The notes beneath the pieces were generated by a model. That model did not search any database. It worked only from the letters and a program-made list of their open reading frames with translations, and had not been told where the DNA came from. DNA of 64,000 bases, from IMG/VR virus record IMGVR_UViG_3300042515_001753, positions 62,001 through 126,000 of that record. One strand, written 5' to 3'. The translations under genes were made by a program, and so were the position numbers. Shown here piece after piece: positions 1-64,000 of the stretch; the stretch's first letter is position 1; each line of letters begins with the position of its first letter.

Positions 1-1454
1 TCAAGTTCTTTTGATTTTTTCTTCTCATACTGTTTTTTTGCCTCAATCATCTTCTCCTTATATACAACACGATCATTATACATTTTCTCCATTAGTTCTG
101 GAAGAAAACCACGAATGTCCTTACGGTACATAGCACCATTAGGGCAAACTGCATAATCCTTATACATATCAAAAGTAAGTTCCTGATTGAGAATTTTATC
201 CACGGTTACACTAGGATGCCTTTCTTCAACAAGTGTTTCGGGACTTACATTAAATTGCATAATCAAATGTGGATAAAGACTGTTTAAGTCAAAATTAACC
301 ACCCAATCATACTTTCCAGGAATTGGTTCTTTTACATAAGCTCCAGCATACTTGGAATCTTTATCAGTTTTTTCTTTCGGAGGAATTACAATATTCCTCT
401 GCTTAAGATAATTATAGATAATCGTATCCCACATTCTTACCTGAGAAAACACATCCTCATAGTTTACCTTACCATCATATGCCATAGTCAAGGCAAGTTC
501 AATCAGTTTCATCTTGTCTTCCAAACGGTCAACAAGTTCTACGTCAACGATGTTGTATTCTACAAACTTCTGCCAACCTTTAGTATAGAAGTCCTTAAAA
601 GTATCAAACTCAGAGTGATCCAGTTTTTTCTGATTGAGTTCTACGCTGGCAATATGATCTAGACGATAAGATTCCTGCGCTTTATAAGTGAATTTCTTAT
701 AAAGTTTAATGTAATCTAATTGACTAATACCACCAATATCATAGGAAATGTGCTTTCTTCCAGATATGTAAACTTCATCCTCAGTCACAAGACCCCAGGG
801 TGACATACGCTTCATCAATTTCTCACCCAAAACTCTATCCAGGCGACGAACGAGATAGGGAATATCATAAAGTTCACTGTTCCAACCAGTAATAACCTCT
901 GGAGTATTATCCTCAATCATCCACCAGTGAATAAAATCATTTAATAGACTATACTCATCAGAGAATCCTCGGTAAGAAACATTTGATTGATTATTATCAA
1001 ACTTACCCAATCCCCAAGTACGAATTTGTTTCGTATTATAGTCTTGAAGTGTAATGAGTAGTACTTCTTCTGCCGCATTTTCCACATCAGGAAATCCATT
1101 TTCGGATGCAACCTCAATGTCAATTGTGGTAAGTTTAATTTTACTAATATCAAACTTAATTTCATTTTCCGGATATTTGTCCGAAATATATTGATAGATG
1201 TACTTGTCGTTTCCGTAAATTTTAAAGTTTTGTACATCAGTATACTTCTTAATAAACTCTCTACAATCCCTTACAGAACCAGGTTGAATAGGTTCTACAT
1301 ATTCTCCCTGAAGTGTCGTATATTTGGTTGTTTTTTTAGACGGAACAAAAAGAGTAGGAGAGAACTTCTCACGGGTCATAAAATGTCTACCATTTTCATA
1401 ACCACGAACCAAGAAGTGGTCCCCAACCATTTGCACGTTTGTATAAAAATTCAT
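1..1454 (-). CDS. gp43: DNA polymerase, family B (T4 gp43-like); 5' part only, runs off the window
   Basis: Manual translation from ATG at 1454 (MNFYTNVQMVGDHFLVRGYENG...) is open to base 1. It contains ExoI TIDIEV, ExoII ITGWN...YDIPY and polymerase motif A FDLNSLYPHLI. Absent from the ORF track because it is truncated. Confidence 0.97.
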   Translation of the reverse strand, partial: MNFYTNVQMVGDHFLVRGYENGRHFMTREKFSPTLFVPSKKTTKYTTLQGEYVEPIQPGSVRDCREFIKKYTDVQNFKIYGNDKYIYQYISDKYPENEIKFDISKIKLTTIDIEVASENGFPDVENAAEEVLLITLQDYNTKQIRTWGLGKFDNNQSNVSYRGFSDEYSLLNDFIHWWMIEDNTPEVITGWNSELYDIPYLVRRLDRVLGEKLMKRMSPWGLVTEDEVYISGRKHISYDIGGISQLDYIKLYKKFTYKAQESYRLDHIASVELNQKKLDHSEFDTFKDFYTKGWQKFVEYNIVDVELVDRLEDKMKLIELALTMAYDGKVNYEDVFSQVRMWDTIIYNYLKQRNIVIPPKEKTDKDSKYAGAYVKEPIPGKYDWVVNFDLNSLYPHLIMQFNVSPETLVEERHPSVTVDKILNQELTFDMYKDYAVCPNGAMYRKDIRGFLPELMEKMYNDRVVYKEKMIEAKKQYEKKKSKEL

Positions 1455-1708
1455 CAGGCAGTTAATTCAAGATACTTGTTAACGATTTCGGGAGTTGGTT
1501 CTGCGATTGTGAGAATACTATCAGAATGAATCATTAATTCGGTCTGATTAGTAACCTCGGGCCAGGGTTTCATATCATCCACACTAAAAAATTCATATGG
1601 ATTAATTAACTTACAATCAGGTTCACCAAGTTCGGATCCAATCTCAACAATTTCGGTAATTAAGATAGTATCAACCTTCAAGAGAAGACACTTCACATTC
1701 CTTTCCAT
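1454..1708 (-). CDS. conserved cyanophage hypothetical protein (possible Sm-like fold)
   Basis: 84 aa ORF; its stop overlaps the gp43 ATG (ATGA); usual position between hsp20 and gp43. Confidence 0.75.
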   Translation of the reverse strand: MERNVKCLLLKVDTILITEIVEIGSELGEPDCKLINPYEFFSVDDMKPWPEVTNQTELMIHSDSILTIAEPTPEIVNKYLELTA

Positions 1709-2006
1709 TTACTTTTTCCTCATACATTTGTTTGATAGCCTCTACTGGTTCAACAATTGTCACAACCCAATCTAGACGAACTGGAATCTCATTATCACTT
1801 GTAAAGAGAATCCAGGAAGAAAATGTTACACTAACTGTACCATCTTCTGGTTCTATTGGTTCTTCTGTTAAGAAGATTGAATTGCTGATCTTCATTTTAT
1901 GCGGATTCGTGAACAAATATCCACATACTTTATCTTCAGAAATCAACTCCTTAATATCGGCAATTACTGATTCTCCAGATTTTAATAGAGCAATTTTTAC
2001 AGACAT
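1671..2006 (-). CDS. conserved cyanophage hypothetical protein (possible Sm-like fold)
   Basis: Likely start MSVKIALLKSGE at 2006, after a GAGG SD and downstream of the 2028-2055 promoter; resembles the adjacent ORF. Confidence 0.75.
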   Translation of the reverse strand: MSVKIALLKSGESVIADIKELISEDKVCGYLFTNPHKMKISNSIFLTEEPIEPEDGTVSVTFSSWILFTSDNEIPVRLDWVVTIVEPVEAIKQMYEEKVNGKECEVSSLEG

Positions 2007-2027
2007 TTTTAGTTTTCCTCTCAATTC

Positions 2028-2055
2028 ATTATAGCATAAAAAAGGGAGGTGTCAA
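2028..2055 (-). promoter_or_regulatory. sigma70-type promoter TTGACA-N16-TATAAT with extended -10 (TGn)
   Basis: Minus strand reads TTGACA CCTCCCTTTTTTATGC TATAAT. Confidence 0.8.
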
Positions 2056-2078
2056 CTGGTTTTTGCCAGTTACCTCCC
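2038..2078 (-). terminator. intrinsic terminator after hsp20
   Basis: GGGAGGT-AACTGG-CAAAAA-CCAGTT-GAC-ACCTCCC followed by T6. Confidence 0.75.
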
Positions 2079-2102
2079 TGCGGCAACGATATTCAATTAT
2101 AT

Positions 2103-2537
2103 TTATAGGTACTCTTTTCTGCTATGGTGTTCTGGAATAATCTTTCCTAGTCGAATGACAAGTAGTCCGTCTTCAAAGGTGACTTCTCGGACTTCGGTAT
2201 CGTCGGATAGTGTCCATGCTCTCTTGAAACTTCGTTGAGCCAGACCCTTGTGGACAAACGTCCTATCCGATTCTGTATCTGATTTTTGCCCCTCGACAAA
2301 AAGTTTTCCATACTCTGTGAAGACATTTACTTCCTCCTTTTTAAATCCTGCAAGTGCGATCTCTAAATGAGACTCTACATTATTTACCTGAATTAGATTG
2401 TAAGGTGGATAATTATTTGTAGTTTCGTGAAGATTAAATAGACGATCAAAATATTCGTCCATTCCAATACTATTGCGTGTAATCCTGTCCATCAAGGCAG
2501 GAAGATCCGCAGATGTGTATCTAGAAAGATTAGTCAT
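2103..2537 (-). CDS. hsp20: small heat shock protein (Hsp20/IbpA family)
   Basis: NYPPYNLIQ, EIALAGF, HKGLAQRSFKRAWTL and A/TFEDGLLVI alpha-crystallin motifs. Confidence 0.96.
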   Translation of the reverse strand: MTNLSRYTSADLPALMDRITRNSIGMDEYFDRLFNLHETTNNYPPYNLIQVNNVESHLEIALAGFKKEEVNVFTEYGKLFVEGQKSDTESDRTFVHKGLAQRSFKRAWTLSDDTEVREVTFEDGLLVIRLGKIIPEHHSRKEYL

Positions 2538-2590
2538 TATAGTATCTCCTTATAAAGCGAGGTTTGATTGTGTGGACCCCGAAGGCGTCC
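2538..2590 (-). promoter_or_regulatory. structured hsp20 5' UTR, ROSE-like RNA thermometer candidate
   Basis: GGAC[G]CC-UUCG-GGGUCC hairpin, then CUC[G]CUU-UAU-AAGGAG with a bulged G opposite the SD; -10 TATAAT at 2596-2601. Confidence 0.65.
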
Positions 2591-2615
2591 TTACTATTAT
2601 ATATCAGTTCATAAT

Positions 2616-2638
2616 AAAAAAGGGAGTGTTGAACTCCC
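2616..2638 (-). terminator. intrinsic terminator after regA
   Basis: GGGAGT-TCAAC-ACTCCC followed by T6. Confidence 0.8.
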
Positions 2639-2645
2639 TACTGTA

Positions 2646-3086
2646 TTATTCGGTTTCTTCAACCTTTTTCCTTTTAGATCCAATATTATACTTGGTTTCC
2701 AGAATCCAATCTGCCTTTTCTTTATGAGGAAGAACTTTGATTTGATTTAATGGAGCAATATCCTGAACCTTACTCACATCAACTACTTCAACCAATCCCC
2801 AATCAGCAATTAACTGAACGATACGATTACGACGCTGAATATCATTTACAGTTAAGTTTGCGTGTTTGCCATCCAGAGCAAAAAGTTCCTTAAAGTGTGT
2901 AATAAAGTAACGACCTTGCTTATGAAGAATGTGACAACTCTGATAAAGTTTCTTCTCTTTTCTTGAGGCAACTCCAATACGAGTCAAAGTTTCACGAACT
3001 TTTAAGAAATCATCTGGTTCATTCAGAATGACTTCTATCATCATATCAGGCGACCATTGTATAATCGGTTCTTGAACGACACTCAT
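2646..3086 (-). CDS. regA: translational repressor RegA
   Basis: DDFLKVRETLTRIGVASRKEKKLYQSCHILHKQGRYFITHFKELFALDG. Confidence 0.97.
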   Translation of the reverse strand: MSVVQEPIIQWSPDMMIEVILNEPDDFLKVRETLTRIGVASRKEKKLYQSCHILHKQGRYFITHFKELFALDGKHANLTVNDIQRRNRIVQLIADWGLVEVVDVSKVQDIAPLNQIKVLPHKEKADWILETKYNIGSKRKKVEETE

Positions 3087-3469
3087 TTTGTTCCTCCAGT
3101 TTCAAATTTCGATTTAATAAATGTTAGTTGTTCTTTTGTTAGAATCCTCAAAGCCTGCTGTGCCTTTTCATTACTATAACCATAATAACGTTTGACAATA
3201 TCAAGATCTTTGATTGTATCTTTACGAAGCCAAGGAGAATATCTCCTCTTAACTCTCAGAATATTTATAAGAAAGTCATATTGCATTTTTTTAGGAAGAA
3301 AATGATACTGATTCAATTCATTCACAAACATAATACAATCAATTTCTCCGGAAAGACACCGATTGATAATATATGGCGCATACCCCTTCTCAGTTGAAGG
3401 GTCTTCATCAATCAGGTTCTTCTTTGTTTGATTGATCGAGTTCAACCAGTCCTTTAGTTCAGGCATCAA
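3083..3469 (-). CDS. gp62: clamp loader small subunit
   Basis: LKDWLNSIN...YAPYIINRCLS...QYDFLIN..VKRYYGYSNEKAQQAL; synteny with regA. Confidence 0.92.
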   Translation of the reverse strand: MMPELKDWLNSINQTKKNLIDEDPSTEKGYAPYIINRCLSGEIDCIMFVNELNQYHFLPKKMQYDFLINILRVKRRYSPWLRKDTIKDLDIVKRYYGYSNEKAQQALRILTKEQLTFIKSKFETGGTK

Positions 3470-4361
3470 CCAATCCCTCCTTCTTCAATCTATCATAATT
3501 ATAACACCCATCAAAACTAAATTGTATCTTAGGACCTTTAGTATAATTGAACAACAAAAGTTCCTTTCGTTGTTTTTGGTCTCTCATATACTCACCAACC
3601 GAACGCATAGTATAAGTTAAATCAAACTCTGTGGCATTCCAGTTCTTGAATCTATCCTTTATAAGTTGGTCTGAATTATAACTCACCAATTGGTCCATAT
3701 CATTAGCATCGCAATCAGCAGCAAACTTATCGTGATCAAATCCTTTGTGCATTGATCCTTTGCGCCCATAGAGATTATCCTTAATATCATAAGGAGGGTC
3801 AAGATACATAAACGCACCTTTGTTTCCATCCATCAAATAATCATATGAATAATTAGTTATACGCCATTTCTCAATCAGTTTACAGTATTCTGGCAGTTTT
3901 TCAATTCCACGAAGACTGAAGTTGGCATTGGATGCTTGAGGAGAGAAAGAAGAACTTTCTGTGAGACCACTGAAAGAACACTTATTAATAATATAAAAAT
4001 CAACCGCACGATCAAGATTTGAACGTCCTTCTTCGTGTAATTTATCCTTACAATAAAGAAATAGATCCCTTGCTAATTCTGGGTTATTGTTTGCTAATTT
4101 TATTCCTTTAAGATTATCTTTCAGATCTGTTCCAAACATCTGAAGTTGCTGCCAGAAGTTTACCAGAGGTTCATAAAGGTCATTCACCCAAATATCCAAG
4201 AGTGGATACTTCTTTGTGATGTGAATTGCAACACTCCCACCGCCAATAAATGGTTCCCGAAACTCATCATAATTTCGTAGGTCTGGAAAGAAAGGGTCCA
4301 TCTTGACACAAGCACGGGACTTGCCGCCAGGGTATCTTAAAGGGGTCTTAAGAGACTTCAT
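3459..4361 (-). CDS. dam: DNA adenine methyltransferase (D12/Dam class)
   Basis: Likely start MKSLKTPLRYPGGKS; EPFIGGGSV (SAM binding) and YLDPPY (catalytic motif IV). Confidence 0.92.
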   Translation of the reverse strand: MKSLKTPLRYPGGKSRACVKMDPFFPDLRNYDEFREPFIGGGSVAIHITKKYPLLDIWVNDLYEPLVNFWQQLQMFGTDLKDNLKGIKLANNNPELARDLFLYCKDKLHEEGRSNLDRAVDFYIINKCSFSGLTESSSFSPQASNANFSLRGIEKLPEYCKLIEKWRITNYSYDYLMDGNKGAFMYLDPPYDIKDNLYGRKGSMHKGFDHDKFAADCDANDMDQLVSYNSDQLIKDRFKNWNATEFDLTYTMRSVGEYMRDQKQRKELLLFNYTKGPKIQFSFDGCYNYDRLKKEGLVDA

Positions 4362-4503
4362 AAGTTTTAGGATGAAAATTACAATACTCATTAAATACAA
4401 TCTTACACTCCTTATGAGTAAGATTACAATGCTCTGCTGCCTTTGGAAGATTCCACTTAGCAGTAAAAAGCATTTCCATCGCTTCTCTTGTTTCAGGTCT
4501 CAT
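4348..4503 (-). CDS. small hypothetical protein (51 aa), possible helix-turn-helix
   Basis: Not in the ORF track. MRPETREAMEMLFTAKWNLPKAAEHCNLTHKECKIVFNEYCNFHPKTYEVS; fills the gp44-dam gap exactly, with an ATGA overlap. Confidence 0.7.
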   Translation of the reverse strand: MRPETREAMEMLFTAKWNLPKAAEHCNLTHKECKIVFNEYCNFHPKTYEVS

Positions 4504-5444
4504 AGGAACTCACATTCACACATAATTTCAGTTAGACAGGCAAGTAGATTTATCTCTTGGTCGGCAACAAATGCTGATTGATATTGATACTTTGCCACAA
4601 CCAATACTGCGGCAGCAATAGAAGGTCCATCAAGAACATCATACAAGGAGTCATAGATACGACGCAAAATTATATTGATGTCATTATCCAAATTGGAAAC
4701 AACCCACTTACGAACCTCGGCAAAGTTCTTTTCTTTCAGATACCTGTTTAGTTCATTTACGGAGATGTCCGAAAAAGATGCCAAAATACCCGAATCAATT
4801 TCACCACTAACAGAATATCTTTGACATTCGTTAGTGACCCTTCTGAAGTCTGGAAAGTGCTTGTTTATCAGTTCTGCAAGGACCTTCGGATCATATCTGA
4901 CGCCCTCCCTATCCAAGATGTTTTGTAGACGCTTGAAGAAGGATCCTGCCAACTTGGTCTTTTCTTTTCCTTTGATTGTGAAGTCAATGACGGCACATCT
5001 GGAATGGAGGGGTTCGATGATTTTGTTCTTGTAGTTGCAGGTAAAGATGAATCGGCAATTACCAGCAAATTCCTCAATAAACGCCCGTAAGAGGAGTTGA
5101 ACATCGTTGCTCGTGTTATCTGCCTCATCAATAATGATGACTTTGTGTTTAGCATCTGACGAAAGTGAGACGGTCGAAGCGAAGTTTTTCGCATTGTTTC
5201 GGACAGTATCAAGGAATCTACCCTCGTCGGATCCGTTGATGACATAACAATCTACTCCTAATTCATTACATAATGCCTTTGCCACGGTGGTTTTTCCTAC
5301 ACCAGCAGGACCACACAGAAGCAAGTTAGGCAGTTCGCCACTATTTAGAAAGTCTTGAAAGGTCTTTTTAGTTTGTTCAGGAAGAATACAATCTTCAATT
5401 GTTTTTGGGCGGTGTCGTTCGCACCATAAGAAATCATTTGTCAT
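4500..5444 (-). CDS. gp44: clamp loader large subunit (AAA+)
   Basis: LWCERHRPKTIEDCILP, GPAGVGKTT, IIIDEAD, IIEPLHSRC. Confidence 0.97.
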   Translation of the reverse strand: MTNDFLWCERHRPKTIEDCILPEQTKKTFQDFLNSGELPNLLLCGPAGVGKTTVAKALCNELGVDCYVINGSDEGRFLDTVRNNAKNFASTVSLSSDAKHKVIIIDEADNTSNDVQLLLRAFIEEFAGNCRFIFTCNYKNKIIEPLHSRCAVIDFTIKGKEKTKLAGSFFKRLQNILDREGVRYDPKVLAELINKHFPDFRRVTNECQRYSVSGEIDSGILASFSDISVNELNRYLKEKNFAEVRKWVVSNLDNDINIILRRIYDSLYDVLDGPSIAAAVLVVAKYQYQSAFVADQEINLLACLTEIMCECEFL

Positions 5445-5589
5445 AATTTATATAAAAAGAATCTTTTTCAAGAAAATGTATTTTATCGTGAATTGCGTGT
5501 AACGCATTCTGTTTTATTTCCCAGTGGTCTTCATCGTCATCAACGAGAATATTTACTATTGTTGCCACCTCTACTCTAATTGCTTTCAT
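5434..5589 (-). CDS. small acidic hypothetical protein (51 aa)
   Basis: Not in the ORF track. MKAIRVEVATIVNILVDDDEDHWEIKQNALHAIHDKIHFLEKDSFYINYDK; overlaps both neighbours. Confidence 0.6.
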   Translation of the reverse strand: MKAIRVEVATIVNILVDDDEDHWEIKQNALHAIHDKIHFLEKDSFYINYDK

Positions 5590-6095
5590 ACCCATTCTGG
5601 ACGCCTTTGTGGCATACGGAGATAATTATTGCTAACCCAAGGCTTGGATGCAATATACATCTTGTAAGCAGTAAAAGTGTCAATGCTTGTGTCAAATTTA
5701 TATTCATCGGGCATAGCACGAACAAATGGAGTTACATTAGTCAATTTACCCTTTGGAAATAAGTAATAAGCATCCAGAAGAGTATTGTAGCACGAATGAG
5801 TCTTTCCGTAACGAACAGAATACTCATCACAGAGATTCATACCCCACTTGATTAACCAGTAAGCATTATCAATTGATTCTGCTGCCCACCGAGTACAGGG
5901 GTGATTGCGGAAAGCACCTTTTTCAGTTGTATATGGAGTTCCATCTTTTTTAGGAAGAGTTCCATAATTATGATACCACTTGGATGCCACAATAGAAAGC
6001 ATTTGACACGCCTCTAAGGGCATCTTCGTTATATGTTTGTCAGGGAGACAAATTGCGGACTCTGCCGGAAATTCAGAAGTAACAAAAATATTCAT
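5586..6095 (-). CDS. pyrimidine-dimer DNA glycosylase / endonuclease V (DenV)-related family protein
   Basis: MNIFVT...DKHITKMPLEACQMLS, HPCTRWA, EYSVRYGKTH, F.RAMPDEYK: typical of this phage family. Confidence 0.65.
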   Translation of the reverse strand: MNIFVTSEFPAESAICLPDKHITKMPLEACQMLSIVASKWYHNYGTLPKKDGTPYTTEKGAFRNHPCTRWAAESIDNAYWLIKWGMNLCDEYSVRYGKTHSCYNTLLDAYYLFPKGKLTNVTPFVRAMPDEYKFDTSIDTFTAYKMYIASKPWVSNNYLRMPQRRPEWV

Positions 6096-6499
6096 CAGAA
6101 ACAATATTTCTTAAGTTGATGAAGAACTTCCTCTGGTTTATCTTCTAGATAATATGCCTCTGTTTCGTAAATGGCATATGAACCAGTTGCCTTTACTGAC
6201 CTCATAACATCATTTAGTTTATACTGGTTCAGAGAAGCAGATATTCCCAACTTACCACCCTTACACGCCTGTGCTACATGAACTGCTTCGTGATATACAG
6301 TTTCATTTACATAATGCTTTACTGGACTAATTGTGTTTTTGATATTATCTAAACAAATTATAAAGTCTGGGGACTTTAGAAGTCCAAATAACTGCTTGTC
6401 TCTACAGACTGGAGCATTTTCTCTAACATTATAATTCTTTAGCATAATTTTGCTAATTATTTCCTGACCAGCAGGAGTCAAATAGAGTAGAAATTCCAT
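6095..6499 (-). CDS. small zincin-like metallopeptidase (HEXXH)
   Basis: Likely start MEFLLYLT; TVYHEAVHVAQAC followed by E.EAY third-ligand motif. Confidence 0.65.
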   Translation of the reverse strand: MEFLLYLTPAGQEIISKIMLKNYNVRENAPVCRDKQLFGLLKSPDFIICLDNIKNTISPVKHYVNETVYHEAVHVAQACKGGKLGISASLNQYKLNDVMRSVKATGSYAIYETEAYYLEDKPEEVLHQLKKYCF

Positions 6500-6515
6500 A
6501 ATAAAGAAGAAAGAA

Positions 6516-7205
6516 TCAATTAAAAGTGCTGTCTGGTTCCAGAGCAATCCAGTAAGAAAGATTGTGCTTCGTGTTGGTAAATTGTGACAGAAGTTTCCTT
6601 GACACAACTACATTATAAGCACCAGAAACAATCTTACTGATGTTCTCAACCTTGAAGTTGAAAGTAAATTGTTCGTCAGTTTCACCCACAACGATGGAGT
6701 ATTCGTTAGAAGTATCATTCTTCTTGTCACGAACTACCAGACGAATCACACCAGCATCACCGATTGCCGAAATATCGGGCAACTGATAAACTCCTGCTGC
6801 TTTCACCAGTTTCTCCAGAGCACCAGTTTCAAGTTGGAAGCACACATCCTCAGAAGGAAGTTTGATTTCTTTTTCTGGGGGAGAAATGATTACGTTAGGG
6901 TCGGCATAGAAGTACTTGACCCTACGCTTACCTTCACGAATGGTAATATAAGAATTCTCAGTAAAATCAAGGTCTGGGTCCTGATGAAGACTCAAACCAT
7001 TCAGGAACTGATTCAGGTCATAAACCGCAAATTCACGGGGGAACTCTTCGGTAATTTCTGCCTCTGCCAGAATGTTCTTGGCAATAGAAATTGTACGAAG
7101 TTTATTACCCTGCTTGACGAGAATAGACTGATTGATGCCAGCAAAGTTCTTGAGAAGAGTCAGGGTATTGTCAGAGAGTTTCATAGTGTTTTCTTTCAGT
7201 TTCAT
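6516..7205 (-). CDS. gp45: DNA polymerase sliding clamp
   Basis: MKLSDNTLTLLKNFAGINQSILVKQGNKLRTIS...LSYWIALEPDS; alternative start at 7184. Confidence 0.96.
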   Translation of the reverse strand: MKLKENTMKLSDNTLTLLKNFAGINQSILVKQGNKLRTISIAKNILAEAEITEEFPREFAVYDLNQFLNGLSLHQDPDLDFTENSYITIREGKRRVKYFYADPNVIISPPEKEIKLPSEDVCFQLETGALEKLVKAAGVYQLPDISAIGDAGVIRLVVRDKKNDTSNEYSIVVGETDEQFTFNFKVENISKIVSGAYNVVVSRKLLSQFTNTKHNLSYWIALEPDSTFN

Positions 7206-7210
7206 AATAA

Positions 7211-7654
7211 TCAGCGATTGAATTCAGTAAGTCCATTATCTTTACGAGTATAATGCCCATCAAAGTGGAGAAGTAGCATAGCATAGTGAATGACTTTCAT
7301 CAAGTCACGCTTATTGCGACCATCCTTGTCTCCATAACGAGAACCATATTTGAGGATGTTTGCCTGACAGAAACCTGCTGCTAGCTTCTTTGCTGCCATC
7401 AGGTCAATAGTCTGAATATCGGCATAACCATCACTATCACCACAATAATGCCCGTGATAGGTAGTGGTCACATAATCCTCAACATCTTTAAGGATTTTAT
7501 CTTCGTTGTATTTCCAAAGATGATTTGTTTTATCAGTCATAGTAACAGGAGTTTTTGTAACATTAAGTATGCCAGTCTCACCATTCATAGTGAGATTGAA
7601 TTTATTGATAAGATTTTGTTCGTCTTCAGGTCCAAACATAAGGGGAGAAGTCAT
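7211..7654 (-). CDS. DUF3310-like protein (T7 gp1.7 nucleotide kinase-related)
   Basis: HY...IQTIDL...GFCQANILKYGSRYGDKDG.NKRDLMKVIHY fits the DUF3310 pattern HY..IECID..GF..GNAIKY..R.GKK...EDL.KA..Y. Confidence 0.6.
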   Translation of the reverse strand: MTSPLMFGPEDEQNLINKFNLTMNGETGILNVTKTPVTMTDKTNHLWKYNEDKILKDVEDYVTTTYHGHYCGDSDGYADIQTIDLMAAKKLAAGFCQANILKYGSRYGDKDGRNKRDLMKVIHYAMLLLHFDGHYTRKDNGLTEFNR

Positions 7655-7675
7655 AATTAACCTCCCCCAATTATA

Positions 7676-8821
7676 TCAGAAAGGAAGGTCAATGTCAATC
7701 TCCCTACCACCCCCAATAGTCAGTTCAAGAGTTTCAGAAGGCATTACAAAATCAGCATCAATCTTATCATACAGTTCCAAGAAGGCAGTTTTGGTTTCAT
7801 CATCAAAACGATTGATACAAACCTGAATTGCCTTTGCCTTATCACCAAAGATGCTGTAGGCACGGACGATATGAACCAGTCGGCGGGTGGAGATGATTTC
7901 CTCAATACCACCATCATAGAAGGTCTTACGGATTACATCACCCCAATCTGCCAATCGCTTGCAGAAATCATCAATCTCGGTAAGACCCAGAGATGCTGCG
8001 ATGCCCTGAAGGATGCGAATCTCAGTAGCAGCAGCAGGATATGGTTGCTCAAAGGTCACGCAGAACCGCTCTAGGAACGCTTCGTTGAGCACGTTGGTGC
8101 CGATGAACCTACCGTCCTCAGAACCCTTTCCTTTGGTGTTTGCGGTGGCAATCACGTTGAATCCGGGAGCGGGTTTGACGAACCGTCCGATTTTTTTCAG
8201 GAAGACACCCTTACCTTCAAGAATAGATTGAAGGCACAGGATTTTATTGGAAGCAAGGTCAACCTCATCCAAAAGCAATACGGCACCACGCTCAAGTGCC
8301 TCAATCACGGGTCCGTTGTGCCAAGCAGTTTCACCATTCACAAGTCGGAAACCACCAATCAAATCATCCTCATCAGTCTCAATCGTAATATTCACACGAA
8401 TCAGTTCTCGCTTCAGTTGAGCACACGCTTGCTCCACACTGAACGTTTTACCATTACCCGAAAGACCCGTAATGAATGTAGGATAAAAAAGACGAGACTG
8501 AAGAATTTTTTTAACGTCAGCAAAACTACCAAACTTGACGAAGGTATCATCTTTATCGGGAATAAGGTTTTGGTGATGTTCGGGAAGAACTGCAACATTT
8601 TGGAAAGAACGCTCAATCTCTTCTACACGCTCTTGAGTCACTTCAAGGTTCCATTTGCCACGAGAAGTTTTGTATTGTGAGAGTTTATTACTTACGGTTT
8701 GGTAGTTGAGCGAACGAGAGGCACAGAAACCCCTGAGGTCGCCAGAAGTAATTTCAGTACCATAGAGTTCTTTGATTGCTTCAATTAGTTGGGCGTCATT
8801 CACGGCAGTTTTGCGGGACAT
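7676..8821 (-). CDS. cobS: CobS-like / MoxR-family AAA+ ATPase
   Basis: Walker A GLSGNGKT, Walker B LLLDEVD, ATANTKGKG, NEAFLERF, ISTRRL. Confidence 0.9.
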   Translation of the reverse strand: MSRKTAVNDAQLIEAIKELYGTEITSGDLRGFCASRSLNYQTVSNKLSQYKTSRGKWNLEVTQERVEEIERSFQNVAVLPEHHQNLIPDKDDTFVKFGSFADVKKILQSRLFYPTFITGLSGNGKTFSVEQACAQLKRELIRVNITIETDEDDLIGGFRLVNGETAWHNGPVIEALERGAVLLLDEVDLASNKILCLQSILEGKGVFLKKIGRFVKPAPGFNVIATANTKGKGSEDGRFIGTNVLNEAFLERFCVTFEQPYPAAATEIRILQGIAASLGLTEIDDFCKRLADWGDVIRKTFYDGGIEEIISTRRLVHIVRAYSIFGDKAKAIQVCINRFDDETKTAFLELYDKIDADFVMPSETLELTIGGGREIDIDLPF

Positions 8822-8854
8822 AATGTAGTTAGGTGGTTTTGTTTAACTGAAGTA

Positions 8855-8912
8855 ATTATACAACAAAAAAGAGGGTCGTGGGACCCCCTATGGACGGTTT
8901 TAAGATTGGACC
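8855..8912 (-). promoter_or_regulatory. early promoter cassette: dyad motif, terminator hairpin and -10 TATAAT upstream of cobS
   Basis: Plus strand TGGACGGTT-TTAA-GATTGGACC; TATAAT at 8855-8860; no consensus -35. Confidence 0.65.
8865..8888 (-). terminator. intrinsic terminator
   Basis: GGGGGTC-CCAC-GACCCTC followed by T6. Confidence 0.8.
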
Positions 8913-9094
8913 TGCTGGTTTCGCAGTTTATCTATGTACTCAAGACTCGCACAGTGACCCCTATAACCAGGATAATATTCATTCACCATAGCAGGAATAC
9001 CCATAGCAGTAATCGCACTGTCACACTTCACCCAAACTTCTTTGGTTTCGTGATTTACAACGTGTTCTAATCTCAATTTGTTAGTCTTCTTCAT
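8900..9094 (-). CDS. hypothetical protein (about 64 aa)
   Basis: Likely start MKKTNKLRLEHVVNHETKEVWVKCDS; overlaps the end of the upstream gene. Confidence 0.6.
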   Translation of the reverse strand: MKKTNKLRLEHVVNHETKEVWVKCDSAITAMGIPAMVNEYYPGYRGHCASLEYIDKLRNQQVQS

Positions 9095-9641
9095 AAGTAA
9101 ATGTTTTGTTTTTGACTTTTGTATCAAACTCACCAGTTCTTCCTGGTTTCATTTTTCCAACTCCAACATTCTTACCTTTACCAGGCCAAGATGTTTTGGA
9201 TGTTCCTTTCAGTGTAGCAGATCCTCCTGGTTTGCGTTGAATCAGAACGGAGTCCTGATCATCCTTTGATGACCCTGATTTTACATTCTTTTTGTGCTTA
9301 AGTCCAGCCTCTGTGCCCAGTTTCTCAACTGTCCTCTTAAAGATTTTCTTACCCATTTTACCAGAAGAAACTACGTGAGATTTTTCACCCACTTTTTTCT
9401 CATCTGGAGTTCCTGGGTTTTCAGTATATCTTCCGGATACTTTTGTTGGACCTGGAAGACCGGCACCTCTAATTCTTCTTTCGGTTCTTGAAGACCTTGC
9501 TTTGTTTTCTGCTTTTGATTTGTCACCTCGCTGCCCAGAAAGAATTGCCATTCCACCCTTTTCAGACTTACTCATTACGCGAGTAAGAGAAGTCTCTTGG
9601 ATAGAATAGCATTCTACCATAAATTCCTGAAAGGTCTTCAT
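9081..9641 (-). CDS. putative internal head protein with T4-type capsid targeting sequence; basic, Gly/Lys-rich
   Basis: Start MKTFQEFMVE (T4 CTS is MKTYQEFIAE); late promoter TAAATA at 9662-9667. Confidence 0.7.
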   Translation of the reverse strand: MKTFQEFMVECYSIQETSLTRVMSKSEKGGMAILSGQRGDKSKAENKARSSRTERRIRGAGLPGPTKVSGRYTENPGTPDEKKVGEKSHVVSSGKMGKKIFKRTVEKLGTEAGLKHKKNVKSGSSKDDQDSVLIQRKPGGSATLKGTSKTSWPGKGKNVGVGKMKPGRTGEFDTKVKNKTFTYEED

Positions 9642-9661
9642 TTTTATAAGCACTTTTTGAG

Positions 9662-9667
9662 TATTTA
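9662..9667 (-). promoter_or_regulatory. T4-type late promoter core TAAATA
   Basis: CTAAATAC about 20 nt upstream of the ATG at 9641. Confidence 0.6.
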
Positions 9668-9668
9668 G

Positions 9669-11840
9669 TTAAGCAACCAATTCAATAAACTCACCAAGAA
9701 TCTTCTTATTCATTTTTTTAGAACTCAAAGACTTGACAAAAGCAGATTTAATTTGTGCCTTTGAGGCATCTTCGGCAACCTTGAACTCACTATCACTATT
9801 GAGAGCAGAGGAAGAAATACCAAAGTAAGTATGATAACCAGAAGTAGTAAGGGCAAAACTGCGCTCTTTCTTCCAGCGTGTCATTACTTTGTGATATTCA
9901 TCTCCAATATATCCGGTATAATTCCGAATAAAATGCCCGGCATCACGACTATCAAGAATACGCATTCCAATAAAATTCACGCTGGGAAACTTGTCACGGA
10001 GATTTCTGAGAAGAAGGTCCGTAAAAGATGTATTGTTATTCCAAGTATTTTCAGAAAACTTATAAACATTTCCAGTCTTACGGTCACGAAGGTAGGAATT
10101 ATCTTGAATGTAATGAGTTCCTAGAAAACTTTCCTTTTCCCAGTGTCGTTTGATTTCCCGATAATACTTCAGAGGAGCTGCTTCACCATCAGTCAGAATT
10201 ACACACTGGACTTTCTGAAGTTTATGTTCTTTCTGAAAATGTGGAAGAATTTGATGTAAGGCAACAAGTGACTCATTCAGTGGAGTTCCGGAAAGAGTTA
10301 GTTTATGGGGAGCAGAATACTTACAATTACCATAATTGGAGCGGTCATACTGTTTGGCAACCCGATAGATATTCTTGAGTTGAGTATCAAGAACCGAACT
10401 TTTTACCTTGCTGGTAAATAGGTTCAGAAGACCAAATGTATAATCAACCACGAGTTCATTCTCTTTACGAACGGTATGTTCTTTAGGAGTGATTACTTTA
10501 CCATCGGCATCATATGAAGACCTATAGTTCCAATCATTTGTAAAGGCATAAACCTCAAAAGGAATATTAACCTTATTGCAGAACCAAATAAGATTATAAA
10601 GTTGCTTGACAGTATCCATAAGAACGCTACTCATAGACCCAGACCAGTCCAGAATAAAAACCAGACCGTGATTTTTACCGGTGGCAAATGTGGTTACTTT
10701 CTTGAACAAATCCTCCTGATACTTATAGGTATGAAGTTTCGTACAGTCCAGAACACCAGTCTTAGAAACTGATGCACGGGCATAGGAGTCTGCTGCCTTA
10801 CGACACTCAAACTCTTTCACTAGATAATTGACTTCCTTTTGTGCCGAACGCTTGAAATCTACATAATCGGCATCTACTGCGGTAAAGATTCCACTATCTT
10901 CGTGAATATAGATTTGATTATTCCAAGTTTCTTTACAATAATCGTGAATAATTTGATTAGAAATAATCGCAGAATCTAGATTCAATTTAGGAACTTCAAT
11001 ATAATTAGTTTCTTGAATGTTGTTATTCACTAGTTCCTTAAGGTTTTCCTCAAGAGAACTCATAGTCTTCACCTCCGGTTCAGAGTGTTCCCCACCAGTT
11101 TGTTGAGTATTTTGGTCCTCAAATTTTTCACCTTGAGTTTGTTGTTCAGACCCAGAGGTTTGTTGCTTATCGCCATCACCTTCACCATCCTCTTCGGGAG
11201 AAAGTTCTTGCTGTTCTTCAGATTGGTCTCCCGCACCAGAACCAGAAGACTTTTCGTGATTATCAAGACTGGGGAGTTTGGTAGGTTCTTCTTGCTTTTG
11301 CTTACAGTAATCATAAAGAACCTTGGCAGCATCCAGAGTTTCATCAAAGGTTTCTGCCTTACCAATCATATCAACAATTTCTTGCTCCTTATTGGTAAAT
11401 TCAAGAGTCAAGAAATTACCAACCTTGAAGTAAAGATTTGCACGGTCGGCAAGATTATGTGTTGAAAGGTCATCATCACCAATCTGAAAGAAATCTTCTT
11501 CCTGAAGTTCCCGATAGGCACCATAGAAGGTCTTTGCCAATCCGGCATAACGGCGTTTGATGAGTTTCTCTACACGAGCATCCTCACATACATTCACAAA
11601 CTGCTGAGGAACCTGAACTTGCTCACTCCAGTCCTCATCAGGCGTATAAAGTGAATGGGATACCTCGTGGGCAACCAACATATCATAGACACAATTACTT
11701 GCCTTCTGCCACATAGGAAGCGTCAGAACCCGTGTATGAACATTAAAGCAGGCAGTCTCAACCTTCTTGTGTTCCACAATCAGGTCTTCCGTTGCCAGAA
11801 GACGGGCGAGCATACCTTTTACTTCAAAATTTACGGTCAT
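9669..11840 (-). CDS. CobT-like vWA-domain protein with N-terminal HEXXH metallopeptidase
   Basis: AHEVSHSLYT (HEXXH), NVCEDARVE, acidic linker, MIDAS LDWSGSMS, LSGTPLNE and ILTDGE. Confidence 0.85.
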   Translation of the reverse strand: MTVNFEVKGMLARLLATEDLIVEHKKVETACFNVHTRVLTLPMWQKASNCVYDMLVAHEVSHSLYTPDEDWSEQVQVPQQFVNVCEDARVEKLIKRRYAGLAKTFYGAYRELQEEDFFQIGDDDLSTHNLADRANLYFKVGNFLTLEFTNKEQEIVDMIGKAETFDETLDAAKVLYDYCKQKQEEPTKLPSLDNHEKSSGSGAGDQSEEQQELSPEEDGEGDGDKQQTSGSEQQTQGEKFEDQNTQQTGGEHSEPEVKTMSSLEENLKELVNNNIQETNYIEVPKLNLDSAIISNQIIHDYCKETWNNQIYIHEDSGIFTAVDADYVDFKRSAQKEVNYLVKEFECRKAADSYARASVSKTGVLDCTKLHTYKYQEDLFKKVTTFATGKNHGLVFILDWSGSMSSVLMDTVKQLYNLIWFCNKVNIPFEVYAFTNDWNYRSSYDADGKVITPKEHTVRKENELVVDYTFGLLNLFTSKVKSSVLDTQLKNIYRVAKQYDRSNYGNCKYSAPHKLTLSGTPLNESLVALHQILPHFQKEHKLQKVQCVILTDGEAAPLKYYREIKRHWEKESFLGTHYIQDNSYLRDRKTGNVYKFSENTWNNNTSFTDLLLRNLRDKFPSVNFIGMRILDSRDAGHFIRNYTGYIGDEYHKVMTRWKKERSFALTTSGYHTYFGISSSALNSDSEFKVAEDASKAQIKSAFVKSLSSKKMNKKILGEFIELVA

Positions 11841-11865
11841 CGGAGTTCGTTTGTCTTATGAACCT

Positions 11866-11922
11866 ATTATACAAAAAAAGAGGGTCTTGAGGACCCTCTG
11901 TGTGCCAGTTTTGGAAGTGGTT
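11866..11922 (-). promoter_or_regulatory. early promoter cassette: dyad motif, terminator hairpin and -10 TATAAT upstream of the vWA gene
   Basis: Plus strand TGTGCCAGTT-TTGG-AAGTGG; TATAAT at 11866-11871; same spacing as the cobS cassette. Confidence 0.7.
11873..11898 (-). terminator. intrinsic terminator
   Basis: GAGGGTC-CTCAA-GACCCTC followed by T7. Confidence 0.85.
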
Positions 11923-11927
11923 TTTTA

Positions 11928-12482
11928 TTAGTTATGCTTTGGAGATTTGCCAATCTCATCAAATCTTTTTCTTTCAGTCTCTCTTGTAATGGCACTTACA
12001 ATTTTAGCAGACCTTTTCTTCTTTCCTTCATCACCAGTAGCAATTCCAGAGCGAGCAAGTTCCCCCGCCTTACGATACATTTTTGTTTGGGGAAGTTCTT
12101 TCTTCTCTTCGTCCAAAATACTCTGCTTCCACTCTTCACTCATATTTGCCATAATGACCAGAGCACTCTCATTAGTGTCGGCATAACCTTCGGAAACTAG
12201 GTGCTCAAGAATGGTGTCAAAAAGGTCTGTTTCCACTTCTTCAGGACGATATCCACCACTTGTTGCTGTTGGAGTTCCTCTTCCTTTACCAGCAGGAGCA
12301 ACAATCTTAGAAACTACTTTTCCAACGGGATTTGTTTTCATAAAATTAGCACCTTTCTCAAGAGCACCTTTTACAGCATCTTGAACATTCTCATCAAGTT
12401 CTTCTACTTCTTCTACAACTTCTTGAGGTTGATGAACCTGTAAATAAGCTTCATAAAGTTCTCTAACTTCTTGTTCTCTCAT
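11928..12482 (-). CDS. late hypothetical protein, probable head-packaged protein
   Basis: TATAAATA at 12502-12509 upstream; ELYEAYLQV N-terminus and DLFDTILEHLVSEGYADT..SALVIMANMSEEW module, both recurrent in cyanophage late proteins. Confidence 0.7.
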   Translation of the reverse strand: MREQEVRELYEAYLQVHQPQEVVEEVEELDENVQDAVKGALEKGANFMKTNPVGKVVSKIVAPAGKGRGTPTATSGGYRPEEVETDLFDTILEHLVSEGYADTNESALVIMANMSEEWKQSILDEEKKELPQTKMYRKAGELARSGIATGDEGKKKRSAKIVSAITRETERKRFDEIGKSPKHN

Positions 12483-12501
12483 TTTTCCAAAACTTTCTAA
12501 T

Positions 12502-12509
12502 TATTTATA
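12502..12509 (-). promoter_or_regulatory. late promoter TATAAATA
   Basis: Exact T4 late consensus. Confidence 0.75.
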
Positions 12510-12639
12510 AAAAAAAACACTCCGAAGAGTGCTTTTTCTTAAAGGCTTTGAGTCGTGCCTTTGCCTGTCGGAGTGCCTGCGGTTTGAGTCTCCGCTTCTG
12601 CTCCTTGCGTGAATGGTGTTGCCAGTTTGGAAGTTTCAT
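12505..12639 (-). CDS. small basic hypothetical peptide (44 aa)
   Basis: Not in the ORF track. MKLPNWQHHSRKEQKRRLKPQALRQAKARLKAFKKKHSSECFFL; own upstream promoter and a terminator inside its 3' end. Confidence 0.7.
   Translation of the reverse strand: MKLPNWQHHSRKEQKRRLKPQALRQAKARLKAFKKKHSSECFFL
12509..12531 (-). terminator. intrinsic terminator with UUCG loop
   Basis: CACTC-TTCG-GAGTG followed by T9. Confidence 0.85.
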
Positions 12640-12660
12640 TTTCCCTTTGCTTATGAGAAC

Positions 12661-12712
12661 ACAATACTATCTATAATCACGGAAGTCAAGAGGTCCAGTT
12701 GGGAAAGTGTCC
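12661..12712 (-). promoter_or_regulatory. sigma70-type promoter TTGACT-N17-TATTGT with upstream dyad motif
   Basis: -35 at 12684-12689, -10 at 12661-12666; plus strand GGTCCAGTT-GGGA-AAGTGTCC at 12692-12712. Confidence 0.6.
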
Positions 12713-14427
12713 TATACCTCACTTTTATATGAGAATCCATTTTTTTTCTCAAACTTAATCACACTATTAAATTTGTCCTCAAGTCCAGTCTTATGTGAAA
12801 TTACAAATACATTAGTATCCTTAATCACATAACGAATAATCTTAAGGAACTCATCAGTACCAAATCCATCAAGAGAACCATCAAACACCTCATCAAACAA
12901 AAGGATATTACAATTTGCAGAGTTCTTAACTCTTGCAATTTCTCTCCAAGCAAATACTAGAGCAAGATTAATTTTTGCCTTCTCACCCTCACTAAAAGAA
13001 CTATAAGAAAAGTTCTCGTGAATGGGTGACTTGATGCTCTCATTAAATTCTTCATCAAGATGGAAATTAATATAAAAATCCATCATCTGTAAGTAACGAT
13101 TCACCTGCTGATTTATGAACGGGAGATACTTTTTAATAATCTTCGTTTTTACACCATCATCCTTGAGTAAGGAATAGGCAAAATCATAATGAACGATTTC
13201 TTCTTTTTTATCCGAAAGGTCATCAAATGTTTTTTGAAGATTGTCTCTAAACTCTTCTAACTTCTCATTTTCAGTATTTCTATTTTTAAGTTGTTCGGTA
13301 ATAGTTTGAACTTCAGATTCAAGGTTTCGGATTTGTCTCTGACTGAGTGAAATCCGAGTATTGTTTTGAGAAATCTCATGGTTGAGTTTCGTAATCTCCT
13401 TTGATAGTGCTAGAAATTGACGCTCTCGTTCTTGTTCAAACTTCATAGTCTCCTCAAGTTCCTGAAAACCTTTCTGGAGTTCCTTTGCTTTATTTTGAGC
13501 GTCTGTAATTCTATTTAACCGAAACTCTTCCTCAATAGTTTGAGTACAAGTAGGGCATACCGTATTTTCACTAAAGAACTTGTGCTCTTTAGTAATCGTA
13601 GATACTTTCTGAGAGATTTTACCCTTAAGATTATTAAGTTTTCCTAACTTCTCTGCGGCACCAATAACTTCTTCTTGCTCTTTCGTATATTTGAAAATGT
13701 CTTCTTCGGTCTTGGCATTCTCGGTCATATAAGTACCAACTTCAGCATCTAAATCGGAAATTTTCCGTTTATTGGCATTTATATTGGCATTACCACGATT
13801 CTCAAGTTCCTCAATAAAACTCTTCTGCATTTCAACCTTGTCCTTAAGGTTTTGCTTCTTCAACTCAAGAGATTTTATTTCGTCCTTTTTAGTACGAATC
13901 TTTTCTTTGATAATAGTGTTCATCGTAGAGAATATCCGAATATCCAATAAGTCCTCAATTACCTCACGACGATTGGCAGTCGTAAGTTGCATAAAAGGCA
14001 CAAAGGTACTGGAACCCAGAATCACGATTTGGGTGAAAGATTTATAATTGACCTTTAGAATATTTTCTTCTAGTAATTTCTGATTAATACGGTCATCAGA
14101 TTCCTTATGAAGTTGTTTTCCATTTACTTCAATATCAAAGACATTTGGTTTGATTCCACGACGAACCAAATAATCACGACTATTGACAGAAAACTCAATC
14201 TCAACTAAACAATCCTTTTCGTTTGTTTGATTGATTAATTGAGGTTTGTTGATTTTGCGAAATGGTTTATTGAATAATACAAAAGTAAGAGCATCAAGTA
14301 CAGTTGATTTTCCTGCACCATTCGTTCCAATAATTAAGTTTGTATGATTCTTTTGGAAATCAATTTCTGTAAAATGCTGTCCGGTAGAAAGAAAGTTTTT
14401 CCATCGAATTTTTTTAAAGGTTATCAT
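12712..14427 (-). CDS. gp46: recombination endonuclease ATPase subunit (SbcC/Rad50-like)
   Basis: GTNGAGKST, coiled coils, zinc hook CPTC, FSEGEK signature, LLFDEVFDGSLD. Confidence 0.97.
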   Translation of the reverse strand: MITFKKIRWKNFLSTGQHFTEIDFQKNHTNLIIGTNGAGKSTVLDALTFVLFNKPFRKINKPQLINQTNEKDCLVEIEFSVNSRDYLVRRGIKPNVFDIEVNGKQLHKESDDRINQKLLEENILKVNYKSFTQIVILGSSTFVPFMQLTTANRREVIEDLLDIRIFSTMNTIIKEKIRTKKDEIKSLELKKQNLKDKVEMQKSFIEELENRGNANINANKRKISDLDAEVGTYMTENAKTEEDIFKYTKEQEEVIGAAEKLGKLNNLKGKISQKVSTITKEHKFFSENTVCPTCTQTIEEEFRLNRITDAQNKAKELQKGFQELEETMKFEQERERQFLALSKEITKLNHEISQNNTRISLSQRQIRNLESEVQTITEQLKNRNTENEKLEEFRDNLQKTFDDLSDKKEEIVHYDFAYSLLKDDGVKTKIIKKYLPFINQQVNRYLQMMDFYINFHLDEEFNESIKSPIHENFSYSSFSEGEKAKINLALVFAWREIARVKNSANCNILLFDEVFDGSLDGFGTDEFLKIIRYVIKDTNVFVISHKTGLEDKFNSVIKFEKKNGFSYKSEV

Positions 14428-14686
14428 TTTTAGGAGGAATTACAATATCATTAGTAGTAATTACGGCATACTTGTAGTTGTTATGCTTACAAGTCTTTAT
14501 GGCAAGTTCATCATCAACTTCCACGATTTCCATTTCTTTTTCGTAGTCTTCATCATACTCAAGCATCATAGCATACCGAGTGGCATCATCCTCTTCTTCA
14601 AATAAGAATAAAACCTTTTCTCCATATTGGTCTTGAACGGCATATGCCCCATCATCTTTACGACCCTTAAGAGTGAGAAGAAACAT
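14414..14686 (-). CDS. DUF3110-like hypothetical protein
   Basis: Likely start MFLLTLKG; VLFLFEEEDDATRYAMMLE resembles the cyanobacterial DUF3110 pattern VL.FE.EDDA.RYA.LLE. Confidence 0.55.
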   Translation of the reverse strand: MFLLTLKGRKDDGAYAVQDQYGEKVLFLFEEEDDATRYAMMLEYDEDYEKEMEIVEVDDELAIKTCKHNNYKYAVITTNDIVIPPKNDNL

Positions 14687-14687
14687 T

Positions 14688-15728
14688 TTACTCCACTTCG
14701 CAAGCTTGTTTATAGAGGTCTTGGAATATACCTTTGATAGTACTCTTATCAAAGTCACATTCGGATTCATCAATATAACGATTCAGAATTGAAATTGTAT
14801 TCTCTTCTTCGTCAATTACAAAGTTTTCATTTTCCTGAATCTCAAAGTTTTCAACAATCTTCAGGTCTTGAATGCCAATCTTATAGAGTTTGTCAATAAA
14901 CTTCTCAAAATCTTTTTGCTTAGATTTCTTACGGACGATTACTTTGACAATCTTATTAGAATACTCAGAGGCATCAAAAGTCTGATGTGGAGTATCTTCA
15001 TAATAAATGTTATAGAATAATTTATAAGGATTATTGATTGGAGTATGTTCTAGAGTTTCGGTATCAAAGATATGAAATCCCCGAGTGTCATTTACATCCG
15101 TCCAATACATTTCATAAGGATTACCGAGATAGAACACAGTTCCATTATCAGAACGAGTGTGGTAATGACCAGAAAATACCTTTGTGAAGTTTGAAAAAAG
15201 ATTTGCTTCCAGTCCATGCTCCTCCATTACAAGATGTTTATTGACCCGAAACCCTTTGAGTTCAAGGTGCCCCATCGCAATCTTTGCCTTTGACTTCCGA
15301 ATAACTTTTAGAGTTTCATCATAGTTCTCACTACAAATCCAAGGAATAAAAGTCATATCAATTCCACCAACCTTCGTATTCGTTGGAGAACTATATGTCT
15401 TTATGTTTGGATAATCTTTGAGAAGTAGTTCTGGAGCATTAATTTCAGTAGAATTACGAAGAAAAATATCGTGATTACCCACAATCATATGGACTTGGTA
15501 CTTTCTAAGAGGTTCTAGCACTACTTTTTTAGTCCAATCAAGACCCCAGAAATCAATACTTTTACGATTATCAAAGGCATCGCCCATATGAATGACCGTC
15601 TCTACCCCGTGTTCTTCTAGAGCAGGGAAGAAAACATTATCGTAAAATAATTGAAAATAGTCGTGAAGATTTCTTGAAGCTTTTCTGGCGCTCCAGTGGG
15701 TGTCCGTTAAAATTGCAATACGGGTCAT
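14688..15728 (-). CDS. gp47: recombination endonuclease nuclease subunit (SbcD/Mre11-like)
   Basis: Metallophosphoesterase motifs ILTDTH, HMGDAFDNR, IVGNHD, MGHLE, FSGHYH. Confidence 0.97.
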   Translation of the reverse strand: MTRIAILTDTHWSARKASRNLHDYFQLFYDNVFFPALEEHGVETVIHMGDAFDNRKSIDFWGLDWTKKVVLEPLRKYQVHMIVGNHDIFLRNSTEINAPELLLKDYPNIKTYSSPTNTKVGGIDMTFIPWICSENYDETLKVIRKSKAKIAMGHLELKGFRVNKHLVMEEHGLEANLFSNFTKVFSGHYHTRSDNGTVFYLGNPYEMYWTDVNDTRGFHIFDTETLEHTPINNPYKLFYNIYYEDTPHQTFDASEYSNKIVKVIVRKKSKQKDFEKFIDKLYKIGIQDLKIVENFEIQENENFVIDEEENTISILNRYIDESECDFDKSTIKGIFQDLYKQACEVE

Positions 15729-16246
15729 CGGTTTCCGTTTTTGTATTGAATAGCGTCTTTCATACTATTGTACTCTGAATTGTTCCCAGAAAGCAAGCCG
15801 TCATCAATTGTCATAACCTCATCATATCCGGTTCGTTCAATAATTTTATTTTTAATCTCCAATTGCTTCTTTTCTTTCTGAATTCTTCTCAGAAAGGCAT
15901 AATGAATAATTTGGGTAAAATAAGCAAAGGGATTCTGAGACCTTTCTGGATTGAAATTGTGAATGTACTGAACACAATTCTCTATTCCATCGGAGCACAT
16001 ATCCTCACGGAACATATAATTTACGAAATTAGGTTTATATGAAAGGTGAGTGGCAATCTTCAAGAAGCATTCTCCAATATAATCTGGAATTCTAGGTTTT
16101 CCTTCCCATGCACCAGACTTAGGAGGATACTTATCATACTTCTCAAAATACTTCTGTGCTGCCTTATCTACTTTAGTTCTATAAACAATAAGAGATTCTA
16201 ATAACTCTTTATTGTTCACATAATGTTCTGATTTCTTTTTAGGCAT
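15725..16246 (-). CDS. gp55: late transcription sigma factor
   Basis: HYVNNKELL...IGECFLKIATHLSYKPNFVNYMFREDM.SDGIENC.QYIHNF.PERS.NPFAYFTQII.YAFLRRIQKEKKQ. Confidence 0.97.
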   Translation of the reverse strand: MPKKKSEHYVNNKELLESLIVYRTKVDKAAQKYFEKYDKYPPKSGAWEGKPRIPDYIGECFLKIATHLSYKPNFVNYMFREDMCSDGIENCVQYIHNFNPERSQNPFAYFTQIIHYAFLRRIQKEKKQLEIKNKIIERTGYDEVMTIDDGLLSGNNSEYNSMKDAIQYKNGNR

Positions 16247-16276
16247 AGCATCGGACTTTTAGTATAAGTTGTAATT

Positions 16277-16306
16277 ATTATAGCACATACTGCAAGGGCT
16301 TGACAA
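16277..16306 (-). promoter_or_regulatory. sigma70-type promoter of gp55 (extended -10 TGC-TATAAT)
   Basis: Minus strand TTGTCA-N18-TATAAT with TG at the extended position. Confidence 0.65.
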
Positions 16307-16328
16307 GTATTGAAAAACCGTATAGACT
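16300..16328 (+). promoter_or_regulatory. plus-strand (antisense) sigma70 promoter TTGACA-N17-TAGACT
   Basis: TTGACA at 16300-16305, a 17 nt spacer, TAGACT at 16323-16328; no plus-strand gene downstream. Confidence 0.6.
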
Positions 16329-16354
16329 AGGTTTGTCCCCGTTGAAGATAAGTC

Positions 16355-16762
16355 TTAGCTTTCTTTATTATCTTTAAAGAGATTCTCCAAATTCTTTCTT
16401 GCTTCCTCTACCGAAGATACATAACCCATCGTTGATGAAGGTTTAACTTCCCCAGCCGGTTTATATACTTCTATTGAATCATCTTTAAGATAATATTCAT
16501 ATAATTGTATTAACTTAGTATCTTTTGTTTCAGTCATAGTTATTATTTTATCAAGTTTAATCAAGAACATATCATCACTAGACATTTCTATCCAAGGTTT
16601 AATCTTCACATAAGAATCACCGGTAGAGGTTGTTACAGGTTTCATTACTACAGGATTTTGTAGAATAATAATTGGATCACCATCATTCTCATCTATCATA
16701 ATAAGCGATAGAATTTCTTCACTTGATACTAACTTTAAAATGCAATAAAATTCCTCTCCCAT
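16355..16762 (-). CDS. conserved T4-like cyanophage hypothetical protein
   Basis: FYCILKLVSSEEILS...IKPWIEMSSDDMFLIKLDKIITM; usual position between uvsW and gp55. Confidence 0.8.
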   Translation of the reverse strand: MGEEFYCILKLVSSEEILSLIMIDENDGDPIIILQNPVVMKPVTTSTGDSYVKIKPWIEMSSDDMFLIKLDKIITMTETKDTKLIQLYEYYLKDDSIEVYKPAGEVKPSSTMGYVSSVEEARKNLENLFKDNKES

Positions 16763-16763
16763 A

Positions 16764-18227
16764 TTAATCTTTAAGTGGTATATTTACAATATCATAATTA
16801 AAGTTTTCTTCATTATAAATCTTGATTCTTTCTATCAAGTGATTGAGTGTATAATTCTTTCTTGACTTGTAACTAATATCATCGGCAATATCATATAAAG
16901 TTGCCTTTACTTTGTTTTCTCCTTTTCGCAAGACTCTTCCGATGGATTGGAGATTTCGTATCCTTGATTTGCTAGGCGAAGCAAATATAACATTATGAAG
17001 ATTTCTGATATTGACACCAGTAGAAAAAGTGCCGTAGGAAGCAACGATGATTGCATTATTCTCTCTTTCGGTAATTTCTCTGACTAATTCTCGTTCTTCG
17101 GTAGCAACCCCACCATGAACAAAGAATATGTGTCTATTGTCAGTTTTGCTATTATTTATGAGTTCGTAAAGTGGTTGCCCGTGACCTTCTACTCTGGCAA
17201 AAAGAACAAGACTATTACCCTTTAAATCAAGAGCAAGATTTTTTATAAAGTTATTTCTCTTTGGGTGATTAATAATATACTGAACCTCATCCTCAAATAC
17301 TTCAAACCTGTGGGGAGGATGCTTCAATAGTAAAACCTTAATGTCCAATTTGGCAAGATGACCTTTCTGCATCAGTTCATCCGTCTTGATAATTTTATAT
17401 GAAGGTCCAAATAAACCTTCCAAAACCCACTTATGAGTTTGAGACCCATCAAGTGTTCCGGTGAATCCAAAACGGTATTTTGCATCACAAAGTTTCGTCA
17501 TTATAGATATTAATGACTTGGATTTAAATTGGTGTGCCTCATCTCCTACGACTACATTAAATCTGGAAAAATACTGCTTGGGAAGTTTGTAAATAGACTG
17601 CCAAGTGGTAATAATAACTTGGGAATCAGTTTCTCTTTCCTTACCAGCGTATATCTTGTGGCAGTATGAACCAACATCCCATCCATAATCTGCAAAATCT
17701 TTATACATTTGTTCTACAAGGGAAGTCGTCGGAACAACTACGAGAATATTTTGCTGCTTCTCAACGTAGTATCTCACAAGAGAATATATCATCAATGACT
17801 TTCCCGAAGCAGTTGGAGATATCAATAATTTACGATTATGTCTTAAGGCGTCGTATACTCCCTCAATTTGATAATCGCGTGGGGCGTGTCTACTGATTGC
17901 CGTCATATAATCCTTTACACCTTCCTTTGAGATGTTCTCATTTATCTCAAAAGGAAGACCATAAAACTTATTATTCGTGAACTCATAAGTATAATTGTGG
18001 TCCTTACAGAACTGAATTACCTTATCTAAAAGACCAATATAGATTTCTCTTGTATCTACACTAAACAAATAAATTTTTCCGTCCCACCACTTATTCTTAT
18101 AAGAAGGTGAAAATTTTGCATTAGGTACTTCAAATTGAAATGCGTCTTTCAATTCATAGTAGATATGAGGTTCTGCCTCTATTTGCAGATAAACCTCATT
18201 CTTTTTTGATATCACCAAATGAGACAT
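16764..18227 (-). CDS. uvsW: UvsW SF2 helicase
   Basis: PRDYQ, SPTASGKS, VVGDEAH, GFTGTLDG, LQSIGRVLR. Confidence 0.97.
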   Translation of the reverse strand: MSHLVISKKNEVYLQIEAEPHIYYELKDAFQFEVPNAKFSPSYKNKWWDGKIYLFSVDTREIYIGLLDKVIQFCKDHNYTYEFTNNKFYGLPFEINENISKEGVKDYMTAISRHAPRDYQIEGVYDALRHNRKLLISPTASGKSLMIYSLVRYYVEKQQNILVVVPTTSLVEQMYKDFADYGWDVGSYCHKIYAGKERETDSQVIITTWQSIYKLPKQYFSRFNVVVGDEAHQFKSKSLISIMTKLCDAKYRFGFTGTLDGSQTHKWVLEGLFGPSYKIIKTDELMQKGHLAKLDIKVLLLKHPPHRFEVFEDEVQYIINHPKRNNFIKNLALDLKGNSLVLFARVEGHGQPLYELINNSKTDNRHIFFVHGGVATEERELVREITERENNAIIVASYGTFSTGVNIRNLHNVIFASPSKSRIRNLQSIGRVLRKGENKVKATLYDIADDISYKSRKNYTLNHLIERIKIYNEENFNYDIVNIPLKD

Positions 18228-18259
18228 TCATAAAATATCAGTTATGAGTATTTATTCGG

Positions 18260-18697
18260 TCAGTTGTACCCTGCCGTGAACTTATGCCAGTCTATAGCAT
18301 TCTTGATGGAGTAATTTCTATTCGTAATCATCTTAATCACTTCCTCAAGAAACTTAAGCATAACATCATAATATCTAATCTTTAAATCAATCTTAGACAG
18401 TCTCTCATCGGCGTCCATATGCCTCTGTATGGCATCCTTTTCCCTTACCTTATACGGAAATGGTTCTTCGGCATAGACCTCTGCTGTTGCCTTTCCCGTG
18501 TAGTAGTTATAGCGTTCCAACCTAACTCTGTTATGTGTTTCTCTTGCCTTTTCACGAAGAAGAGTGATGGTATTATATAGAGTATAATATTTGGAATGAA
18601 GTTGAGGTATTTTTAAAGATTCATCGTGTAAGTTATCGGGGTCTATGACAGAATCTCTTTGCCACATTTCCTGGATTTCATCAAGACTGAGGTTCAT
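18260..18697 (-). CDS. uvsY: recombination mediator UvsY
   Basis: DSVIDPDNLHDESLKIPQLHSKY...NRNYSIKNAIDW. Confidence 0.92.
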   Translation of the reverse strand: MNLSLDEIQEMWQRDSVIDPDNLHDESLKIPQLHSKYYTLYNTITLLREKARETHNRVRLERYNYYTGKATAEVYAEEPFPYKVREKDAIQRHMDADERLSKIDLKIRYYDVMLKFLEEVIKMITNRNYSIKNAIDWHKFTAGYN

Positions 18698-19248
18698 AGG
18701 GGTTGATTATTATTATCAAGAATATTATACACAGTATACTTGAAAGCTACGTCTGCTGTAAAGTACTGAATGTCGGTTTGTGTGGCATCAAACTCAAGAG
18801 AACTTAATGATACTGGGAATAAATCCTTGAATTTTACCACGGCAGTTGTATTATAATTACTGTTTAAAATATAAAGACTTCCATCACTAAATGCTCTTTT
18901 CGGATCCTGAGGTTGTGTTACGTCATTTACTATGGAGATTAAATCTTTATATTGTTGTGTTGTTTCTGGGAATCCAAGACCTGTCAACCAGTTATGAACT
19001 GCCATATAGTTCTCCATATCCTCATCAACCAAAAATCTTAAAGATAAATCACCATAGGTAATTTTATCACCAGGAACATCAATATCCTTTAAGTATGTTG
19101 GTTGAGTATTGAGTGATAATGTAATTTCTGGTATTCTTGCCGTATTGCAGAAAAAGGCAACTTTAGGTTCTTTTGCTAGTGAAAACTTAAACCCAACTGG
19201 TGATAGGAAGTTTCTATTATCAATTTGGTTGGGAAACGAACAGGACAT
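18694..19248 (-). CDS. gp3: tail tube terminator / tail completion protein
   Basis: NRNFLSPVGFKF, PGDKITYGDLSLRFLVDEDMENY, FKDLFPVSLSSLEFD; TAAATA at 19258-19263. Confidence 0.92.
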   Translation of the reverse strand: MSCSFPNQIDNRNFLSPVGFKFSLAKEPKVAFFCNTARIPEITLSLNTQPTYLKDIDVPGDKITYGDLSLRFLVDEDMENYMAVHNWLTGLGFPETTQQYKDLISIVNDVTQPQDPKRAFSDGSLYILNSNYNTTAVVKFKDLFPVSLSSLEFDATQTDIQYFTADVAFKYTVYNILDNNNQPL

Positions 19249-19268
19249 TTTTATTTTTATTTAGATAT

Positions 19269-19291
19269 AAAAAAAGGGACCCGAAGGTCCC
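19269..19291 (-). terminator. gp23 terminator with UUCG loop
   Basis: GGGACC-TTCG-GGTCCC followed by T7. Confidence 0.9.
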
Positions 19292-19312
19292 TTGTGGAAT
19301 TGTGAGAAAGGC

Positions 19313-20683
19313 TCACATTAAATTGGCAACTTTGACTCTTCTGTAGTATACGTTAGAGTCGGTTGTGATAACACCAGGATTGGTGGTATCGGAACCCTTA
19401 GCGAATGGGTTAGCAACCATACCATAACGAGTCTTGAACCCGATTTTTGGTTGGAAGCTGTTCTCACCAACGGCACGAACCATTTGGAGAGGAACATAAG
19501 GGCAGTAGAAGAGACCTGCGTCATAAGGTGAAGAACCCTTATAACCGACAACGTAATACTGATTAGGAGCAACGTTTGCCGAATATGGGTCAATATAAAC
19601 CTTATACTTACCTTGAAGAACGCCAGCAAAGGTGTTGCCGGTGTCATCAACGTTCAGGTTAGCATTAAGTGCAGGGGTGTAATCGAGAACACCAGCCATT
19701 GCAAGTGCTGAAGCAACGTCAGCAGAGCAAACGATGGTGTTGCCCTTTCCTCTACGAGTTTGCTGTGCAATTGCGTTTGCATCGCGCTCGATTTGGAAGA
19801 TAAGACCCTTGAACTTCTCAACCGACCAACGACCGTTGGAGTCAACGTCGAGGTCAAAAGTACCAGCAGTAGCAGTATTTGCCTGAGCACCTGCCTTAGC
19901 ACTCTTGTAGATGGTTCTGATAACTTCGCGGTTGATTTCAGCAAGAATCTCAGTTGAGAGAATGTTTGCTAATTCCGCTTCAGCATTCAGACCGTGGATT
20001 GCCTTAAGGTCCTGAGCGAGCTCAAGTGAGTACTCAGCCTTCAGAGCGCGTGACTTAGCAGTAACGGTGATTTTCTCGATTGAGAAAGCCATCTCGTTGA
20101 ATGCCGAACCAGCACCACCAAGACCCTCAGAGTCTCCGGTATTCATCGCTGTGGAAACGTTATAGGTTCCTCCGTTATCGTTCAGAACGCTTGGGTTGGT
20201 TCCTGACTGAGCGGCAGTCGTACCAAAACCAACGTTACCCGATGGGAGAGTTCCTTCAGCGTTCTGAGCAGAGAATCTTGTATCTGCTTCGTTGTAGAAT
20301 GCTTCAGTTCCACTCTGGGTGGTGTAACGTGAACGCATCGCAAAGATAAGTCCAGTAGGACCGTTCATTGGTTGAACGCCACACAGATCATAAGCGATCA
20401 GGTTGGGCATTGAACGTCTGATTAGTGAAATCAGAACGGGGTCGAAACCTGCTACAGGGCTCGAAGCGTTTCCACCGAATCCACCGGACGAACCAGCAGT
20501 GTTTCCACTATTAGTTGGAGATTCGTAAAGAAACTCACGCTCTTCGCGGAGTTCTCTTTCTTGGTTTTCTAGCAGGATAGCGGTTACAGATCTACGATGT
20601 GCATCTTTGATCTGATCCATTCCGGAATAATCCAGGATTGGTGCCCACTTCTCCTGCAAATATTCTGCATTGAACATTTGCAT
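19313..20683 (-). CDS. gp23: major capsid protein
   Basis: LQEKWAPIL, DPVLISLIRRSMPNLIAYDLCGVQPMNGPTGLIFAMRS, SRALKAEYSLELAQDLKAIHGL, YCPYVPL. Confidence 0.99.
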   Translation of the reverse strand: MQMFNAEYLQEKWAPILDYSGMDQIKDAHRRSVTAILLENQERELREEREFLYESPTNSGNTAGSSGGFGGNASSPVAGFDPVLISLIRRSMPNLIAYDLCGVQPMNGPTGLIFAMRSRYTTQSGTEAFYNEADTRFSAQNAEGTLPSGNVGFGTTAAQSGTNPSVLNDNGGTYNVSTAMNTGDSEGLGGAGSAFNEMAFSIEKITVTAKSRALKAEYSLELAQDLKAIHGLNAEAELANILSTEILAEINREVIRTIYKSAKAGAQANTATAGTFDLDVDSNGRWSVEKFKGLIFQIERDANAIAQQTRRGKGNTIVCSADVASALAMAGVLDYTPALNANLNVDDTGNTFAGVLQGKYKVYIDPYSANVAPNQYYVVGYKGSSPYDAGLFYCPYVPLQMVRAVGENSFQPKIGFKTRYGMVANPFAKGSDTTNPGVITTDSNVYYRRVKVANLM

Positions 20684-20730
20684 TTGTTTTACCTATTTGA
20701 AGTTTTTGTTTGATTGTTATAATTTAAAAA

Positions 20731-21903
20731 TCACAGTTTAGCGACTCTTCCTAAAGTCTGAAGGTATGATGCCATTCTCCCCTCAACTTGTGGTTGTTGG
20801 GACTGAACATCAGTACTTTCGGATAGGGTTTCCGAGTCATCTCTTTGAGTACCAGTTGTTCTGGTTGGGAAATAAGACTCCCTCAGAGTTACCAGTTTCT
20901 CACGATAGTTTGCTTCACTATCAAACTCAACATTTTCGGCAAGAGAAGCGAGTTTGTCCTTCTGAGAAAGTGCAAGACCCTCAGTGACATCTGCAAAAAT
21001 TACATCAGCAACCGACTCTGCTAATCTTCTATTCAGAGCAACATTTCTTTCAATTTGCTCGTTGAGTTTTCCTTCCATTTCATCAAGTTTATCTACCATA
21101 CTCTCGATTACATCATATCTATCTTCAGGGATTGTTACATAATGATCTTCAAAAAGACCCTTCATTCCTTGGAGGAATGATTCGGTCATTTCAGTCTTAA
21201 GACCGTGCTCAACTGCGAGTGCATTTTCAGAAATCCACTCATCAGCAACATACTCAAGGTATGCATCAACACGGTCAACAAGACCTTCTTTAATTACTTG
21301 AATTTCTTCTACAAGAGATTCCTCATAGGATGCTTGAAGTTCTTCTTTGATTTCAGCAACTTTTGAACGAATTGCTGTCTCAAAGATTGTTCTTGCTTTT
21401 TCTTGAAACTCTTCTGAGAGTTCTTCGCCAGCAAGGAGAGCATTAACATCTTCTTCGATGTCAAACTCTTCCTTCATTTCATCTTCTTCGTCCTCGTCCT
21501 CTTCATCCGCATCTTCTTCTTTAGGAGATTTTTTGCCGTTCTTTGACTTTGAACCTTCTTCTTTGTGAGATTCTTCGGCAACTACTTCTTCGTCTTCATC
21601 GACTTCTTCTCCATCAACAAGATCTTCATCTTCTTCCGTCTCTTCCTTTACACCTTTCATAGAATCTGCTGCAGATGCCTTAGCATTCACAACATCTCTA
21701 ACTTGTGCAAGAGTTGTATCCTTGAGTTTTGCCGAATCGTCATCGGGACGATAATTTTCGGGAGTAGGACCACCTAAATCTTCCCAAGAACCCGTTTGAC
21801 CGGGAGTTACAACAGGAGTTGCACTCTTTGAGGGAGTTTCGGCAGGTGTGGCTCCTTTGGTTACTACGTTTTCCATTTCTTGTAAATTTCTACCAACGGA
21901 CAT
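20731..21903 (-). CDS. gp22: prohead core scaffold protein
   Basis: Acidic; EDVNALL.GEELSEEF.EKA.TIFE, YLEYVADEW, LFEDHYV; TATAAATA at 21933-21940. Confidence 0.95.
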   Translation of the reverse strand: MSVGRNLQEMENVVTKGATPAETPSKSATPVVTPGQTGSWEDLGGPTPENYRPDDDSAKLKDTTLAQVRDVVNAKASAADSMKGVKEETEEDEDLVDGEEVDEDEEVVAEESHKEEGSKSKNGKKSPKEEDADEEDEDEEDEMKEEFDIEEDVNALLAGEELSEEFQEKARTIFETAIRSKVAEIKEELQASYEESLVEEIQVIKEGLVDRVDAYLEYVADEWISENALAVEHGLKTEMTESFLQGMKGLFEDHYVTIPEDRYDVIESMVDKLDEMEGKLNEQIERNVALNRRLAESVADVIFADVTEGLALSQKDKLASLAENVEFDSEANYREKLVTLRESYFPTRTTGTQRDDSETLSESTDVQSQQPQVEGRMASYLQTLGRVAKL

Positions 21904-21942
21904 TTTTTTAGATCTGTGTTATAATCTATATTTATTTATAAA

Positions 21943-22593
21943 TTAAAGATTTCCTAAGAAATCTTGGAACAATTGAACCTTATGCTCCTGAAGAGTTTTT
22001 TCATCTACAAGAGTATTAATTCTGCTTTTTGTTTGTTCTGCGAGTCTTTCACGAAGAATACCTCCTTCCCAAACCCACTCCTTACCTTCCATAATTCCCT
22101 GAACAAAAGCGTCGGGAGCAGAAGGATCGGCAACAATATCAGCAGCAGTTGCGAGCATAAAATCTTCACCAACAATTTTATGACCTTCATTAGTTAGTTT
22201 AAGTGAACCGACACCACGAGAAGAAACACCCAGGCAAACGCCTTCACCGATAAGAGATTTTGCAATCTTACCCATAGGAGTTTCAAGAAGTTGTGCCTTA
22301 CCAATAAAATTGCATCCTTTTTGTTCTAAGGAAACAATTTTATGAGAAACACGGTCAAGATTGACGGTAGGTCCATCGGGATGACCAAGTTCTCCAAGAG
22401 CACGACCCTTTGCAACGAAAGATTCATTATATCTCGCTACCTCACGGGCAAGAGTTTGCATAGGATACATTCTACCATTACGGTTACAAATGTCACCTTG
22501 AAGGAAAACTCCCTCAATATACATTTTCTTTTCAGCACCTTTACCTTCGGTGATAAACTTAACTTGTGAGACTTCTTCTGTGATGAGTTTCAT
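21943..22593 (-). CDS. gp21: prohead protease
   Basis: NRNGRMYP, ALGELGHP, GVSSRGVGS, ADIVADPSAPDAFV. Confidence 0.97.
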   Translation of the reverse strand: MKLITEEVSQVKFITEGKGAEKKMYIEGVFLQGDICNRNGRMYPMQTLAREVARYNESFVAKGRALGELGHPDGPTVNLDRVSHKIVSLEQKGCNFIGKAQLLETPMGKIAKSLIGEGVCLGVSSRGVGSLKLTNEGHKIVGEDFMLATAADIVADPSAPDAFVQGIMEGKEWVWEGGILRERLAEQTKSRINTLVDEKTLQEHKVQLFQDFLGNL

Positions 22594-22595
22594 TT

Positions 22596-23123
22596 TTATT
22601 CGGTGACTAACTGAACGATTTCTGTGATACTAACATCTTGAGCACCTGATGCGGCAAGAGCACTTACCTTTACGCTTCTTGCAAGATTTGCATTAGTTAC
22701 GGTAATTACTCCAACAATAGATGAACTATTATGTGAGATTGTCACAGAACCATCTGTTATTGCAGTAATTAATTTATGCTCTGTATTAATTCCTGCTGGT
22801 TGTGCATTTTGAATGGTGACATAATCACCAAGTAAAAATGGATTTGATGCATTTTCATCAAATGAAATAACAGTTGATGCTCCTGTGGTAATTCCTGCGA
22901 TTCTTTGTCTTGCAATTCTTTCCTTCAATACTTCATTACCATAGGGACTAATTTGGAAAGAATTGATGGTGGAAACCGGATCTGAACCAGTCTCAACATA
23001 CACCGATGTTAATCCGGTAGATACTCTTATATATCCACTTTTAAGAGCAATAGGATTGCTAGTAGTGGCCGTAGATACATTGGCAGTTATTCTATTTACA
23101 TTTTGTACAACCTTAATTGCCAT
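22596..23123 (-). CDS. hypothetical protein, probably virion-associated
   Basis: 175 aa beta-rich ORF in the head operon. Confidence 0.7.
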   Translation of the reverse strand: MAIKVVQNVNRITANVSTATTSNPIALKSGYIRVSTGLTSVYVETGSDPVSTINSFQISPYGNEVLKERIARQRIAGITTGASTVISFDENASNPFLLGDYVTIQNAQPAGINTEHKLITAITDGSVTISHNSSSIVGVITVTNANLARSVKVSALAASGAQDVSITEIVQLVTE

Positions 23124-23290
23124 TACTCTTGGTCCTCTGTATTGTCTTTGTCACCAAACATCGATGCCGCAACATAAGGTCGGGCAGAATCAACTCTGTC
23201 CGATGCTTTTGCGTATAATATCTCTTTAATTCTGTCGGATACATCAGATGCTGAACCATCTGTTGCAATCAAATCGATAAGTTCTTCCAT
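23123..23290 (-). CDS. small prohead core protein (gp67/gp68 position), 55 aa
   Basis: Not in the ORF track. MEELIDLIATDGSASDVSDRIKEILYAKASDRVDSARPYVAASMFG; late promoter TATAAATA at 23315-23322. Confidence 0.75.
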   Translation of the reverse strand: MEELIDLIATDGSASDVSDRIKEILYAKASDRVDSARPYVAASMFGDKDNTEDQE

Positions 23291-23317
23291 AAAAACAATT
23301 TATTATTATAAGATTAT

Positions 23318-24982
23318 TTATATCTTGCCACCTTTAGGCTCTGGGGGAGGTTCCGGAGCAACCGCTTCTTGTGGAACTTCTTCTGGAACTCCTTCTGCTG
23401 GTGGAACTTCACCACCTTCTGGAATTGGATTGCCCATTTCATCAACAGCAGCATTAGGATCTGGAAGAATACCCTTTTCAATTTCATCATCAATTTGTTC
23501 ATCAATTTCAATAATTTCCGAATCAGTTTGGTGAAGAATCTTTTTGCGGACATATTCAGTTGAGAAGTATTTTCCAATATAGGGTTCCATCGTTGTAACA
23601 AGAGTTAAACGATTTGTGAGTAATTCTGCTTCTTTTAGTTCTGCAAAATGGTTGTCATATAAGAAATCATACTGAATATGATCGCTCATTGTTTCCCAAT
23701 CTTCTGGAGTTACTATGTTCTTTAACAGAAGTTGAGTACGAAGCATATCATTAAACATATTTGCAAAACGCTTTCTTAGGCGCCCGACAAACTTAGAAAA
23801 CTTAAGTTCGTCTCTTAGAATTTCTGATGAACGCCCCAGATTGAATCCATCACCACCACCAGCAATTCTTGATTCTGGAACTCCAAGTGCCCTATAAAGT
23901 TTTTTCTGGAAATATTCAATATCTGAAAGTTCGCCAAGATTTTGACCACCGGGTAGAGTTGTGATTTCAGTACCTCTACCGCCTTCTCTTCTTGGAAGCC
24001 AGAAATCCTCAAGCATACTCATATACTTGCGATCATCACGAACTTCACCAGTCTGTGCATCATAAACTAATTTATTGCGGTAACGACTCATCACCTCCTT
24101 GAGGTATTGCTCTGCTTTTACCTTTGGAAGATTGCCAACATCAATATAAAAAATACGACGCTCTGGTGCTCTGGATAATCTATAAATCACAAGAGAATCT
24201 TCAATCATTCTAAGTTGATTGAGTGCCTTGATTGCTTTATGAAGATATGAAAGGACGGTGCCCTTATTTCTATCGATTAATCCAGAAGTGCAATAAGTGA
24301 TGGAATCTCTAGCAATTTTTACCGCACCTTTAGCGGAAGACCCAAGCATACCAGATGGATAGTTTGTTGTTGGGGTGTAGATAAAATATTCTTCAATTTC
24401 CGGATATGTAACCTGATTTACGTTAAAATTAGTAAGTGCCGATAGATTTGGTCCAGCATTATTACTCGTCTTTTTTTCTTGACGAACGTGCTTCATCTTC
24501 ATAGGATCAATATATCTCAATTCCTGAATTCCATCTTCAGGTTTTTTAACATCAATAACTTTGAGATAAAATAATCTACCGTCAATATACCAATTTCTAA
24601 AAATTTCATGAGACTTCTTATCGAAGTCCATAATTTCTTTAATATATTTAAATTCGTCTCTTATAATTTTCTTGAGTTTATCACTTGCATTTAAGTTTGT
24701 TAATTCAATTTCTACTGGAGAATCGTATAAGTCACTTACAATCGCCTCATTCACAACATCCTCAATCGCTCCATCACATTCTGGGTGAAGAGACATCTCA
24801 CGATATCTTCTAATTAGATCATATTCAGTTCTATAAACACCTTCAATATCAATAGTTTGCCCATAAAAACCCGATTGAATATAATAATCAACCCCGTCCT
24901 CATTATTAGGAGGAACGGGGGAGACTATAGACTTGGATTTTTTTTCATTATCCTCAATTGAAAAACCAAAAAGTTTCGCCAT
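23318..24982 (-). CDS. gp20: portal vertex protein
   Basis: YLHKAIKALNQLRMIEDSLVIYRLSRAPERRIFYIDVGNLPKVKAEQY, EDFWLPRREGGRGTEITTLPGG. Confidence 0.98.
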   Translation of the reverse strand: MAKLFGFSIEDNEKKSKSIVSPVPPNNEDGVDYYIQSGFYGQTIDIEGVYRTEYDLIRRYREMSLHPECDGAIEDVVNEAIVSDLYDSPVEIELTNLNASDKLKKIIRDEFKYIKEIMDFDKKSHEIFRNWYIDGRLFYLKVIDVKKPEDGIQELRYIDPMKMKHVRQEKKTSNNAGPNLSALTNFNVNQVTYPEIEEYFIYTPTTNYPSGMLGSSAKGAVKIARDSITYCTSGLIDRNKGTVLSYLHKAIKALNQLRMIEDSLVIYRLSRAPERRIFYIDVGNLPKVKAEQYLKEVMSRYRNKLVYDAQTGEVRDDRKYMSMLEDFWLPRREGGRGTEITTLPGGQNLGELSDIEYFQKKLYRALGVPESRIAGGGDGFNLGRSSEILRDELKFSKFVGRLRKRFANMFNDMLRTQLLLKNIVTPEDWETMSDHIQYDFLYDNHFAELKEAELLTNRLTLVTTMEPYIGKYFSTEYVRKKILHQTDSEIIEIDEQIDDEIEKGILPDPNAAVDEMGNPIPEGGEVPPAEGVPEEVPQEAVAPEPPPEPKGGKI

Positions 24983-25014
24983 CTTATAAAGTATGCTTAC
25001 CTGTTATAGTTTAT

Positions 25015-25605
25015 TTAGTTGATATCTTCGCCACCCGCAGCAGGAGAATTACCCCTGACTGCTTCCCACCAGAGAACTTGCATTTCTACAGTAAATTCCT
25101 GAATGGCATCAGTTTCATATGCCAAATTGATTGGGCTGATATTTGTTGGGAACAAATCATAAAAATGATATGCTCTTAGAGTTGAACCATCACGATCTAA
25201 ATGATAAACAAATGCATCTGCCTGATATAGTGCAGGATCGGTGACTCCGGTGTTATCAGAAACACGGTTGATTACATTCATCCAGTTTTCAAATGCCGAA
25301 CGAATGGCAAAATCAGTATCGTTAATAACGGTAATCGTCCAAGTCTCAAAGGTACGGTCTCCTGCCAGTTTTAGAGTTCTTCCTCTAAAGGCAACTTCTA
25401 ATGGAGTTACCGTTGATCCTGGAAGTGCTGCAGTTTTGACTAAAAATCTTGATTTGTCAAGAACATTAGTGTCAGCGGGAGCAGCATCTGGGAATGAAAG
25501 AACAACCTCAAAGAGGTTACTTCTAGCACCACCACCAGACAACTTACTCTTGAAGTCTGTAATCTTCCTTAAAGGAGGTGGATTTAATTGATTTCTGGTT
25601 GCCAT
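25015..25605 (-). CDS. gp19: tail tube protein
   Basis: GGARSNLFEV, FRGRTLKLAGDRTFETWTITVINDTDF, FPTNISPINL. Confidence 0.96.
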   Translation of the reverse strand: MATRNQLNPPPLRKITDFKSKLSGGGARSNLFEVVLSFPDAAPADTNVLDKSRFLVKTAALPGSTVTPLEVAFRGRTLKLAGDRTFETWTITVINDTDFAIRSAFENWMNVINRVSDNTGVTDPALYQADAFVYHLDRDGSTLRAYHFYDLFPTNISPINLAYETDAIQEFTVEMQVLWWEAVRGNSPAAGGEDIN

Positions 25606-25624
25606 AGTTTTTAACCTCTGTTAA

Positions 25625-28060
25625 TTAAAAGTTGCCGATTACTTCTTCAAAATCAACACCAGTCTTGGTGGCAATAAAGGTAAGACCGATGAAGTTAATC
25701 GATCTTGCTGGTTTAATGTAGATGTCTGCTCTAAACTCATTAGCATCAATAACTGCTGCTGTGTTATTGGTTTCATCAGCAATTACGACATAATCAAAGA
25801 TACCTCTCTTTGCCTGAACATCACGCAAGAATGGTTCAATAGTATTTACAAAATTAGTTCTTGTAATTTCATCGTTAAACTCAAACAGTACATCTTTAGC
25901 GGCACGAGAAATAGCATCCTCAAGATAGATGAAGAGTCTGCGAACATTAATACGATCAAATGCCGATGTTCTTCCTAATCCGGTCTTATCACCGAACAGA
26001 ATAATACCCGCTCCCGGTGAGAAGATGATTGGATTGATTCTGTTAGTATAAAGACGATCTCTCTGAGACTTATTTGGCGTATAAGCAAGTTTGACGGCAT
26101 TTAAGATAGCACCTCTTGCGGTTCCTGCTGGAGAATACCAAGGGAAGTAATTAATGTCATTACGAGCACACAGACCAGCGATATCACCATTTAGGGGGGC
26201 ATATCTGTAAGTATTTGCAAATCTGTCGTACATATACTTGTACCCAGAATCAAATACTGCATAAGAAGAAGATGCTATAGGTGAGAAGAAACTAATTACA
26301 TTTCTGGTAATATCTTCTGGCGCTCTAACAGTAATGTCTCCTTCTGCTGGATTGTCTGCAAGAGCGGCACCTCTATATGGAGTAATAAAGGCAACTGCAT
26401 CCTTTCTAAGTTCGGCAACCGAGATGAGTTTATTTGCCAGTTCTTGTGCGGTTTCCTTTGCATAACCTGCAGATCCCATCAATAAGAAATCTACTTTGAT
26501 TTCTTCTGTGTTCTCAAATAAATCATATCCATCCTTAAGTTCTGCCAGAGTTGCAGTAAGAGCACCAGCAGTATTAAGATTGGTTCCGCCATCATAGTTA
26601 AGACCACCCGCTAATGTGTAGGTATTAGAACCTGCGGCACCAAAAATAACATTTTCTGCGGGTTGGTCCCATCCATTATCGGTTGTTAGGTCAAATTGAT
26701 TCGGATCATATCCTGTTGTGGTAAGTCCGGCAGGAGCACCGCCAGCAAAGATATTTGCAGAACCTGCGGCAATATACTTTCTCCAATAAGAAGTACTTCC
26801 GGCAGAAAACTCGGCATCAGTTGCCTTAGAAAGACCTAAGTGCTTCTCAAGAATTGTTCCGGCATTACCAGTAATAGTTCCTAACTCATCAATAAGTACA
26901 ACATGAACTTCATCAAATCTAGATCCTCTTGGTTCTGCAAATGCCGAAGTTCCGGGAGACTGTGCTATATTATTCCACTGGATTGTGGTTTTGATTTTAT
27001 CAAGGTTGATGTATTGTTGACTGAACCAATCAACTTCGCTGGTATAAGCAGCACTTCCTAGTGTATTTCCTGAACTATATGTTACGATACCAACACTTCC
27101 AGTTTCGGTAAAACAGTAAGTTCCATCTTGCTGATAATCAACAGGAGTTTCTGTATTTCCGGATGATACACGACTTAAAATCTTAACCGCAACTGAACCT
27201 GCACCAACCTCAGTAATAATTCCTTTTAGATAAGAACCGGTTAATGATACTGAACTTCCAGAAGAAGTATCGGTCTTTCCTGTAAGAGATTGAGTTACGC
27301 CATAACCAACTTGAATTGTGGTTCCGGTTGTTGTGGATGTGTAACTTCCAAAAGAAAGTTCTACATTAGTGAGAGAAATGCTATTTAATGATGCGGGACT
27401 AATGAATACTGTTCCGACTCCAATTGCGGTTACAGTTGTTCCGGACCCTATAATTCCAGTTTCTACTTTTAGAGTTTGCCCAACTGCAATACCGGTTGTT
27501 GTAATACCAGTAACAGATGTGGTGGTGATCCCAATATCCCCATCAGATGCTGTTGCAACTCCAACAAAAGTAGTATTTGTTACTGAAGTTGTAGATATAC
27601 CGCTTAAAATTTGGTCTGCCTTGGAATCAATAATTGCTACTTTAATTCCGTTTGCCCAAGAACCAGGATTTCTTGCTGCTACAGTAACACCAGTAATGGT
27701 ATTTTCATCATATCCAAGTTCTTCATAATTATCCAAACTCTTAATCTTAACGCTACTTGCAGTTCCAACAAAGGCATTTTTGGTGTTGGTGTCATCTGCT
27801 CTGACTACCTGTAATGAACCACCATAAGAAAGATAGGATGAGGCAACCATCCAACTTTCATAGTGCTTATCTGTGGAATAAGGTTCACCAAAAGTATTCA
27901 GTAGATCATTTTCATTCTCTACTAATGTTGGCGAATCTACAGGTCCTTTTGCGAATGGTGCAACAATTGCTCCTACTTTATTAGAAGCTGGTTGAACTCT
28001 ACCAGAGGTTAAGTCAACTTCCCTTACTACAATTCCAGGAGATGCTAAATTTAGCGGCAT
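25625..28060 (-). CDS. gp18: tail sheath protein
   Basis: SPGIVVREVDLT, YKYMYDRF, PAGTARG, GDKTGL...SAFDRINVRRLF, KPARSINFIGL.F; TATAAATA at 28095-28102. Confidence 0.97.
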   Translation of the reverse strand: MPLNLASPGIVVREVDLTSGRVQPASNKVGAIVAPFAKGPVDSPTLVENENDLLNTFGEPYSTDKHYESWMVASSYLSYGGSLQVVRADDTNTKNAFVGTASSVKIKSLDNYEELGYDENTITGVTVAARNPGSWANGIKVAIIDSKADQILSGISTTSVTNTTFVGVATASDGDIGITTTSVTGITTTGIAVGQTLKVETGIIGSGTTVTAIGVGTVFISPASLNSISLTNVELSFGSYTSTTTGTTIQVGYGVTQSLTGKTDTSSGSSVSLTGSYLKGIITEVGAGSVAVKILSRVSSGNTETPVDYQQDGTYCFTETGSVGIVTYSSGNTLGSAAYTSEVDWFSQQYINLDKIKTTIQWNNIAQSPGTSAFAEPRGSRFDEVHVVLIDELGTITGNAGTILEKHLGLSKATDAEFSAGSTSYWRKYIAAGSANIFAGGAPAGLTTTGYDPNQFDLTTDNGWDQPAENVIFGAAGSNTYTLAGGLNYDGGTNLNTAGALTATLAELKDGYDLFENTEEIKVDFLLMGSAGYAKETAQELANKLISVAELRKDAVAFITPYRGAALADNPAEGDITVRAPEDITRNVISFFSPIASSSYAVFDSGYKYMYDRFANTYRYAPLNGDIAGLCARNDINYFPWYSPAGTARGAILNAVKLAYTPNKSQRDRLYTNRINPIIFSPGAGIILFGDKTGLGRTSAFDRINVRRLFIYLEDAISRAAKDVLFEFNDEITRTNFVNTIEPFLRDVQAKRGIFDYVVIADETNNTAAVIDANEFRADIYIKPARSINFIGLTFIATKTGVDFEEVIGNF

Positions 28061-28123
28061 CTTTATTCTCCGTTATCCCGAATTATTCTAAAAGTATTTA
28101 TAATTTCCTTCCCTTTCAATAAC

Positions 28124-29845
28124 TTATCCATAATCCCACATATAAGACCGGTCACCATATTCATCTACACTCCAAATTTCTTGTTCCTGTATTCCGTTCT
28201 CTGAGGTGGCATTCATCCATCGGTCTCCGGTTTCTTGCTCTACAAATACTTCCATATCTTCTAACCCATCCGAAATAAATCCGAATGGTGCCATATCTTG
28301 ATCAATTTGGTTTTTTTGTTCCTCATATATTCTTTTACGAATATCATTATCCGTCATCTCCTTAAAATAGTCCTGAGCCACTAACCAGGAAAAAATGACA
28401 AGACACATTACCAAGTCGTCATTACAACCTTCTTCTGCTTCAAATGAATTATGTTTTTGGGCAAATGTGGTAAGTTCACTAATGATATCATAGTCACTAA
28501 TGAATAGTTTGTCATCTTCAATCAGTAGTTTTAAGTTGGAGCAACCTAATTTTTTAACTGCTGCAGTTGTTCTAACTCCAAGTTGAGATTTTTTACCACT
28601 AAATCCAGACCCAACTAATTGCCCTGCCCTACCTCTCATAGAGCACATTAGAATATTATCATATTCCAAATCATAGTGAAGAATATTGGCAACCTGATCT
28701 CCAATATCATTTACTTCTACAAGTAACCAGGCATTATCATATCCTCTTGCCACCTCATTAATGATACTGGGAAACAGCATCGGTTTAATTTCATTATTTT
28801 TGTATTTTGCGACCACCTTATAGGGAAAGTTTGTAATGTCAAAAACCACGAATGCCGAATAGTCGTTTCCTATTCCACGAGCAACATCAACCGTAATTAA
28901 ATAACTGTGGTCTTCTATTGGATTTTCATAAACATCAAGACCTTTGCTTCTTTTTATTGGGTCATCATAGACTAATATTTTCAGTTTGCTTGGATTGATA
29001 AGTGTTCCTACCGACCCCAGAAACTCACAAAGATGCTCTGCCCTAAACTGTTCTTCGCTAGTATTAGCAATTGTCTGTGCTTTCCATTCCTCATCTCTTC
29101 CCGGAACTTCGGACCAGTGGACCTCTGTTGCCACAAATGAGTTCTTACCACGCTCTGCATCGTGCCACATACGGTAGAAATGATTCATACCTTTGGGTGT
29201 GGATACTACAATAACCTTGGTGGACTTACCAGATGAAATTGTCGGATATACAGATGCAAAGAAATCGTCGGCAATATGATTTGGAACGAATGCAAATTCG
29301 TCCAAGAAAATAATATTAAAACTCATTCCCCGAACAGCAGATGCAGAAGTTGATGCCGCAATAATTTTTGACCCATTTTCCAATTCTAATGAACCTTTAT
29401 TCCAAGATACAATTCCTTGTTGCATCCATTTTGGAAGATTCTCATAAGATAATTGTAGTCTACTTAAGATTTCTCTTGATGTTGATGCCTTGTTTGCCAG
29501 AATACCCACATTTACGTTGTCATTAAAAACAATATAATGCAATAAGTATGATACTACCGTTGTCGTTTTGCCAACTTGGCGTGGCATCTTCGCTATGTTA
29601 AATCTGTTCTTATGAAAGTTGCTGACCAATCTCTCCTGAAAGGGCCACATATTAAACTTAACAAGACCATCATCAACATTAACAATCTTGATGTATTTCT
29701 TGGCAAAATAAACAGGGTCTTCCTTACAAGTTAAGAACTCAATAATTTGTTCTTCAGTAAATTGTATTGGAGTATTTGCTCTCTTTAGATTTGGATTGGA
29801 GAGATATGCGTCCCCTATCTTTAGTTGAATGTCTTGAATATCCAT
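28124..29845 (-). CDS. gp17: terminase large subunit
   Basis: KMPRQVGKTT, IIFLDEFAF, VSTPKG, TVDVARG, DDLVMCL. Confidence 0.98.
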   Translation of the reverse strand: MDIQDIQLKIGDAYLSNPNLKRANTPIQFTEEQIIEFLTCKEDPVYFAKKYIKIVNVDDGLVKFNMWPFQERLVSNFHKNRFNIAKMPRQVGKTTTVVSYLLHYIVFNDNVNVGILANKASTSREILSRLQLSYENLPKWMQQGIVSWNKGSLELENGSKIIAASTSASAVRGMSFNIIFLDEFAFVPNHIADDFFASVYPTISSGKSTKVIVVSTPKGMNHFYRMWHDAERGKNSFVATEVHWSEVPGRDEEWKAQTIANTSEEQFRAEHLCEFLGSVGTLINPSKLKILVYDDPIKRSKGLDVYENPIEDHSYLITVDVARGIGNDYSAFVVFDITNFPYKVVAKYKNNEIKPMLFPSIINEVARGYDNAWLLVEVNDIGDQVANILHYDLEYDNILMCSMRGRAGQLVGSGFSGKKSQLGVRTTAAVKKLGCSNLKLLIEDDKLFISDYDIISELTTFAQKHNSFEAEEGCNDDLVMCLVIFSWLVAQDYFKEMTDNDIRKRIYEEQKNQIDQDMAPFGFISDGLEDMEVFVEQETGDRWMNATSENGIQEQEIWSVDEYGDRSYMWDYG

Positions 29846-29847
29846 AA

Positions 29848-31845
29848 TTACCTACTAACCTCTTCCCAGTCCATAGAACCAACTACAGTATCACCACCAC
29901 CATTAGAAGCAATAACAAGAGTAATTTCAAAAGGTGTTGATGTTAGTCCATTTCTTTCTAACTGAAACTTAAAGAGTGCTTCTCGGGGTATATCAATTTG
30001 AGTTGATCCTTGATTTGAAGCAGTAAAAAATCCACTCGCAAGTATTCTTCCACCAGTATGAGAAGTTCCAGTAATGTTATAATTCACAGCACTATCATCA
30101 CCAGCACTTACCCAATCTCCTCCCCCAGTAGTGCCAGATGCTCTAATCTGCCAATTATAGGCACCTGTATCGATTGGCATTGCCGAAAGTGCCGTGATAA
30201 TTGCAATCGCATCTAAATTATTTGGTGATGTTTTGAGTCTTATACTTACGATAGGATAAAATGTTCCAGCAGTTGTAAGAGTTCTTGGGGTGGTGATTGG
30301 TGTTCCTACTGCCTGCTGTAATCCATGAAGATTATAACCACCCTCCGAAATTACTGAAGAACAAATCTGTTTGAGATTACTTGTACTTGTGGTTATTCCA
30401 GTATTAGCAATCTCATATCTTACTGGAAGTGATGCTGTTGTGATATAAGTTGATTCAATTATGTTTGCGTGATGAAATGTATGGCAGTGAATGAATGCTC
30501 CGTCAATTACAAAACCTATTCTTACGGAACCAACACCCAACCATTCAATATCCATCCATAAGATTTGTGCTTTGGATGAATTTAATGTAAAACCAGAAGG
30601 ACCTGTACCGTCTAATTTATCAACATTCCAGTCTTCCTGTGCAACTCTTGTCGTTGTTCCAAGAGATAAACTTTTCTCTACAAAATATGCAGTATCCCCA
30701 TCAACCTCAAAATACATTCCATTATCAGCACCAAAATATCCAACTCTTTGACGAAGATTTGTTTTCTTGGGGTTCATTACAAATGTATTCAATACCAGCA
30801 AAGACTTTCCTGGTTGATATGCGAATACTTTTGTTGTTTCTCTAGTCACAGAACAACCAGCAGTAGTTCCAATTCCAATATTAATCAAACCCTGTGCGGT
30901 TACAAATCCAACTGTAGAACCAGTTCCTACAACTAAACTACTCCAGAGATTATTGTCCCTATATCTGTGAGAACTATCAAAAAGTGTGAGTGGGTTTGAT
31001 ACTCTTAAACGACCAAATGCATCACTTGAAGTTGATGGAAGTGTAACAGATGCTGATGATGTTGTAGAAATTGATACTGTTCCCGTAACTGGTAGGGGAT
31101 TACTAGAACTTACAGGAGCACTATTAAGGTTGAGTGATACTTGCCCTGTTGTTCCAATTCCTACTGTTCCTTGAACTGTAACAGTAGAACCAATACCTGA
31201 TACTGCGACTGTTGTTACTGGATTGGTTATGTAGAATGAAGTGTTAGAGATTGATACTGTATTAGCAATTGATACTGTTCCACCAACAGTTACTGTTGTT
31301 ACTGGATTTAAGACATAAAAAGAAGTATTGGATATAGAAACTGTATTTGCAATAGAAACAGTTCCACCAACAGTCACAGAAGTAACTGGATTTAGAACAT
31401 AAAAGGAAGTATTAGAGATTGATACAGTATTCAGTAATGTGGAAATGCCAACTGGAAGATATGAAAGATTTAGATTTTGTGCAGTTCCAATACCAATAGG
31501 CATATATGGAATACCTTCGTCTTCTAAAATACCACTTGAACCAACTTCTGTGATGTGCGTATGAACTGGGTCTTGTGGAGTACTTGTGACTGATACTGTT
31601 GTTCCTACATTTACATCACCAGTAATCGTAATATTGGAAGAACCTAATGATACTGGAAATGGATTGTTGAATGTGACTGGAGAACCACCTTGATTAATCG
31701 CAACAAATCCAGTTGTTCCAATACCTACTGGAAATCTATTTGTTTCACTTACAACTTCTCCATCTTTAGTCGCAATCATTGGGACTTCAAAAAGACTTCT
31801 TTCTTGATTCAGAAAGTCCTGCGTATTCTTATTAAACTGTGCCAT
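29848..31845 (-). CDS. hypothetical virion-type protein with internal 28-aa tandem repeats
   Basis: 665 aa, V/T/S/G-rich N-half; C-terminal domain begins SDAFGRLRVSNPLTLFDS. Confidence 0.75.
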   Translation of the reverse strand: MAQFNKNTQDFLNQERSLFEVPMIATKDGEVVSETNRFPVGIGTTGFVAINQGGSPVTFNNPFPVSLGSSNITITGDVNVGTTVSVTSTPQDPVHTHITEVGSSGILEDEGIPYMPIGIGTAQNLNLSYLPVGISTLLNTVSISNTSFYVLNPVTSVTVGGTVSIANTVSISNTSFYVLNPVTTVTVGGTVSIANTVSISNTSFYITNPVTTVAVSGIGSTVTVQGTVGIGTTGQVSLNLNSAPVSSSNPLPVTGTVSISTTSSASVTLPSTSSDAFGRLRVSNPLTLFDSSHRYRDNNLWSSLVVGTGSTVGFVTAQGLINIGIGTTAGCSVTRETTKVFAYQPGKSLLVLNTFVMNPKKTNLRQRVGYFGADNGMYFEVDGDTAYFVEKSLSLGTTTRVAQEDWNVDKLDGTGPSGFTLNSSKAQILWMDIEWLGVGSVRIGFVIDGAFIHCHTFHHANIIESTYITTASLPVRYEIANTGITTSTSNLKQICSSVISEGGYNLHGLQQAVGTPITTPRTLTTAGTFYPIVSIRLKTSPNNLDAIAIITALSAMPIDTGAYNWQIRASGTTGGGDWVSAGDDSAVNYNITGTSHTGGRILASGFFTASNQGSTQIDIPREALFKFQLERNGLTSTPFEITLVIASNGGGDTVVGSMDWEEVSR
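31205..31431. repeat. in-frame 84-nt tandem repeat, about 2.7 copies
   Basis: ACTGGA anchors at 31217, 31301 and 31385; unit NTVSISNTSFY(V/I)(L/T)NPVT(S/T)VTVGGTVSIA. Confidence 0.85.
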
Positions 31846-31847
31846 AA

Positions 31848-32162
31848 TTAATCAGTCCAAGTTAGTCTTTCTGGTTGATATCTTTGTGAGTTCTTAATTT
31901 TTAAAGAATTTGTTGTTTGGGGGTAAATGTTATGTACAATTGCTCCAGGATATTCTCCCTGAAGTTGCTCCGCAAGTTCATTTTTGTTCAACATCTTGCC
32001 TTCAACTTCTAATCTATACATTTTACCTTCCCAAACTATATCTGCGGTAAAAGACTCTCCAACGGGTTCTGATTGAGATTCTGAACCATTCATATAAAGA
32101 TTGCCGTTGAAATTTCCAGCAATATTAACACTTTCTGAAATAAACTGATTGAAGGATTTCAT
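31848..32162 (-). CDS. small protein with T4-type capsid targeting sequence
   Basis: Starts MKSFNQFISE|S. Confidence 0.7.
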   Translation of the reverse strand: MKSFNQFISESVNIAGNFNGNLYMNGSESQSEPVGESFTADIVWEGKMYRLEVEGKMLNKNELAEQLQGEYPGAIVHNIYPQTTNSLKIKNSQRYQPERLTWTD

Positions 32163-32163
32163 T

Positions 32164-33642
32164 TTAGTTACAGTTCCACTTTCTTAGGGATAATGTCTTT
32201 CTTGTTGGACGACCTTTTTCATCTTTCGTAGGTCCAGGCATTCCACTCATACGAGCACAGAATGATTTTCTGCGTTTTGCATCCTTAGAACCGGGTTTTA
32301 ATTTTGATGGTTTAGTAGTAACGGCAGTTTGCAATTTTGAACCTGGATTTTCTTTTCTATAAGATGCAACTCCTGCTGCGTTTAAACCACCTTCGGGATT
32401 TTTACCTTCCTTTCTTTGCCAAGCAGCGGATGCTTCATTCAGACCAAAATCCTCCCTCCAATTAGAATATTCATCATTAGATTCCTTAACCTTAACGCAG
32501 TTTGGATATCTTTTACCAAACATAGTCTTCATACCTTTTTTCTTATAACCTTTCCAACACGCCTCATCCATTGACCCTTGAACATTATGCTCACCACTAT
32601 CTAGGTAGTCGGCAGCGGCATCAATATAATCTGCTGCCTTTGTAATTTTTGATTGAACCCACGCCTCAATATTACCCTCACCATTCAGTTTGCCACGAAG
32701 TCTTTTGGCAGCAGAAATAATTGTAGAAAGTTCAGACCTTGCCATAGAATATTCGTGGTCTGGTTCCTTAGACTCATTAGCAGGATGTACCTGAGCAATA
32801 CTAAACTTCATCTGATTTGGAGATAATCTAGAAGGTAGTGAAAACATATCCCAGTACTTGGGACCATATCTGCATACATCTCTAGTCTCATCTTTCTCAC
32901 ATTTGGGGCAATATCTCATACCCATTTCTTCTGAAATAGAATCTTTTGGTGATAGATTTATTGATTCTGATTTATTTCCCCAATTAGCGGCACCAACCTT
33001 GCGACATTTTACAAGTGCTCCGGAAGCATATGCCGAAGGCCAGACAGAATATCTTGACTTTACTTTAGTATAACAAGCGTCTTTTGTGCCGCTTCCTTTA
33101 CCTTTAACATCTGATTCTTCGTTCATTTTCTTTTTGGGGGTATCTGTTGAAACATAAGTTGGTTTGGCAGCACCAGATTTTTCTGGTTGATTTGGGTCTG
33201 CGGCACTTTTTCTTCTTTGGGCAGATATTCTTTGAGATTTAGTCATACTTGCTCTTTTATCCGAAGAAACACACTTGGGTGTTTCATCTTCTTCACCTTC
33301 TTCACGGGCACAAGGTTCTCCGGAGATTACTTCAACCCAACCAGGCTTTCCTTTTTTACCTTTTGATTTTGATTTGCCAAACCAATCACGAAGACTCTCT
33401 TTCACATCCTTAAAGTTTTTATGCTCTTTTCTAGCATCAGACTCCATCTTTTTCAACTTAGTGTAATAATCTGGAAACTCATCAAGATGTTGGAGAGCAA
33501 TATCAGCAGCAAGATCTTTATCCTTAGTGTGCTCCTTTTCAATAGCAATACCCATCTTAAGTTGATTTCTTACAAAAGAAATATCCTGACGATGCTTTTT
33601 CGCAATACTTTCAACCGTCTGGTGGGGTTTTAATTTAGGCAC
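32164..33642 (-). CDS. modular basic late protein (DUF5661-, DUF5872- and DUF6321-like modules)
   Basis: IEKEHTKD..IALQHLDEFPDYYTKL; KDACYTKVKSRYSVWPSAYASGALVKCRK; CWKGY...PNCVK; AWQRKEGKNPEGGLN...RRKSFCARM. DUF numbers recalled, not searched. Confidence 0.7.
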   Translation of the reverse strand: MPKLKPHQTVESIAKKHRQDISFVRNQLKMGIAIEKEHTKDKDLAADIALQHLDEFPDYYTKLKKMESDARKEHKNFKDVKESLRDWFGKSKSKGKKGKPGWVEVISGEPCAREEGEEDETPKCVSSDKRASMTKSQRISAQRRKSAADPNQPEKSGAAKPTYVSTDTPKKKMNEESDVKGKGSGTKDACYTKVKSRYSVWPSAYASGALVKCRKVGAANWGNKSESINLSPKDSISEEMGMRYCPKCEKDETRDVCRYGPKYWDMFSLPSRLSPNQMKFSIAQVHPANESKEPDHEYSMARSELSTIISAAKRLRGKLNGEGNIEAWVQSKITKAADYIDAAADYLDSGEHNVQGSMDEACWKGYKKKGMKTMFGKRYPNCVKVKESNDEYSNWREDFGLNEASAAWQRKEGKNPEGGLNAAGVASYRKENPGSKLQTAVTTKPSKLKPGSKDAKRRKSFCARMSGMPGPTKDEKGRPTRKTLSLRKWNCN

Positions 33643-33654
33643 TTTAGGAAAACA

Positions 33655-34077
33655 CTATTCTTTATTATTTAGAAAACCTTGCTTCAGTATTTTTGAAAGT
33701 TCAGAAGTTGAACCAATAAAAACAGCATTATTAGTTACATTATTTGAAACTTTAGTATTATCTTCCTCAACATCTTTCAGTTTTTTCTGTAGGTCTATGA
33801 GTTTATCAGTCGTATCAGCAACACTCTTAATTAGTTGCCCCGCCACTTCATATGCTCTTGGACTTCCACCATCACCAGCAAGTTCCATAATTCCATTAAT
33901 TGCCTCCTGACCTTTTTCAATTAATGAATATAGATTTGCTCTTGTATATTCATAATCTTTTTTTATATCATTATTCTGTGTCGGAATAATATCAATTGGT
34001 GTGATAGACTTTTCTACCTCAACAATACTACTTTCAATATTCAGTGCTTTATCCAAATCTTCATAATTATTTTTCAT
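33655..34077 (-). CDS. gp16: terminase small subunit
   Basis: DYEYTRANLYSLIEKGQEAINGIMELA...PRAYEVAGQLIKSVAD..DKLIDLQKK...NNAVFIGSTSEL. Confidence 0.93.
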   Translation of the reverse strand: MKNNYEDLDKALNIESSIVEVEKSITPIDIIPTQNNDIKKDYEYTRANLYSLIEKGQEAINGIMELAGDGGSPRAYEVAGQLIKSVADTTDKLIDLQKKLKDVEEDNTKVSNNVTNNAVFIGSTSELSKILKQGFLNNKE

Positions 34078-34083
34078 AATATA

Positions 34084-34884
34084 TCAAATATCTCTTTGTT
34101 GAGTTGGACTATATGTTTTAGCATCGCCATATGTTTCAAAAGTTTCATTAAATCCAAAATCGTCATCCGGACCTGCGTCAATTGGGTCTGGAACAAGAGT
34201 ATATCTCATTTCTCTCTTGGCAGTTGTAGTATCAGTACTCGTATATAAATCAACTTGAACCTTACGAATGAGACCCTCTGTACTATCAGAAATTGGTCCG
34301 AACAGATAAGTTTTGGCAGTAAAATTTAAAGTATATATTAGGGTTCTCCGAGTTGAATAATCTCCTTCATAATCATCGGTAAAAGATACACTATCTAAAA
34401 CCACGGGAATATCTCTTTTTTCTCCGATAGAATCTACCAAATCTACTGTTAGATTGAATGATGGTTGAAAACTTGGAAGAATCTGTTCTACTATCTGCAG
34501 AGCATCATCTTGCAACTTCGTCATAATATTTAATTGAAACCCAATATTATATGGAACGGGCATATAAACTTTTTTTACAGTATCACCATTACCGCAAGTT
34601 TTGAATGTTTGAGTTACATTTGCCTTTCTTGTAGAATCATACTGAATAGAAGTCATTTCAAATGATATTCGGGGGAGAGTAATCTGAATTGCCTTATTCA
34701 ATTCCGATTGCTGCTCAATCCTGGCCAGAAACTTTTGCATAGGTCCATATCCAAGAGGAACCTTCATCTGACTGATTGCTACATCAGATGAATTTTTATG
34801 TTCTATGTAAATATCATTAAAAAGAGTTCCAAATGCAGTAACGGTCTTTCTAATAATTTGGTGATAAAAATAGGTCCCTAGCAT
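34084..34884 (-). CDS. gp15: tail sheath stabilizer / proximal tail protein
   Basis: YFYHQIIRKTVTAFGTLFN, KVPLGYGP, LPRISFEM, PVPYN, QIVEQILP.F.P. Confidence 0.95.
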   Translation of the reverse strand: MLGTYFYHQIIRKTVTAFGTLFNDIYIEHKNSSDVAISQMKVPLGYGPMQKFLARIEQQSELNKAIQITLPRISFEMTSIQYDSTRKANVTQTFKTCGNGDTVKKVYMPVPYNIGFQLNIMTKLQDDALQIVEQILPSFQPSFNLTVDLVDSIGEKRDIPVVLDSVSFTDDYEGDYSTRRTLIYTLNFTAKTYLFGPISDSTEGLIRKVQVDLYTSTDTTTAKREMRYTLVPDPIDAGPDDDFGFNETFETYGDAKTYSPTQQRDI

Positions 34885-34932
34885 TTTTTATACCCGATTA
34901 TCCAATCATTATCGTATTATATATTTATAGTA

Positions 34933-36339
34933 TCAATAAGAACCAAATGGATTAGATTCAGAAAAATCTAAAATAGATTCTGCTTCGGTTTGAATCTGCA
35001 AATTATCTCCGTAATTATCATAAGGATTCCAATTGCTATAAGTATTTACCGAATATTGAGCATTAGAAATTGATCCTGTAATTGTTTCACCAGGGAAAAA
35101 TCCATTAGGAGTTACATTATTAACAAAAGAAACTTTAAGAGTTTTTGTATCAAAATCCCAAGATTTAACTCTTGCTGTTGTACCAGAGTTAGATCCTGTT
35201 ACAATTTCGTTAAAGATATAGGTTCCAATTCCACTTAAAATTGGTGGTGCATCAATAACAACTTGAGGGGCAATAGTGTATCCTACTCCAGGATTTGTAA
35301 TACTTATAGAAGATACAGACTGAGCAGTTCCAACCACTGATGATATTGCAGTTGCAGTTACTCCAGAACCAACATTTCCTACAATACTTACATAAGGTGC
35401 CGTTGAATATCCAACTCCACCAGTCCATTGCAGATCTTGGTAGAGATCTATGGAAATAACACCAAACTGTGAGGTTTCAATTCCGCAGGTGGCAGCAGCA
35501 CCGACACCATTTCCAATAATTGAGATATTTGGAGCAACAGTATAACCAGTACCAGCATTAGTCAATACTATCTGTTTTATAGCGTAAAATCCAGATTTCA
35601 ATTCTGCAATTGCTTCTGCCGCCGCATTTGTTCCTCCCAAAGGTGCAGAAGATATGCCGATAGTTGGAGGAGAGGTATAACCATATCCATCATTATTCAA
35701 GGTTATTTCTCTAATATAACCAGTTCCAATGGTTGCTAATGCTGTTGCAGGTATTCCAAGTCCAATTAAATTCAACGTTGTTATATATCCTTCATCTTGA
35801 ATTTGAGTATCAATTTCATCAATAGAAGTGTCAATAACTTCATCCTCATACTCAAACAATTCACATCTTAACTCATAAACATATAATTTACCCAACTGAT
35901 AAAATGGTTGTTCGTGCTCTACAAATTTAACCTCAAATAATCTTTGTCCTAGGGGAAAATATACTAAATCTCCTTCTCTAGGTCTGGATGATAAAACAAT
36001 TTCTTCATCACTTTCTGTCTCTAAAAAAGGAGAAATAAAATCCTCAAACCTTTCTTTGGAAATAATTAAACTTAAATCATCCTTTAAACTCATTCCAAAT
36101 TTAGTAAGAATATCTCCTTGCCCACTATATCCCTCATAATTATTCACATATGCTTCTAGTGCAAAATTATCATCAAACTTAGATGATGAAATTTCTCTTA
36201 AAATGGTTTCTCTTCTTACAAATTTTCTAGGGATATAAATTACTTCTACCCCATAAATCCTCAACTGTTCGTTGATTAACTCTTGGACAAGTCTTTGTTC
36301 ATTTGGTGAACCTTGAAGAAAGAAAGGATTTAGTGCCAT
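34933..36339 (-). CDS. gp14: neck protein with inserted repeat modules
   Basis: EQRLVQELINEQLRIYG, RPREGDLVYFP, FYQLGKLYVYELRCELFEY; C-terminal DFSESNPFG; TATAAATA at 34922-34929 serves gp15. Confidence 0.92.
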   Translation of the reverse strand: MALNPFFLQGSPNEQRLVQELINEQLRIYGVEVIYIPRKFVRRETILREISSSKFDDNFALEAYVNNYEGYSGQGDILTKFGMSLKDDLSLIISKERFEDFISPFLETESDEEIVLSSRPREGDLVYFPLGQRLFEVKFVEHEQPFYQLGKLYVYELRCELFEYEDEVIDTSIDEIDTQIQDEGYITTLNLIGLGIPATALATIGTGYIREITLNNDGYGYTSPPTIGISSAPLGGTNAAAEAIAELKSGFYAIKQIVLTNAGTGYTVAPNISIIGNGVGAAATCGIETSQFGVISIDLYQDLQWTGGVGYSTAPYVSIVGNVGSGVTATAISSVVGTAQSVSSISITNPGVGYTIAPQVVIDAPPILSGIGTYIFNEIVTGSNSGTTARVKSWDFDTKTLKVSFVNNVTPNGFFPGETITGSISNAQYSVNTYSNWNPYDNYGDNLQIQTEAESILDFSESNPFGSY

Positions 36340-36341
36340 TA

Positions 36342-37184
36342 TTATCCAATAAAATCGTAGGGTGGTAATTCATAATCAAGAGCCATTCTTTGTTTTATAT
36401 CCGCCAATTCTCTTTCAGCATCTTCATATAATTCTCTACCATTCAGTTCAATTCCTCCGGGCAACTTGACTCCTCTAAATTTAATTAAATTTTGACCCCA
36501 CTGTCTTTTCATAGTGGCAGTTAAATATTTTTTCAAGAAACTATCATTATAAACATTAGTAAAGGTATTTGGATCTAAAATTCTATAACAATCAATTACC
36601 AAAAAATTACCTACTTGCTGCGCTCGCCAATCAATATCCAAATACATTCTATTTTGTCTTTTATTAAATCTAATTTGTTTATCCGTAGTTAGTAGAAAAT
36701 CAATATCTTCAAGATAAGATTTAACCATAGAGTATTGTAATAAATCAACGGAGTTAAAATAATATAAATCATTCAAAAATAACTGATATTTGATGCTGAA
36801 CATCCCACCAGAAATAGAACTGGTGTCAAACTTAAATATTTTTTCTATTCCAATTATGGAATCTGGTACTTGAATAAAATTTGATGTTTCGTAAAAATTA
36901 GAGGTTATAGTTCCCAATCCACTTACATTTGTTGATGTTCCAGTAGTTGTAACTATCCCAACACCATTGGTTGTGGCAGAACCTCTATTAATATCTGCCT
37001 GTGTCAATTGATATTTTAAATACATTCTTTCTACGCCATCAAAGTGCCTCTCCTGGAAGTACTGTAGGGCATCATCCACTAAATCATCTATTTGGTCATC
37101 GGCAAGGTTAATCTCCAGTACAGGAGCACCTAGGCGTCTTAGGCAATAGTCTATGAGATCTTGTCTACTTGCTGGTTTAGACAC
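36342..37184 (-). CDS. gp13: neck protein
   Basis: LIDYCLRRLGAPVLEINL.DDQIDDLVDDALQYF, KRQWGQNLIKF.GVKLPGGIELNG. Confidence 0.95.
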   Translation of the reverse strand: MSKPASRQDLIDYCLRRLGAPVLEINLADDQIDDLVDDALQYFQERHFDGVERMYLKYQLTQADINRGSATTNGVGIVTTTGTSTNVSGLGTITSNFYETSNFIQVPDSIIGIEKIFKFDTSSISGGMFSIKYQLFLNDLYYFNSVDLLQYSMVKSYLEDIDFLLTTDKQIRFNKRQNRMYLDIDWRAQQVGNFLVIDCYRILDPNTFTNVYNDSFLKKYLTATMKRQWGQNLIKFRGVKLPGGIELNGRELYEDAERELADIKQRMALDYELPPYDFIG

Positions 37185-37900
37185 TAATAGGTTCCTCCAT
37201 CTATAACACTAGACCAGGTTGGTATTCCTGAATTGTCAGTTGTAAGTATATAGTTAGTTTCTGATATTGCCGATGAAGTAGTACCGGTAGAAACTAACCG
37301 ATCATTTAAATCAAAATATGCAACACCATAAGGTTGTCCTATCGGATAATAAATTGATTGTCCTACTGTAAGGATTCCAGTAATATTTGCATTACGAGCA
37401 GTAAATTCATCAAATACTAAATCATCACTGATATAAAGATCGCCATCAATATAAACATTATTTTTAAAGGTTGTAACACCTACAAAAGTAGAGACACCGG
37501 AAACATAAAATTGGGATGCATTAACAATACCAAGTGTACTAATTCCGGTTGAATTAATATTAGTTAAAGTAGAGTTTACACTATTGAGTGTAATAATACT
37601 ACCAATTCCAGTTACGTTAATGTTACGAGCAGTAAATTCATCAAAGAAAATGTCATCATTAACATATAAATCACCATCAATATAAACATTATTTTTAAAA
37701 GTTGTAACACCTATAAATGTAGATAATCCACTAACGTTAAGAGATGTAACTGATGCTATGCCACCAATTACATTTTCTGCAGTAAAGGCAAGTCCACCAG
37801 CAGCTCCAGAAACGCTAGATACAACTTTAACTGTATTTTGCTGACCTACCCTAGATTTTATAGTATTTTGTTGTCCAACTTTTACTCTTATATCGGACAT
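37184..37900 (-). CDS. hypothetical fibre-like virion protein with an internal duplication
   Basis: Two copies of STF.GVTTFKNNVYIDGDLY..DD..FDEFTARN; C-terminal DGGTY. Confidence 0.75.
   Translation of the reverse strand: MSDIRVKVGQQNTIKSRVGQQNTVKVVSSVSGAAGGLAFTAENVIGGIASVTSLNVSGLSTFIGVTTFKNNVYIDGDLYVNDDIFFDEFTARNINVTGIGSIITLNSVNSTLTNINSTGISTLGIVNASQFYVSGVSTFVGVTTFKNNVYIDGDLYISDDLVFDEFTARNANITGILTVGQSIYYPIGQPYGVAYFDLNDRLVSTGTTSSAISETNYILTTDNSGIPTWSSVIDGGTY
37373..37730. repeat. intragenic direct repeat, about 127 nt, period 231 nt
   Basis: Copies at about 37373-37499 and 37604-37730; TTACGAGCAG anchors at 37392 and 37623. Confidence 0.85.
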
Positions 37901-38244
37901 TACCTAGTTACTCCTTCTCTTACGAGAACCATTCCTTCAATGACGCGATTTTTGATTTGAGAAACATCAGTAATTACAACATCATAAACATATCTTCCGG
38001 GTTTTATAGATAATGTTTCTTCGGACGATAATGATATTAATATTTTACCACTAGTAGATGGTTCTTCAATTGAAGATGTAAAAGTTATGGCTGTAGAACT
38101 ACCAGCCCACTTTCTCATCTGAGCATCAACTTCATAATTGTTCAAATTTAGTGGAGAATTGTTATCAGATCCCTCTAAAGTAAAGGACTGACTAAAATCA
38201 GAACCAGAATTGATGACTAAGTTATTAACGTATACTGCTGCCAT
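37900..38244 (-). CDS. small Ig-like virion protein (BppU N-terminal-like)
   Basis: NLVINSGSDFSQSFTL...LNLNNYEVDAQMRK...GRYVYDVVI...RVIEGMVLVREGVT; TATAAATA at 38268-38275. Confidence 0.7.
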   Translation of the reverse strand: MAAVYVNNLVINSGSDFSQSFTLEGSDNNSPLNLNNYEVDAQMRKWAGSSTAITFTSSIEEPSTSGKILISLSSEETLSIKPGRYVYDVVITDVSQIKNRVIEGMVLVREGVTR

Positions 38245-38270
38245 CTATCTTTTTTAGCTCTACAATTTAT

Positions 38271-38441
38271 TTATATCTTACTCATAGTTGCTAAAACTTC
38301 TTGCTGCCTTAAGTATAATTTGCAGTAAAGTTTTGAAAAATTTTTTAATTCCTCAACACTTAATTCGTCTATAAATCTAGAATGTTTTTCATATTCAAAC
38401 AATTTATTGATAGTTTTCAATTCAATATCATTCGGATCCAT
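38271..38441 (-). CDS. nblA: NblA-like phycobilisome degradation adaptor (56 aa)
   Basis: Not in the ORF track. MDPNDIELKTINKLFEYEKHSRFIDELSVEELKNFSKLYCKLYLRQQEVLATMSKI; keeps NblA spacing F-x11-(M/L)S-x4-K(D/N)F. Confidence 0.6.
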   Translation of the reverse strand: MDPNDIELKTINKLFEYEKHSRFIDELSVEELKNFSKLYCKLYLRQQEVLATMSKI

Positions 38442-38628
38442 TTAGCAATTCTCTCAATAAAGATTTAATTTCGCCAATATCTTGTTTAATCATATCCAAT
38501 TCTTTTTTTTGAGATTCTCTATTATTAACTATATTGAGATATTGATTATATGCGACAGAATCGCAATTAACAATAGCTCCGCTATTTTCATCCCTATAAA
38601 GATTTGTATGCCCCTTTACTCTAATCAT
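38428..38628 (-). CDS. conserved small hypothetical protein with C-terminal coiled coil
   Basis: MIRVKGHTNLYRDENSGAIVNCD...ELDMIKQDIGEIKSLLREL. Confidence 0.75.
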   Translation of the reverse strand: MIRVKGHTNLYRDENSGAIVNCDSVAYNQYLNIVNNRESQKKELDMIKQDIGEIKSLLRELLNGSE

Positions 38629-41600
38629 CTTACAGCAATCGTCCTAAGTTCTTTAATTCTTGGTGGATATGCCTGATTAGTTCCGGACATTACAATTTTA
38701 ATTACATATCCATTAAACAATCCAAGATTGTTTGCGGTAAATTCATATTCTTTGAATTGATTATCCAAACTAGAACTTACGAAAGAATCAGGTTTTCCGT
38801 TATTTAGAGAAGAATCAACTACCGAAAGTCCGGATGCCGTAGATGTAAGATTATCATAACCAGGAAATAGTTCAAATGATTGTTCAACTTCAGAAGAATC
38901 TGGTCTAGCCAAACTGTACAGAACTCTGAAATCAGCAGATTCGTGACGATATGCAGATAAAATAACTTTAAGAGAGGTTGCTGGTTGTACCAGATTTACT
39001 GCTCTTGAAACATACACTACTGCGTGTGGATCATCTAGTATGGAATTAGATCTTCCATCTAATGCATAATCGGAAACTGGACTATTTAGACGATTGGAAA
39101 TAAACTCGGTAAATGCAGTATCTAAAAATATTATGGGTGATATATTAGAATCTGTTGTACTTAGAGTTATTCCTGTTGTAAATGATTTATTTCTAGGTAA
39201 ATTATTAAGATATTCCGTTTCATTCTCTTTAGAACATACGAGTCTCACAGTTTTTAGTGTATTTAATGCATTCAACTGAACTGGTTCAAATCCATTATCC
39301 AAGAATGAAGTCTCATTTCCACTTACACTTGTTCCAGAAACAGATCTAATCACAGCGGAAACTGATGTCGAAGATCCTGGAGTAATGATGTCATATGTTG
39401 GCACCACGGAACTATAAAGAATATTTTCAGTTGCAAGAACTTTAGAACCTCCTAAGTTTGCTTCGGAGGTAAATTGCAGTTGGGGCATTCCTGCAGGAGA
39501 TCCATCACCACTTCTATCTACTCCATTTGCAGTTCTATCAATTTCCAAATAATAACCATCCAATCCGATATCTAAATCACTAATATCGTGAGTTGTATTA
39601 ATTCTGCGTAATGAAACTCCATTTAATTCATACTTATACATTAAACTATTGATACCATGATCAATTGAAATAGTAGAATCAATACCCCTGGTAATAGTAC
39701 CCAAGAATCCACTACCAATAGACTCATACTTAATTATTTCGTTTCCAATTTTTGCATATCCAGGATTAGATCCACTTACGGAAACTCCTTCAAAAGTTGC
39801 AAAGTTTGAAGTATCTCCAATTGCAACAGAAATTGTTGTTGATGTTGAGGTTAGAGATGAAGTAATTGTAACTGGTGCAGTACTAGATTCTGTATCATAA
39901 ACTCTAAGTTTATTTGTATTTCCATACATTCCGTGATCGAAATGTTCTACTCTTACATAATTTCCAGAATATTGATTAGTTGAAGGTGCAAAATTTCTAA
40001 TTACAGTACTTGCAAGAGAAACTATTGTATTGGAATTATCATAGTAATTTAATCCACCACCAACTGTAAAAGTATCCCCTTGAATATTTTCCAAGTATAG
40101 TGTATCCACTCCAGTAATTGATGAAATTGTAATTCTTGCATCACGTCCACGCACTGAAGTTCCAGTACCTACTGTAGAAGTTACAATACCAACAACATCT
40201 CCTACCGCATATCCATTTCCTAAATTTGCAGTTGTTATTCCAGTAATTGTTCCATTAGTGGCAGTAATATTCAACACAAGTCCAGAACCATTTCCAGTAA
40301 TATTATAAGTACTTACATTAGAATCCGTAACATAATTACTTCCACCCGTAGTTAATCCTACTGTTACCACTGCACTCCCTGTTCCACTTACATATCCATA
40401 AACATAATTCTTTGTTCCATCTACAATTTTTCTACCATTACTTAAATTTGAGATTACTGATGAATCTGTTGTTGTGGTAATTCCTAATGAACCAGTTCTG
40501 GGTAATGTTGTTAATGGATTATTTTCTAATGTCTGAACATATCCATTACTTTCATCCAATGTTGGATTATAGAAAAATGCTGTTCCTGGTTGATTTTCAA
40601 TAAATTGTGCCTTATAAAGTTTAAATTTAAGGTCCTGATATTGGTTTGCTGTCCATATGGATCCATTTTGGGATTTAAACAGACTTCCCATCGCAAACTG
40701 TTTTGAATAAGTGACGGCACTAACATCTGGAAGATCTTTTGTATTAACAGTTTTTTCTCCCATGACCGCAGTCCACATCTCATACTGATCACTATTTTCT
40801 GAAATAATTACAACAGCATATTCTCTCCCAGGTGGAAGATAAATTGGCTCATCAAAAGTAACTTTAGTGGCAATAGAAGCATCTGAAGAAACATTTACTT
40901 CACTTGGTCTTAATGTAACCGAATTTCCAATAACAATCCTTGTGGGTGTTCCCAGTTCTACAGTTCTTATTTCAACTTTTACCGTAGCATTTCCACTATC
41001 TTTTTTGGCAAAGAATAAATCAACGGCAGTTAAAAAGGCACCATTAGAATCATCAGTTGCCAATCCTTCTCTAGAAGAATCTGGAGCCTCTATATTTCCA
41101 CCAACAACAAAAGATTGTGCAAGAGGGTCTACAAATCTCTGGATAGTTGTTCTAGTATGAGTGTTTATCGTTGTTACTGAAGTTGTTGTATTTGTTGTAA
41201 GATTAGTGGATGTTTTTGTTGTTAGATTTTTAGTAGTTGCCGTAACAGTATTTTCCCACTGTTCAAGCGTACCATCAGAATTGAAGTTTGTTTCGGCAAC
41301 TGAAGTATCTGAACTTCCTGGAAGACCTGGATCGTTTGTTGAACTTGAACTCAACTTAAATGTTTTAGTTCCAGTAGAAATTCTTACAGTTGGAGTTGGG
41401 ATTGTATTTGGATTTCTTAAATAAAAGGTTCCAATCAAGTCTCCAAAATTATCAGAAATAAGTCTTAAATCACCAACAGTTGCCACAGCACCACTAGTCT
41501 GACCAACCAATTGCATACCCTTAAGTAAATATCCAGAATACTTTCCTTGAGCCTCTTCTGATAATGAAACAGTATCAATATTCAAAATTTTTGATGATTG

Positions 41601-44600
41601 ACTATATCCAGATGCTATGGATTCGGTTCTAATATATGGGTTAATTGTATATGTAGTGGATGGTGCATTATATGGACCATACTTATGATTTGGTGTTGCA
41701 ACTCTAAATGAAATTAAATTATTACCACCAAATGTTCCCACAACGGTTTCCCCAACCACAAATGCTTTAGATGGGTTTGATATTTCAATTAATTTTGGAA
41801 TAAAATCAACTCCACTATTTCCATCAAGAAACTGATAAAATTGTGTAGATGGTTTGATATTAGATGCAGAAAATTGAATATTTCTGGATCTCATAAATGA
41901 TTCCTTAGATGAAGATATTAATACATTTCTTATCGTTGTATCAGTATTGCTTGTGGTATCAAAATTTTCAGTTGTTGAAATAGTAGAAGTAGTATTAGTG
42001 GCAGTTGAGGACGTTACAGTATCAGTTGAGGACGTTACAGTTCTATTACCTCCTCCCCTTATAGTTGGCAAATTAACAGTTTTACTCGTTTGAGTATTAA
42101 TCGGTGTTAGAGTAACAAAAACATCACTTGTTAAATTGTTAGTAAGCGTTCTACTAGAATTTAATGTTATGTCAATATTTTTATCTGGAAGTTGAACTGT
42201 TCTCACCCAATTGTCAATTTCCGGACTTAACTTAATATCACCACTATAAACAATTACATTAAACGGATTTACATTTTCAACTGTTGTTGCAAATGCTTGT
42301 TCTATCCATCCAGTAGATTCATACTTTAAAGTTACTGCTTTTCCTGTTTTTACAACATTTGGATCTAGTAACTTAAAATTTTCCGAAAAATCTAAATTTT
42401 CATCAGTAACTGCAGATTCGGGTGCAATTTGTGATTTAAGTGAATTTCTACTAGTAATCGGTGTTATTTCATTTGTGGATGTATTAACTCTAATAGAAGA
42501 TAATCCCCTATTAATGAAGGAATAATTTTTAAAATCATCTACAAAAAATCCACTCTTAAATCTATTATTGCCATCAGCATCTTGAATTTGTAAAGTCTGC
42601 GTATTTACTTCAAGTAAAGACAATGAAGTAACTCTCTCTAAGTTTTCTACCCTATCTTCAATTAAACCAATATCTCTCATTGTATATCTTCTATTATCCT
42701 TTAATGTCACTACTGCATTTGCTGGATTATAAAGATATGGTGGTAATTTTATGGTTGCAATTTCCATTACCGCATCATTTTTATCTGGCGCCTTAGGGGT
42801 ATTTGAAGATATTCCTTTTTCTAGAATAAAGTTTTTATTCTTATCAAGATATAATTTATCAATTCTTGCTAAGTAATAATCGTAACCAAGTAGTGAACTT
42901 TCATTTGGTGATAAAATGCGTGTGGGTTCTAAAGTTCTTGATGAGAAATCAAATGGGGAAGAACTAGCTGAGGTAAAAATTGAAACTCTTGGTCTAAAAT
43001 CTAAAGTATCAGAAGATCTTACAGATCTTGGTCCAATGAAAGGAACATCATGTGTAAATCGGTCTTTGTCATAACTTAACACAGTAAATACATCGCCACT
43101 ATCATTAGAAGGAATCGAATAATAGTCAAATACAACTAAAAGTTGTTTTGATGGCTCTGTAGTGTTCTTATTCCTAACAATTTTAGAATAGTCGTAATAT
43201 TGATCTTTCTGCCCTTTATCAAGTCTATATGAATTGGTAATATCTTTATACTTTCCTGGAGTTATTGCTTCAATTTCTGTAGTTATATTTGATTCTTCGA
43301 ATGTAACAGTTTCCAAATCTTCAAATCTTTCTGAATTTAAATATACTACACTAAGAATATTGGAAGATGGACTTGAAACAACTCTTGCGATAGATTTACT
43401 ATTATTTCCTAAAATATTTTCACCAATAATAGCATTTGTCGATACATTAGCACTAGCGCCAAATTGTATCTGATCTAAGGTGGGTGCTGAAGAATCAAAT
43501 GACTCATAAACTGAAATAATTTTTACCACATCTGGGTAATTTAATGATATTTCCTCATCTTGAACTCTTAGTCCATAAAATTGATTGTATGTAAGACCAT
43601 CCCCAATTGAAGAACTAATACCAGTTCCTGATTGTGGATACTTCGATCTTGCTACAGTTAAAGTTTTACTTTTATTATATGTTTTTACTTTGCTTTGAAT
43701 TCCATTTTTAACTAATGTGACATTTACGACAACATTTGACTGAGAAGCGGACAATCCACTGATAGTTACCGTATTTCCACTCAAAACAAATTGATCCGAA
43801 GTTACAGATCCGATACTGCCATCATTATAGTGTACTGAGTATCTTTCTTCATCAAATGTTGTAAAAAATGCACTAGTAATACCAGCAACTGCTGACAAGT
43901 TAAATGTTAATACTCCATTAGAATCAGTAGTTTCTCCTGTTATTTGTTCAGAAATTGTTAGTAATGAATCTGAAAGATTTACTGAAGAAACATTAGGATC
44001 TGGTAACTGTGCATATAGGAATCCAGAATTCTCATTTCTTATTACTGGTGCTCCAATGAAAATATTATTATAAGTTCCGTTTGTAACTGAACCAGAATAT
44101 ATTCCAGAAACTCCAGGAGTTGTAGTAATAGTTAATGAAGTACCTTCAGGAGAAACTGCTGTTACTCTGTTAAATGACTCATCTCCTGTGGTAGTTTGAT
44201 ACCTAATAATTGAATTAACTTTTATGCCAGTGAAAAATTTTCCAGGACTTACTACAGTATTTCCTCCGCTGATAGTTACTTGAGTCACTCCATTTGGAAG
44301 TCTAAATCTTTCAAGAAAACAATCGGCGGTAAAATCTACTGGAAGACCAGATACTGCAGTTGTTTGTTTTACAGATTTAATATCTTCGGTTGAATATGCA
44401 GTTACGGTTTTGATAGTTCTTGGAAAATCAAGACCATTGATAATCAATTGTTCTCCAACTGAAAATGTTCCGGAAGTTTGTCTTAGGCTGATTGTATCAG
44501 ATGCTCCACCAGCAGAAACTGCATATCCACTAGCGCCGCTACTTTTTCCCCTTACAAATGATGTTGCTGGTAATTCTGTACTTGATATTGTGGAATTTAG

Positions 44601-45983
44601 AACAAGAGTTGTATAAGTTTGAATATCATAAAGATACAGATCCCAATTAGTGATATCATTACTATAGGCAGCATCAGTTAAACTAAAACTATATACTCGT
44701 GCATTACCAATTATGGATCCGGTAGAATTGAGTTGATTATATAAATCTATTGCGTATTTTGGTTTTGGTGTTCCAGATACATTATTTACTCCTATAATAT
44801 TTCCCATCTCAAAGGGAATATTTACATTTGGAATAGATTTAGTATCTCTCGGTTTATCAACATCAATAATAGTTGTTGAAATTTTTTCTATATCATATCC
44901 CCTTACATAAGCCTTTCCTGGGGATATTTTTAAACACATCAAGTCTTCTGATGGTGTGTTTTTTTGTTCAGTAATTTCTGTATTAAAAAACAAACCGTTA
45001 TTACCCAATCTATCATTTAAAGAATTATTTACGGACAGATTAAATGGCTCTACAGTATAATCACCAGATTCATCATAAGTTCTTTCTGCCATATAATCTT
45101 TAATTATATCATATTGACTTTTTTGCTCAATTATTTTAATTTTTCCATTTTCAACTCTCAAAAGTTCAACAAAATCAGTATCATTAATATCTGATATTAA
45201 TTTCTTTGTTAGAGTTAAATCAATCTTAAATCTATCTGCTCCAGGTGCTGCGTAGTTTGTAAATCCTTTAGAGGGGTCGTATAATGAACTGTCATCCCCA
45301 GCATTGAGAATTAATTCGTCAATTTTTAGACCAACCCTATATGAAGGTGTATTTGTATAATTATCTAAAATTATGGTTTGTTTAGATACATTAACAAAAT
45401 AACCTCTAATAAAATAAATTCCATCACCAATAGATGCTGAAGAACCTACAGATGTTGCGTTCAATAGTATTAATGATGCAAATGGAGTTCCTGCATTAAT
45501 AGTAGTGTTGCCATAAGTTATATTTTCTTCTGCAACTAATGATTCTCCATCTTCAAAAGGATTAAACTGAAAATTATTATCAGAATCCAAATATTTTACA
45601 TATATTGTTAAATCCTCTACATTTTCTCCATCAGGGAGCGCGACAAATTGAATTATTGCTGTTGTTCCTGATATTTGCCCTGTTATTTTTTTGCCAATAA
45701 AATTATTAATATAGATAGAAATATCAACCCCAAAATTAGTTGGATTAAGTTTTACGGAATTGAAATTTCCATCATAGGCAATATTTCCAGGAATAACTAC
45801 CGATCCCTCTTTAAATATATGACTTCCAAAAGACTTTACCTGATCCTGCAAAATAGATTGAAGAGTTGTTAGCTCTCTTGCCTGTACTGGATATCCTGGT
45901 TTAAACAAGACTTTATAAAAATTCTTTTCAGAATCAAAGTCATCATAATATGGATTGATGTTTAAATCTGTTTTCTGTGTCAT
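38625..45983 (-). CDS. large virion structural protein (DUF4815 / VrlC-like), 2452 aa
   Basis: NINPYYDDFD..KNFYKVLFKPGYPVQARELTTLQSILQ, YMAERTYDESGDY, RFKSGFFVDDF, DPLAQSF. Confidence 0.9.
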   Translation of the reverse strand: MTQKTDLNINPYYDDFDSEKNFYKVLFKPGYPVQARELTTLQSILQDQVKSFGSHIFKEGSVVIPGNIAYDGNFNSVKLNPTNFGVDISIYINNFIGKKITGQISGTTAIIQFVALPDGENVEDLTIYVKYLDSDNNFQFNPFEDGESLVAEENITYGNTTINAGTPFASLILLNATSVGSSASIGDGIYFIRGYFVNVSKQTIILDNYTNTPSYRVGLKIDELILNAGDDSSLYDPSKGFTNYAAPGADRFKIDLTLTKKLISDINDTDFVELLRVENGKIKIIEQKSQYDIIKDYMAERTYDESGDYTVEPFNLSVNNSLNDRLGNNGLFFNTEITEQKNTPSEDLMCLKISPGKAYVRGYDIEKISTTIIDVDKPRDTKSIPNVNIPFEMGNIIGVNNVSGTPKPKYAIDLYNQLNSTGSIIGNARVYSFSLTDAAYSNDITNWDLYLYDIQTYTTLVLNSTISSTELPATSFVRGKSSGASGYAVSAGGASDTISLRQTSGTFSVGEQLIINGLDFPRTIKTVTAYSTEDIKSVKQTTAVSGLPVDFTADCFLERFRLPNGVTQVTISGGNTVVSPGKFFTGIKVNSIIRYQTTTGDESFNRVTAVSPEGTSLTITTTPGVSGIYSGSVTNGTYNNIFIGAPVIRNENSGFLYAQLPDPNVSSVNLSDSLLTISEQITGETTDSNGVLTFNLSAVAGITSAFFTTFDEERYSVHYNDGSIGSVTSDQFVLSGNTVTISGLSASQSNVVVNVTLVKNGIQSKVKTYNKSKTLTVARSKYPQSGTGISSSIGDGLTYNQFYGLRVQDEEISLNYPDVVKIISVYESFDSSAPTLDQIQFGASANVSTNAIIGENILGNNSKSIARVVSSPSSNILSVVYLNSERFEDLETVTFEESNITTEIEAITPGKYKDITNSYRLDKGQKDQYYDYSKIVRNKNTTEPSKQLLVVFDYYSIPSNDSGDVFTVLSYDKDRFTHDVPFIGPRSVRSSDTLDFRPRVSIFTSASSSPFDFSSRTLEPTRILSPNESSLLGYDYYLARIDKLYLDKNKNFILEKGISSNTPKAPDKNDAVMEIATIKLPPYLYNPANAVVTLKDNRRYTMRDIGLIEDRVENLERVTSLSLLEVNTQTLQIQDADGNNRFKSGFFVDDFKNYSFINRGLSSIRVNTSTNEITPITSRNSLKSQIAPESAVTDENLDFSENFKLLDPNVVKTGKAVTLKYESTGWIEQAFATTVENVNPFNVIVYSGDIKLSPEIDNWVRTVQLPDKNIDITLNSSRTLTNNLTSDVFVTLTPINTQTSKTVNLPTIRGGGNRTVTSSTDTVTSSTATNTTSTISTTENFDTTSNTDTTIRNVLISSSKESFMRSRNIQFSASNIKPSTQFYQFLDGNSGVDFIPKLIEISNPSKAFVVGETVVGTFGGNNLISFRVATPNHKYGPYNAPSTTYTINPYIRTESIASGYSQSSKILNIDTVSLSEEAQGKYSGYLLKGMQLVGQTSGAVATVGDLRLISDNFGDLIGTFYLRNPNTIPTPTVRISTGTKTFKLSSSSTNDPGLPGSSDTSVAETNFNSDGTLEQWENTVTATTKNLTTKTSTNLTTNTTTSVTTINTHTRTTIQRFVDPLAQSFVVGGNIEAPDSSREGLATDDSNGAFLTAVDLFFAKKDSGNATVKVEIRTVELGTPTRIVIGNSVTLRPSEVNVSSDASIATKVTFDEPIYLPPGREYAVVIISENSDQYEMWTAVMGEKTVNTKDLPDVSAVTYSKQFAMGSLFKSQNGSIWTANQYQDLKFKLYKAQFIENQPGTAFFYNPTLDESNGYVQTLENNPLTTLPRTGSLGITTTTDSSVISNLSNGRKIVDGTKNYVYGYVSGTGSAVVTVGLTTGGSNYVTDSNVSTYNITGNGSGLVLNITATNGTITGITTANLGNGYAVGDVVGIVTSTVGTGTSVRGRDARITISSITGVDTLYLENIQGDTFTVGGGLNYYDNSNTIVSLASTVIRNFAPSTNQYSGNYVRVEHFDHGMYGNTNKLRVYDTESSTAPVTITSSLTSTSTTISVAIGDTSNFATFEGVSVSGSNPGYAKIGNEIIKYESIGSGFLGTITRGIDSTISIDHGINSLMYKYELNGVSLRRINTTHDISDLDIGLDGYYLEIDRTANGVDRSGDGSPAGMPQLQFTSEANLGGSKVLATENILYSSVVPTYDIITPGSSTSVSAVIRSVSGTSVSGNETSFLDNGFEPVQLNALNTLKTVRLVCSKENETEYLNNLPRNKSFTTGITLSTTDSNISPIIFLDTAFTEFISNRLNSPVSDYALDGRSNSILDDPHAVVYVSRAVNLVQPATSLKVILSAYRHESADFRVLYSLARPDSSEVEQSFELFPGYDNLTSTASGLSVVDSSLNNGKPDSFVSSSLDNQFKEYEFTANNLGLFNGYVIKIVMSGTNQAYPPRIKELRTIAVR

Positions 45984-45991
45984 TTTTTTTT

Positions 45992-47536
45992 TTAGAATTC
46001 CAGGATAATTTTAATGTCTTCTTTTTGCCTAATGTCTCTTGTTACCAGGGGTCTATTATCAATATAAATTATATCTCCTGTCTTTTTATTTATCTCAGGA
46101 TTTGCAAGACCTGCTGTAAAAGTTACTCCTAAATCTATAACTTTATTTCCAACAGTAACTTTATTTGTTGGGGTGAGAGAACCAAAACTAGTATCAATAG
46201 ATCCTGCAAATGGACTGATAGGATTTGCCGAAGATTCAAAATTATAAACTTTAGAGTTATCATTTCGGTCAGTTTGATCTAAACTATTTCCAAAAAATAA
46301 AGATCTATCTTGAAAATATTTTAATACCTTAGTTTCACTATCATATGAAGCCACATAACCTCTTGCAGTTCCATTGGTTACAGTTTGAGTCATTTCTTCT
46401 CCGATAACTGGAGTTCCAGTAAAACCTGAAGTTAATTTAATCGCCCCTAGAGATGAATATTGATTTTCCGTAAAGATAACAGTATCAGATGAAAAAGTAG
46501 TTGGATTTTTTATAATTCCAACTTGAGCAAATTTGGTATCAGTTGGAAAATCTTTTGTTGAGTCATCAAATCTGGCATATACTAATACTTTATCTGTTCC
46601 TAATTCAGTATAAATGTCATATCCATGCCCGTTTGATGGGGGAATGATTGGTATTAGTTTTGCTGGATTTGGAAGACTTCCACCAGGACGAAGACTTCCC
46701 AAGTCAACGATTCCCCAAGTATATCCAAATCCACCTGCAACAATTTGAGTAGATACAATAGATCCACTACTATTGACTGTTATAGAAACTCTACCACCAG
46801 ATCCATCACCAAGAATATCAACAACACCAGAACTATATCCACTTCCTCCATTTTGAATATATACTTTTTTGATTTGATTTGGGTTTGTATCTCCAGAATC
46901 CCCATTTTCTCTTACACTTATAATCTGAGAATCTGTTGATGTTGTCCAATCATTTGGAACAACAACATATTCTGTTGAATCAAACTTTACAATATCACTT
47001 GGAGAGACTGAAAAGAGATATTTCCAAATATAACCATCTCCACTTATTCCAGCTGCAGATGGTTCTAAATCTGTAAATGTAGGTTCATCTTGAGATTTAT
47101 TTCCCTTTAAATTTGTACCAGAAGAACCATTATCTATACAAATATAAACTCTAAAATCACTATTAATTACATAATAATTTGAGTCATATAACCTACTTGA
47201 GTTTGAATTTGGTGTTGGATTCTGAATGCTATAATCGTGTCTATACATCTCATAAGATGTATTGGAAGTCCAAGTAACCTTTCTTATGAGTCTTCTAATA
47301 TTGCTAGACGTAACTTTTTTACCAAATAAAGATGTATCTCTATAGTGACTTAAATATTCTAAATTATCAGTTGGATTTGGAGTATCATCATTCCAAGTAG
47401 TAGTTCTTCCAAATCCAACTTGTGCAGGATTATCTAAACCCAAAAAAACATAATAAGAATTACTACTATCTACAACAGAGTCTATAAAATTGCTCGCATT
47501 TAATATTCTAAATTGATCTGTTACGATTGCTGCCAT
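45992..47536 (-). CDS. gp8: baseplate wedge subunit
   Basis: AIVTDQFRILNA, YRVYICIDNG, DGYIWKYLF, GDIIYIDNR...RQKEDIKIILEF; TATAAATA at 47555-47562. Confidence 0.92.
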   Translation of the reverse strand: MAAIVTDQFRILNASNFIDSVVDSSNSYYVFLGLDNPAQVGFGRTTTWNDDTPNPTDNLEYLSHYRDTSLFGKKVTSSNIRRLIRKVTWTSNTSYEMYRHDYSIQNPTPNSNSSRLYDSNYYVINSDFRVYICIDNGSSGTNLKGNKSQDEPTFTDLEPSAAGISGDGYIWKYLFSVSPSDIVKFDSTEYVVVPNDWTTSTDSQIISVRENGDSGDTNPNQIKKVYIQNGGSGYSSGVVDILGDGSGGRVSITVNSSGSIVSTQIVAGGFGYTWGIVDLGSLRPGGSLPNPAKLIPIIPPSNGHGYDIYTELGTDKVLVYARFDDSTKDFPTDTKFAQVGIIKNPTTFSSDTVIFTENQYSSLGAIKLTSGFTGTPVIGEEMTQTVTNGTARGYVASYDSETKVLKYFQDRSLFFGNSLDQTDRNDNSKVYNFESSANPISPFAGSIDTSFGSLTPTNKVTVGNKVIDLGVTFTAGLANPEINKKTGDIIYIDNRPLVTRDIRQKEDIKIILEF

Positions 47537-47557
47537 ATTAATATTTTTTTTAAGTAT

Positions 47558-50500
47558 TTATAAGAGTTTTGGAAGTGCTCCTGTTTGTCTAATTCCAATT
47601 CCCCTTCTTTGAATCGTTGCAAAGGTTGTTAATCCAACATCCACAGTATTTCCGGTTACTCCTATTGAAATTGGAGAACCTGACCTACTAAATCCAGACA
47701 TTCTACCCCAAGAATATTTACCAACAGGATTTGATATACTTCCAGAAGAAGAGAGTCCAGTCGTAGATGTGGTTGATAATATATTACAAGTAATGATTCC
47801 AACAGTACCACTAGAGGAGAACTGATGAATGTAGTAAATATTATCTATAAAAGTTGTTCCAATTCCAACCACCGCAGAATTAGAAGTATTAATAGAAGTG
47901 ACTCCCTTCCCAACTCTTGTATCAAAGATATAAATTGGATATCCAGTAGATAGACCTGTAAATGATGAAGAATTTAAATGGAATTTAAGTGCCAGTGGAT
48001 TACCTCCACTACCTGTTGTGGTTGTAATTCCTGTAATAATTCCAGAGAATCCGTTAATTAAAGTAATATTTGAAATTAATTCTACTGCTCCACTTGCATT
48101 AGTGGAAATTCCATTGACAATTAAAGAACTAAAAGGTTCTGGACTAATAGTATTATCATACTCAAAGAATTCTGCATTATCTACAAATATTTGAGTATCT
48201 GTGGTTGAAAAATCTTTAATAATCTTAGCGGTTGGATAAATTAAAGACTCAATAGAATCTCTAGTTTTATAAACGTCTTCTCCGTTAATTTTCCTATCAA
48301 CTTTTTGCTTAATCCAACTTAATGGTTTATTATTTTCAGAGTCAACACCTTGGTTTGAATATAAATTAGTTTCAAACTTATCGGAGAATGATAAATCAAA
48401 TACTATTCTCTTGTCTTGTGTTATTGTTCCTGGAATTGAATTATTTTTAAGAACTTGTACAGTATCACCTCTTTTTAAAGTTTCATTAATTGAATCATTT
48501 ACAATAACATCAACACCATCAGTTCCTTTATAGAAGAAAATTGCAACATTATCCTCTGGTCTTGGAGCAGTTGTAAATATGAAACTAGTTCCGCCATCAA
48601 ATTGATATGCAACTCCAGGATCTTGAATTACTCCATTTATAACAATTAATAGTGCATTTGAAAGATTTACTTGAGAACCTTCTGAAGATTCAAAACTCAA
48701 TAATTCATTATTATAATATAGTGGGAATCTTGTTCTGACTCCATCCTGATAATTTTTTATAGAATCTATATAATCAAACTCACCAAACTGCCAAGCAGCA
48801 AAAGAATCTGAAAATGTATCAACCACAGTCAATTGGAACTCTGATAATGGAGATGCCAATCCTTTAGCAGTCACCAATCCAACTGGTTTAAATACATCTC
48901 CTCTTCGGAACGAGTAACCCTGTCTTGAAATACTAAATTTAGAAACTTCAAAGTATGTTGATCCTATTCCAGTTGTAGAACTTGCTCCAACTTCGACATT
49001 AAGTAAAAGACCTATTCCAGTATTTGTTGTTGCTCCAACTCCTAATCTAGATACTCCGATTACATTTAAATTTTCATATGAAGGTTCTGATACAAATACT
49101 TGAGGATTCGTATACCCCGTACCTCCTCCAACAACGGCGAATGATAAGACGCCGCCCGCTCCAACTGTTGCCGATATCGTCGCTGCTGCTCCTGTGTGTC
49201 CATTTTGATATACTGAAACTCCTACGGAAACAATACCATTGTATCCAGAACCAAGATTATCGGTAGTTCCTAGTCCAACAGATACTATACTACCCCCTGC
49301 CCCAACTACGGCAGTTACTGCTGCTCCCACAAGAGGTGCATATCCAAGACCAGTAGAAGAACCCAAGGAAACAATTATTCCTCCTCTAGGGGTTTGGTTT
49401 TGATTTACATCAAACTCCGAAGTAATAATATTAAGATTATCTGGATCTCTAATTCCAGAGAATACCACACTAGATATTCCTGAAACAGTATTTTCAATAA
49501 TACTAAAATTATTTTCTGGGTTATTGAGAGTTGTTGGAGTTTGGAAAACACCATTTATGAATAAAATTCCATTTCCTCCACTGGTTCCCAACCCTACAGT
49601 GTTTGCCCCACCGACAGTTAATGTAAAAGTTCTACCAATACCTGTAAATTGACTTGAAATATCGTCATATAGTTGATTTGATGTATAATCATTTCTCAAG
49701 AAAACTCTTCCGGTAAAATCGGAAGTTTCAAAAGTCAAATTACTAGAATCTTTAATTATTTGAGGATTTCCTCTTGGAGATTCTGCAAAGAAAATATCAC
49801 CATCAACAATATTATAAGATCCTTTATAAATTCTTACTGAAGTAGAATCTGTGTGAGTCGATGCCGATGACCCAACAAATCCTCTAGTGACTTCGACTAA
49901 ATTGATATTTCCACTATTTGTAATTGGTCCAACATTGGTTGTTCCCAATCCAACATTAATTATTCCCATATATTCATTATCAATTTTTAGAATATCTTTT
50001 GGTATAATTGTAGATATTCCACTCAAGGCAAATATTGAAGAACCTGCACTTATTTGTCCACCATTATTAAGCAAAGTGTATGATATTGGAGTAAATAATA
50101 ATGGATATTGAACTATATTATCAATAGTAATTAGTGCTTTTTCAAGTTTTTTATCCATTTCTAGTTGATGTGCATTACCGCTACCATATGAAGTAAATGT
50201 AACTGCAATTCCAGAAATAGCATTAGACTTAGTTGTTGCTAATTTAAATGTACTATCTGACAATTTGATGACATATACCTCTGAAGGTAACAATGTCGGA
50301 CCAGCACCAATTTCCATTGCACTAGCACCAACTCCAATAAATGTTGATTTTGGTGTATAGATAAGTTCTTCTAAGTTGCTGAAAAAATGGTTTTGTATAG
50401 TAAATATTCCCGTTGATGGATCTAAAATTGTTGAATTTGTAGGATTAAATCTTTTTGCAAAAATTTCAATTCCATTGGATTTTAAATTAAAATTATTTCT

Positions 50501-53500
50501 ATTAATTCTATTTCCATTAATTGCATTATACTGCTCAATATCAATCGATTCTTCTATTGTTCCATAACTTAAACTTGGAGCAGTATTTTGTGTATCTAAA
50601 GTTGTATACAAGCACTGATTAAATGCTAAAATATTAACCTCAGAAGTTACTGATGGTTCTGGATAAAATTTTAGTATGAAATTACTACCAGAATATTCTC
50701 CACCAAAAGTTCCAATTCCGTTTGTACTTCCGACAGAAAGAAAAGGTGATTGTTGAACATAAATGTTAGTTTCATCCTGCACTAACATTATTTGATGAAG
50801 AGCACTTGTTGACCCAACACTTACTTCTACTAAAGATTTGACTGCATTAAAATTAGTTTTATTCAGTGATATTACAGTTGATGCTGAAGAAACTGTAGAT
50901 GAATAAGTTGATTGATATATAGCACTCCTTTCATTTCCTGGTATTTGACCTGGAGATATGAATCTATATGTATCTGCACCCACAGATGTTGTTCCAAACC
51001 CAACAATCTTTGATCTAACATTTACTGAATTTGGGGAATTGTTAATATAGTTTAATGATAAAACTCCAGAAGAAATGCTTGCACCAAATGAGCCTATGTT
51101 ATTTCCAGAATAATAATTGCTTAAAAATTCAGAATCAAAATAATATTCTGATATATAAGTGTCTGTCCCATCGTGGTTCAAATATACTTCAACAAAGTTC
51201 ATTTGATTTGTTACTGAATCAATAATCTGAATATTTGAATATAATGAAGAAAATTTATTTGCCTGTACGGATATAATTGAAGTTTGTATTCCAGTTGTCG
51301 CAGTTCTATTTGAACCAGTTAAATTGATAAATCCAACAGAAGTTGTTCCAATTCCTGGCAAAACAGAATTAAAATTGCTATTAATTAATTTAATATCATA
51401 ATCAATATTGAATGGATCTTTTGGAACAAATCTTAAGTAATTACTATCATCTACATCATCTGTAATTAATATAAATTCTCCTATAGGTTCTCCAGAAATA
51501 TGCGTAAGTCCAACTCCAGCGTTGACTAGTGTTGATTTTTCAGCCAAAAATGAATTACTTCCATCATTCAGTAAAACTAATTCCGTTAATTGAATTTCGG
51601 TATTGTCCAGACTGGAAACCCTGACCAATATATTATCATAAGATACTCCAGTATTTAATTCTAGTAAATTAATAAATTCACTTGGATTTCCATCAGAGTC
51701 GGAAAATTGACGATTTATGTCATCTATTTTTAAAACTACATTACTTCTACACTCAATATAATCAGTTAATTTTTTATTTTTTAATTTTAAAAACTTTGAA
51801 GAAGTTCCAACTAAATCAATATCTTTTACTAAATCAAAATCATAAATTGTATCTACTCTATTTTCCTCTATTATGTCATAAAGTATACTTATATTATTAT
51901 TGGAAGTTACAACATCAAAGTTTGCAGTTGATGTAATTCCAGTATCTGCAAAATTCTTCAATCCACTTGTATGAACTAAACTATTAACTGGTGTTCTTAA
52001 TTCTTGATATGTAATTGGACTCTTTATAGTATAGGAAAGATTTTGATAATAATCATTATCAGCAACAACTTGATTATCTTGATCCAATTTACCAATATCA
52101 TTAGACCATCCAATATTTTTTTCAATTGAGTAGTCAACCTTAAATCTACCAATACCAGATTCAATTTTATCTATTGTCGCTACATTTCCAGATTCTTTTC
52201 CTACAATAATTTCCCCAACAGACAAATCATAAGTTCCAGATACTTTAATAAATGAATTTTCATAAGAGGAAATTTCTAAATCTCTCTCAGTATTATTTGA
52301 GATTAGTTTTTCTCCAATAATAAACTCAGATTGAATTTGTGTAACATTAAATATGGGATAATCTGTGCTTTTTATAATATTTCCAACAGAATCCTGAATT
52401 GTTTTTGCTATCCCCGTATTTGTGGTTAATCCAGAAATGTTAATTGTTACTGAATCAAGAGTTCCAGCATTACTATAGTTATTAATCGTAAAGAATTGAT
52501 ATCCATAATCTTCAGAATTAAATCCAGTCCCTTCAGTGCTAAATTTTTGAATTCCTTCTACAAATACTTTATCTCCACTAGAAAATGGGAAGGCGGAAAA
52601 TCCTAAAGTTGGTGTTGTTATGAAGCAAGTAAAAATTCCACTTGAAGAAGATTGAACTTGTTGAATACTAATTCCATTAGTATTATTGGTGGTGAATAAT
52701 TGTACCGTTGTTTCTGGAAGACCCTTTGGTTGTTGTATGATATTTACAGAATCAATAGAATTTCCGGACAGTTTTGCTTCTAATATTCCACTATCAATTT
52801 GTTCACCAGTGCTTGAATCCACAATTATTACTGATGGCGCATCAGTATATCCTTTTCCACCATCTGTAACTGTAATAATACCAATTGTATTTGAATTTTT
52901 AATTGTAATTAGTGGAGATATTAATGCAGTTGGTTGTAAAGTTTTATCTGATGAATATTGAAATCCTTCATTAATGATTCTTACTTCTTTTGCATTACCT
53001 ATGGACGTTGATTTTGGAGTAATGTAGGCATCTTTTCCATCGATAGAATTAGATCCTACAAATGTGGGAAGTTTTTTATATCCAGAACTACCAGAAATAA
53101 TATTAATTTTATTAATAGAACCTTTTGCTGATAATGATGTTGTGGTGTATTGCAATTTATCACACTCATTTTGAGTATATGATAATTTTTCCGGTTTTTC
53201 TGATAAAGAAATGCTAAATGTTGTTGACCCTACGCCAGAAATTGTATAATTGGAATTGTATATACTATTCACAAATAATATTTCAGAATAATTACTCACT
53301 TCTTTGTCAGAAGTACTAATATATCCGGATTTTTCTAAATTGTAGTATAATTTAGTTGGTAGATTTTCACTATAATTGATAGTTGAAGAAGCATTAGTAG
53401 AAACTCCAATGGTTCCTATACCAGATAATGTAAATAAGTCGGATGATGGAGTTGAAATAAACTCATTATTATATTGATTATCATAATAAAGTTTAAATTT

Positions 53501-56500
53501 ATATCCCACTAAAGAACTATCGGATAAGTTAAATACTAAGTTATTATTTTTAAATGATTTAATTTGTGGATTTATTAATGAAATACTTTGACTCGACCCA
53601 CCAGTACTGGAGATATTTACAGTTGTTGGAGGAACAGTTTTAGAATCTACATATGTTTCAGAAAGTTTTATTATATTTTCATTAACTCTATAAACATAAT
53701 AAAATCCAGTTGATAATCCGGATGCAACTAAATTGGATGAATATAAAACCTTATCTCCAGTTTTTAAGTTATGTGAATTAATTGAAATAGTATTTGTTGT
53801 AGTATTAATTGCCGTTGAACTAAATCCAATTGGATTAATTAAAATATTGTCAGTTATTAAATCTCTTTTGATATAAATTGATGTGGAAGTTCCAATCCCT
53901 ACAGAAAGATTTGGTTCGATACTTAAACTAATAACATCTCCACTAGAAAGTTCGTGAGAAGTTGATACTGAAACAGTAGACTTAACTCTTTCAACTTTTC
54001 CAACTATCTGTGGATATACACTTTCAAATGAATACTTATCATTATCACTACCATTAGTAATAAAAAATACCTCAGAAGAGTTGAGTGTGGTTTTTATTCC
54101 AATAGTATTAATATTCTTATCAGTTACATATACATTTTGAGGTAAATTAAATTGAGTTCCTGTTGGTGAAGTAGAAACTGCAATATTTGAACCATTATTT
54201 GTAAATGTTACTAGTTGATTATTTGTAAATGGATGATTCTCAATATAAATTCCCTGTGTTGGGACAATTCTGGTAATATTAGAATCTCCAAATTCAAATG
54301 TTAGTTTATTTGTAATTCCAGGTGTAGTACCAATTCCTACTGATTGTACTGGATTAAAAAACACCTTATTATTTACATTAGACTCAAAGTAATCTATTTT
54401 TTGTGAAATAGTAAATGAATCTGGAATAAAGTTTATTTGAGTAGTTGCCGTATGAGATACTCCAGTAGATCCTCTTTGTACTTTAAGTATATTAAGGTTT
54501 TCATATACTTCAAGCACCGATAGTGTTTCACTGCCTATTCTAATACTACTTCCTACAGATACCCTTGTTGGAAGTTGAGTAATGTAAATCTCAGTTGTGA
54601 ATCCAGATGTTGATGAGGGAACATCCTTAAGAACATTTGAGTAATAGGAAGATACTCCAATCTTATATGAATTATTTAACTTGGATAGATTGGTCGAAAA
54701 TCCCGAAATCACAACAAAATCATTATTGGAAAAATTATGATATGGTTTAATGGTAACCTTTACTTCTTCTCCGTCATTATATGTAAAAATAGAATTCTCA
54801 TAAGTTTCTACTGAAGTATCTATTTTTGTAATATCTTTTCCTTCTATTGAAGAGACTCTTGCTACTAATCCACCACCAGAAGTATTGGCACCATCAAAAT
54901 TTAAAACATCATTAACTTTATAATCGGATCCGGAATTAATAATATCAAATGCATTTACAAATCCTTCGGATACTGATTCAACAATTGACTCTTGGTTCGT
55001 AATTTCATTAGTCTCTGTTATAAAATCATTTTTTGCATAATCATCAGACACTTTATATGGTAGAGTATTTCTAAGTAAATTTGAGTTATTAAAATCAAAT
55101 GTTTGATTTAAAGTAGAATTTTCATTTAAAGTATTAGATCTATATTTGTTTCCTACAAAATAGGGAAATATTGGGGTCAAAAAAGTGTCAAGAGTTGCAA
55201 AATATGCATATACTCCATTTGGAAATTCTGGCGTTCTTCCAAATCTTCCATTATTTTCATCCAAGTCTCCAGAATTTGTATACTCATAATCTTCAACAAA
55301 AAATCCTGATGGAAATGAAGGTCTATCGACAACATTGGAAGGATTTAGTGCATATCCAGATTCTAACAATTTAGGAACAGAGTTTGAATCTTCCGAATCA
55401 AAATATCCATATGGTCCATATATTGGATTTCCATCATATGCCCATCCGATTATATTAGATACTTGCAGACCATTATCACCAAATGAATTTCTTAAATTTT
55501 CAAAATATCCACAAACAGAATACTGCAATTCATTTTCAGATTCTATTAAAATCTCATCACCAATCTTTAAGTTATTATTGACAGTTAGAGATCTAATATT
55601 AGCATTTAGAATTGCATTAGAACCTGCAGATTTTACTTCAATTATTGTAGAATTGGTGGAGTATCCAATTCCTGGATTTATTATCTTAATATCTGTTATT
55701 TTTTGGTTAGTAATGACTGGTCTTAAATCTGCTCCGGACCCTACACCAGTTAAATCAGTTACAATCAAATCGGGAATTGAATAATAATCAACACCACCAT
55801 ATTGAATATTTACAGAATTAATTTGACCGTTGGTGATAATTGGTTTTAATTTTGCCTCACTTCCGGTTTTTATTGTTATTAATGGTCTTCTTTCAAGATT
55901 TATAATTGTGGATCCATATCCAACTCCACTTTCATATAGATACACATCTATAATACTGCCTTTAACAATTGGAGATGCTACAAGAGATTGAATCTGTTGA
56001 CTTGTAGTACCAAATCCAACAGGGGTATATTGTATAGAAACAGAAATATCAGGATAACTAAAATATTGATATCCAGATCCAATAGAAGAAAATTTAATAT
56101 AATTTTTTCTAGTGTAGTTTGATATGTCAGTTCCACCAATTCCAGCATCACAAAGTCTAAAAGAATCATCATTATTTTTCAATACATAATATTGAGATAA
56201 TGTTGAAATTCCAATTGTAGATGTTTGATATTGATAAGTTACAAGTTCCCCGTCATTAAATCCGTGGTTTTTAAAATTAATTGTGTTGTTGGATGTAGAT
56301 ATTCCTGCCGAAGAGACAATTAATTCTCTATTCGTGTATCCACTACCACCATTTAATATTTTAATCTCTGATATGGTATTTTTAAATGATGCGGTAGAAA
56401 ACTTATGAATTCCTGCAGTATTAGTTCCACTAAAAGATACTGTATTGATTCCGGATAAGTAATCTGAATTAGTTTGATAGAGTCTGATAGTTCTATTGTT

Positions 56501-59131
56501 ATCAATTTTGGAATAATATGTTGCATTATTTACTAAAGTTAAATTTGTAGACCCAATACCAATTGGAGAATTTCCATTAGAATTGTAAACTATTAATTCT
56601 CCATTACTTAAATTGTGATCCGTTAAAAACGACAATTGATTTGTGGTTGAACTAATTCCTCCGGAATTTGTTGACAACCTGGCATCAAACAAAATATCTC
56701 TCTTTCTCTTTGTAATAATAGGTTCTAATACACAACCAGACCCATTACCGCCAGTTATACCAATAGATACGATTGTATTGATATCATAGTCTTGAGAATC
56801 AATATAAACTTTTTTAATTGACCCACTAACTACTGGACGAACTAATGCTGTAGATCCAGTTCCGGAAGAAACCGATATTAGCGGAGGATTAATGACATCA
56901 TATCCAATTCCACCATTTAATACACTAATAGATTTTAAGGGACCATAGTATACTTTATCATTAGATTTGTAATTATTAATTTCTACACCATTAATTAACA
57001 TTCCAATTGAACCTGGAAGTGTTAATTCTCCAGTTCCGGTATCGATATTTTCAGATAATGGAAATTTTTTAAATAATTTTTGAGCTCCAATTATGTTAGA
57101 TTTTTGAGAATATAATGTAAATCTATGAGTTTGATTAACAAAATTTGAATCTGAGAATGTTAAGAAATCATTAGTTCCAACAAATGATAATGATGAATAT
57201 AGTCTTATTTTATTGGAAGGATTTAGAACTTGCACATAATAATCTCCAGTATCTAATCCAACAATAGGTGTTCCTGATGGTTGGTAGTAGACTCTATCTC
57301 CAGTAATAAATGGAACAGGGTTTTGAAATACTATGCTTGTATAGTTATTATCTATTTCATCGGATATCTCTAGTGCAACTGATGATTTAATATCTTTTGT
57401 TATTCTGTATGTAAAATTTCCATTATATCCATCTCTACCTGAAGGTAATGAGTTAGAAGCTACATATGCATACTCATCATCAGTATATAAATTTTGAATA
57501 TCGGATAAAATAACATTATTTCCAAACTGTATTGGAACAATAGTGCTATTTGCGGTATTAATTTTTCTTCTTAAATCATATTTTGCTTCATTTTCTGGAG
57601 AAAATACCAAATTATCAATAATAACTCTATTTTGTGAAAATATAATGTCCGAAACATATGCACCCGAGGATGACACTACAGTAGTACTATCTCTTTCTAA
57701 AATTTCAACTTCATCCCCGATTTTTAAACTAGACCTGTCAATAGGACTTGTAAGGGTAAAGTTGCTGATATTTTCTATTTCATATCTAGATCCCGTATTG
57801 TATATCCAGGAATTTGCAAAAACTTCTTCGTATGTCTTATTTTGCTGTGGATTTTTAATTAAATCTCCAATATTTTTAACTGAGATTATTTGCCCTTCAT
57901 CCAAATTCAAAGTATCCGATACTTGAACAAATTTGGATAATACTCCAGTAAGTCTCAACTCAACTTTTTTGTTTAGATCTCCATCTTCATAACCATAATA
58001 AATTTCATCAGATCTTATATCATCTGTTGAGAAAATCTCAGATATAATTCCTGTACATCCAAAAAACTGATTAATACTTTTGCTAGTATAAGTAATTGTA
58101 TTGTTTCCAGATATGATTGTTCCTTGTTCTGGGAATCCTATTGTAGAATCTACTGATATTACTGATGACCCAATAGTGACATTTTTTAGACTTTTTGTAT
58201 TTGGGGTAATTGTAAAATTTCCAAGAACAGCAGAAGTATCATTATATCCAACAAAAAGTGAAATTTTAAAATATTGTACATTATTTCTAGTAAATGGTGC
58301 TATTTCAGAAATTGAGGCACTAGTACCATCATCATTAAATTTTTTAATTGTTTGACCTAGTAATTTAGAAGGATTTCCAGAAATTCTTTCTGCAATTACA
58401 ATTTCTCTTCTTATAAATTCTGCCGAAGATGGTTTAATTAAAAAATTCTCTAAATTTACTACCTGAGGAGTTACTCCATATAAAACATTAAATAAAATTC
58501 TAAATGATTCATCAGTTCCTTTTGCCTGATAAAAGGATCTTGCTTCTTTTATAAAGTTACCAACATTTAAATCTGATACAAAATCAACGTCTTCTAGACC
58601 AGGAGTAAAAGTATACTTTATTTTTTTATAAAATTCTTTTAGGAATAAAGAACTTAGATTTTGTACAGAAGAACCTTCATTATGGGATGCAGATACCGAT
58701 TCCGAAAATACTAACTCCTCTTGATTCGAATCTGAATGATAATTAGTAACACCACTAAATCCACGAACACATCCAGTAAATGTATTTGTAGTTATTCCAG
58801 TATATGTAATAATTTCATCATCAATTTTTAATAATCCATAAGTTTGAGGAAATCCTTTAGTGGAAGTAACTGTAACAATTCCCGAAGAAGATGAAATATT
58901 GGTAGATAGTTCGGTAGATCCTACAATAACTTCTGGAGTTAAATTATCTAACTTCAGATATTGGTCTAAATTTTCTGCAATATCAACTACGCCACTTTGA
59001 TATTCTTGAGAAATATAATATTGCTTTAAAAATTCTGCCGTATTTGGACTCTCATCCAAAATAAAATTTGGAAGCTGATTTTCAATAACTTGCTGAACCT
59101 TAACTCTAGATTCGAACCCAGTCTGTATCAT
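47558..59131 (-). CDS. gp7: baseplate wedge initiator, giant form (3857 aa)
   Basis: N-terminal QLPNFI...EFLKQYYISQE, FYQAKGTDESFRILF, IIGWAYDGNPIYGPYG, DNDYYQNLSY.IKS, VHTSGLKNF; located between gp6 and gp8. Confidence 0.88.
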   Translation of the reverse strand: MIQTGFESRVKVQQVIENQLPNFILDESPNTAEFLKQYYISQEYQSGVVDIAENLDQYLKLDNLTPEVIVGSTELSTNISSSSGIVTVTSTKGFPQTYGLLKIDDEIITYTGITTNTFTGCVRGFSGVTNYHSDSNQEELVFSESVSASHNEGSSVQNLSSLFLKEFYKKIKYTFTPGLEDVDFVSDLNVGNFIKEARSFYQAKGTDESFRILFNVLYGVTPQVVNLENFLIKPSSAEFIRREIVIAERISGNPSKLLGQTIKKFNDDGTSASISEIAPFTRNNVQYFKISLFVGYNDTSAVLGNFTITPNTKSLKNVTIGSSVISVDSTIGFPEQGTIISGNNTITYTSKSINQFFGCTGIISEIFSTDDIRSDEIYYGYEDGDLNKKVELRLTGVLSKFVQVSDTLNLDEGQIISVKNIGDLIKNPQQNKTYEEVFANSWIYNTGSRYEIENISNFTLTSPIDRSSLKIGDEVEILERDSTTVVSSSGAYVSDIIFSQNRVIIDNLVFSPENEAKYDLRRKINTANSTIVPIQFGNNVILSDIQNLYTDDEYAYVASNSLPSGRDGYNGNFTYRITKDIKSSVALEISDEIDNNYTSIVFQNPVPFITGDRVYYQPSGTPIVGLDTGDYYVQVLNPSNKIRLYSSLSFVGTNDFLTFSDSNFVNQTHRFTLYSQKSNIIGAQKLFKKFPLSENIDTGTGELTLPGSIGMLINGVEINNYKSNDKVYYGPLKSISVLNGGIGYDVINPPLISVSSGTGSTALVRPVVSGSIKKVYIDSQDYDINTIVSIGITGGNGSGCVLEPIITKRKRDILFDARLSTNSGGISSTTNQLSFLTDHNLSNGELIVYNSNGNSPIGIGSTNLTLVNNATYYSKIDNNRTIRLYQTNSDYLSGINTVSFSGTNTAGIHKFSTASFKNTISEIKILNGGSGYTNRELIVSSAGISTSNNTINFKNHGFNDGELVTYQYQTSTIGISTLSQYYVLKNNDDSFRLCDAGIGGTDISNYTRKNYIKFSSIGSGYQYFSYPDISVSIQYTPVGFGTTSQQIQSLVASPIVKGSIIDVYLYESGVGYGSTIINLERRPLITIKTGSEAKLKPIITNGQINSVNIQYGGVDYYSIPDLIVTDLTGVGSGADLRPVITNQKITDIKIINPGIGYSTNSTIIEVKSAGSNAILNANIRSLTVNNNLKIGDEILIESENELQYSVCGYFENLRNSFGDNGLQVSNIIGWAYDGNPIYGPYGYFDSEDSNSVPKLLESGYALNPSNVVDRPSFPSGFFVEDYEYTNSGDLDENNGRFGRTPEFPNGVYAYFATLDTFLTPIFPYFVGNKYRSNTLNENSTLNQTFDFNNSNLLRNTLPYKVSDDYAKNDFITETNEITNQESIVESVSEGFVNAFDIINSGSDYKVNDVLNFDGANTSGGGLVARVSSIEGKDITKIDTSVETYENSIFTYNDGEEVKVTIKPYHNFSNNDFVVISGFSTNLSKLNNSYKIGVSSYYSNVLKDVPSSTSGFTTEIYITQLPTRVSVGSSIRIGSETLSVLEVYENLNILKVQRGSTGVSHTATTQINFIPDSFTISQKIDYFESNVNNKVFFNPVQSVGIGTTPGITNKLTFEFGDSNITRIVPTQGIYIENHPFTNNQLVTFTNNGSNIAVSTSPTGTQFNLPQNVYVTDKNINTIGIKTTLNSSEVFFITNGSDNDKYSFESVYPQIVGKVERVKSTVSVSTSHELSSGDVISLSIEPNLSVGIGTSTSIYIKRDLITDNILINPIGFSSTAINTTTNTISINSHNLKTGDKVLYSSNLVASGLSTGFYYVYRVNENIIKLSETYVDSKTVPPTTVNISSTGGSSQSISLINPQIKSFKNNNLVFNLSDSSLVGYKFKLYYDNQYNNEFISTPSSDLFTLSGIGTIGVSTNASSTINYSENLPTKLYYNLEKSGYISTSDKEVSNYSEILFVNSIYNSNYTISGVGSTTFSISLSEKPEKLSYTQNECDKLQYTTTSLSAKGSINKINIISGSSGYKKLPTFVGSNSIDGKDAYITPKSTSIGNAKEVRIINEGFQYSSDKTLQPTALISPLITIKNSNTIGIITVTDGGKGYTDAPSVIIVDSSTGEQIDSGILEAKLSGNSIDSVNIIQQPKGLPETTVQLFTTNNTNGISIQQVQSSSSGIFTCFITTPTLGFSAFPFSSGDKVFVEGIQKFSTEGTGFNSEDYGYQFFTINNYSNAGTLDSVTINISGLTTNTGIAKTIQDSVGNIIKSTDYPIFNVTQIQSEFIIGEKLISNNTERDLEISSYENSFIKVSGTYDLSVGEIIVGKESGNVATIDKIESGIGRFKVDYSIEKNIGWSNDIGKLDQDNQVVADNDYYQNLSYTIKSPITYQELRTPVNSLVHTSGLKNFADTGITSTANFDVVTSNNNISILYDIIEENRVDTIYDFDLVKDIDLVGTSSKFLKLKNKKLTDYIECRSNVVLKIDDINRQFSDSDGNPSEFINLLELNTGVSYDNILVRVSSLDNTEIQLTELVLLNDGSNSFLAEKSTLVNAGVGLTHISGEPIGEFILITDDVDDSNYLRFVPKDPFNIDYDIKLINSNFNSVLPGIGTTSVGFINLTGSNRTATTGIQTSIISVQANKFSSLYSNIQIIDSVTNQMNFVEVYLNHDGTDTYISEYYFDSEFLSNYYSGNNIGSFGASISSGVLSLNYINNSPNSVNVRSKIVGFGTTSVGADTYRFISPGQIPGNERSAIYQSTYSSTVSSASTVISLNKTNFNAVKSLVEVSVGSTSALHQIMLVQDETNIYVQQSPFLSVGSTNGIGTFGGEYSGSNFILKFYPEPSVTSEVNILAFNQCLYTTLDTQNTAPSLSYGTIEESIDIEQYNAINGNRINRNNFNLKSNGIEIFAKRFNPTNSTILDPSTGIFTIQNHFFSNLEELIYTPKSTFIGVGASAMEIGAGPTLLPSEVYVIKLSDSTFKLATTKSNAISGIAVTFTSYGSGNAHQLEMDKKLEKALITIDNIVQYPLLFTPISYTLLNNGGQISAGSSIFALSGISTIIPKDILKIDNEYMGIINVGLGTTNVGPITNSGNINLVEVTRGFVGSSASTHTDSTSVRIYKGSYNIVDGDIFFAESPRGNPQIIKDSSNLTFETSDFTGRVFLRNDYTSNQLYDDISSQFTGIGRTFTLTVGGANTVGLGTSGGNGILFINGVFQTPTTLNNPENNFSIIENTVSGISSVVFSGIRDPDNLNIITSEFDVNQNQTPRGGIIVSLGSSTGLGYAPLVGAAVTAVVGAGGSIVSVGLGTTDNLGSGYNGIVSVGVSVYQNGHTGAAATISATVGAGGVLSFAVVGGGTGYTNPQVFVSEPSYENLNVIGVSRLGVGATTNTGIGLLLNVEVGASSTTGIGSTYFEVSKFSISRQGYSFRRGDVFKPVGLVTAKGLASPLSEFQLTVVDTFSDSFAAWQFGEFDYIDSIKNYQDGVRTRFPLYYNNELLSFESSEGSQVNLSNALLIVINGVIQDPGVAYQFDGGTSFIFTTAPRPEDNVAIFFYKGTDGVDVIVNDSINETLKRGDTVQVLKNNSIPGTITQDKRIVFDLSFSDKFETNLYSNQGVDSENNKPLSWIKQKVDRKINGEDVYKTRDSIESLIYPTAKIIKDFSTTDTQIFVDNAEFFEYDNTISPEPFSSLIVNGISTNASGAVELISNITLINGFSGIITGITTTTGSGGNPLALKFHLNSSSFTGLSTGYPIYIFDTRVGKGVTSINTSNSAVVGIGTTFIDNIYYIHQFSSSGTVGIITCNILSTTSTTGLSSSGSISNPVGKYSWGRMSGFSRSGSPISIGVTGNTVDVGLTTFATIQRRGIGIRQTGALPKLL

Positions 59132-59132
59132 A

Positions 59133-61022
59133 TTACGCTCTTATTAAATTCCCGTTTGAATAACTTGATGTGTAATAGTCTCTGGTAAATAATGTACCGG
59201 ATATTTCATCACCAGAGGCAATTACATCTCTTACCATATTTATTGTGCTTTCTGAAATACTAAAATTTAAATATAAATCTTTTAGTCCTATAACATCATT
59301 TGATTCAGGAAATGCTTGTATTTCAATAATATTGTTTTCCTTAGATGTCGATATAATATTTACGGTTCCTAATTTAATTTCACCCTTTTCATAATCAACT
59401 GTTCCGGCAGATTTTATAACAACTCTTATAGTTCCATCACTTAAAGGTTTTACTATTGACAATATTCCGGTTTTTCCGTCAGTATTAGGAACATCCGTTA
59501 GGTATACTGTATCCGAATCTATTGAAATTTTAAATCCTGTACTTTTAATATTAAAACCATCAGAATTAATATGAAACTTATTTCCAAAGCATAATTCATA
59601 TTGAGCAAACTGGTTTATCATTGCCATCAAATCTCTTCTAATTCTAACCTTAGTAATATTAGAAGTTATAGAAGTATCACTATTGTCAATTATTTGAAGA
59701 ACCTTACTATACTTAAATCTTCCACCAAATGAATTAAGATCTATAGAATTTGAGTACTCTGTTAGTGAATTTACTACTTTTGTTTTTAGTGATTCTACTG
59801 CAGATACTTGAGAATAGTTATAATAAATTGATGAATCAATCTCCACATATAATATTTTAAGATCAATTATTTTTTGATTAATTCCAGAAATAGTATATTG
59901 CTTTAATTTATTAATAATTTGTTGTTTGTTAAAATCAGAAACAAAAGTTCCATTTTTTGGTTTAATAATTATCGATACCGTACCAAATTCCGGAGGTTCT
60001 AATTCTTCACCACCAATAATAGCAACCGATTCTGTATCCGGATATATTTTTTTTATAATTGCCTCATAATCTCTTGATGTTACTGCTCTATATTGAGATG
60101 AATATATTCTTGGTGCAAAATATTTAACAGAATCTATAGATTCTATATCAGAACCATTTTGAGATGGTTGATTTGTTACGACAGAGACTGAACCTATGTC
60201 AATTGTCGCGTTACTTGCATTTCTAACACTTCCAGAAAAAGAAAATGAAGAAGCGCCATTACCCTCTTCACCATCAGTAACAATATAATTTACCGTGATT
60301 ACTGCATTATTTTCTAATTTTTGCCCGATAAGACCATCGCCAAAAAGTAATTCATATTTTTCATCCTGAACTTCTTGTAATAGATAGATTCTTGAAGACG
60401 AATTTACTTCGAGAATATTATCAACAGAAGAATATTCTACTCCAAGATCACTATCATTAATTCCTTTCACATAAACGGAAATAGTTGAGGTGTCTATGAA
60501 TGGATTGTTTAATATAAATCTTTGGTCCAGAGATCCATCCACCACAAATTGTTTTGTCAAGAAGGTTCCTTGATAAATGTCAATATTATTAAAGGATGCT
60601 GTTCCTCCAACAACATTTGATGATATACTTTCTGGAATTGAAAATGTATATGATGTATTATCAACGGACCCTACACACACCAGACCTGCCTGTAAGGTGA
60701 GTGTGGGAGTATTTGCGGCAGTAGATATGTCAAATGATACCTGTGCCTTTGCTGCCGTCCTGGAACGAGGTACATATCCAATATTTCTTGCCAGTGAAAC
60801 GACATTTTCACGAAGAGTTGCCGAATCCAAAAAGGATTCATTCACAATCATGTTTGAGTTGAATGCCGTAATATAGGTATTATACGCCAGAGTATCTATT
60901 AATACCGAAAAATTAGACCCTTCAAAGTCAAAATCCGTGAATGTGGAGTTGGCACGGAGATAATCCTTGATAGAGGTCTTTATCTGATCAAAATCTAGAT
61001 TTGTAAACTTAGTAAAAGGCAT
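59133..61022 (-). CDS. gp6: baseplate wedge subunit
   Basis: LDFDQIKTSIKDYL, DFDFEGSNFSVLIDTLAYNTY, SATLRENVVSLARNIGY, QYRAVTSRDYE. Confidence 0.96.
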   Translation of the reverse strand: MPFTKFTNLDFDQIKTSIKDYLRANSTFTDFDFEGSNFSVLIDTLAYNTYITAFNSNMIVNESFLDSATLRENVVSLARNIGYVPRSRTAAKAQVSFDISTAANTPTLTLQAGLVCVGSVDNTSYTFSIPESISSNVVGGTASFNNIDIYQGTFLTKQFVVDGSLDQRFILNNPFIDTSTISVYVKGINDSDLGVEYSSVDNILEVNSSSRIYLLQEVQDEKYELLFGDGLIGQKLENNAVITVNYIVTDGEEGNGASSFSFSGSVRNASNATIDIGSVSVVTNQPSQNGSDIESIDSVKYFAPRIYSSQYRAVTSRDYEAIIKKIYPDTESVAIIGGEELEPPEFGTVSIIIKPKNGTFVSDFNKQQIINKLKQYTISGINQKIIDLKILYVEIDSSIYYNYSQVSAVESLKTKVVNSLTEYSNSIDLNSFGGRFKYSKVLQIIDNSDTSITSNITKVRIRRDLMAMINQFAQYELCFGNKFHINSDGFNIKSTGFKISIDSDTVYLTDVPNTDGKTGILSIVKPLSDGTIRVVIKSAGTVDYEKGEIKLGTVNIISTSKENNIIEIQAFPESNDVIGLKDLYLNFSISESTINMVRDVIASGDEISGTLFTRDYYTSSYSNGNLIRA

Positions 61023-61023
61023 T

Positions 61024-61425
61024 TTATCTCGTTGCCTCTAGTATGAATGAATATTCTTGAGTTGGAAATTCTTGTCCTATAATATCAAAAATAATTGTTA
61101 CATTAAATGTATTGTCATCCGGAATAGGATCTACTTGAACTATTACATTATTAACTCTTGGTTCAAAGTTATTAATGGATATTTCAATTTGACTTTGTAT
61201 TACTGATGCAGTACCAAAATCAACAAATTCAAATAAACTTTTTGTAATATCGGACCCTAATAGAGAATTGAAGAATCTTTCTGTCGGAATAGTTTCTACA
61301 ATATTTCTTACAGATCTTCGAATTGCGTTTTCATTTTTTAATATAGGCAGATCCTTTGTCACGGGATGTGGTTCAAAGGATAAACTGATATCTTTAAATG
61401 ATCTGGATATCCTTTGAATTGCCAT
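61024..61425 (-). CDS. gp25: baseplate wedge subunit
   Basis: FKDISLSF..HPVTKD, NAIRRSVRNIV.T..TERFFN..LGS, NFEPRV; TATAAATA at 61445-61452. Confidence 0.94.
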   Translation of the reverse strand: MAIQRISRSFKDISLSFEPHPVTKDLPILKNENAIRRSVRNIVETIPTERFFNSLLGSDITKSLFEFVDFGTASVIQSQIEISINNFEPRVNNVIVQVDPIPDDNTFNVTIIFDIIGQEFPTQEYSFILEATR

Positions 61426-61453
61426 CGAACAAAAGTTTTTTATTTATTTATAT

Positions 61454-61630
61454 CTACTTCCAAGAAGAACCATAGTTTGGTTCTGTTCCATATGTCCAGT
61501 CATCATAGTCTTCATCATTACGAATTTTTTCGTGTAGTTCAACCTGTTTTTTTAGATTGTGTTTTGGTGCAATGTCATAAACAACTTCTTGAATAACTCT
61601 TTTTTGATTGTCGTCAGATTCGAATAGCAT
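61454..61630 (-). CDS. small hypothetical protein (58 aa)
   Basis: Not in the ORF track. MLFESDDNQKRVIQEVVYDIAPKHNLKKQVELHEKIRNDEDYDDWTYGTEPNYGSSWK; SD AGGAG 6 nt upstream. Confidence 0.7.
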   Translation of the reverse strand: MLFESDDNQKRVIQEVVYDIAPKHNLKKQVELHEKIRNDEDYDDWTYGTEPNYGSSWK

Positions 61631-61700
61631 TTGAAACTCCTGTTTTAATGAATAAAACAGAACTTTTATGAAGGAGGTTTCTATCTCCTATTAGTATTTA
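61631..61700 (-). promoter_or_regulatory. late promoter and structured leader with competing anti-SD helices
   Basis: TAAATA at 61695-61700, then AGGAG...CTCCT...CTGTTTT/AAAACAG...AGGAG-N6-ATG. Confidence 0.45.
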
Positions 61701-62039
61701 ACGATTTACTTCACGAAGATTATAATTATCGGAATTTAGATATTTTAATAACTCAATTGCAACTAATCTAGGATTTCCTTCACCGCAAGTATAGACATCA
61801 ATTGCTATACAACCATTTTCAGGCCAGGTGTGACAAGATACATGACTTTCTGAGAGGGCAATGACGATTGTACATCCTTGTGGAAGAAAACAATGGGAAA
61901 AAATGTTTAAAATAGTCATATTTGCCCGACTAATACCCTTCTCCATTGCTTCTTGAAGAGATATTACATCATTTAAGAGGTCAAATTTAACATCATACAC
62001 CTCTAAAAGGAGATGAGTTCCCATTGAATACTGTTCCAA
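61698..62039 (-). CDS. speD: S-adenosylmethionine decarboxylase proenzyme
   Basis: GTHLLLEVY, F.PQGCT.VIALSESHVSCHTWPE.G..AIDVYTCG; pyruvoyl self-cleavage site E|SH. Confidence 0.92.
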   Translation of the reverse strand: MEQYSMGTHLLLEVYDVKFDLLNDVISLQEAMEKGISRANMTILNIFSHCFLPQGCTIVIALSESHVSCHTWPENGCIAIDVYTCGEGNPRLVAIELLKYLNSDNYNLREVNR

Positions 62040-62062
62040 TTATTATTCTAGTAAAAAGTTAT

Positions 62063-62698
62063 TTATTTCTTCTCTAAGTCAACAATTTCGTACATATAAT
62101 GATCTGATGTTTCCAGTTTTCTCTTATTTTCTACAGAATAAACTGTCATATCAATCTCATAACCAGGATTTTTATCGATCCTATTGAATGTCCAGGCATT
62201 ATCATACCAAATAATGCGATTGTTTGGATATGCATAGTAATTTCCTGTTTCAACTTTAAATAAATGAGCACACTTATGCTCCGGAGTCTCTGAAAAATTT
62301 AAATCGGGTACTCCTTTATTCTCCCAAGACCAGTCGAGAGTAAACATGTAAGTTCCTAATACTTTTTTTCCGTCCGGACGAATGAGTTGTGCATCTAAAT
62401 TTGCAAGTCTGTGCCTTCTTTGAACATCAATATAAGGTGAAAAGCAGTCCCAATACATAATGTCTTCTAAGGGTTCTATTTCTGCATTCGAATCCCAACA
62501 AAAGGCATGTAAAGGTCTTCTAGTCCAATTTACACCATTCTCTAAGAATGCTTCGAAAAGAGGTACACGTTTTTCTATACTTGCCACAGAGTGAACATCA
62601 CATTTAGTTACTTCGCCATGACCTTTATTCTGATTATAAAGAAACTCATTACGAATGTAACAAGACCAATCTGGTAAACTATGATTTAAGTAAGCCAA
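62063..62698 (-). CDS. conserved phage hypothetical protein
   Basis: YLNHSLP...YIRNEFLY, WDCFS, Y.FTLDW, EHKCAH, YPNNRIIW. Confidence 0.8.
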   Translation of the reverse strand: MAYLNHSLPDWSCYIRNEFLYNQNKGHGEVTKCDVHSVASIEKRVPLFEAFLENGVNWTRRPLHAFCWDSNAEIEPLEDIMYWDCFSPYIDVQRRHRLANLDAQLIRPDGKKVLGTYMFTLDWSWENKGVPDLNFSETPEHKCAHLFKVETGNYYAYPNNRIIWYDNAWTFNRIDKNPGYEIDMTVYSVENKRKLETSDHYMYEIVDLEKK

Positions 62699-63063
62699 TT
62701 CATTTCCTCTTGTTGGTATGTGTTAAGTAGTTCTTCGTCTTTAGAAATGTCTTTAGATGCGTACCAAGATCCATTTTCATAATTATATTTTACATTTTCA
62801 TTATAAAGTGTATGATTAATATAATATGCACCATAAGTTTTGTTGAGATCACAATCAATCCAGAATCCTTCATCATCATTAAGAGTGATTGATTTCACTC
62901 TACCGTGAATGTTATCTGAAATCGAATTCCAAGATATTTTTATTTTTTTATTTGATTCAAATATGACTGTTCCTTTTGGAATATCCACTAAAGAAAAAAC
63001 ACCTACTCCAGCACAGACTTTACTAGGTGCTAGGTAGGTGTAGAGTGTTAAATCAGGAGTCAT
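62686..63063 (-). CDS. SET-domain protein-lysine methyltransferase
   Basis: SKVCAGVGVFSLVDIPKGTVI (motif I), YINH (NH motif), ASKDISKDEELLNTY (ELxxxY pseudo-knot). Confidence 0.82.
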   Translation of the reverse strand: MTPDLTLYTYLAPSKVCAGVGVFSLVDIPKGTVIFESNKKIKISWNSISDNIHGRVKSITLNDDEGFWIDCDLNKTYGAYYINHTLYNENVKYNYENGSWYASKDISKDEELLNTYQQEEMNWLT

Positions 63064-63066
63064 CCC

Positions 63067-63210
63067 TTATCCCTGACCTCTATATCTTTTACGAGCTTTA
63101 TTACGAGACGTAGCAGAATACTTAGTATGAGCACCACAACCTTGCTTGGTCTTCTTGGGAAGAGATTCGATTACCTGCTTTCCACCACCCGATGATTTTT
63201 TAATTGCCAT
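63067..63210 (-). CDS. small basic peptide ending YRGQG (47 aa)
   Basis: Not in the ORF track. MAIKKSSGGGKQVIESLPKKTKQGCGAHTKYSATSRNKARKRYRGQG. Confidence 0.75.
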   Translation of the reverse strand: MAIKKSSGGGKQVIESLPKKTKQGCGAHTKYSATSRNKARKRYRGQG

Positions 63211-63374
63211 TAATTTTCTCCTATAATTTCAGTTTCAATTTCATTTGGATTTGGAGAACCTGTCTGATAAAATTGTTCCGACAGATCCTCCATAGTATTA
63301 AAGTATTCTTCTTCTGTAAGATTGGAATAAATTTTACGACCCTTACAGATTATATTGTAAGATTCGTTAGACAT
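63210..63374 (-). CDS. small acidic hypothetical protein (54 aa)
   Basis: Not in the ORF track. MSNESYNIICKGRKIYSNLTEEEYFNTMEDLSEQFYQTGSPNPNEIETEIIGEN; one-base overlaps with the genes on both sides. Confidence 0.7.
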   Translation of the reverse strand: MSNESYNIICKGRKIYSNLTEEEYFNTMEDLSEQFYQTGSPNPNEIETEIIGEN

Positions 63375-64000
63375 CAAATCACTCTTGTCTTTTCGTGACC
63401 GACTCTAATACGAGGATCGCACCAAATTTCAAATCCTGCTTCCTTTGCATCCAAACAGAATGATACATCTTCTCCACACATATCCTGAACTTCTCCGGAT
63501 TCAAAGACTTGCATCTTGGGAGCAAACCAGGGATACTTCATTTCGGAGTGTTCAAATACTCCGTGCTTAATCAGTAACCAACCAAATCCTGCATAATCAA
63601 CGGTGAATGGTTTACGACGCTTTGAGATACTCTCAACAGTTTCGTGATTCATAACTCCACCATTATTACGGAAGTCATCTTCTTCCATCCAGTGAGCGAC
63701 TGATGTGGTGTGCCCATCTTCTGTTGCATACCATCCCGATGCGATATCCCTATCCATCAGAACAAGTTGCCAGAATTTTTCAGTATTAAAGACAATATCA
63801 GAGTCAATCCAAAGTTGCCAATCATACTTAAGTTTTCCATCCCAAGGAAGCTGGTCAGGTCCACGAAGAACATTTGCACCAAGGCACTTGCATCTTGCAA
63901 AGTTTACCATCGATGAATAGTCTTGGGAGATTTGAATACTTGCACCGTTCTGTACAAGATCAAAACATAATTGAACAAAACTCTTTAGGTAGGCATATGA
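63374..64000 (-). CDS. GT-A fold glycosyltransferase-like protein; start lies beyond the window
   Basis: Frame open to base 64000 (SYAYLKSFVQLCFDL...); WIDSD (DxD), GFGWLLIK, GEDVSFC, VGHEK. Confidence 0.78.
   Translation of the reverse strand, partial: SYAYLKSFVQLCFDLVQNGASIQISQDYSSMVNFARCKCLGANVLRGPDQLPWDGKLKYDWQLWIDSDIVFNTEKFWQLVLMDRDIASGWYATEDGHTTSVAHWMEEDDFRNNGGVMNHETVESISKRRKPFTVDYAGFGWLLIKHGVFEHSEMKYPWFAPKMQVFESGEVQDMCGEDVSFCLDAKEAGFEIWCDPRIRVGHEKTRVI

What the first reader, a model, noticed from the sequence alone, without database searches (positions are those of the whole stretch)
2538..2601. ROSE-like RNA thermometer on the phage hsp20 leader
Seen: downstream of a TATAAT, the leader folds into a c(UUCG)g hairpin followed by CUC[G]CUU-UAU-AAGGAG. 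Six base pairs occlude the Shine-Dalgarno, with an unpaired G in a UCGCU motif. Established: U(U/C)GCU paired to AGGA with a bulged G is the hallmark of ROSE thermometers, which control small heat shock genes in proteobacteria. Inference: the phage senses host temperature or stress post-transcriptionally to gate sHSP translation. I do not know of a characterised phage ROSE element.
Basis: partly seen in the sequence, partly recalled or inferred. Interest (0 to 1): 0.75.

Follow-up and report, generated by a model that had tools for sequence, protein, structure and literature searches.

The report
Phage hsp20 leader: short ROSE-like thermometer
The messenger RNA leader of this lake cyanophage's small heat-shock gene carries a conserved two-hairpin element that hides the ribosome-binding site in the same way as the bacterial "ROSE" RNA thermometers; I found no earlier report of one in a virus, and its response to temperature is still untested.

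Summary
A TATAAT (2601-2596) is followed by hairpin I (2590-2574: c(UUCG)g loop, bulged G2586). Hairpin II (2561-2546) is CUC[G]CUU-UAU-AAGGAG, 8 nt before the hsp20 AUG (2537).

In this sequence alone the signal is no better than chance: hairpin II is -2.6 kcal/mol (z -0.75), and Rfam gives no hit.

The comparative evidence is strong:
- 235 of 236 distinct hsp20 leaders from cyanomyoviruses, down to about 40% protein identity, keep both hairpins.
- Both bulged G's are invariant, the stems show compensatory changes, and 92-95% of pair cells are paired (0/500 shuffles reach this).
- The anti-SD arm has zero diversity, against 0.34 at third codon positions.
- A covariance model hits each phage genome strongly once, always at hsp20.

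Hairpin I has the architecture of hairpin I in canonical ROSE (RF00435). Hairpin II is nearly the same as the SD hairpin of the validated E. coli ibpA thermometer. The nearest cellular Hsp20 homologues are alphaproteobacterial sHSPs whose leaders carry the same motif.

Verdict: a phage-borne, reduced two-hairpin ROSE-like element, apparently unreported. Temperature sensing is inferred, not shown. Autoregulation by Hsp20, as in IbpA, is a live additional possibility.

The parts
2615..2639 (-). Intrinsic terminator after regA: stem AGGGAGU / ACUCCCU at 2639-2621, then a T-run. It separates regA from the hsp20 transcription unit.
   Evidence: Terminator scan; sequence. regA is PF01818, 7e-42.
2596..2601 (-). 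TATAAT -10-like hexamer, 5 nt upstream of hairpin I. This is the inferred promoter; the transcription start is inferred at about 2591-2589.
   Evidence: Sequence. In relatives a TATAAT, or a late-type (N)TAAATA, sits about 3-8 nt upstream of hairpin I. The late-promoter consensus NATAAATA is from PMC2984593. No transcription-start data were obtained.
2574..2590 (-). Hairpin I: GGAC[G]CC-UUCG-GGGUCC, six pairs with G2586 bulged, probably at the extreme 5' end of the mRNA. It has the architecture of ROSE hairpin I. Its inferred role is as a heat-stable folding or stabilising module.
   Evidence: In the minimum-energy structure. Four of six pairs show compensatory changes and the bulged G is invariant in 95 diverse leaders. 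Same bulged G + CC + 4-nt loop + GG layout as the Rfam ROSE consensus and the Sinorhizobium ROSE.
2562..2573 (-). A/C-rich single-stranded linker (ACACAAUCAAAC) between the two hairpins.
   Evidence: Unpaired in the minimum-energy structure. Diversity 0.12 among 80 close relatives, against 0.34 at third codon positions.
2546..2561 (-). Hairpin II, the proposed sensor: anti-SD CUC[G]CUU (2561-2555, G2558 bulged), loop UAU (2554-2552), SD AAGGAG (2551-2546).
   Evidence: The core Y[G]CU / AGG is present in 235 of 236 unique leaders. The G, C and U after the bulge are invariant. Diversity is 0 for both arms and 0.24 for the loop. Compensatory variants are listed. Near-identical to the E. coli ibpA ROSE_2 SD hairpin.
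2535..2545 (-). 8-nt spacer AUACUAUA and the AUG start codon (2537-2535). The AUG is left unpaired.
   Evidence: An unpaired AUG is also reported for the Pseudomonas short ROSE-like elements (PMC3669281).
2103..2537 (-). hsp20 coding sequence (144 aa), a class-A / IbpA-like small heat-shock protein and the regulated gene.
   Evidence: PF00011, 5e-13. Aligns with E. coli IbpA and keeps the equivalents of Y34, R93 and R97 (Y43, R102, R106). RNA-library contigs cover the CDS at about 10-100 times the depth of its neighbours (weak evidence).
2038..2079 (-). Strong terminator hairpin plus T-run downstream of hsp20. With the upstream terminator it makes hsp20 monocistronic.
   Evidence: -20.9 kcal/mol, z -4.05; sequence. 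It overlaps a perfect TTGACA-16-TATAAT promoter for the next gene.

Best explanation
The hsp20 mRNA of this freshwater T4-like cyanophage starts with a reduced, two-hairpin ROSE-type leader.

Hairpin I sits at the 5' end. It is G+C-rich, has a tetraloop and a bulged G, and is a stable structural module. Hairpin II pairs the anti-SD CUC[G]CUU with the Shine-Dalgarno AAGGAG: six weak pairs, one bulged G opposite the GG. This keeps the 30S subunit off the ribosome-binding site at low temperature.

When temperature rises, the marginally stable hairpin II opens and Hsp20 is translated. Accumulating unfolded protein might also trigger opening; see rival 1.

Shown here:
- the structure exists as a conserved, covarying RNA element;
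- it is specific to hsp20;
- it matches validated ROSE-type elements in sequence and architecture.

Inferred:
- the transcript 5' end;
- that SD occlusion limits translation in the cyanobacterial host;
- that the opening is driven by temperature.

The element most likely arrived together with a class-A (IbpA/HspA-type) proteobacterial sHSP gene.
For: Anatomy at the stated coordinates.

Conservation:
- Both hairpins are present in 235 of 236 distinct hsp20 leaders from five cyanomyovirus clades, 40-98% Hsp20 identity.
- The two bulged G's and the C and U that follow the second are invariant in 95 diverse leaders.

Covariation:
- 91.7% of pair cells are paired against 81.8% in shuffles (0/500); slid registers give 35-61%.
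- After covariance-model realignment, 94.7% against 83.7% (0/500).
- RNAalifold recovers both stems de novo.
- Hairpin II variants with compensatory changes: CUC[G]CUU/AAGGAG; GUC[G]CUU/AAGGAC (51 leaders); CUC[G]CUA/UAGGAG; AGAC[G]CUU/GAGGUCU; AGAU[G]CUU/GAGGUCU; AGAU[G]CUU/GAGAUCU; and UUGCU forms.

Selection: diversity is 0 in the anti-SD and SD arms, 0.24 in the loop, 0.34 at third codon positions and 0.41 in the promoter spacer.

Specificity: model R1 gives one strong hit per genome, always the hsp20 leader, in the window, in its own 146-kb record and in five complete phage genomes. S-CAM8 keeps the leader although a different gene lies upstream.

Kinship with validated thermometers:
- The E. 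coli ibpA ROSE_2 SD hairpin is CUC[G]CUG-AUUU-CAGGAG plus 9 nt to the AUG, against CUC[G]CUU-UAU-AAGGAG plus 8 nt in the phage.
- The ROSE consensus hairpin I has the same bulged G + CC + tetraloop + GG.
- Caulobacterales sHSP leaders carry CUCGCUU-loop-AAGGAG.
- ROSE_3 gives its only candidate in S-SRM01 at the hsp20 leader (19.2 bits, below the cut-off).

Protein kinship: the nearest cellular homologues are alphaproteobacterial sHSPs, and published trees place cyanophage sHSPs nearer to bacterial class A than to cyanobacterial sHSPs (PMC3827213).

Against: - There are no experimental data on temperature response for any phage copy.
- Rfam ROSE, ROSE_2 and ROSE_3 do not reach threshold, and give no hit at all in the window.
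- Hairpin II alone is not distinguishable from shuffled sequence.
- Predicted SD accessibility of the window leader is nearly flat (0.17-0.34) from 5 to 55 C. The same model also fails for the validated E. coli element, so this counts for little.
- In the S-RSM4 clade, and in a subclade retrieved with the S-CAM8 Hsp20, the AUG follows the SD by only 0-2 nt. That is too close for a canonical SD.
- One natural variant (L166) has lost the anti-SD arm.
- The transcript 5' end is inferred only from the position of -10-like hexamers; the metatranscriptome contigs gave no transcript start.
- Picocyanobacteria depend less on SD pairing than enterobacteria (my own knowledge, not tested here).
Confidence: 0.7

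Rival explanations
1. Autoregulation by the protein, alone or on top of thermosensing. Hsp20 would bind its own structured leader and repress translation, as E. coli IbpA does. Unfolded or aggregating clients would titrate Hsp20 away and release translation. The leader would then sense proteotoxic load rather than, or as well as, temperature.
For: - IbpA binds the ibpA 5'UTR, which is a ROSE-type thermometer, and represses its own translation. R93 is irreplaceable, R97/K98 need positive charge, and Y34 is aromatic. R93 is common in alpha- and gamma-proteobacterial IbpAs (PMC10474464).
- All six aligned phage Hsp20s have Arg at the R93 and R97 columns and Tyr at Y34 (window R102, R106, Y43). 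E. coli IbpB, which does not self-regulate, has Gln and Leu at the R93 and R97 columns and Phe at the Y34 column.
- Both hairpins show the same invariant bulged-G motif, Y[G]C / GG, which would suit recognition by a dimer.
Against: - No binding data exist.
- The complex prediction was not run by the tool and gives no evidence.
- The K98 equivalent is not conserved.
- These Arg residues lie in the conserved alpha-crystallin core and may be kept for chaperone structure.
- The bulged G in hairpin I is also present in cellular ROSE elements and needs no phage-specific explanation.
Confidence: 0.3
2. A constitutive leader with no sensing role. Hairpin I would protect the 5' end against RNase E/J-type decay, and hairpin II would merely set a fixed, moderate translation rate.
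For: - Hairpin I begins within a few nucleotides of the inferred start.
- Predicted accessibility changes little with temperature.
- hsp20 RNA is abundant relative to its neighbours in lake metatranscriptome contigs.
Against: - A simple rate-setting hairpin would not need an invariant bulged G and the exact ROSE core across about 40-98% protein identity and into pelagiphages and a Pseudomonas jumbo phage.
- In the validated relatives the same hairpin is the thermosensor (PMC3669281).
Confidence: 0.15
3. A DNA-level regulatory site. The conserved string would be a Pho box bound by PhoB, as proposed for S-PM2d hsp20, or another transcription-factor site.
For: PMC10976474 lists ATTCAAACTCGCTTAAATA at -31 of S-PM2d hsp20 as a putative Pho box and reports hsp20 as differentially expressed under phosphate limitation.
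Against: - That string is the linker, the anti-SD arm and the loop of hairpin II.
- Its second half-site falls in the loop, which varies freely among relatives (diversity 0.24; UU to AAAAAA).
- The conserved positions covary with the SD arm as base pairs, which a protein-binding DNA site would not require.
- It lies downstream of the -10 element, inside the transcribed leader.
- The first ROSE element was likewise first mistaken for a transcription-factor site (PMC4166951).
Confidence: 0.04
4. An operator for the translational repressor RegA, whose gene lies immediately upstream.
For: regA-hsp20 adjacency is widespread in cyanomyoviruses. RegA proteins repress early mRNAs at their initiation regions (established knowledge for T4).
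Against: - The SD-to-AUG spacer, where a T4-type RegA site would lie, is the least conserved part between clades and is absent in some.
- The leader is kept in S-CAM8, where regA is not the upstream neighbour.
- The same element occurs on cellular sHSP genes that have no RegA.
Confidence: 0.04

Closest known systems
Short two-hairpin ROSE-like RNA thermometers of Pseudomonas ibpA (Krajewski et al. 2013, PMC3669281). Rfam ROSE_3 (RF02523) may be the matching model; I did not check which sequences it was built from.
   Same: - 5'UTR of about 55-60 nt on a class-A sHSP gene.
- A G+C-rich hairpin I; in Pseudomonas it is heat-stable.
- A short hairpin II in which U(U/C)GCU pairs imperfectly with the SD.
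- The AUG is left unpaired.
- ROSE_3 gives its only candidate in phage S-SRM01 at the hsp20 leader.
   Different: - Found in viruses, not in a cellular genome.
- Promoters are sigma-70-like or T4 late-type rather than sigma-32.
- The core is not flanked on both sides by G-C pairs as in Pseudomonas: the upper pairs here are U-A, U-A, with a 3-nt loop.
- The score is far below the Rfam cut-off (19 against 43 bits in S-SRM01; nothing in the window).
E. coli ibpA thermometer (Rfam ROSE_2, RF01832)
   Same: The SD hairpin is almost the same sequence and shape: CUC[G]CUG-AUUU-CAGGAG plus 9 nt to the AUG, against CUC[G]CUU-UAU-AAGGAG plus 8 nt. The protein is homologous (33% identity) and keeps Y34, R93 and R97.
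   Different: The upstream hairpin differs in sequence. ROSE_2 gives no relevant hit on the phage genomes.
Canonical rhizobial ROSE (Rfam RF00435; B. japonicum hspA type)
   Same: Hairpin I has the same design: stem, bulged G, CC, 4-nt loop, GG. The last hairpin has the same register, UU[G]CUC / GAGGA (Sinorhizobium americanum, 85.5 bits). It also sits on the nearest cellular homologues of the phage protein.
   Different: Canonical ROSE is about 94 nt. It has a middle hairpin and a long lower stem that also pairs the AUG region. The phage lacks both, and RF00435 finds nothing in the phage genomes.
Anabaena variabilis 'avalong' ROSE-like thermosensor (Cimdins et al. 2014, PMC4152365)
   Same: Two hairpins, the second short, with the SD paired to a ROSE-like anti-SD. 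This shows that ROSE-type control occurs on a cyanobacterial sHSP gene (it was assayed with reporters in E. coli and by in-vitro probing).
   Different: avalong has a bulged U instead of G, and a long hairpin I with a possible second anti-SD in its loop.
Phage lambda cIII thermometer
   Same: The only phage RNA thermometer named in the review consulted (PMC4166951).
   Different: An unrelated structure: two alternative conformations, with translation ON at low temperature and reduced at 45 C. It is not associated with a heat-shock gene.

Membership tests
ROSE / ROSE-like RNA thermometers | Located in the 5'UTR of a small heat-shock (class A, IbpA/HspA-type) gene | tested here: met
   The downstream ORF is PF00011. 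It aligns with E. coli IbpA, and its nearest cellular homologues are alphaproteobacterial sHSPs. Review: ROSE is always associated with sHSP genes (PMC4166951).
ROSE / ROSE-like RNA thermometers | Two to four hairpins, with the 3'-proximal one holding the SD | tested here: met
   Two hairpins in the minimum-energy structure. They are recovered by RNAalifold and supported by covariation. The range of two to four stem-loops is stated in PMC4166951.
ROSE / ROSE-like RNA thermometers | U(U/C)GCU anti-SD paired imperfectly with AGGA of the SD, with a bulged G opposite GG | tested here: met
   The window has U2560 C2559 [G2558] C2557 U2556 against A2550 G2549 G2548 A2547. Y[G]CU/AGG is present in 235 of 236 unique leaders. 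One clade replaces the first U-A pair by A-U. Definition: PMC3669281 and PMC4152365.
ROSE / ROSE-like RNA thermometers | Scores above the gathering threshold of an Rfam ROSE model (RF00435, RF01832, RF02523) | tested here: not met
   No hit at E<=10 on the 86-nt leader or the 1.2-kb region. ROSE_3 finds nothing in the window's own genome. ROSE_3 scores 19.2 bits, against a cut-off of 43, at the S-SRM01 leader. ROSE_2 and ROSE give no relevant hit on relatives' genomes; they were not run on the window's own whole genome. Positive controls passed: E. coli ibpA at 100 bits and Sinorhizobium at 85.5 bits.
ROSE / ROSE-like RNA thermometers | Heat-induced melting of the SD hairpin and temperature-dependent translation | not testable with these tools
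   Nearest-neighbour partition functions gave shallow or flat curves. They also failed to open the validated E. coli element, so they are uninformative. Reporter assays, probing and toeprinting are needed.
ROSE / ROSE-like RNA thermometers | Non-canonical heat-labile pairs around the bulged G (NMR-defined G-G pair and triple) | not testable with these tools
   Only the sequence prerequisites are seen: a bulged G facing GG. The review statement on heat-labile non-canonical pairs is in PMC4166951.
Cyanobacterial hsp17-type thermometer (Synechocystis) | [quoted passage not shown] | tested here: not met
   The phage leader has two hairpins and a ROSE-type bulged-G anti-SD. hsp17 is described as a class of its own in PMC4152365.
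Pho box (PhoB-binding DNA site) | Conserved tandem 8-bp half-sites at a promoter-proximal position | tested here: not met
   The proposed second half-site lies in the variable loop. The conserved bases covary as RNA pairs, and the site lies downstream of the -10 element.

The most novel reading that the evidence does not exclude
ROSE-type thermometers are not confined to cellular genomes. They would be a standard part of virus-encoded small heat-shock genes. The same two-hairpin leader precedes hsp20, a core gene of cyanomyoviruses (all 16 genomes compared in PMC3037559). It also appears in T4-like phages of SAR11 and OM43, and in a Pseudomonas jumbo phage.

On this reading, some of the most abundant viruses in oceans and lakes read temperature directly through their own mRNA, or read proteotoxic stress through IbpA-like binding of Hsp20 to the leader. 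They would then tune chaperone supply during infection. Gene and sensor would have been captured together from a proteobacterial class-A sHSP locus and kept under strong selection in hosts that use other thermometer types.
Probability: 0.5. Interest if true: 0.75.

Novelty: new member of a known kind. Interest (0 to 1): 0.62.

Why it matters
- hsp20 is one of the 25 cyanophage core genes (PMC3037559) and its role in infection is unknown. A conserved, strongly selected translational sensor on its mRNA says that the amount of Hsp20 must be matched to conditions. It also gives a direct experimental handle: leader mutants and temperature shifts.
- It would extend the ROSE class from alpha- and gamma-proteobacterial chromosomes to viruses. 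Apart from lambda cIII, which works the other way round, it would be the only phage RNA thermometer I know of.
- It links viral gene expression to water temperature, which matters for models of phage-host dynamics in warming lakes and oceans.

Practical consequences:
- It corrects hsp20 start codons annotated inside hairpin I in at least two GenBank genomes.
- It re-reads a published 'Pho box' as an RNA stem.
- It shows that the Rfam ROSE models miss this whole branch, so a new seed alignment (A2/A5, model R1) is warranted.

Tried and rejected
- Rfam cmscan at E<=10, on 1.2 kb and then on the 86-nt leader alone: nothing in the leader.
- ROSE, ROSE_2 and ROSE_3 on whole phage genomes: only one sub-threshold ROSE_3 hit, at the S-SRM01 leader.
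- Single-sequence statistics (shuffle z-scores, motif count, SD-occlusion rank): not significant, so they are not used as support.
- Temperature-dependent partition functions (5-55 C) for the window, three marine phages, E. coli ibpA and Sinorhizobium ROSE: the validated E. coli control does not 'open' in silico, so these are rejected as a test.
- Metatranscriptome contigs laid on 1400-3500 to find the transcript 5' end: no ends reported, only higher depth over the hsp20 CDS.
- Hsp20 dimer plus leader RNA complex prediction: the tool did not fold it, so there is no evidence either way.
- Doron et al. 2016 (Syn9 transcriptome, possible transcription-start data) is not held in the library.
- RegA operator and Pho box readings: considered and judged unlikely (see rivals).
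- The + strand ORFs across the leader (2473-2727 and 2568-2750) were not tested. I treat them as spurious because the conserved features read as a minus-strand RNA.
- The covariance-model realignment did not put the AGA/UCU clade in structural register, so its compensatory pairs are documented by the anchor-based script and not by the pair-count tool.
Full report
**1. What is there**

The finding lies on the minus strand. Reading 5' to 3' on that strand:
- regA (3086-2646; PF01818, 7e-42) ends with TAA at 2648-2646.
- A terminator-like hairpin follows at 2639-2621, with a T-run.
- TATAAT: 2601-2596.
- Hairpin I: GGAC[G]CC-UUCG-GGGUCC, 2590-2574, with G2586 bulged.
- An A/C-rich linker: 2573-2562.
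- Hairpin II: CUC[G]CUU-UAU-AAGGAG, 2561-2546, with G2558 bulged.
- An 8-nt spacer, then the AUG at 2537.
- A 144-aa Hsp20 (PF00011, 5e-13).

Downstream of the stop codon (2105-2103) is a strong terminator hairpin at 2079-2043 (-20.9 kcal/mol, z -4.05). hsp20 is therefore its own monocistronic unit.

**2. Is it more than chance?**

In this one sequence, no.
- Hairpin II alone is -2.6 kcal/mol, z -0.75.
- The whole leader has z -1.5.
- The motif TCGCT-N(1-12)-AGGAG is found once against 0.33 expected.
- Among 19 SD-bearing genes in the window that I could score, hsp20 is only the 4th most sequestered.

The case therefore rests on comparison with relatives.

**3. Comparative evidence**

The window is a lake-water T4-like cyanophage. 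Its genome record is a 146-kb fragment, about 68% complete. The nearest named phage is Synechococcus phage S-SRM01, at about 80% nucleotide identity.

I fetched 371 hsp20 loci from IMG/VR and GenBank, using five Hsp20 queries that are 43-61% identical to the window protein.

*Conservation.*
- Of 236 distinct leaders, 235 have hairpin II with the core Y[G]C opposite GG. Most have 6 pairs and loops of 3-6 nt.
- One variant (L166) keeps hairpin I but has lost the anti-SD arm.
- In an alignment of 95 diverse leaders the only invariant columns are the bulged G of each hairpin, one G of the GG in hairpin I, and the C and U after the second bulge.

*Pairing and covariation.*
- 91.7% of pair cells form standard pairs, against 81.8 +/- 0.7% after shuffling partners (0/500). 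Slid registers give 35-61%.
- After realignment to a covariance model: 94.7% against 83.7% (0/500). That alignment is fitted to the structure.
- Hairpin I has compensatory changes at 4 of 6 pairs. Examples are GGAC/GUCC, GGAU/AUCC, GAUC/GAUC and GAAC/GUUC arms, with UUCG, GAAA, GUAA and UAAC loops.
- Hairpin II is constrained by the SD but still shows double changes. The outer C-G becomes G-C in the S-RSM4 clade (51 unique leaders). The inner U-A becomes A-U in a Prochlorococcus-phage group.
- One freshwater clade reads AGAC[G]CUU/GAGGUCU, AGAU[G]CUU/GAGGUCU or AGAU[G]CUU/GAGAUCU. There U-A has become A-U, C-G has become G-C, and one pair runs C-G, U.G, U-A.
- RNAalifold predicts the outer stems of both hairpins without being given a structure.

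*Selection.* Among 80 close relatives (84-98% protein identity), nucleotide diversity is as follows:

| Region | Diversity |
|---|---|
| anti-SD arm | 0 |
| SD | 0 |
| hairpin II loop | 0.24 |
| linker | 0.12 |
| hairpin I | 0.18 |
| third codon positions | 0.34 |
| terminator-promoter spacer | 0.41 |

*Specificity.* Covariance model R1 (59 positions, 12 pairs) gives one strong hit per genome, always the hsp20 leader.
- Window: 63.8 bits, E 2e-15; the next hit is 16.5 bits.
- The same holds in the window's own 146-kb record.
- In five complete phage genomes the hits run from 30 to 73 bits.
- S-CAM8 keeps the leader although a different gene lies upstream. The element therefore belongs to hsp20, not to regA.

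**4. What it is**

The literature defines ROSE-like thermometers by three features:
- a position in the 5'UTR of small heat-shock genes;
- two to four hairpins;

Sources: PMC3669281, PMC4152365, PMC4166951. The window has U-C-[G]-C-U against A-G-G-A in exactly that register.

Three direct comparisons made here go beyond the motif.

(a) The E. coli ibpA leader matches Rfam ROSE_2 at 100 bits. Its SD hairpin is CUC[G]CUG-AUUU-CAGGAG with 9 nt to the AUG. The phage has CUC[G]CUU-UAU-AAGGAG with 8 nt. The objection that the phage hairpin is 'too weak' therefore applies equally to a validated thermometer.

(b) A search of 185,579 species genomes with the phage Hsp20 profile returned mainly alphaproteobacterial sHSPs at 34-44% identity: Caulobacterales, Sphingomonas, Sinorhizobium and Brevundimonas. 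No cyanobacterial sHSP appeared among the best 80. The two closest hits (a 74% 'Actinomycetota MAG' contig and a 63% Prochlorococcus single-cell contig) carry the phage-type leader and are probably phage DNA. [quoted passage not shown]

(c) Those cellular genes carry ROSE elements.
- Sinorhizobium americanum matches RF00435 at 85.5 bits. Its hairpin I, GCCGAC[G]CC-loop-GGGGUCGGC, has the architecture of phage hairpin I. So does the Rfam consensus: stem, bulged G, CC, 4-nt loop, GG.
- Caulobacteraceae and Asticcacaulis leaders read CUCGCUU-loop-AAGGAG, letter for letter the phage hairpin II arms.

The phage element is thus a ROSE element reduced to its first hairpin and the top of its last. The architecture is that of the short two-hairpin ROSE-like thermometers of Pseudomonas ibpA: a 61-62-nt UTR, a heat-stable G+C-rich hairpin I, a short sensing hairpin II, and an unpaired AUG (PMC3669281).

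Formal Rfam membership fails.
- There is no hit at E<=10 in the window.
- The only near miss is ROSE_3 at 19.2 bits (cut-off 43), on the S-SRM01 hsp20 leader, which is its sole candidate in that 241-kb genome.

I read this as a gap in the Rfam seeds rather than evidence of a different kind. It is still recorded as a failed test.

**5. Reach beyond cyanophages**

With filters off, R1 also finds the two-hairpin leader in front of hsp20 in other phages:
- Pelagibacter phage Mosig: 22.7 bits.
- Pseudomonas jumbo phage Deifobo: 21.3 bits.
- Methylophilales phage Melnitz: 20.4 bits.
- Pelagiphage HTVC115P: 10.6 bits, weak.

It also finds it in several marine proteobacterial MAG or single-cell contigs that may themselves be phage DNA.

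**6. How it most likely works**

*Shown:* a conserved, covarying, hsp20-specific RNA structure that sequesters the SD and matches validated thermometers.

*Inferred:*
- Transcription starts at the base of hairpin I. A TATAAT, or a T4 late-type (N)TAAATA, sits about 3-8 nt upstream in all clades (late-promoter consensus from PMC2984593).
- Hairpin I acts as a stable 5' module.
- Hairpin II opens as temperature rises and lets the 30S subunit bind.

I could not test melting. Nearest-neighbour partition functions give a nearly flat SD accessibility for the window leader (0.17-0.34 from 5 to 55 C) and modest rises for P-HM1, S-CAM8 and S-RSM4. They keep the validated E. coli ibpA SD closed at all temperatures, so the method does not discriminate.

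Metatranscriptome contigs show the hsp20 CDS at about 10-100 times the depth of its neighbours, but give no transcript ends.

**7. Rivals**

The most serious rival is IbpA-type autoregulation, which could coexist with thermosensing.
- E. coli IbpA binds its own ROSE-type 5'UTR and represses translation. This needs R93, positive charge at R97/K98, and an aromatic Y34 (PMC10474464).
- All six aligned phage Hsp20s keep Arg at the R93 and R97 columns and Tyr at Y34. IbpB, which does not self-regulate, lacks all three.
- No binding evidence could be obtained.

Other rivals:
- A published reading of the S-PM2d sequence ATTCAAACTCGCTTAAATA as a Pho box (PMC10976474) is unlikely. The string is the anti-SD arm plus the loop, the loop half varies freely, the conserved bases covary as RNA pairs, and it lies inside the transcribed leader.
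- A RegA operator is unlikely, because the SD-to-AUG spacer is the least conserved part and the element occurs without regA.
- A purely constitutive stability and rate-setting leader cannot be excluded. It would not explain the invariant bulged G.

**8. Unexplained**

- In the S-RSM4 clade the AUG follows AAGGAC by 0-1 nt. In a subclade retrieved with the S-CAM8 Hsp20, AAGGAGCU is followed directly by the AUG. Both spacings are too short for canonical SD use. There the hairpin may act by occluding the start region as a whole, or initiation may work differently.
- Why hairpin I keeps the same Y[G]C/GG motif as hairpin II is not known, in ROSE generally.

**9. Novelty and verdict**

Searches of the held literature found no report of a ROSE-like or other RNA thermometer on a phage sHSP gene. 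A 2024 review still treats temperature-responsive viral RNA structures as speculation (PMC10884466). Lambda cIII is the known phage thermometer and works in the opposite sense (PMC4166951).

I classify the element as a new member of a known kind: phage-borne, and missed by Rfam. The temperature response remains to be shown.

Noticed in passing
L081 (S-SRM01, MW015081) and L083 (P-HM1, NC_015280), hsp20 start: The deposited hsp20 start codons lie 17 codons too far upstream, inside hairpin I of the leader (ATG in GGATGCC; GTG in GTGTCGCC). The conserved start is the ATG after the SD.
   Followed up: partly
S-PM2d hsp20 upstream region (PMC10976474, Table of Pho boxes): The published putative Pho box ATTCAAACTCGCTTAAATA at -31 coincides with the anti-SD arm and loop of hairpin II.
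   Followed up: yes
window 2028-2079 (-): The strong hsp20 terminator hairpin (z -4) overlaps a perfect sigma-70 consensus promoter (TTGACA 2055-2050, 16 nt, TATAAT 2033-2028, preceded by TG) for the next gene. The -35 hexamer lies inside the 3' arm of the terminator.
   Followed up: partly
window 1454-2024 (-): Two adjacent DUF6561 (PF20198) paralogues lie just downstream of hsp20 (117 aa and 84 aa). Their reading frames overlap by about 38 nt.
   Followed up: no
L167-L246 (S-RSM4 clade); L127, L132, L135, L139 (retrieved with the S-CAM8 Hsp20): The start codon follows the SD-like AAGGAC or AAGGAGCU by only 0-2 nt, although the hairpin is kept. This is unexplained for a canonical SD mechanism.
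   Followed up: partly
L166:335-406: A natural variant keeps hairpin I and the SD but has lost the anti-SD arm. It could serve as a natural 'derepressed' control.
   Followed up: no
L463 (Pelagibacter phage Mosig), L462 (Methylophilales phage Melnitz), L464 (Pseudomonas phage Deifobo), L461 (HTVC115P): The same two-hairpin ROSE-like leader precedes hsp20 in phages of SAR11, OM43 and Pseudomonas (R1 scores 22.7, 20.4, 21.3 and 10.6 bits).
   Followed up: partly
L380 (Actinomycetota MAG contig PBPX01000015), L381 (Prochlorococcus SAG), L394/L395 (Gammaproteobacteria / Rhodobacteraceae bins): These 'bacterial' contigs carry phage-type hsp20 with the phage-type leader. L394 and L395 also have a TATAAATA late-promoter-like box. 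They are probably phage DNA binned into cellular genomes.
   Followed up: no
L460:2907-2925 (-), E. coli ibpA-ibpB spacer: The ibpB leader contains ACUCGCUU-cUUAg-AAGGAG, the same arms as the phage hairpin II.
   Followed up: no
window 2103-2537 against 2538-3100 in runs X18, X21, X23: Lake and marine metatranscriptome contigs cover hsp20-like sequence at roughly 10-100 times the depth of regA and the leader (contig word depth; relatives are included).
   Followed up: partly
window 35938-36042 (+): Second-best R1 hit (16.5 bits, E 0.02): a hairpin-I-like stem and CUC-CUU...AAGGAG separated by a 51-nt insertion. It lacks the bulged G and is probably chance.
   Followed up: no

What the first reader, a model, noticed from the sequence alone, without database searches (positions are those of the whole stretch)
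7676..11840. Co-regulated MoxR-type AAA+ (CobS-like) and vWA-metallopeptidase pair: likely a chaperone-protease machine
Seen: an AAA+ ATPase with an extra ~60-aa N-terminal helical domain, and a 723-aa protein combining HEXXH and an intact MIDAS vWA. Both sit behind near-identical promoter cassettes and appear more GC-rich than the structural genes. Established: MoxR ATPases work with vWA adaptors to remodel client proteins (e.g. CbbQ/CbbO on Rubisco). Inference: an early host-takeover remodelling or degradation system rather than cobalamin synthesis, since no CobN is in the window. The client is unknown.
Basis: partly seen in the sequence, partly recalled or inferred. Interest (0 to 1): 0.6.

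Follow-up and report, generated by a model that had tools for sequence, protein, structure and literature searches.

The report
Cyanophage CobS/CobT-like ATPase–peptidase pair
This is the well-known but functionally untested "cobS + peptidase" gene pair of T4-like cyanophages: an early-expressed motor ATPase and its adaptor, built like the CobS–CobT motor of cobalt chelatase, except that the adaptor keeps an intact zinc-protease motif that three true CobT sequences lack.

Summary
Window 7676-8821(-) encodes a MoxR-class AAA+ ATPase whose closest single-domain solved relative is CobS. Window 9669-11840(-) encodes a 723-aa protein with an N-terminal HEXXH domain, an acidic linker and a MIDAS vWA domain. 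Both follow the same motif + hairpin + T-run + TATAAT cassette. They are not adjacent: a SAM-lyase-like ORF lies between them.

The window is a freshwater T4-like cyanophage, and the pair sits in the conserved slot between gp46/47 and gp45/44. It is a core cyanophage pair, linked in nearly all 80 related loci.

The 723-aa protein has the full CobT architecture. A complex model docks its first helix onto the ATPase lid as in the solved CobS-CobT complex (score 0.84, best control 0.01).

HExxH+E and MIDAS are invariant in 200 homologues. Three true CobTs lack HExxH. In P-HM2 both genes are early while their neighbours are middle.

Best reading: an early, ATP-driven CobST-type remodelling machine with a probably active metallopeptidase and an unknown client. 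Host-CobN hijack is the main rival.

Both readings are already published (Iyer 2021; Liu 2021). This is a new member of a known kind whose function is untested.

The parts
7676..8821 (-). CobS-like MoxR-class AAA+ ATPase (P0001, 381 aa). It has a cyanophage-specific N-terminal extension (aa 1 to about 95), an AAA core and a helical lid.
   Evidence: phrog_249 E 4e-132. AAA_5 66 bits. Solved CobS 9ujv 79 bits, NorQ 51, CbbQ 41. TIGR01650 scores only 72 bits against a cut-off of 558.
8444..8467 (-). Walker A (aa 119-126, GLSGNGKT).
   Evidence: Invariant G119, G122, G124 and K125 in A4.
8264..8269 (-). Walker B D185-E186.
   Evidence: Invariant in A4.
7748..7936 (-). Lid (small) domain helices, aa 296-358. 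This is the predicted docking surface for the adaptor's N-domain.
   Evidence: Interface residues 296-306 and 342-358 in the complex model. The same surface is used in the CobS_S-CobT_N crystal structure.
9669..11840 (-). CobT-like adaptor (P0002, 723 aa), annotated 'peptidase' in cyanophage genomes.
   Evidence: phrog_459 E 2e-262. tblastn finds it in 464 phage records. Model m65431657c81f.
11286..11840 (-). N-terminal zincin-like domain, aa 1-185: helix 1, a three-stranded sheet, then helices.
   Evidence: Model pLDDT 87.8. Best fold matches are the ArdC protease domain (Z 7.0), jannalysin (6.0), ZMPSTE24 (5.9) and selecase (5.8). The topology matches that described for CobT_N.
11655..11669 (-). 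HEVSH (aa 58-62). The putative third ligand E86 is at 11583-11585.
   Evidence: 200/200 conserved. Replaced in true CobT.
11070..11285 (-). Acidic disordered linker, aa 186-257 (19 D+E, 4 K+R).
   Evidence: pLDDT about 25-29. Column conservation 0.42.
10674..10772 (-). Candidate 'shaft/finger', aa 357-389, immediately before strand 1 of the vWA domain.
   Evidence: Disordered in the monomer model. It is the most conserved segment (0.86). It is positionally equivalent to the CobT shaft that threads the CobS pore.
9801..10673 (-). vWA domain with MIDAS (DWSGS at 10635-10649, T519, D551).
   Evidence: VIA matches: MDN1 MIDAS Z 15.2, NorD VWA Z 13.7, Rea1 MIDAS Z 13.3, against generic vWA at about 10-11. 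Foldseek top hit NorD.
11866..11911 (-). Cassette upstream of the adaptor gene: AAACTGGCAC, a hairpin, T7, TATAAT. It ends 25 nt before the ATG.
8855..8900 (-). Cassette upstream of the ATPase gene: AAACCGTCCA, a hairpin, T6, TATAAT. It ends 33 nt before the ATG.
9081..9653 (-). Intervening ORF P0003 (probable start ATG 9641). It is SAM-lyase-like. It occupies the variable slot between the pair and is not shown to belong to the machine.
   Evidence: 10/10 relatives match PF23780, best E 9.8e-20. The window copy scores 27.5 bits against a cut-off of 28.

Best explanation
The two genes encode a CobS/CobT-type motor-adaptor complex that the phage makes early in infection from its own promoters.

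Proposed mechanism, by homology with CobST and NorQD:
- The ATPase forms a hexameric MoxR-class ring.
- The adaptor anchors its N-terminal domain on the ATPase lid.
- The adaptor's conserved pre-vWA 'shaft' enters the ring pore.
- The MIDAS vWA domain is presented to a client protein.

Unlike the three true CobTs examined here, the adaptor's M48-like N-domain keeps a complete HExxH...E zinc site. The most likely activity is therefore ATP-driven remodelling coupled to cleavage of a protein client. That client is not, or not only, the host cobalt chelatase subunit CobN.

Shown: the domain architecture, residue conservation, gene linkage, the shared cassette and early expression of orthologues.
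Inferred: the complex (model only), ring threading, proteolysis, and the existence of a non-CobN client.
For: Complex:
- The model scores 0.84, with the best of 3 controls at 0.01. That mark was reached by 51 of 78 solved complexes and 2 of 108 mismatched pairs. The runs share at least 92% of contacts and the partner pLDDT is at least 87.
- The interface is adaptor helix 1 plus residues 53/57 and 98-104 against ATPase lid residues 296-306 and 342-358. This is the geometry reported for CobS_S-CobT_N.

Architecture:
- The order is N-domain, roughly 70-aa acidic linker, two long helices, shaft, then vWA. This equals the description of CobT.
- The vWA domain is closest to the ring-docking MIDAS domains of MDN1/Rea1 and NorD.

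Homology chain:
- The A1 profile against the Klebsiella phage-plasmid vWA protein gives hhalign probability 95%, E 2e-8.
- That protein matches Pfam CobT at 58.7 bits and CobT_C at 179.7 bits.

Catalytic signature:
- H58, E59, H62, E86, D87 and the MIDAS residues are 200/200 invariant.
- All five mobile-element versions have HExxH. Three CobTs above the TIGR01651 cut-off do not.
- 11 of the 12 best structural matches to the N-domain are zincin peptidases.

Linkage: the ATPase gene lies 84-3572 nt downstream on the same strand in nearly all of the 80 IMG/VR loci that have room for it. The same slot is used in P-HM2, S-SRM01, Syn30, S-RSM4 and an Ochrobactrum phage.

Regulation:
- The identical cassette type stands upstream of both genes, with a fixed 31-33 nt motif-to-TATAAT distance across relatives.
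- The other two copies in the record head runs of small ORFs.
- In P-HM2 both genes are Early(A) and the neighbours Mid(B). cobS is used as the early marker in P-SSM2.

Against a CobN-only role:
- Relatives of the adaptor sit on 1108 plasmid records, including Klebsiella, Escherichia, Yersinia and Acinetobacter.
- The E. coli control genome does not match the CobN model.
- The phage record has its own NrdA/NrdB class I reductase.
Against: - No proteolysis, zinc binding or client has been shown for any member.
- The structural matches of the N-domain are modest (Z 7.0 or less; Foldseek E at least 0.27).
- HExxH could serve a structural or metal-sensing role. True CobT keeps the equivalents of H62 and E86.
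- The closest characterised homologues are a cobalt chelatase motor, and cyanobacteria have CobN without CobST.
- The direct profile comparison with true CobT is weak (hhalign probability 7%), so homology rests on a bridge sequence and on architecture.
- The complex score is a model's confidence and may reflect likeness to solved MoxR/vWA complexes.
- The plasmid relatives form a different ATPase clade from the T4-like phage clade, so their host range may not transfer to this phage.
Confidence: 0.55

Rival explanations
1. Viral CobST: the pair replaces the missing CobS/CobT of the cyanobacterial host. It drives host CobN to insert cobalt, raising (pseudo)cobalamin during infection (Liu et al. 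2021).
For: - CobS is the best single-domain solved relative of the ATPase (79 bits against NorQ 51).
- The adaptor has the full CobT architecture and the predicted CobS-CobT docking.
- The control Synechococcus elongatus matches the CobN model but not the CobT model.
- The hypothesis is published.
- Early expression would suit a metabolic boost.
Against: - The equivalog models fail: TIGR01650 72 bits against 558, and no TIGR01651 or Pfam CobT hit.
- The invariant HExxH has no known role in chelation and is absent from three true CobTs.
- Related pairs occur in plasmids of enterobacteria, and the E. coli control lacks CobN.
- Three Pelagibacter phage records also carry the adaptor. SAR11 is generally held not to make cobalamin; this is my own knowledge and was not tested here.
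- The phage has its own class I ribonucleotide reductase.
- No CobN is found in the 146-kb record, which is 68% complete.
Confidence: 0.25
2. Virion-assembly chaperone: a MoxR-vWA pair that folds and proteolytically processes structural proteins. This was proposed for group 2.2 jumbo phages, by analogy with ATV p618/p892 (Iyer et al. 2021).
For: This is a published proposal for the same architecture. MoxR-vWA pairs are general assembly chaperones (established knowledge).
Against: - The orthologues are early genes, not late ones.
- The pair lies in the replication/recombination module between gp46/47 and gp45/44.
- In other mobile elements it sits next to dnaE, uracil-DNA glycosylase or an exonuclease, and not next to structural genes.
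Confidence: 0.07
3. The HExxH site is a relic. The pair is a non-proteolytic MoxR/vWA remodeller, for example one that inserts a metal or matures a phage or host replication or photosynthesis protein.
For: All characterised MoxR/vWA systems (CobST, NorQD, CbbQO) remodel their clients or insert metals without proteolysis. The N-domain's demonstrated role in CobT is docking to CobS and CobN.
Against: A relic should drift. Instead H58, E59, H62 and E86 are invariant in 200 sequences down to 53% identity. They are also kept in relatives at only about 22% identity.
Confidence: 0.13

Closest known systems
CobS/CobT motor of aerobic cobaltochelatase CobNST
   Same: - MoxR-class AAA+ ring plus an adaptor built as M48-like N-domain, acidic linker, shaft, then MIDAS vWA.
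- The same predicted N-domain-to-lid docking.
   Different: - The equivalog models are not met.
- The adaptor keeps HExxH, which three true CobTs lack.
- No CobN in the phage record.
- The ATPase has an extra N-terminal extension.
MoxR-vWA-metallopeptidase pair of T4-like jumbo phages (Iyer et al. 2021, PMC7824862) and the 'cobS + peptidase' core genes of cyanomyoviruses (T4-GC150/146)
   Same: It is the same gene pair and the same genomic slot.
   Different: Nothing structural differs. This is a freshwater, uncultured member, 58% identical to S-SRM01 in the adaptor.
NorQ/NorD and CbbQ/CbbO
   Same: MoxR ring with a vWA partner whose finger enters the pore. NorD is among the top structural matches.
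   Different: No peptidase-like N-domain is reported in these partners. The clients are metalloenzymes encoded in the same operon. ATPase similarity is lower than to CobS.
Midasin/Rea1 AAA ring with MIDAS domain
   Same: The ATPase's best sequence hits are midasin AAA modules, and the best fold hit of the vWA domain is the MDN1 MIDAS domain.
   Different: Midasin is a single giant eukaryotic protein that acts in ribosome biogenesis.
CobS/CobT-like pairs of SSU5-type phage-plasmids and other mobile elements (Klebsiella p2 CP037443, Methylobacterium pAMS5a, a Chelativorans element)
   Same: An HExxH + vWA adaptor lies upstream of a CobS-like ATPase, next to replication genes.
   Different: They form a separate ATPase clade. 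Their adaptors still match Pfam CobT and CobT_C, whereas the cyanophage adaptor does not.
ArdC anti-restriction protein (R388), metalloprotease domain
   Same: It is the best structural match of the N-domain (Z 7.0, 119 residues, 17% identity). It is a mobile-element protein that acts early after entry.
   Different: The match is weak. ArdC has an ssDNA-binding domain and no vWA or ATPase partner.

Membership tests
MoxR-class AAA+ ATPase | AAA_5-type core with Walker A/B, sensor 1, arginine finger and sensor 2, plus a CbbQ_C-type lid | tested here: met
   AAA_5 66 bits. CbbQ_C 19.2 bits, against a cut-off of 20.6. The catalytic residues are invariant in A4.
CobS (cobaltochelatase subunit, TIGR01650 equivalog) | Score above the curated cut-off (558.55 bits) | tested here: not met
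   72.1 bits. About 93-102 bits by BLASTP to two neighbouring-gene CobS sequences, which fall in a separate clade.
CobT (TIGR01651 / Pfam PF06213 + PF11775) | Match to the curated models | tested here: not met
   No NCBIfam hit. No TIGR01651 match in the record. Pfam CobT reaches E 0.89 in 1 of 11 family members. hhalign against true CobT gives probability 7%.
CobT (architecture) | Helix 1 + three-stranded sheet + helical N-domain, long acidic linker, two helices, shaft, vWA with MIDAS | tested here: met
   Models compared with the published description. The sequence bridge runs through the Klebsiella protein.
CobST-type complex | Adaptor N-domain binds the ATPase small domain | tested here: met
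   In silico only: score 0.84, best control 0.01.
CobNST cobaltochelatase | A CobN catalytic subunit to act on | tested here: not met
   None in the 146-kb record, which is 68% complete. The host is unknown, so host CobN is not testable. A control cyanobacterium has a CobN match.
vWA/MIDAS domain | DxSxS...T...D motif on a vWA fold | tested here: met
   D398, S400, S402, T519 and D551 are invariant. Fold Z 13-15.
Zincin (gluzincin/M48-like) metallopeptidase | HExxH on the active-site helix plus a downstream Glu ligand | tested here: met
   HEVSH at 58-62 and E86, 200/200 conserved.
Zincin (gluzincin/M48-like) metallopeptidase | Zincin fold | tested here: inconclusive
   The top matches are consistently zincins, but Z is 7.0 or less and Foldseek E is at least 0.27.
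Zincin (gluzincin/M48-like) metallopeptidase | Zinc binding and peptide-bond hydrolysis | not testable with these tools
   This needs biochemistry.

The most novel reading that the evidence does not exclude
The pair is an ATP-driven, MIDAS-targeted metalloprotease. Many mobile elements (T4-like phages, phage-plasmids and other plasmid-borne elements) would use it right after entry to destroy or remodel a host protein, such as a defence factor or a replication or transcription control protein. The cobaltochelatase motor CobST would then be a domesticated, protease-dead descendant of this machine.
Probability: 0.3. Interest if true: 0.8.

Novelty: new member of a known kind. Interest (0 to 1): 0.5.

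Why it matters
cobS is one of the signature core genes of marine and freshwater cyanomyoviruses. For twenty years it has been filed as a cobalamin 'auxiliary metabolic gene' without a test.

If the pair is instead a protease-armed remodelling machine aimed at a host protein, a widely counted 'metabolic' viral gene would need re-labelling. A widespread early-acting function of mobile elements would also gain a handle.

The comparison made here gives concrete mutants and a clear either/or experiment. The comparison rests on three points: an intact HExxH in the mobile-element forms against a degenerate site in three true CobTs, the predicted docking surface, and the conserved shaft.

Tried and rejected
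- Sequence searches of the PDB with P0002, the A1 profile, the A3 N-domain profile and the Ochrobactrum-phage CobT found no CobT or peptidase.
- Direct hhalign of the cyanophage family against true CobT was weak (probability 7%). Homology had to be shown through a bridge sequence.
- The search for homologous proteins with the Ochrobactrum-phage CobT gave only 14 hits, none cellular.
- The CCAGTT/AACTGG palindrome scan was only about 2-fold over shuffles, with both strands counted, so I did not use it. The shorter motif AAACTGKCMC alone is at chance level in the window. Only its fixed spacing to TATAAT is informative.
- The N-terminal extension of the ATPase gave no significant family (HTH_40 E 0.028) and no Atlas lead.
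- Rfam found nothing in 7000-12800.
- Metatranscriptome contigs of 90-99% relatives cover both genes in 4 runs of 2 studies. Contigs cannot show transcript starts, and DNA carry-over is possible, so no conclusion was drawn.
- The Atlas fold search returned only the protein's own family.

Full report
**What is there.** The window is part of a 146-kb uncultured T4-like cyanomyovirus record. Its nearest isolate is the freshwater Synechococcus phage S-SRM01, at 58% amino-acid identity for the large protein. The DNA itself occurs in lake-water metagenomes.

On the minus strand the gene order is:
- gp47 (SbcD-like), 14688-15728
- gp46 (SbcC-like), 12712-14427
- a 184-aa ORF
- the 723-aa protein P0002, 9669-11840
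- a 190-aa ORF, P0003, 9081-9653
- the 381-aa ATPase P0001, 7676-8821
- a 147-aa ORF
- gp45 clamp, 6516-7205
- gp44 clamp loader, 4500-5444

The same slot holds 'peptidase' + 'cobS' in P-HM2 (T4-GC146/150), S-SRM01, Syn30 and S-RSM4. In an Ochrobactrum T4-like phage it holds 'CobT' + 'cobalt chelatase subunit'.

P0001 has an AAA_5 core with intact Walker A/B, sensor and arginine-finger residues. It also has a cyanophage-specific N-terminal extension whose fold I could not test.

P0002 has HEVSH at residues 58-62 and E86 one helix later. It has a 72-residue acidic linker and a DxSxS...T...D MIDAS motif. All twelve of these catalytic and metal-site residues are invariant in 200 homologues spanning 53-94% identity.

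Both genes are preceded by the same composite element. It consists of a short motif (AAMSYGDC), a GC-rich hairpin with nearly the same stem, a T-run and TATAAT. These are the only two such elements in the 64 kb. The whole 146-kb record holds four, all on the coding strand, against none for the reversed control pattern.

Both genes are more GC-rich than the window average: 0.452 and 0.394 against 0.351.

**The pair is a conserved unit.** tblastn finds P0002 relatives in 464 phage records, nearly all cyanophages. The exceptions are three Pelagibacter phages and single Stenotrophomonas, Pseudoalteromonas, Ralstonia and Ochrobactrum phages. In 80 IMG/VR loci the ATPase gene follows on the same strand at 84-3572 nt wherever there is room, with very few exceptions. 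The space between the two genes is variable.

**What the large protein is.** No Pfam or NCBIfam model matches it. The AlphaFold model (mean pLDDT 72) has this layout:
- helix 1, a three-stranded sheet and six helices (aa 1-185)
- a disordered acidic linker
- a strand and two long helices
- a disordered but highly conserved segment (aa 357-389)
- a vWA domain
- a C-terminal helix

This is the layout just described for Brucella and Rhodobacter CobT. That layout has an M48C-like N-domain that binds the CobS small domain, a linker of about 90 residues, a 'shaft' that threads the CobS pore, and a MIDAS vWA domain.

The vWA domain matches the ring-docking MIDAS domains best: MDN1 Z 15.2, NorD Z 13.7, Rea1 Z 13.3. 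Generic vWA domains score about 10-11.

Folded alone (pLDDT 87.8), the N-domain gives modest but consistent zincin matches:
- ArdC protease domain, Z 7.0
- jannalysin, Z 6.0
- ZMPSTE24, Z 5.9
- selecase, abylysin, BlaR1, BepA and PprI, lower

**Link to CobT, and the key difference.** Direct profile comparison with true CobT is weak. A bridge sequence exists, however. The vWA protein of a Klebsiella SSU5-type phage-plasmid aligns to the cyanophage N-domain with hhalign probability 95%. That same protein matches Pfam CobT (58.7 bits) and CobT_C (179.7 bits).

I fetched three CobTs that exceed the TIGR01651 cut-off, from Chelativorans, Novosphingobium and Paracoccus. In the joint alignment all five mobile-element proteins have HExxH. 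The true CobTs have (D/N)(E/D/P)xxH at that place. They keep only the second histidine and the downstream glutamate. The 'peptidase' label is therefore not simply an annotation error. The phage protein is a CobT-family adaptor whose ancestral zincin site is intact.

**The complex.** A two-chain model of P0001 with P0002 residues 1-185 scored 0.84, with the best of three controls at 0.01. That mark was reached by 51 of 78 solved complexes and 2 of 108 mismatched pairs. The runs agree in at least 92% of contacts and the partner pLDDT is at least 87. The contacts are adaptor helix 1, residues 53/57 and residues 98-104, against ATPase lid residues 296-306 and 342-358. These correspond to the CobS_S-CobT_N interface in the crystal structure. 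This supports binding but does not prove it.

**Regulation and timing.** The cassette architecture is conserved upstream of both genes in relatives. The motif ends 31-33 nt before TATAAT in both gene sets. Its background frequency is 0.035 per 120 nt. The 42 nt before the -10 box fold far more stably than random segments. The two other copies in this record head runs of small ORFs typical of T4-like early regions.

In P-HM2 the orthologues PHM2_135 and PHM2_136 are both 'Early (A)' in the light and 'Mid (B)' in the dark. The flanking genes 134 and 137 are 'Mid (B)' in both conditions. cobS serves as the early marker gene for P-SSM2. The hairpin and T-run probably also terminate upstream transcripts. 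That point, and the use of TATAAT as a promoter, are inferences.

The published hypothesis is that viral CobST uses host CobN. A control cyanobacterium matches the CobN model and not the CobT model.

Other evidence does lean away from a CobN-only role:
- The zincin site is strictly conserved.
- Both equivalog models fail.
- The record carries its own class I ribonucleotide reductase.
- Related HExxH-vWA/ATPase pairs occur on 1108 plasmid records, mostly about 110-kb non-mobilisable plasmids of Klebsiella, Escherichia, Yersinia and Acinetobacter. The E. coli control genome has no CobN match.

In these elements, and in alphaproteobacterial ones, the pair sits beside dnaE, uracil-DNA glycosylase, an exonuclease or a sigma-like gene. 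This echoes its place in the cyanophage replication module. A caveat applies: the plasmid ATPases form a separate clade from the T4-like phage ATPases.

**Verdict.** Iyer et al. 2021 described the MoxR-vWA-metallopeptidase pair in T4-like jumbo phages. Liu et al. 2021 argued that it is cobST.

This analysis adds:
- the explicit contrast between intact and degenerate HExxH
- the CobST-like docking model
- the conserved shaft
- the shared early cassette
- the distribution across mobile elements

I rate an early CobST-type remodeller with an active peptidase at 0.55, host-CobN hijack at 0.25, a non-proteolytic remodeller at 0.13 and virion assembly at 0.07.

Noticed in passing
window 9081-9653 (-), probable start ATG 9641: The ORF between the two genes is lysine/glycine-rich. 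It belongs to a family in which 10/10 aligned relatives match Pfam S-AdoMet_lyase (best E 9.8e-20). The window copy scores 27.5 bits against a cut-off of 28. It is a probable SAM lyase of the anti-restriction type, sitting in a variable slot.
   Followed up: partly
window 7643-7698 (-): A perfect TTGACA-17-TATAAT promoter with TG overlaps the stop codon of the ATPase gene. It is followed by a hairpin (7668..7643) that contains the GGAGG and the ATG (7654) of the next ORF (7211-7654). This may be a translational control element.
   Followed up: no
G000:C1:3727-3773 and 8078-8124 (outside the window; loci L174, L175): Two further copies of the motif-hairpin-TATAAT cassette lie here. Each heads a run of small ORFs (about 50-126 aa), as in T4-like early regions. 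Together with the pair's two cassettes they look like a small regulon of four cassettes in 146 kb.
   Followed up: partly
window 2028-2095 (-): A variant cassette occurs here. A CCAGTT/AACTGG palindrome forms the loop of a longer hairpin, followed by T6 and TATAAT, upstream of an ORF that starts at 2004.
   Followed up: no
80 IMG/VR loci L006-L085: The gap between the adaptor and ATPase genes ranges from 84 to 3572 nt. It holds different small genes in different phages, which makes it an insertion hotspot inside a conserved pair.
   Followed up: partly
L136 (Chelativorans), L134 (Novosphingobium), L143 (Paracoccus): Genomes that have a true cobS-cobT also carry a second pair: an HExxH-bearing vWA protein plus an AAA ATPase. 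In Chelativorans it sits next to a sigma-70-region-2 gene and a PHP/DnaE polymerase gene, so it is probably a prophage or plasmid module.
   Followed up: partly
L166 (Halomonas socia chromosome) 4767-9018: A CobS-like ATPase with a CobS_N match lies beside a 471-aa protein that has only the CobT_C vWA part and no N-domain. A DDE transposase gene separates the two.
   Followed up: no
L086 (pCAR1) 4986-9124: On the IncP-7 plasmid pCAR1 the related ATPase is followed by a DUF3150 protein and a NorD-like vWA protein. This is a three-gene variant lying near a 3'-5' exonuclease gene.
   Followed up: no
G000:C1:98912-101635 (loci L178, L179): The phage record encodes adjacent large and small subunits of a class I ribonucleotide reductase.
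   Followed up: no

What the first reader, a model, noticed from the sequence alone, without database searches (positions are those of the whole stretch)
8855..12712. Repeated dyad operator at fixed distance from -35-less early promoters
Seen on the plus strand: TGGACGGTT-N4-GATTGGACC (8891-8912), TGTGCCAGTT-N4-AAGTGG (11901-11920), GGTCCAGTT-N4-AAGTGTCC (12692-12712) and a half-site TGCCAGTT (2064-2071). The GTT end lies 39, 39, 34 and 38 nt from the -10 hexamer. The cobS and vWA promoters have a perfect TATAAT but no -35, and a terminator hairpin occupies the gap. Inference: a binding site for a dimeric activator or repressor, host or phage, that defines an early regulon. From memory, similar motifs have been noted upstream of early genes in marine T4-like cyanophages; the binding protein is not known to me.
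Basis: partly seen in the sequence, partly recalled or inferred. Interest (0 to 1): 0.6.

Follow-up and report, generated by a model that had tools for sequence, protein, structure and literature searches.

The report
Cyanophage early-promoter palindrome shared with host

Summary
The four sites exist at the stated coordinates and distances. Inside the window the motif alone is no more frequent than chance. The sites score 8, 12, 11 and 11 of 16 against the full element.

The full element is the 24-bp palindrome TGTG[A/C]CA[C/G]TT-N4-AA[C/G]TG[G/T]CACA.
- The phage contig holds 12 copies against 0 for a reversed control, all outside the window.
- Syn9, S-PM2 and P-SSM2 hold 7 to 13 each. At least 120 IMG/VR stretches hold exact copies.
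- Microcystis siphophage Mic1 holds 47, all in its RNA-seq-defined early region.

The geometry is rigid: palindrome, 7 nt, a -35-like TTG, 16-17 nt, the -10.

It is not an RNA hairpin, because its variable positions avoid complementarity.

In cyanobacterial genomes the same palindrome lies 38-41 nt upstream of Cyano-1/Yfr2 sRNA genes. A palindromic element at that position in Prochlorococcus yfr2 promoters is published as the site of the activator PMM1637, a GntR/PlmA-family protein found in all cyanobacteria. None of the three phages searched for one (this contig, Syn9, Mic1) encodes a GntR domain.

Best reading: a host-factor operator, probably for PlmA, borrowed by phage early promoters. 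Binding is untested. The element is probably the one reported for Syn9 in 2016, a paper I could not read. I found no paper that links it to the host yfr2 promoter.

The parts
11901..11924 (-).
   Evidence: Ends 29 nt before the -10. Syn9 has a syntenic site at 127492-127515.
11872..11899 (-). Intrinsic terminator of the upstream 184-aa gene (8-bp stem, 5-nt loop, T-run). It occupies the spacer where the -35 would lie.
   Evidence: stem 11899-11879
11866..11871 (-). -10 hexamer TATAAT. The predicted start is near 11859-11860, which is 40 nt from the end of the palindrome, as at host Cyano-1 genes.
   Evidence: inference from geometry; no TSS data
9669..11840 (-). 723-aa gene served by this promoter. 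No Pfam hit. It aligns to genes annotated 'peptidase' and is syntenic with Syn9 gp150.
   Evidence: (hit H9)
8889..8912 (-). The proximal half AACCGTCCAT resembles the variant AAC(C/T)GTCCAC seen at contig 8079 and 16378.
   Evidence: Register is 28 nt to the -10. Syn9 cobS has the same layout upstream.
8864..8889 (-). Intrinsic terminator (8-bp stem, 4-nt loop, T-run) in the promoter spacer
   Evidence: stem 8889-8870
8855..8860 (-). -10 hexamer TATAAT of the cobS promoter, with no -35 match
7676..8821 (-). cobS-type AAA+ (MoxR-like) ATPase gene
   Evidence: AAA_5, 4e-18
12691..12714 (-). It abuts a -35 with a 1-nt gap instead of 7.
   Evidence: The same 1-nt-gap form occurs at contig 106547 and 114973. 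It is not a general class in IMG/VR.
12661..12689 (-). Sigma-70-type promoter TTGACT-17-TATTGT
12505..12639 (-). 44-aa highly basic ORF downstream of that promoter
   Evidence: mechanical ORF; not otherwise tested
2062..2085 (-). It lies inside the stem of a long hairpin.
2028..2055 (-). Perfect sigma-70-type promoter TTGACA-16-TATAAT, 6 nt downstream of the remnant
1671..2006 (-). DUF6561 gene served by this promoter

Best explanation
The four sites are worn copies of a conserved 24-bp palindromic operator, TGTG[A/C]CA[C/G]TT-N4-AA[C/G]TG[G/T]CACA. It forms the upstream part of the early-class promoters of T4-like cyanophages (Kyanoviridae).

The operator ends 7 nt before a -35-like TTG and 29-30 nt before the -10. 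That places it at about -64 to -41, centred near -53. Host RNA polymerase with its main sigma factor reads the core promoter.

The palindrome is most likely bound by a dimeric host protein that is already in the cell when the DNA enters. That protein would recruit or stabilise the polymerase. This would let even promoters whose -35 has been replaced by the upstream gene's terminator hairpin (cobS and the 723-aa gene) fire.

The best candidate is the cyanobacteria-specific GntR-family regulator PlmA/PMM1637, the published activator of the host yfr2 sRNA promoters.

Shown here:
- the element is real and conserved;
- its geometry is rigid;
- it sits at early genes in Mic1;
- it sits at host Cyano-1/Yfr2 promoters at the same distance;
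- the three phages searched for one (this contig, Syn9, Mic1) encode no GntR protein.

Inferred:
- that it acts as an activator site in phages;
- that PlmA is the protein;
- that the worn window copies still work.
For: **Reality and conservation.**
- Own contig: 12 sites against 0 for the control.
- Syn9: 7 against 0. S-PM2: 13 against 0. P-SSM2: 13 against 0.

**Geometry.** Over 380 unselected flanks, TTG starts at +7 in 125 (background about 6). TAnnnT starts at +29 or +30 in 100 and 83 (background about 8).

**Protein site, not RNA.** The half-sites differ at position 8 far more often than independence predicts, 84 against 51 expected, so the pair is anti-complementary.

**Early class.**
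- Downstream genes are Kyano_Gp96, ArdA-like anti-restriction, DUF6267 and small ORFans.
- On the own contig each small gene at 11-17 kb has its own copy.
- Mic1 has 47 sites, all at 57.3-72.1 kb. In the proximal copies examined (gp68-71, gp73) the layout is the same 7-nt gap, then TAGACA/TGGACA-17-CATAAT. These lie in front of genes gp69-73, which peak at 0.5 h in RNA-seq (PMC11237433).

**Host link.**
- 301 cyanobacterial genomes give about 55 sites with up to 1 mismatch, about 11 of them perfect, where about 0.3 perfect sites are expected. The reversed control gives about 22.
- Seven of the fetched sites lie 38-40 nt upstream of Rfam Cyano-1.
- In a sample of 39 Cyano-1 genes chosen without regard to the motif, 17 have at least 12/16 upstream, 13 of them at a gap of 38-41 nt, where about 0.01 is expected.
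- Marine Synechococcus yfr2 promoters carry the distal half-site at the same place in 10 of 14.

**Published work (PMC6191309).**
- A palindromic element starting 55-57 nt upstream of the yfr2 start binds PMM1637 in pull-down and EMSA.
- PMM1637 raises promoter output in a reporter assay.
- Its homologues occur in all cyanobacteria and only there.
- In the phage layout the GTT of the distal half falls at -57.

**Where the protein is encoded.**
- No GntR domain is found in the own contig, Syn9 or Mic1. There is one strong ~330-aa GntR in each of the two hosts tested, WH7803 and G082.
- Their winged-helix domains look about 80% identical by eye, against 42% overall.
Against: - No binding or transcription-start data exist for this phage. 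RNA runs gave only contigs.
- The published picocyanobacterial element (CGRE1) is described as GTT(G/A) and its inverted repeat separated by 13-14 nt. The phage palindrome has 4 nt between them. So the two are related by position and half-site, not identical, and I could not see the published logo.
- The authors say CGRE1 is restricted to marine picocyanobacteria.
- Five complete marine Synechococcus genomes contain no copy of the phage-type palindrome. These are hosts of phages that do carry it, so the factor would have to accept both arrangements.
- The distance to the -35 is not invariant. Mic1 also uses 16 nt, and three sites on the own contig use 1 nt.
- T7-like cyanopodoviruses and Ma-LMM01 lack the element although they infect the same kinds of host.
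- The window copies are worn enough that they may no longer bind anything.
- Mic1's immediate-early gene gp49 has no copy nearby.
Confidence: 0.55

Rival explanations
1. The palindrome is the operator of a phage-encoded regulator, for example a small early helix-turn-helix protein. That protein shuts early promoters off after the first minutes by negative feedback, or it is an injected virion protein that turns them on. The copies at host yfr2 genes would then be targets that the phage protein also hits.
For: - The Mic1 immediate-early set includes an HTH protein (gp73) flanked by operator arrays. These transcripts peak at 0.5 h and then fall quickly (PMC11237433).
- A Mic1-like contig encodes a protein next to an array whose relatives are annotated XRE-like.
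- Tandem arrays of up to 7 operators resemble cooperative repressor sites.
- The phage-type palindrome is absent from marine Synechococcus genomes.
Against: - BLAST finds no protein shared between the 16 Mic1 early-region proteins tested and the Kyanoviridae sequences that carry the same operator.
- The position, upstream of the -35 with a rigid 7-nt gap, is typical of activation rather than occlusion.
- The same element at the same distance upstream of host sRNA genes in uninfected genomes calls for a host protein.
- The Syn9 protein annotated 'transcriptional regulator' (gp230) has no DNA-binding domain hit, and its only match in this contig is weak (28 residues, E 0.06).
Confidence: 0.22
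2. The element is mainly a recombination module. It would be the conserved part of mobile promoter-terminator cassettes, like the PeSLs of other T4-like phages, which shuffle early genes by homologous recombination. Its conservation would reflect spread of the cassette rather than protein binding.
For: - Whole cassettes (palindrome, spacer, -10 and leader) are repeated almost identically before successive small ORFs at contig 11.3, 12.0 and 12.5 kb and at 16.6 and 16.9 kb.
- Composite terminator/promoter units flank variable genes, as described for PeSLs (PMC4122927).
Against: - Across IMG/VR the spacers and flanks differ freely, while 16 palindrome positions and the 7-nt register are kept. 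That is selection on a binding site, not on homology length.
- The element occurs at chromosomal host sRNA promoters.
- The two roles are not exclusive.
Confidence: 0.1
3. Within this window the motif is a chance resemblance or an RNA-level hairpin at the 3' end of the upstream transcripts. It has no role of its own.
For: - Window-only statistics are at chance level.
- Site 1 matches only 8 of 16.
- All four sites lie just downstream of the upstream gene's stop codon, in its 3' UTR.
Against: - The register to the -10 (28-29 nt) is kept at three of the four sites.
- The layout is conserved in Syn9 at the syntenic cobS and gp150 genes.
- Site 2 has a perfect proximal half-site.
- The variable positions of the family are anti-complementary, which argues against a hairpin.
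Confidence: 0.08

Closest known systems
'Novel regulatory element' of early-gene promoters in cyanophage Syn9 and other T4-like cyanophages (Doron et al. 2016, ISME J 10:1437; recalled from memory, paper not held)
   Same: A conserved non-sigma-70 element upstream of early genes of T4-like cyanophages, abundant in genomes and metagenomes. Syn9 carries the palindrome in its block of small genes at 44-53 kb and before gp150 and gp183.
   Different: I could not read the paper, so I have not checked that their logo is this palindrome. As far as I recall, no binding factor was named there.
CGRE1, the PMM1637 (GntR/PlmA family) responsive element of yfr2 sRNA promoters in Prochlorococcus and marine Synechococcus (Lambrecht et al. 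2018, PMC6191309)
   Same: Palindromic, about 22 bp, starts at -55 to -57 with GTT(G/A), lies upstream of a sigma-70-type promoter and acts positively. The phage palindrome puts its GTT at -57. The phage-type palindrome itself lies upstream of Cyano-1/Yfr2 genes in many other cyanobacteria.
   Different: CGRE1 is described with 13-14 nt between GTT(G/A) and its inverted repeat; the phage element has 4 nt. The authors report CGRE1 only in picocyanobacteria and nowhere else in the MED4 genome (PMC6778093). They make no link to phages.
PeSL (promoter-early stem-loop) cassettes of T4-like phages (Arbiol 2010; Comeau 2014, PMC4122927)
   Same: Small composite terminator-plus-early-promoter units between variable early genes. 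The cobS and 723-aa-gene promoters here are such composites.
   Different: PeSLs are defined by a stem-loop plus a sigma-70 promoter. They have no 24-bp protein-type palindrome. Here the hairpin is optional and lies inside the promoter spacer.
Activator-dependent phage promoters that lack a -35: T4 middle promoters (MotA box with AsiA) and phi29 A3 (protein p4 bound upstream)
   Same: A -10 element, plus a specific upstream site that stands in for a poor or missing -35.
   Different: Those activators are phage-encoded and act after the early phase. Cyanophages lack MotA and AsiA (PMC5780444). Here the promoters are early-class and the factor is probably host-encoded.
GntR-family operators (GT-Nx-AC palindromes; Rigali et al. 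2002, from general knowledge)
   Same: The inner core GTT-N4-AAC fits the family pattern. The 2018 paper itself notes that Rhodobacter CceR uses this repeat with a 4-nt spacing.
   Different: The outer TGTG/CACA arms lengthen the site to 24 bp.

Membership tests
Cyanophage (Kyanoviridae) early-promoter upstream element | Conserved among T4-like cyanophages and enriched over chance | tested here: met
   Own contig 12 against 0; Syn9 7 against 0; S-PM2 13 against 0; P-SSM2 13 against 0; at least 120 IMG/VR stretches
Cyanophage (Kyanoviridae) early-promoter upstream element | Fixed position relative to the core promoter | tested here: met
   TTG at +7 in 125 of 380 flanks; -10 at +29 or +30 in 183 of 380. 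Window sites lie 28-29 nt from the -10, except site 3 at 24 nt.
Cyanophage (Kyanoviridae) early-promoter upstream element | Lies upstream of experimentally early transcription starts | tested here: inconclusive
   No TSS or time-course data for this phage. Met indirectly in Mic1 through published RNA-seq classes.
Cyanophage (Kyanoviridae) early-promoter upstream element | Sequence identical to the published Syn9 logo | not testable with these tools
   Doron et al. 2016 is not held
Cyanophage (Kyanoviridae) early-promoter upstream element | The window copies match the full consensus | tested here: not met
   8, 12, 11 and 11 of 16. No window site has 3 or fewer mismatches. They are worn members.
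CGRE1 / PlmA (PMM1637) operator | Starts 55-57 nt upstream of the start site with GTT(G/A) | tested here: met
   At host genes the palindrome ends 40 nt before Cyano-1 position 1, which puts its GTT at -57. Phage -10 boxes sit in the matching register. The phage start sites are predicted, not measured.
CGRE1 / PlmA (PMM1637) operator | Located in yfr2-family sRNA promoters | tested here: met
   Among host copies of the phage-type palindrome, 7 fetched sites lie next to Cyano-1. 13 of 39 unselected Cyano-1 genes have at least 12/16 at a gap of 38-41 nt.
CGRE1 / PlmA (PMM1637) operator | Inverted repeat GTT(G/A)...(C/T)AAC separated by 13-14 nt | tested here: not met
   The phage element has GTT-N4-AAC. 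An everted form with 13 nt between CAAC and GTTG occurs near the -35 in 5 of 14 marine Synechococcus yfr2 promoters.
CGRE1 / PlmA (PMM1637) operator | Bound by the GntR-family protein | not testable with these tools
   Needs EMSA, pull-down or ChIP. Indirect evidence only: no GntR in the phages searched, one PlmA-like GntR per host tested, and a conserved wHTH.
PeSL cassette | Stem-loop terminator fused to an early sigma-70-type promoter between variable genes | tested here: met
   Hairpins at 11899-11879, 8889-8870 and around 2044-2080, next to a TATAAT
PeSL cassette | Mediates recombination or indels between related genomes | not tested
   No close pair of genomes was compared
RNA hairpin / structured 3' UTR element | Compensatory changes keep the pairing | tested here: not met
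   At positions 8/17 the non-pairing combinations dominate (84 against 24 pairing), and the commonest form has two mismatches. No Rfam family is found in the window or in the early region.

The most novel reading that the evidence does not exclude
Early promoters of two unrelated cyanophage lineages (T4-like Kyanoviridae and Mic1-like siphophages) copy the operator of the host's yfr2 sRNA promoter. They are switched on by the host's PlmA-family GntR regulator.

In Prochlorococcus the PlmA homologue induces Yfr2 under high light and nitrogen stress, and in Synechococcus elongatus PlmA binds the PII-PipX nitrogen-signalling complex. The first wave of phage transcription would therefore be tied to the host's light and nitrogen state.

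The dozens of operator copies, 47 in Mic1, could also soak up PlmA and blunt the host's Yfr2 response.
Probability: 0.45. Interest if true: 0.8.

Novelty: new member of a known kind. Interest (0 to 1): 0.65.

Why it matters
T4-like cyanophages lack the T4 proteins that reprogram the host polymerase. As far as I know, which factor reads their distinctive early promoters is still unnamed.

The same 24-bp element sits at the same distance upstream of the host's conserved Yfr2 sRNA genes, where a cyanobacteria-specific GntR activator is already known to act. That turns the question into a simple binding and knock-down experiment.

If the link holds:
- it would explain how unrelated cyanophages start infection using only host proteins;
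- it could explain why infection tracks host light and nutrient status;
- it would give a one-line sequence rule for finding early genes in cyanophage genomes and metagenomes.

If it fails, the palindrome still serves as a practical marker of early-type promoters in Kyanoviridae.

Tried and rejected
- **Literature.** Doron et al. 2016 could not be opened by DOI or PMC id. Ten full-text searches found no description of the Syn9 motif and no paper that links CGRE1 or PlmA with cyanophages. The library lacks most subscription journals, so this does not prove novelty.
- **RNA evidence.** Runs holding the stretch are lake-water metagenomes plus five metatranscriptomes, all kept as contigs. Laying four of them on window 7500-13000 (5,501 letters, within the operators' limit) showed transcribed relatives but no starts or ends.
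- **Host operator in marine Synechococcus.** None with up to 2 mismatches, and no excess with up to 3, in five complete genomes. This first pointed away from a host factor, until the phylum-wide scan.
- **Phage-encoded binder.**
  - Kyano_Gp96, the commonest downstream gene, gave a confident model (pLDDT 93.7) with no PDB match by sequence, Foldseek or VIA; the best Z was 4.0. There is no sign of a DNA-binding fold.
  - Syn9 gp230 'transcriptional regulator', gp22 and gp162 have no Pfam hit. The only match in this contig is a weak one for gp230 (28 residues, E 0.06).
  - The Mic1 early-region proteins tested and the XRE-like ORF of L046 have no BLAST relative in the Kyanoviridae sequences.
- **Other rejected leads.**
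  - The first PWM, built from the 5' half-degenerate copies, under-called the palindrome.
  - A loose scan for a -10 plus initiator pattern was too permissive to use.
  - T7-like cyanopodoviruses P-SSP7 and Syn5 and the Microcystis myovirus Ma-LMM01 carry no copy.
  - A sigma-54-like reading of TGGCAC was dropped. I recall that cyanobacteria lack sigma-54, and the element is palindromic and lies at about -53.

Full report
**What the window is.** The window is the reverse complement of bases 19988-83987 of a 146-kb linear viral contig with 36.7% G+C. CheckV estimates the contig at about 68% complete. It is a T4-like cyanomyovirus.
- Megablast finds only Synechococcus myophages such as S-SRM01 and S-SKS1.
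- It carries psbA, cobS, hsp20 and homologues of T4 gp46 and gp47.
- Runs holding 41-100% of the sampled words of this DNA are lake-water or unspecified metagenomes.

**Check of the observation.**
- Terminator hairpins occupy the spacer upstream of cobS (stem 8889-8870) and of the 723-aa gene (stem 11899-11879). Neither promoter has a -35.
- The other two promoters do have -35 boxes: TTGACT-17-TATTGT at 12689-12661, and a perfect TTGACA-16-TATAAT at 2055-2028.
- Inside the window the motif is not enriched. The inner core occurs 5 times against 3.3 expected. Sites with at least 11 of 16 matches number 37 against 35 expected.

**The full element.** I scanned the whole contig with a matrix built from the clearest copies.
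- It is a 24-bp palindrome, TGTG[A/C]CA[C/G]TT-N4-AA[C/G]TG[G/T]CACA.
- The contig has 12 sites with up to 3 mismatches, against none for the reversed control.
- Ten lie between 11.0 and 16.9 kb of the contig, outside the window.
- There, each small ORF of 38-300 aa has its own copy, followed 28-30 nt later by a TATAAT-like -10 and a conserved TCATAC leader.
- This block is also richer in G+C, reaching 47-52% at 14-20 kb.

**Conservation elsewhere.**
- Syn9 has 7 sites against 0 for the control. S-PM2 and P-SSM2 have 13 against 0 each.
- The genes most often found downstream of these copies are Kyano_Gp96 (a Kyanoviridae family), an ArdA-like anti-restriction protein, DUF6267 and small acidic ORFans, which is early or take-over gene content.
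- Syn9 shows the same worn element, a 28-nt spacer and TATAAT upstream of its cobS (with a hairpin in the spacer, as here) and of its gp150 'peptidase' gene, which is syntenic with the 723-aa gene here.

**Anatomy.**
- Over 380 flanks taken without regard to orientation, TTG begins exactly 7 nt after the palindrome in 125 (background about 6). TAnnnT begins at +29 or +30 in 183 (background about 8 per position).
- The usual unit is therefore palindrome, 7 nt (often G/C-rich), a -35-like hexamer, 16-17 nt, then the -10. This puts the palindrome at about -64 to -41.
- The -35-less form with a terminator in the spacer is a minority variant.
- The two free positions inside each half vary. At position 8 the two halves differ much more often than independence predicts (84 against 51 expected). 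The commonest form therefore cannot pair, which rules out a hairpin or cruciform and points to a protein site.
- Rfam finds nothing in the window or in the early block.

**A second phage family.**
- Some IMG/VR contigs carry tandem arrays of the palindrome with a 58-bp period. These contigs are relatives of the Microcystis siphophage Mic1.
- Mic1 itself has 47 copies with up to 2 mismatches against 0 for the control, all between 57.3 and 72.1 kb.
- The copies nearest to gp68-71 and gp73 show the same layout: a 7-nt gap, then TAGACA or TGGACA, 17 nt, then CATAAT. A second set (gp59, 62, 64, 66) has a 16-nt gap before TTGACA.
- The published Mic1 RNA-seq time course places gp69-73 in the immediate-early cluster that peaks at 0.5 h. 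It places gp52, gp59 and gp63 in the second early cluster (PMC11237433).
- This is independent experimental support that the palindrome marks early promoters.
- BLAST finds no protein shared between the 16 Mic1 early-region proteins tested and the Kyanoviridae sequences.

**The host link.**
- Five complete marine Synechococcus genomes contain no copy.
- A sample of 301 cyanobacterial genomes contains about 55 sites with up to 1 mismatch. About 11 are perfect, where about 0.3 is expected. The reversed control gives about 22.
- Of 26 such sites fetched, seven lie 38-40 nt upstream of the 5' end of the Rfam Cyano-1 RNA, the Yfr2 sRNA family as I recall it.
- Going the other way, I took 39 Cyano-1 genes chosen without regard to the motif. 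Seventeen have at least 12 of 16 matches upstream, 13 of them at a gap of 38-41 nt, where about 0.01 is expected.
- In marine Synechococcus, 10 of 14 yfr2 promoters keep the distal half-site at the same place. Five carry an everted arrangement of the same half-sites near the -35.

**Published regulator.** Lambrecht et al. 2018 (PMC6191309) found a palindromic 21-22-nt element, CGRE1, starting 55-57 nt upstream of the yfr2 start in Prochlorococcus and marine Synechococcus.
- With it they pulled down the GntR-family protein PMM1637, a PlmA homologue.
- They confirmed binding by EMSA, with an R50A control.
- They showed a positive effect on the promoter in a GFP reporter.
- PMM1637 homologues occur in all cyanobacteria and only there.
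- In the phage geometry the GTT of the distal half-site falls at -57, which matches the published start of CGRE1.
- None of the three phages searched for one (this contig, Syn9, Mic1) encodes a GntR domain. WH7803 and a distant cyanobacterium (G082) whose Cyano-1 promoter has a perfect palindrome each encode one strong PlmA-like GntR.
- Those two proteins are 42% identical overall; by eye the winged-helix part is about 80% identical.

**Best explanation.** The palindrome is an operator for a host protein that is already in the cell. That protein is most likely PlmA, and phage early promoters have borrowed the operator from the yfr2 promoter to get immediate transcription by host polymerase.

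This accounts for:
- the rigid geometry;
- the tolerance of missing -35 boxes;
- the early class;
- its presence in two unrelated cyanophage lineages with different hosts.

Weak points:
- no binding data exist for phage sites;
- CGRE1 as described has 13-14 nt, not 4, between its GTT repeats, so the two are not the same sequence;
- hosts of Syn9-type phages lack the phage-type arrangement;
- spacing variants exist (1 nt and 16 nt);
- podoviruses and Ma-LMM01 do without the element.

Rivals are a phage-encoded early repressor or an injected activator, a PeSL-like recombination cassette, and, for the worn window copies only, chance.

**Novelty.** From memory, Doron et al. 2016 reported a novel regulatory element at Syn9 early genes that is conserved in T4-like cyanophages. 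I could not open the paper. The phage element is therefore probably already known, and this contig is a further member.

In the library I could search, I found no statement of:
- the palindrome's identity with the upstream element of host Yfr2 genes;
- its presence in Mic1-type siphophages;
- PlmA as the implied factor.

That library omits most subscription journals.

Noticed in passing
window 12502-12509 (-), with hairpin about 12514-12533: TATAAATA, the T4-type late-promoter box, lies 20 nt upstream of the ATG of the 184-aa gene (11928-12482, minus strand), directly after a terminator hairpin. This gene sits between two early-type promoters but looks late-driven.
   Followed up: no
window 12505-12639 (-): A 44-aa, very basic ORF follows the site-3 promoter. 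Its first codons contain a look-alike of the motif (12617-12640) with 3-nt instead of 4-nt spacing, probably by chance.
   Followed up: partly
window 9318-9331: A perfect inner core (CAGTT-N4-AACTG) lies inside the SAM-lyase-like ORF 9081-9653(-), with TAAAAT 29 nt downstream in gene sense. This may be an internal promoter for the small ORF 8900-9133(-).
   Followed up: no
own contig 14-20 kb (outside the window; would be window coordinates about 64000-70000): The block with the best palindromes has 47-52% G+C against 36.7% for the contig, which suggests a different origin or different constraints for these early genes.
   Followed up: no
own contig 14235-14570 (locus L204:1501-1836): The Kyano_Gp96 (PF23790) homologue is flanked by two palindromes. 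The AlphaFold model is confident (pLDDT 93.7) and made of two alpha-plus-beta-sheet repeats. No solved structure matches it: Foldseek E is at best 0.2 and the best VIA Z is 4.0.
   Followed up: partly
Mic1 (MN013189) 65.9-72.1 kb; loci L041, L046, L090: Tandem arrays hold up to seven palindrome-plus-TTGACA units with a 58-bp period. Most units point away from the nearest gene. Whether they are stacked promoters, cooperative sites or a sink for the binding protein is open.
   Followed up: partly
marine Synechococcus loci L237, L240, L241, L243, L244: yfr2 promoters carry an everted arrangement of the same half-sites (AACTGGCAC-A-GTGCCAGTT) close to the -35, sometimes together with a distal half-site at about -60. 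With its flanking C and G (intact in 2 of the 5 copies) it gives CAAC-N13-GTTG, so it may be the low-light form of CGRE1.
   Followed up: partly
cyanobacterial loci L221-L224 (G091, G109, G241, G245) and two more genomes: A near-identical palindrome (TGTACCAGTTTTGCAAGTGGCACA) recurs in six genomes downstream of a 604-aa ORF, and is not next to Cyano-1. It may be another conserved target of the same factor.
   Followed up: no
own contig 134295-135343 (outside the window): The psbA match is split and has two in-frame TAG codons inside the Pfam alignment. This could be an intron, an inserted endonuclease or a broken copy.
   Followed up: no
window 7670-7698 (-): A perfect TTGACA-17-TATAAT with an upstream TG lies inside the 3' end of cobS, ahead of the next gene (7211-7654), with no palindrome upstream. 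It looks like a plain host-type promoter and makes a useful contrast to the palindrome class.
   Followed up: partly
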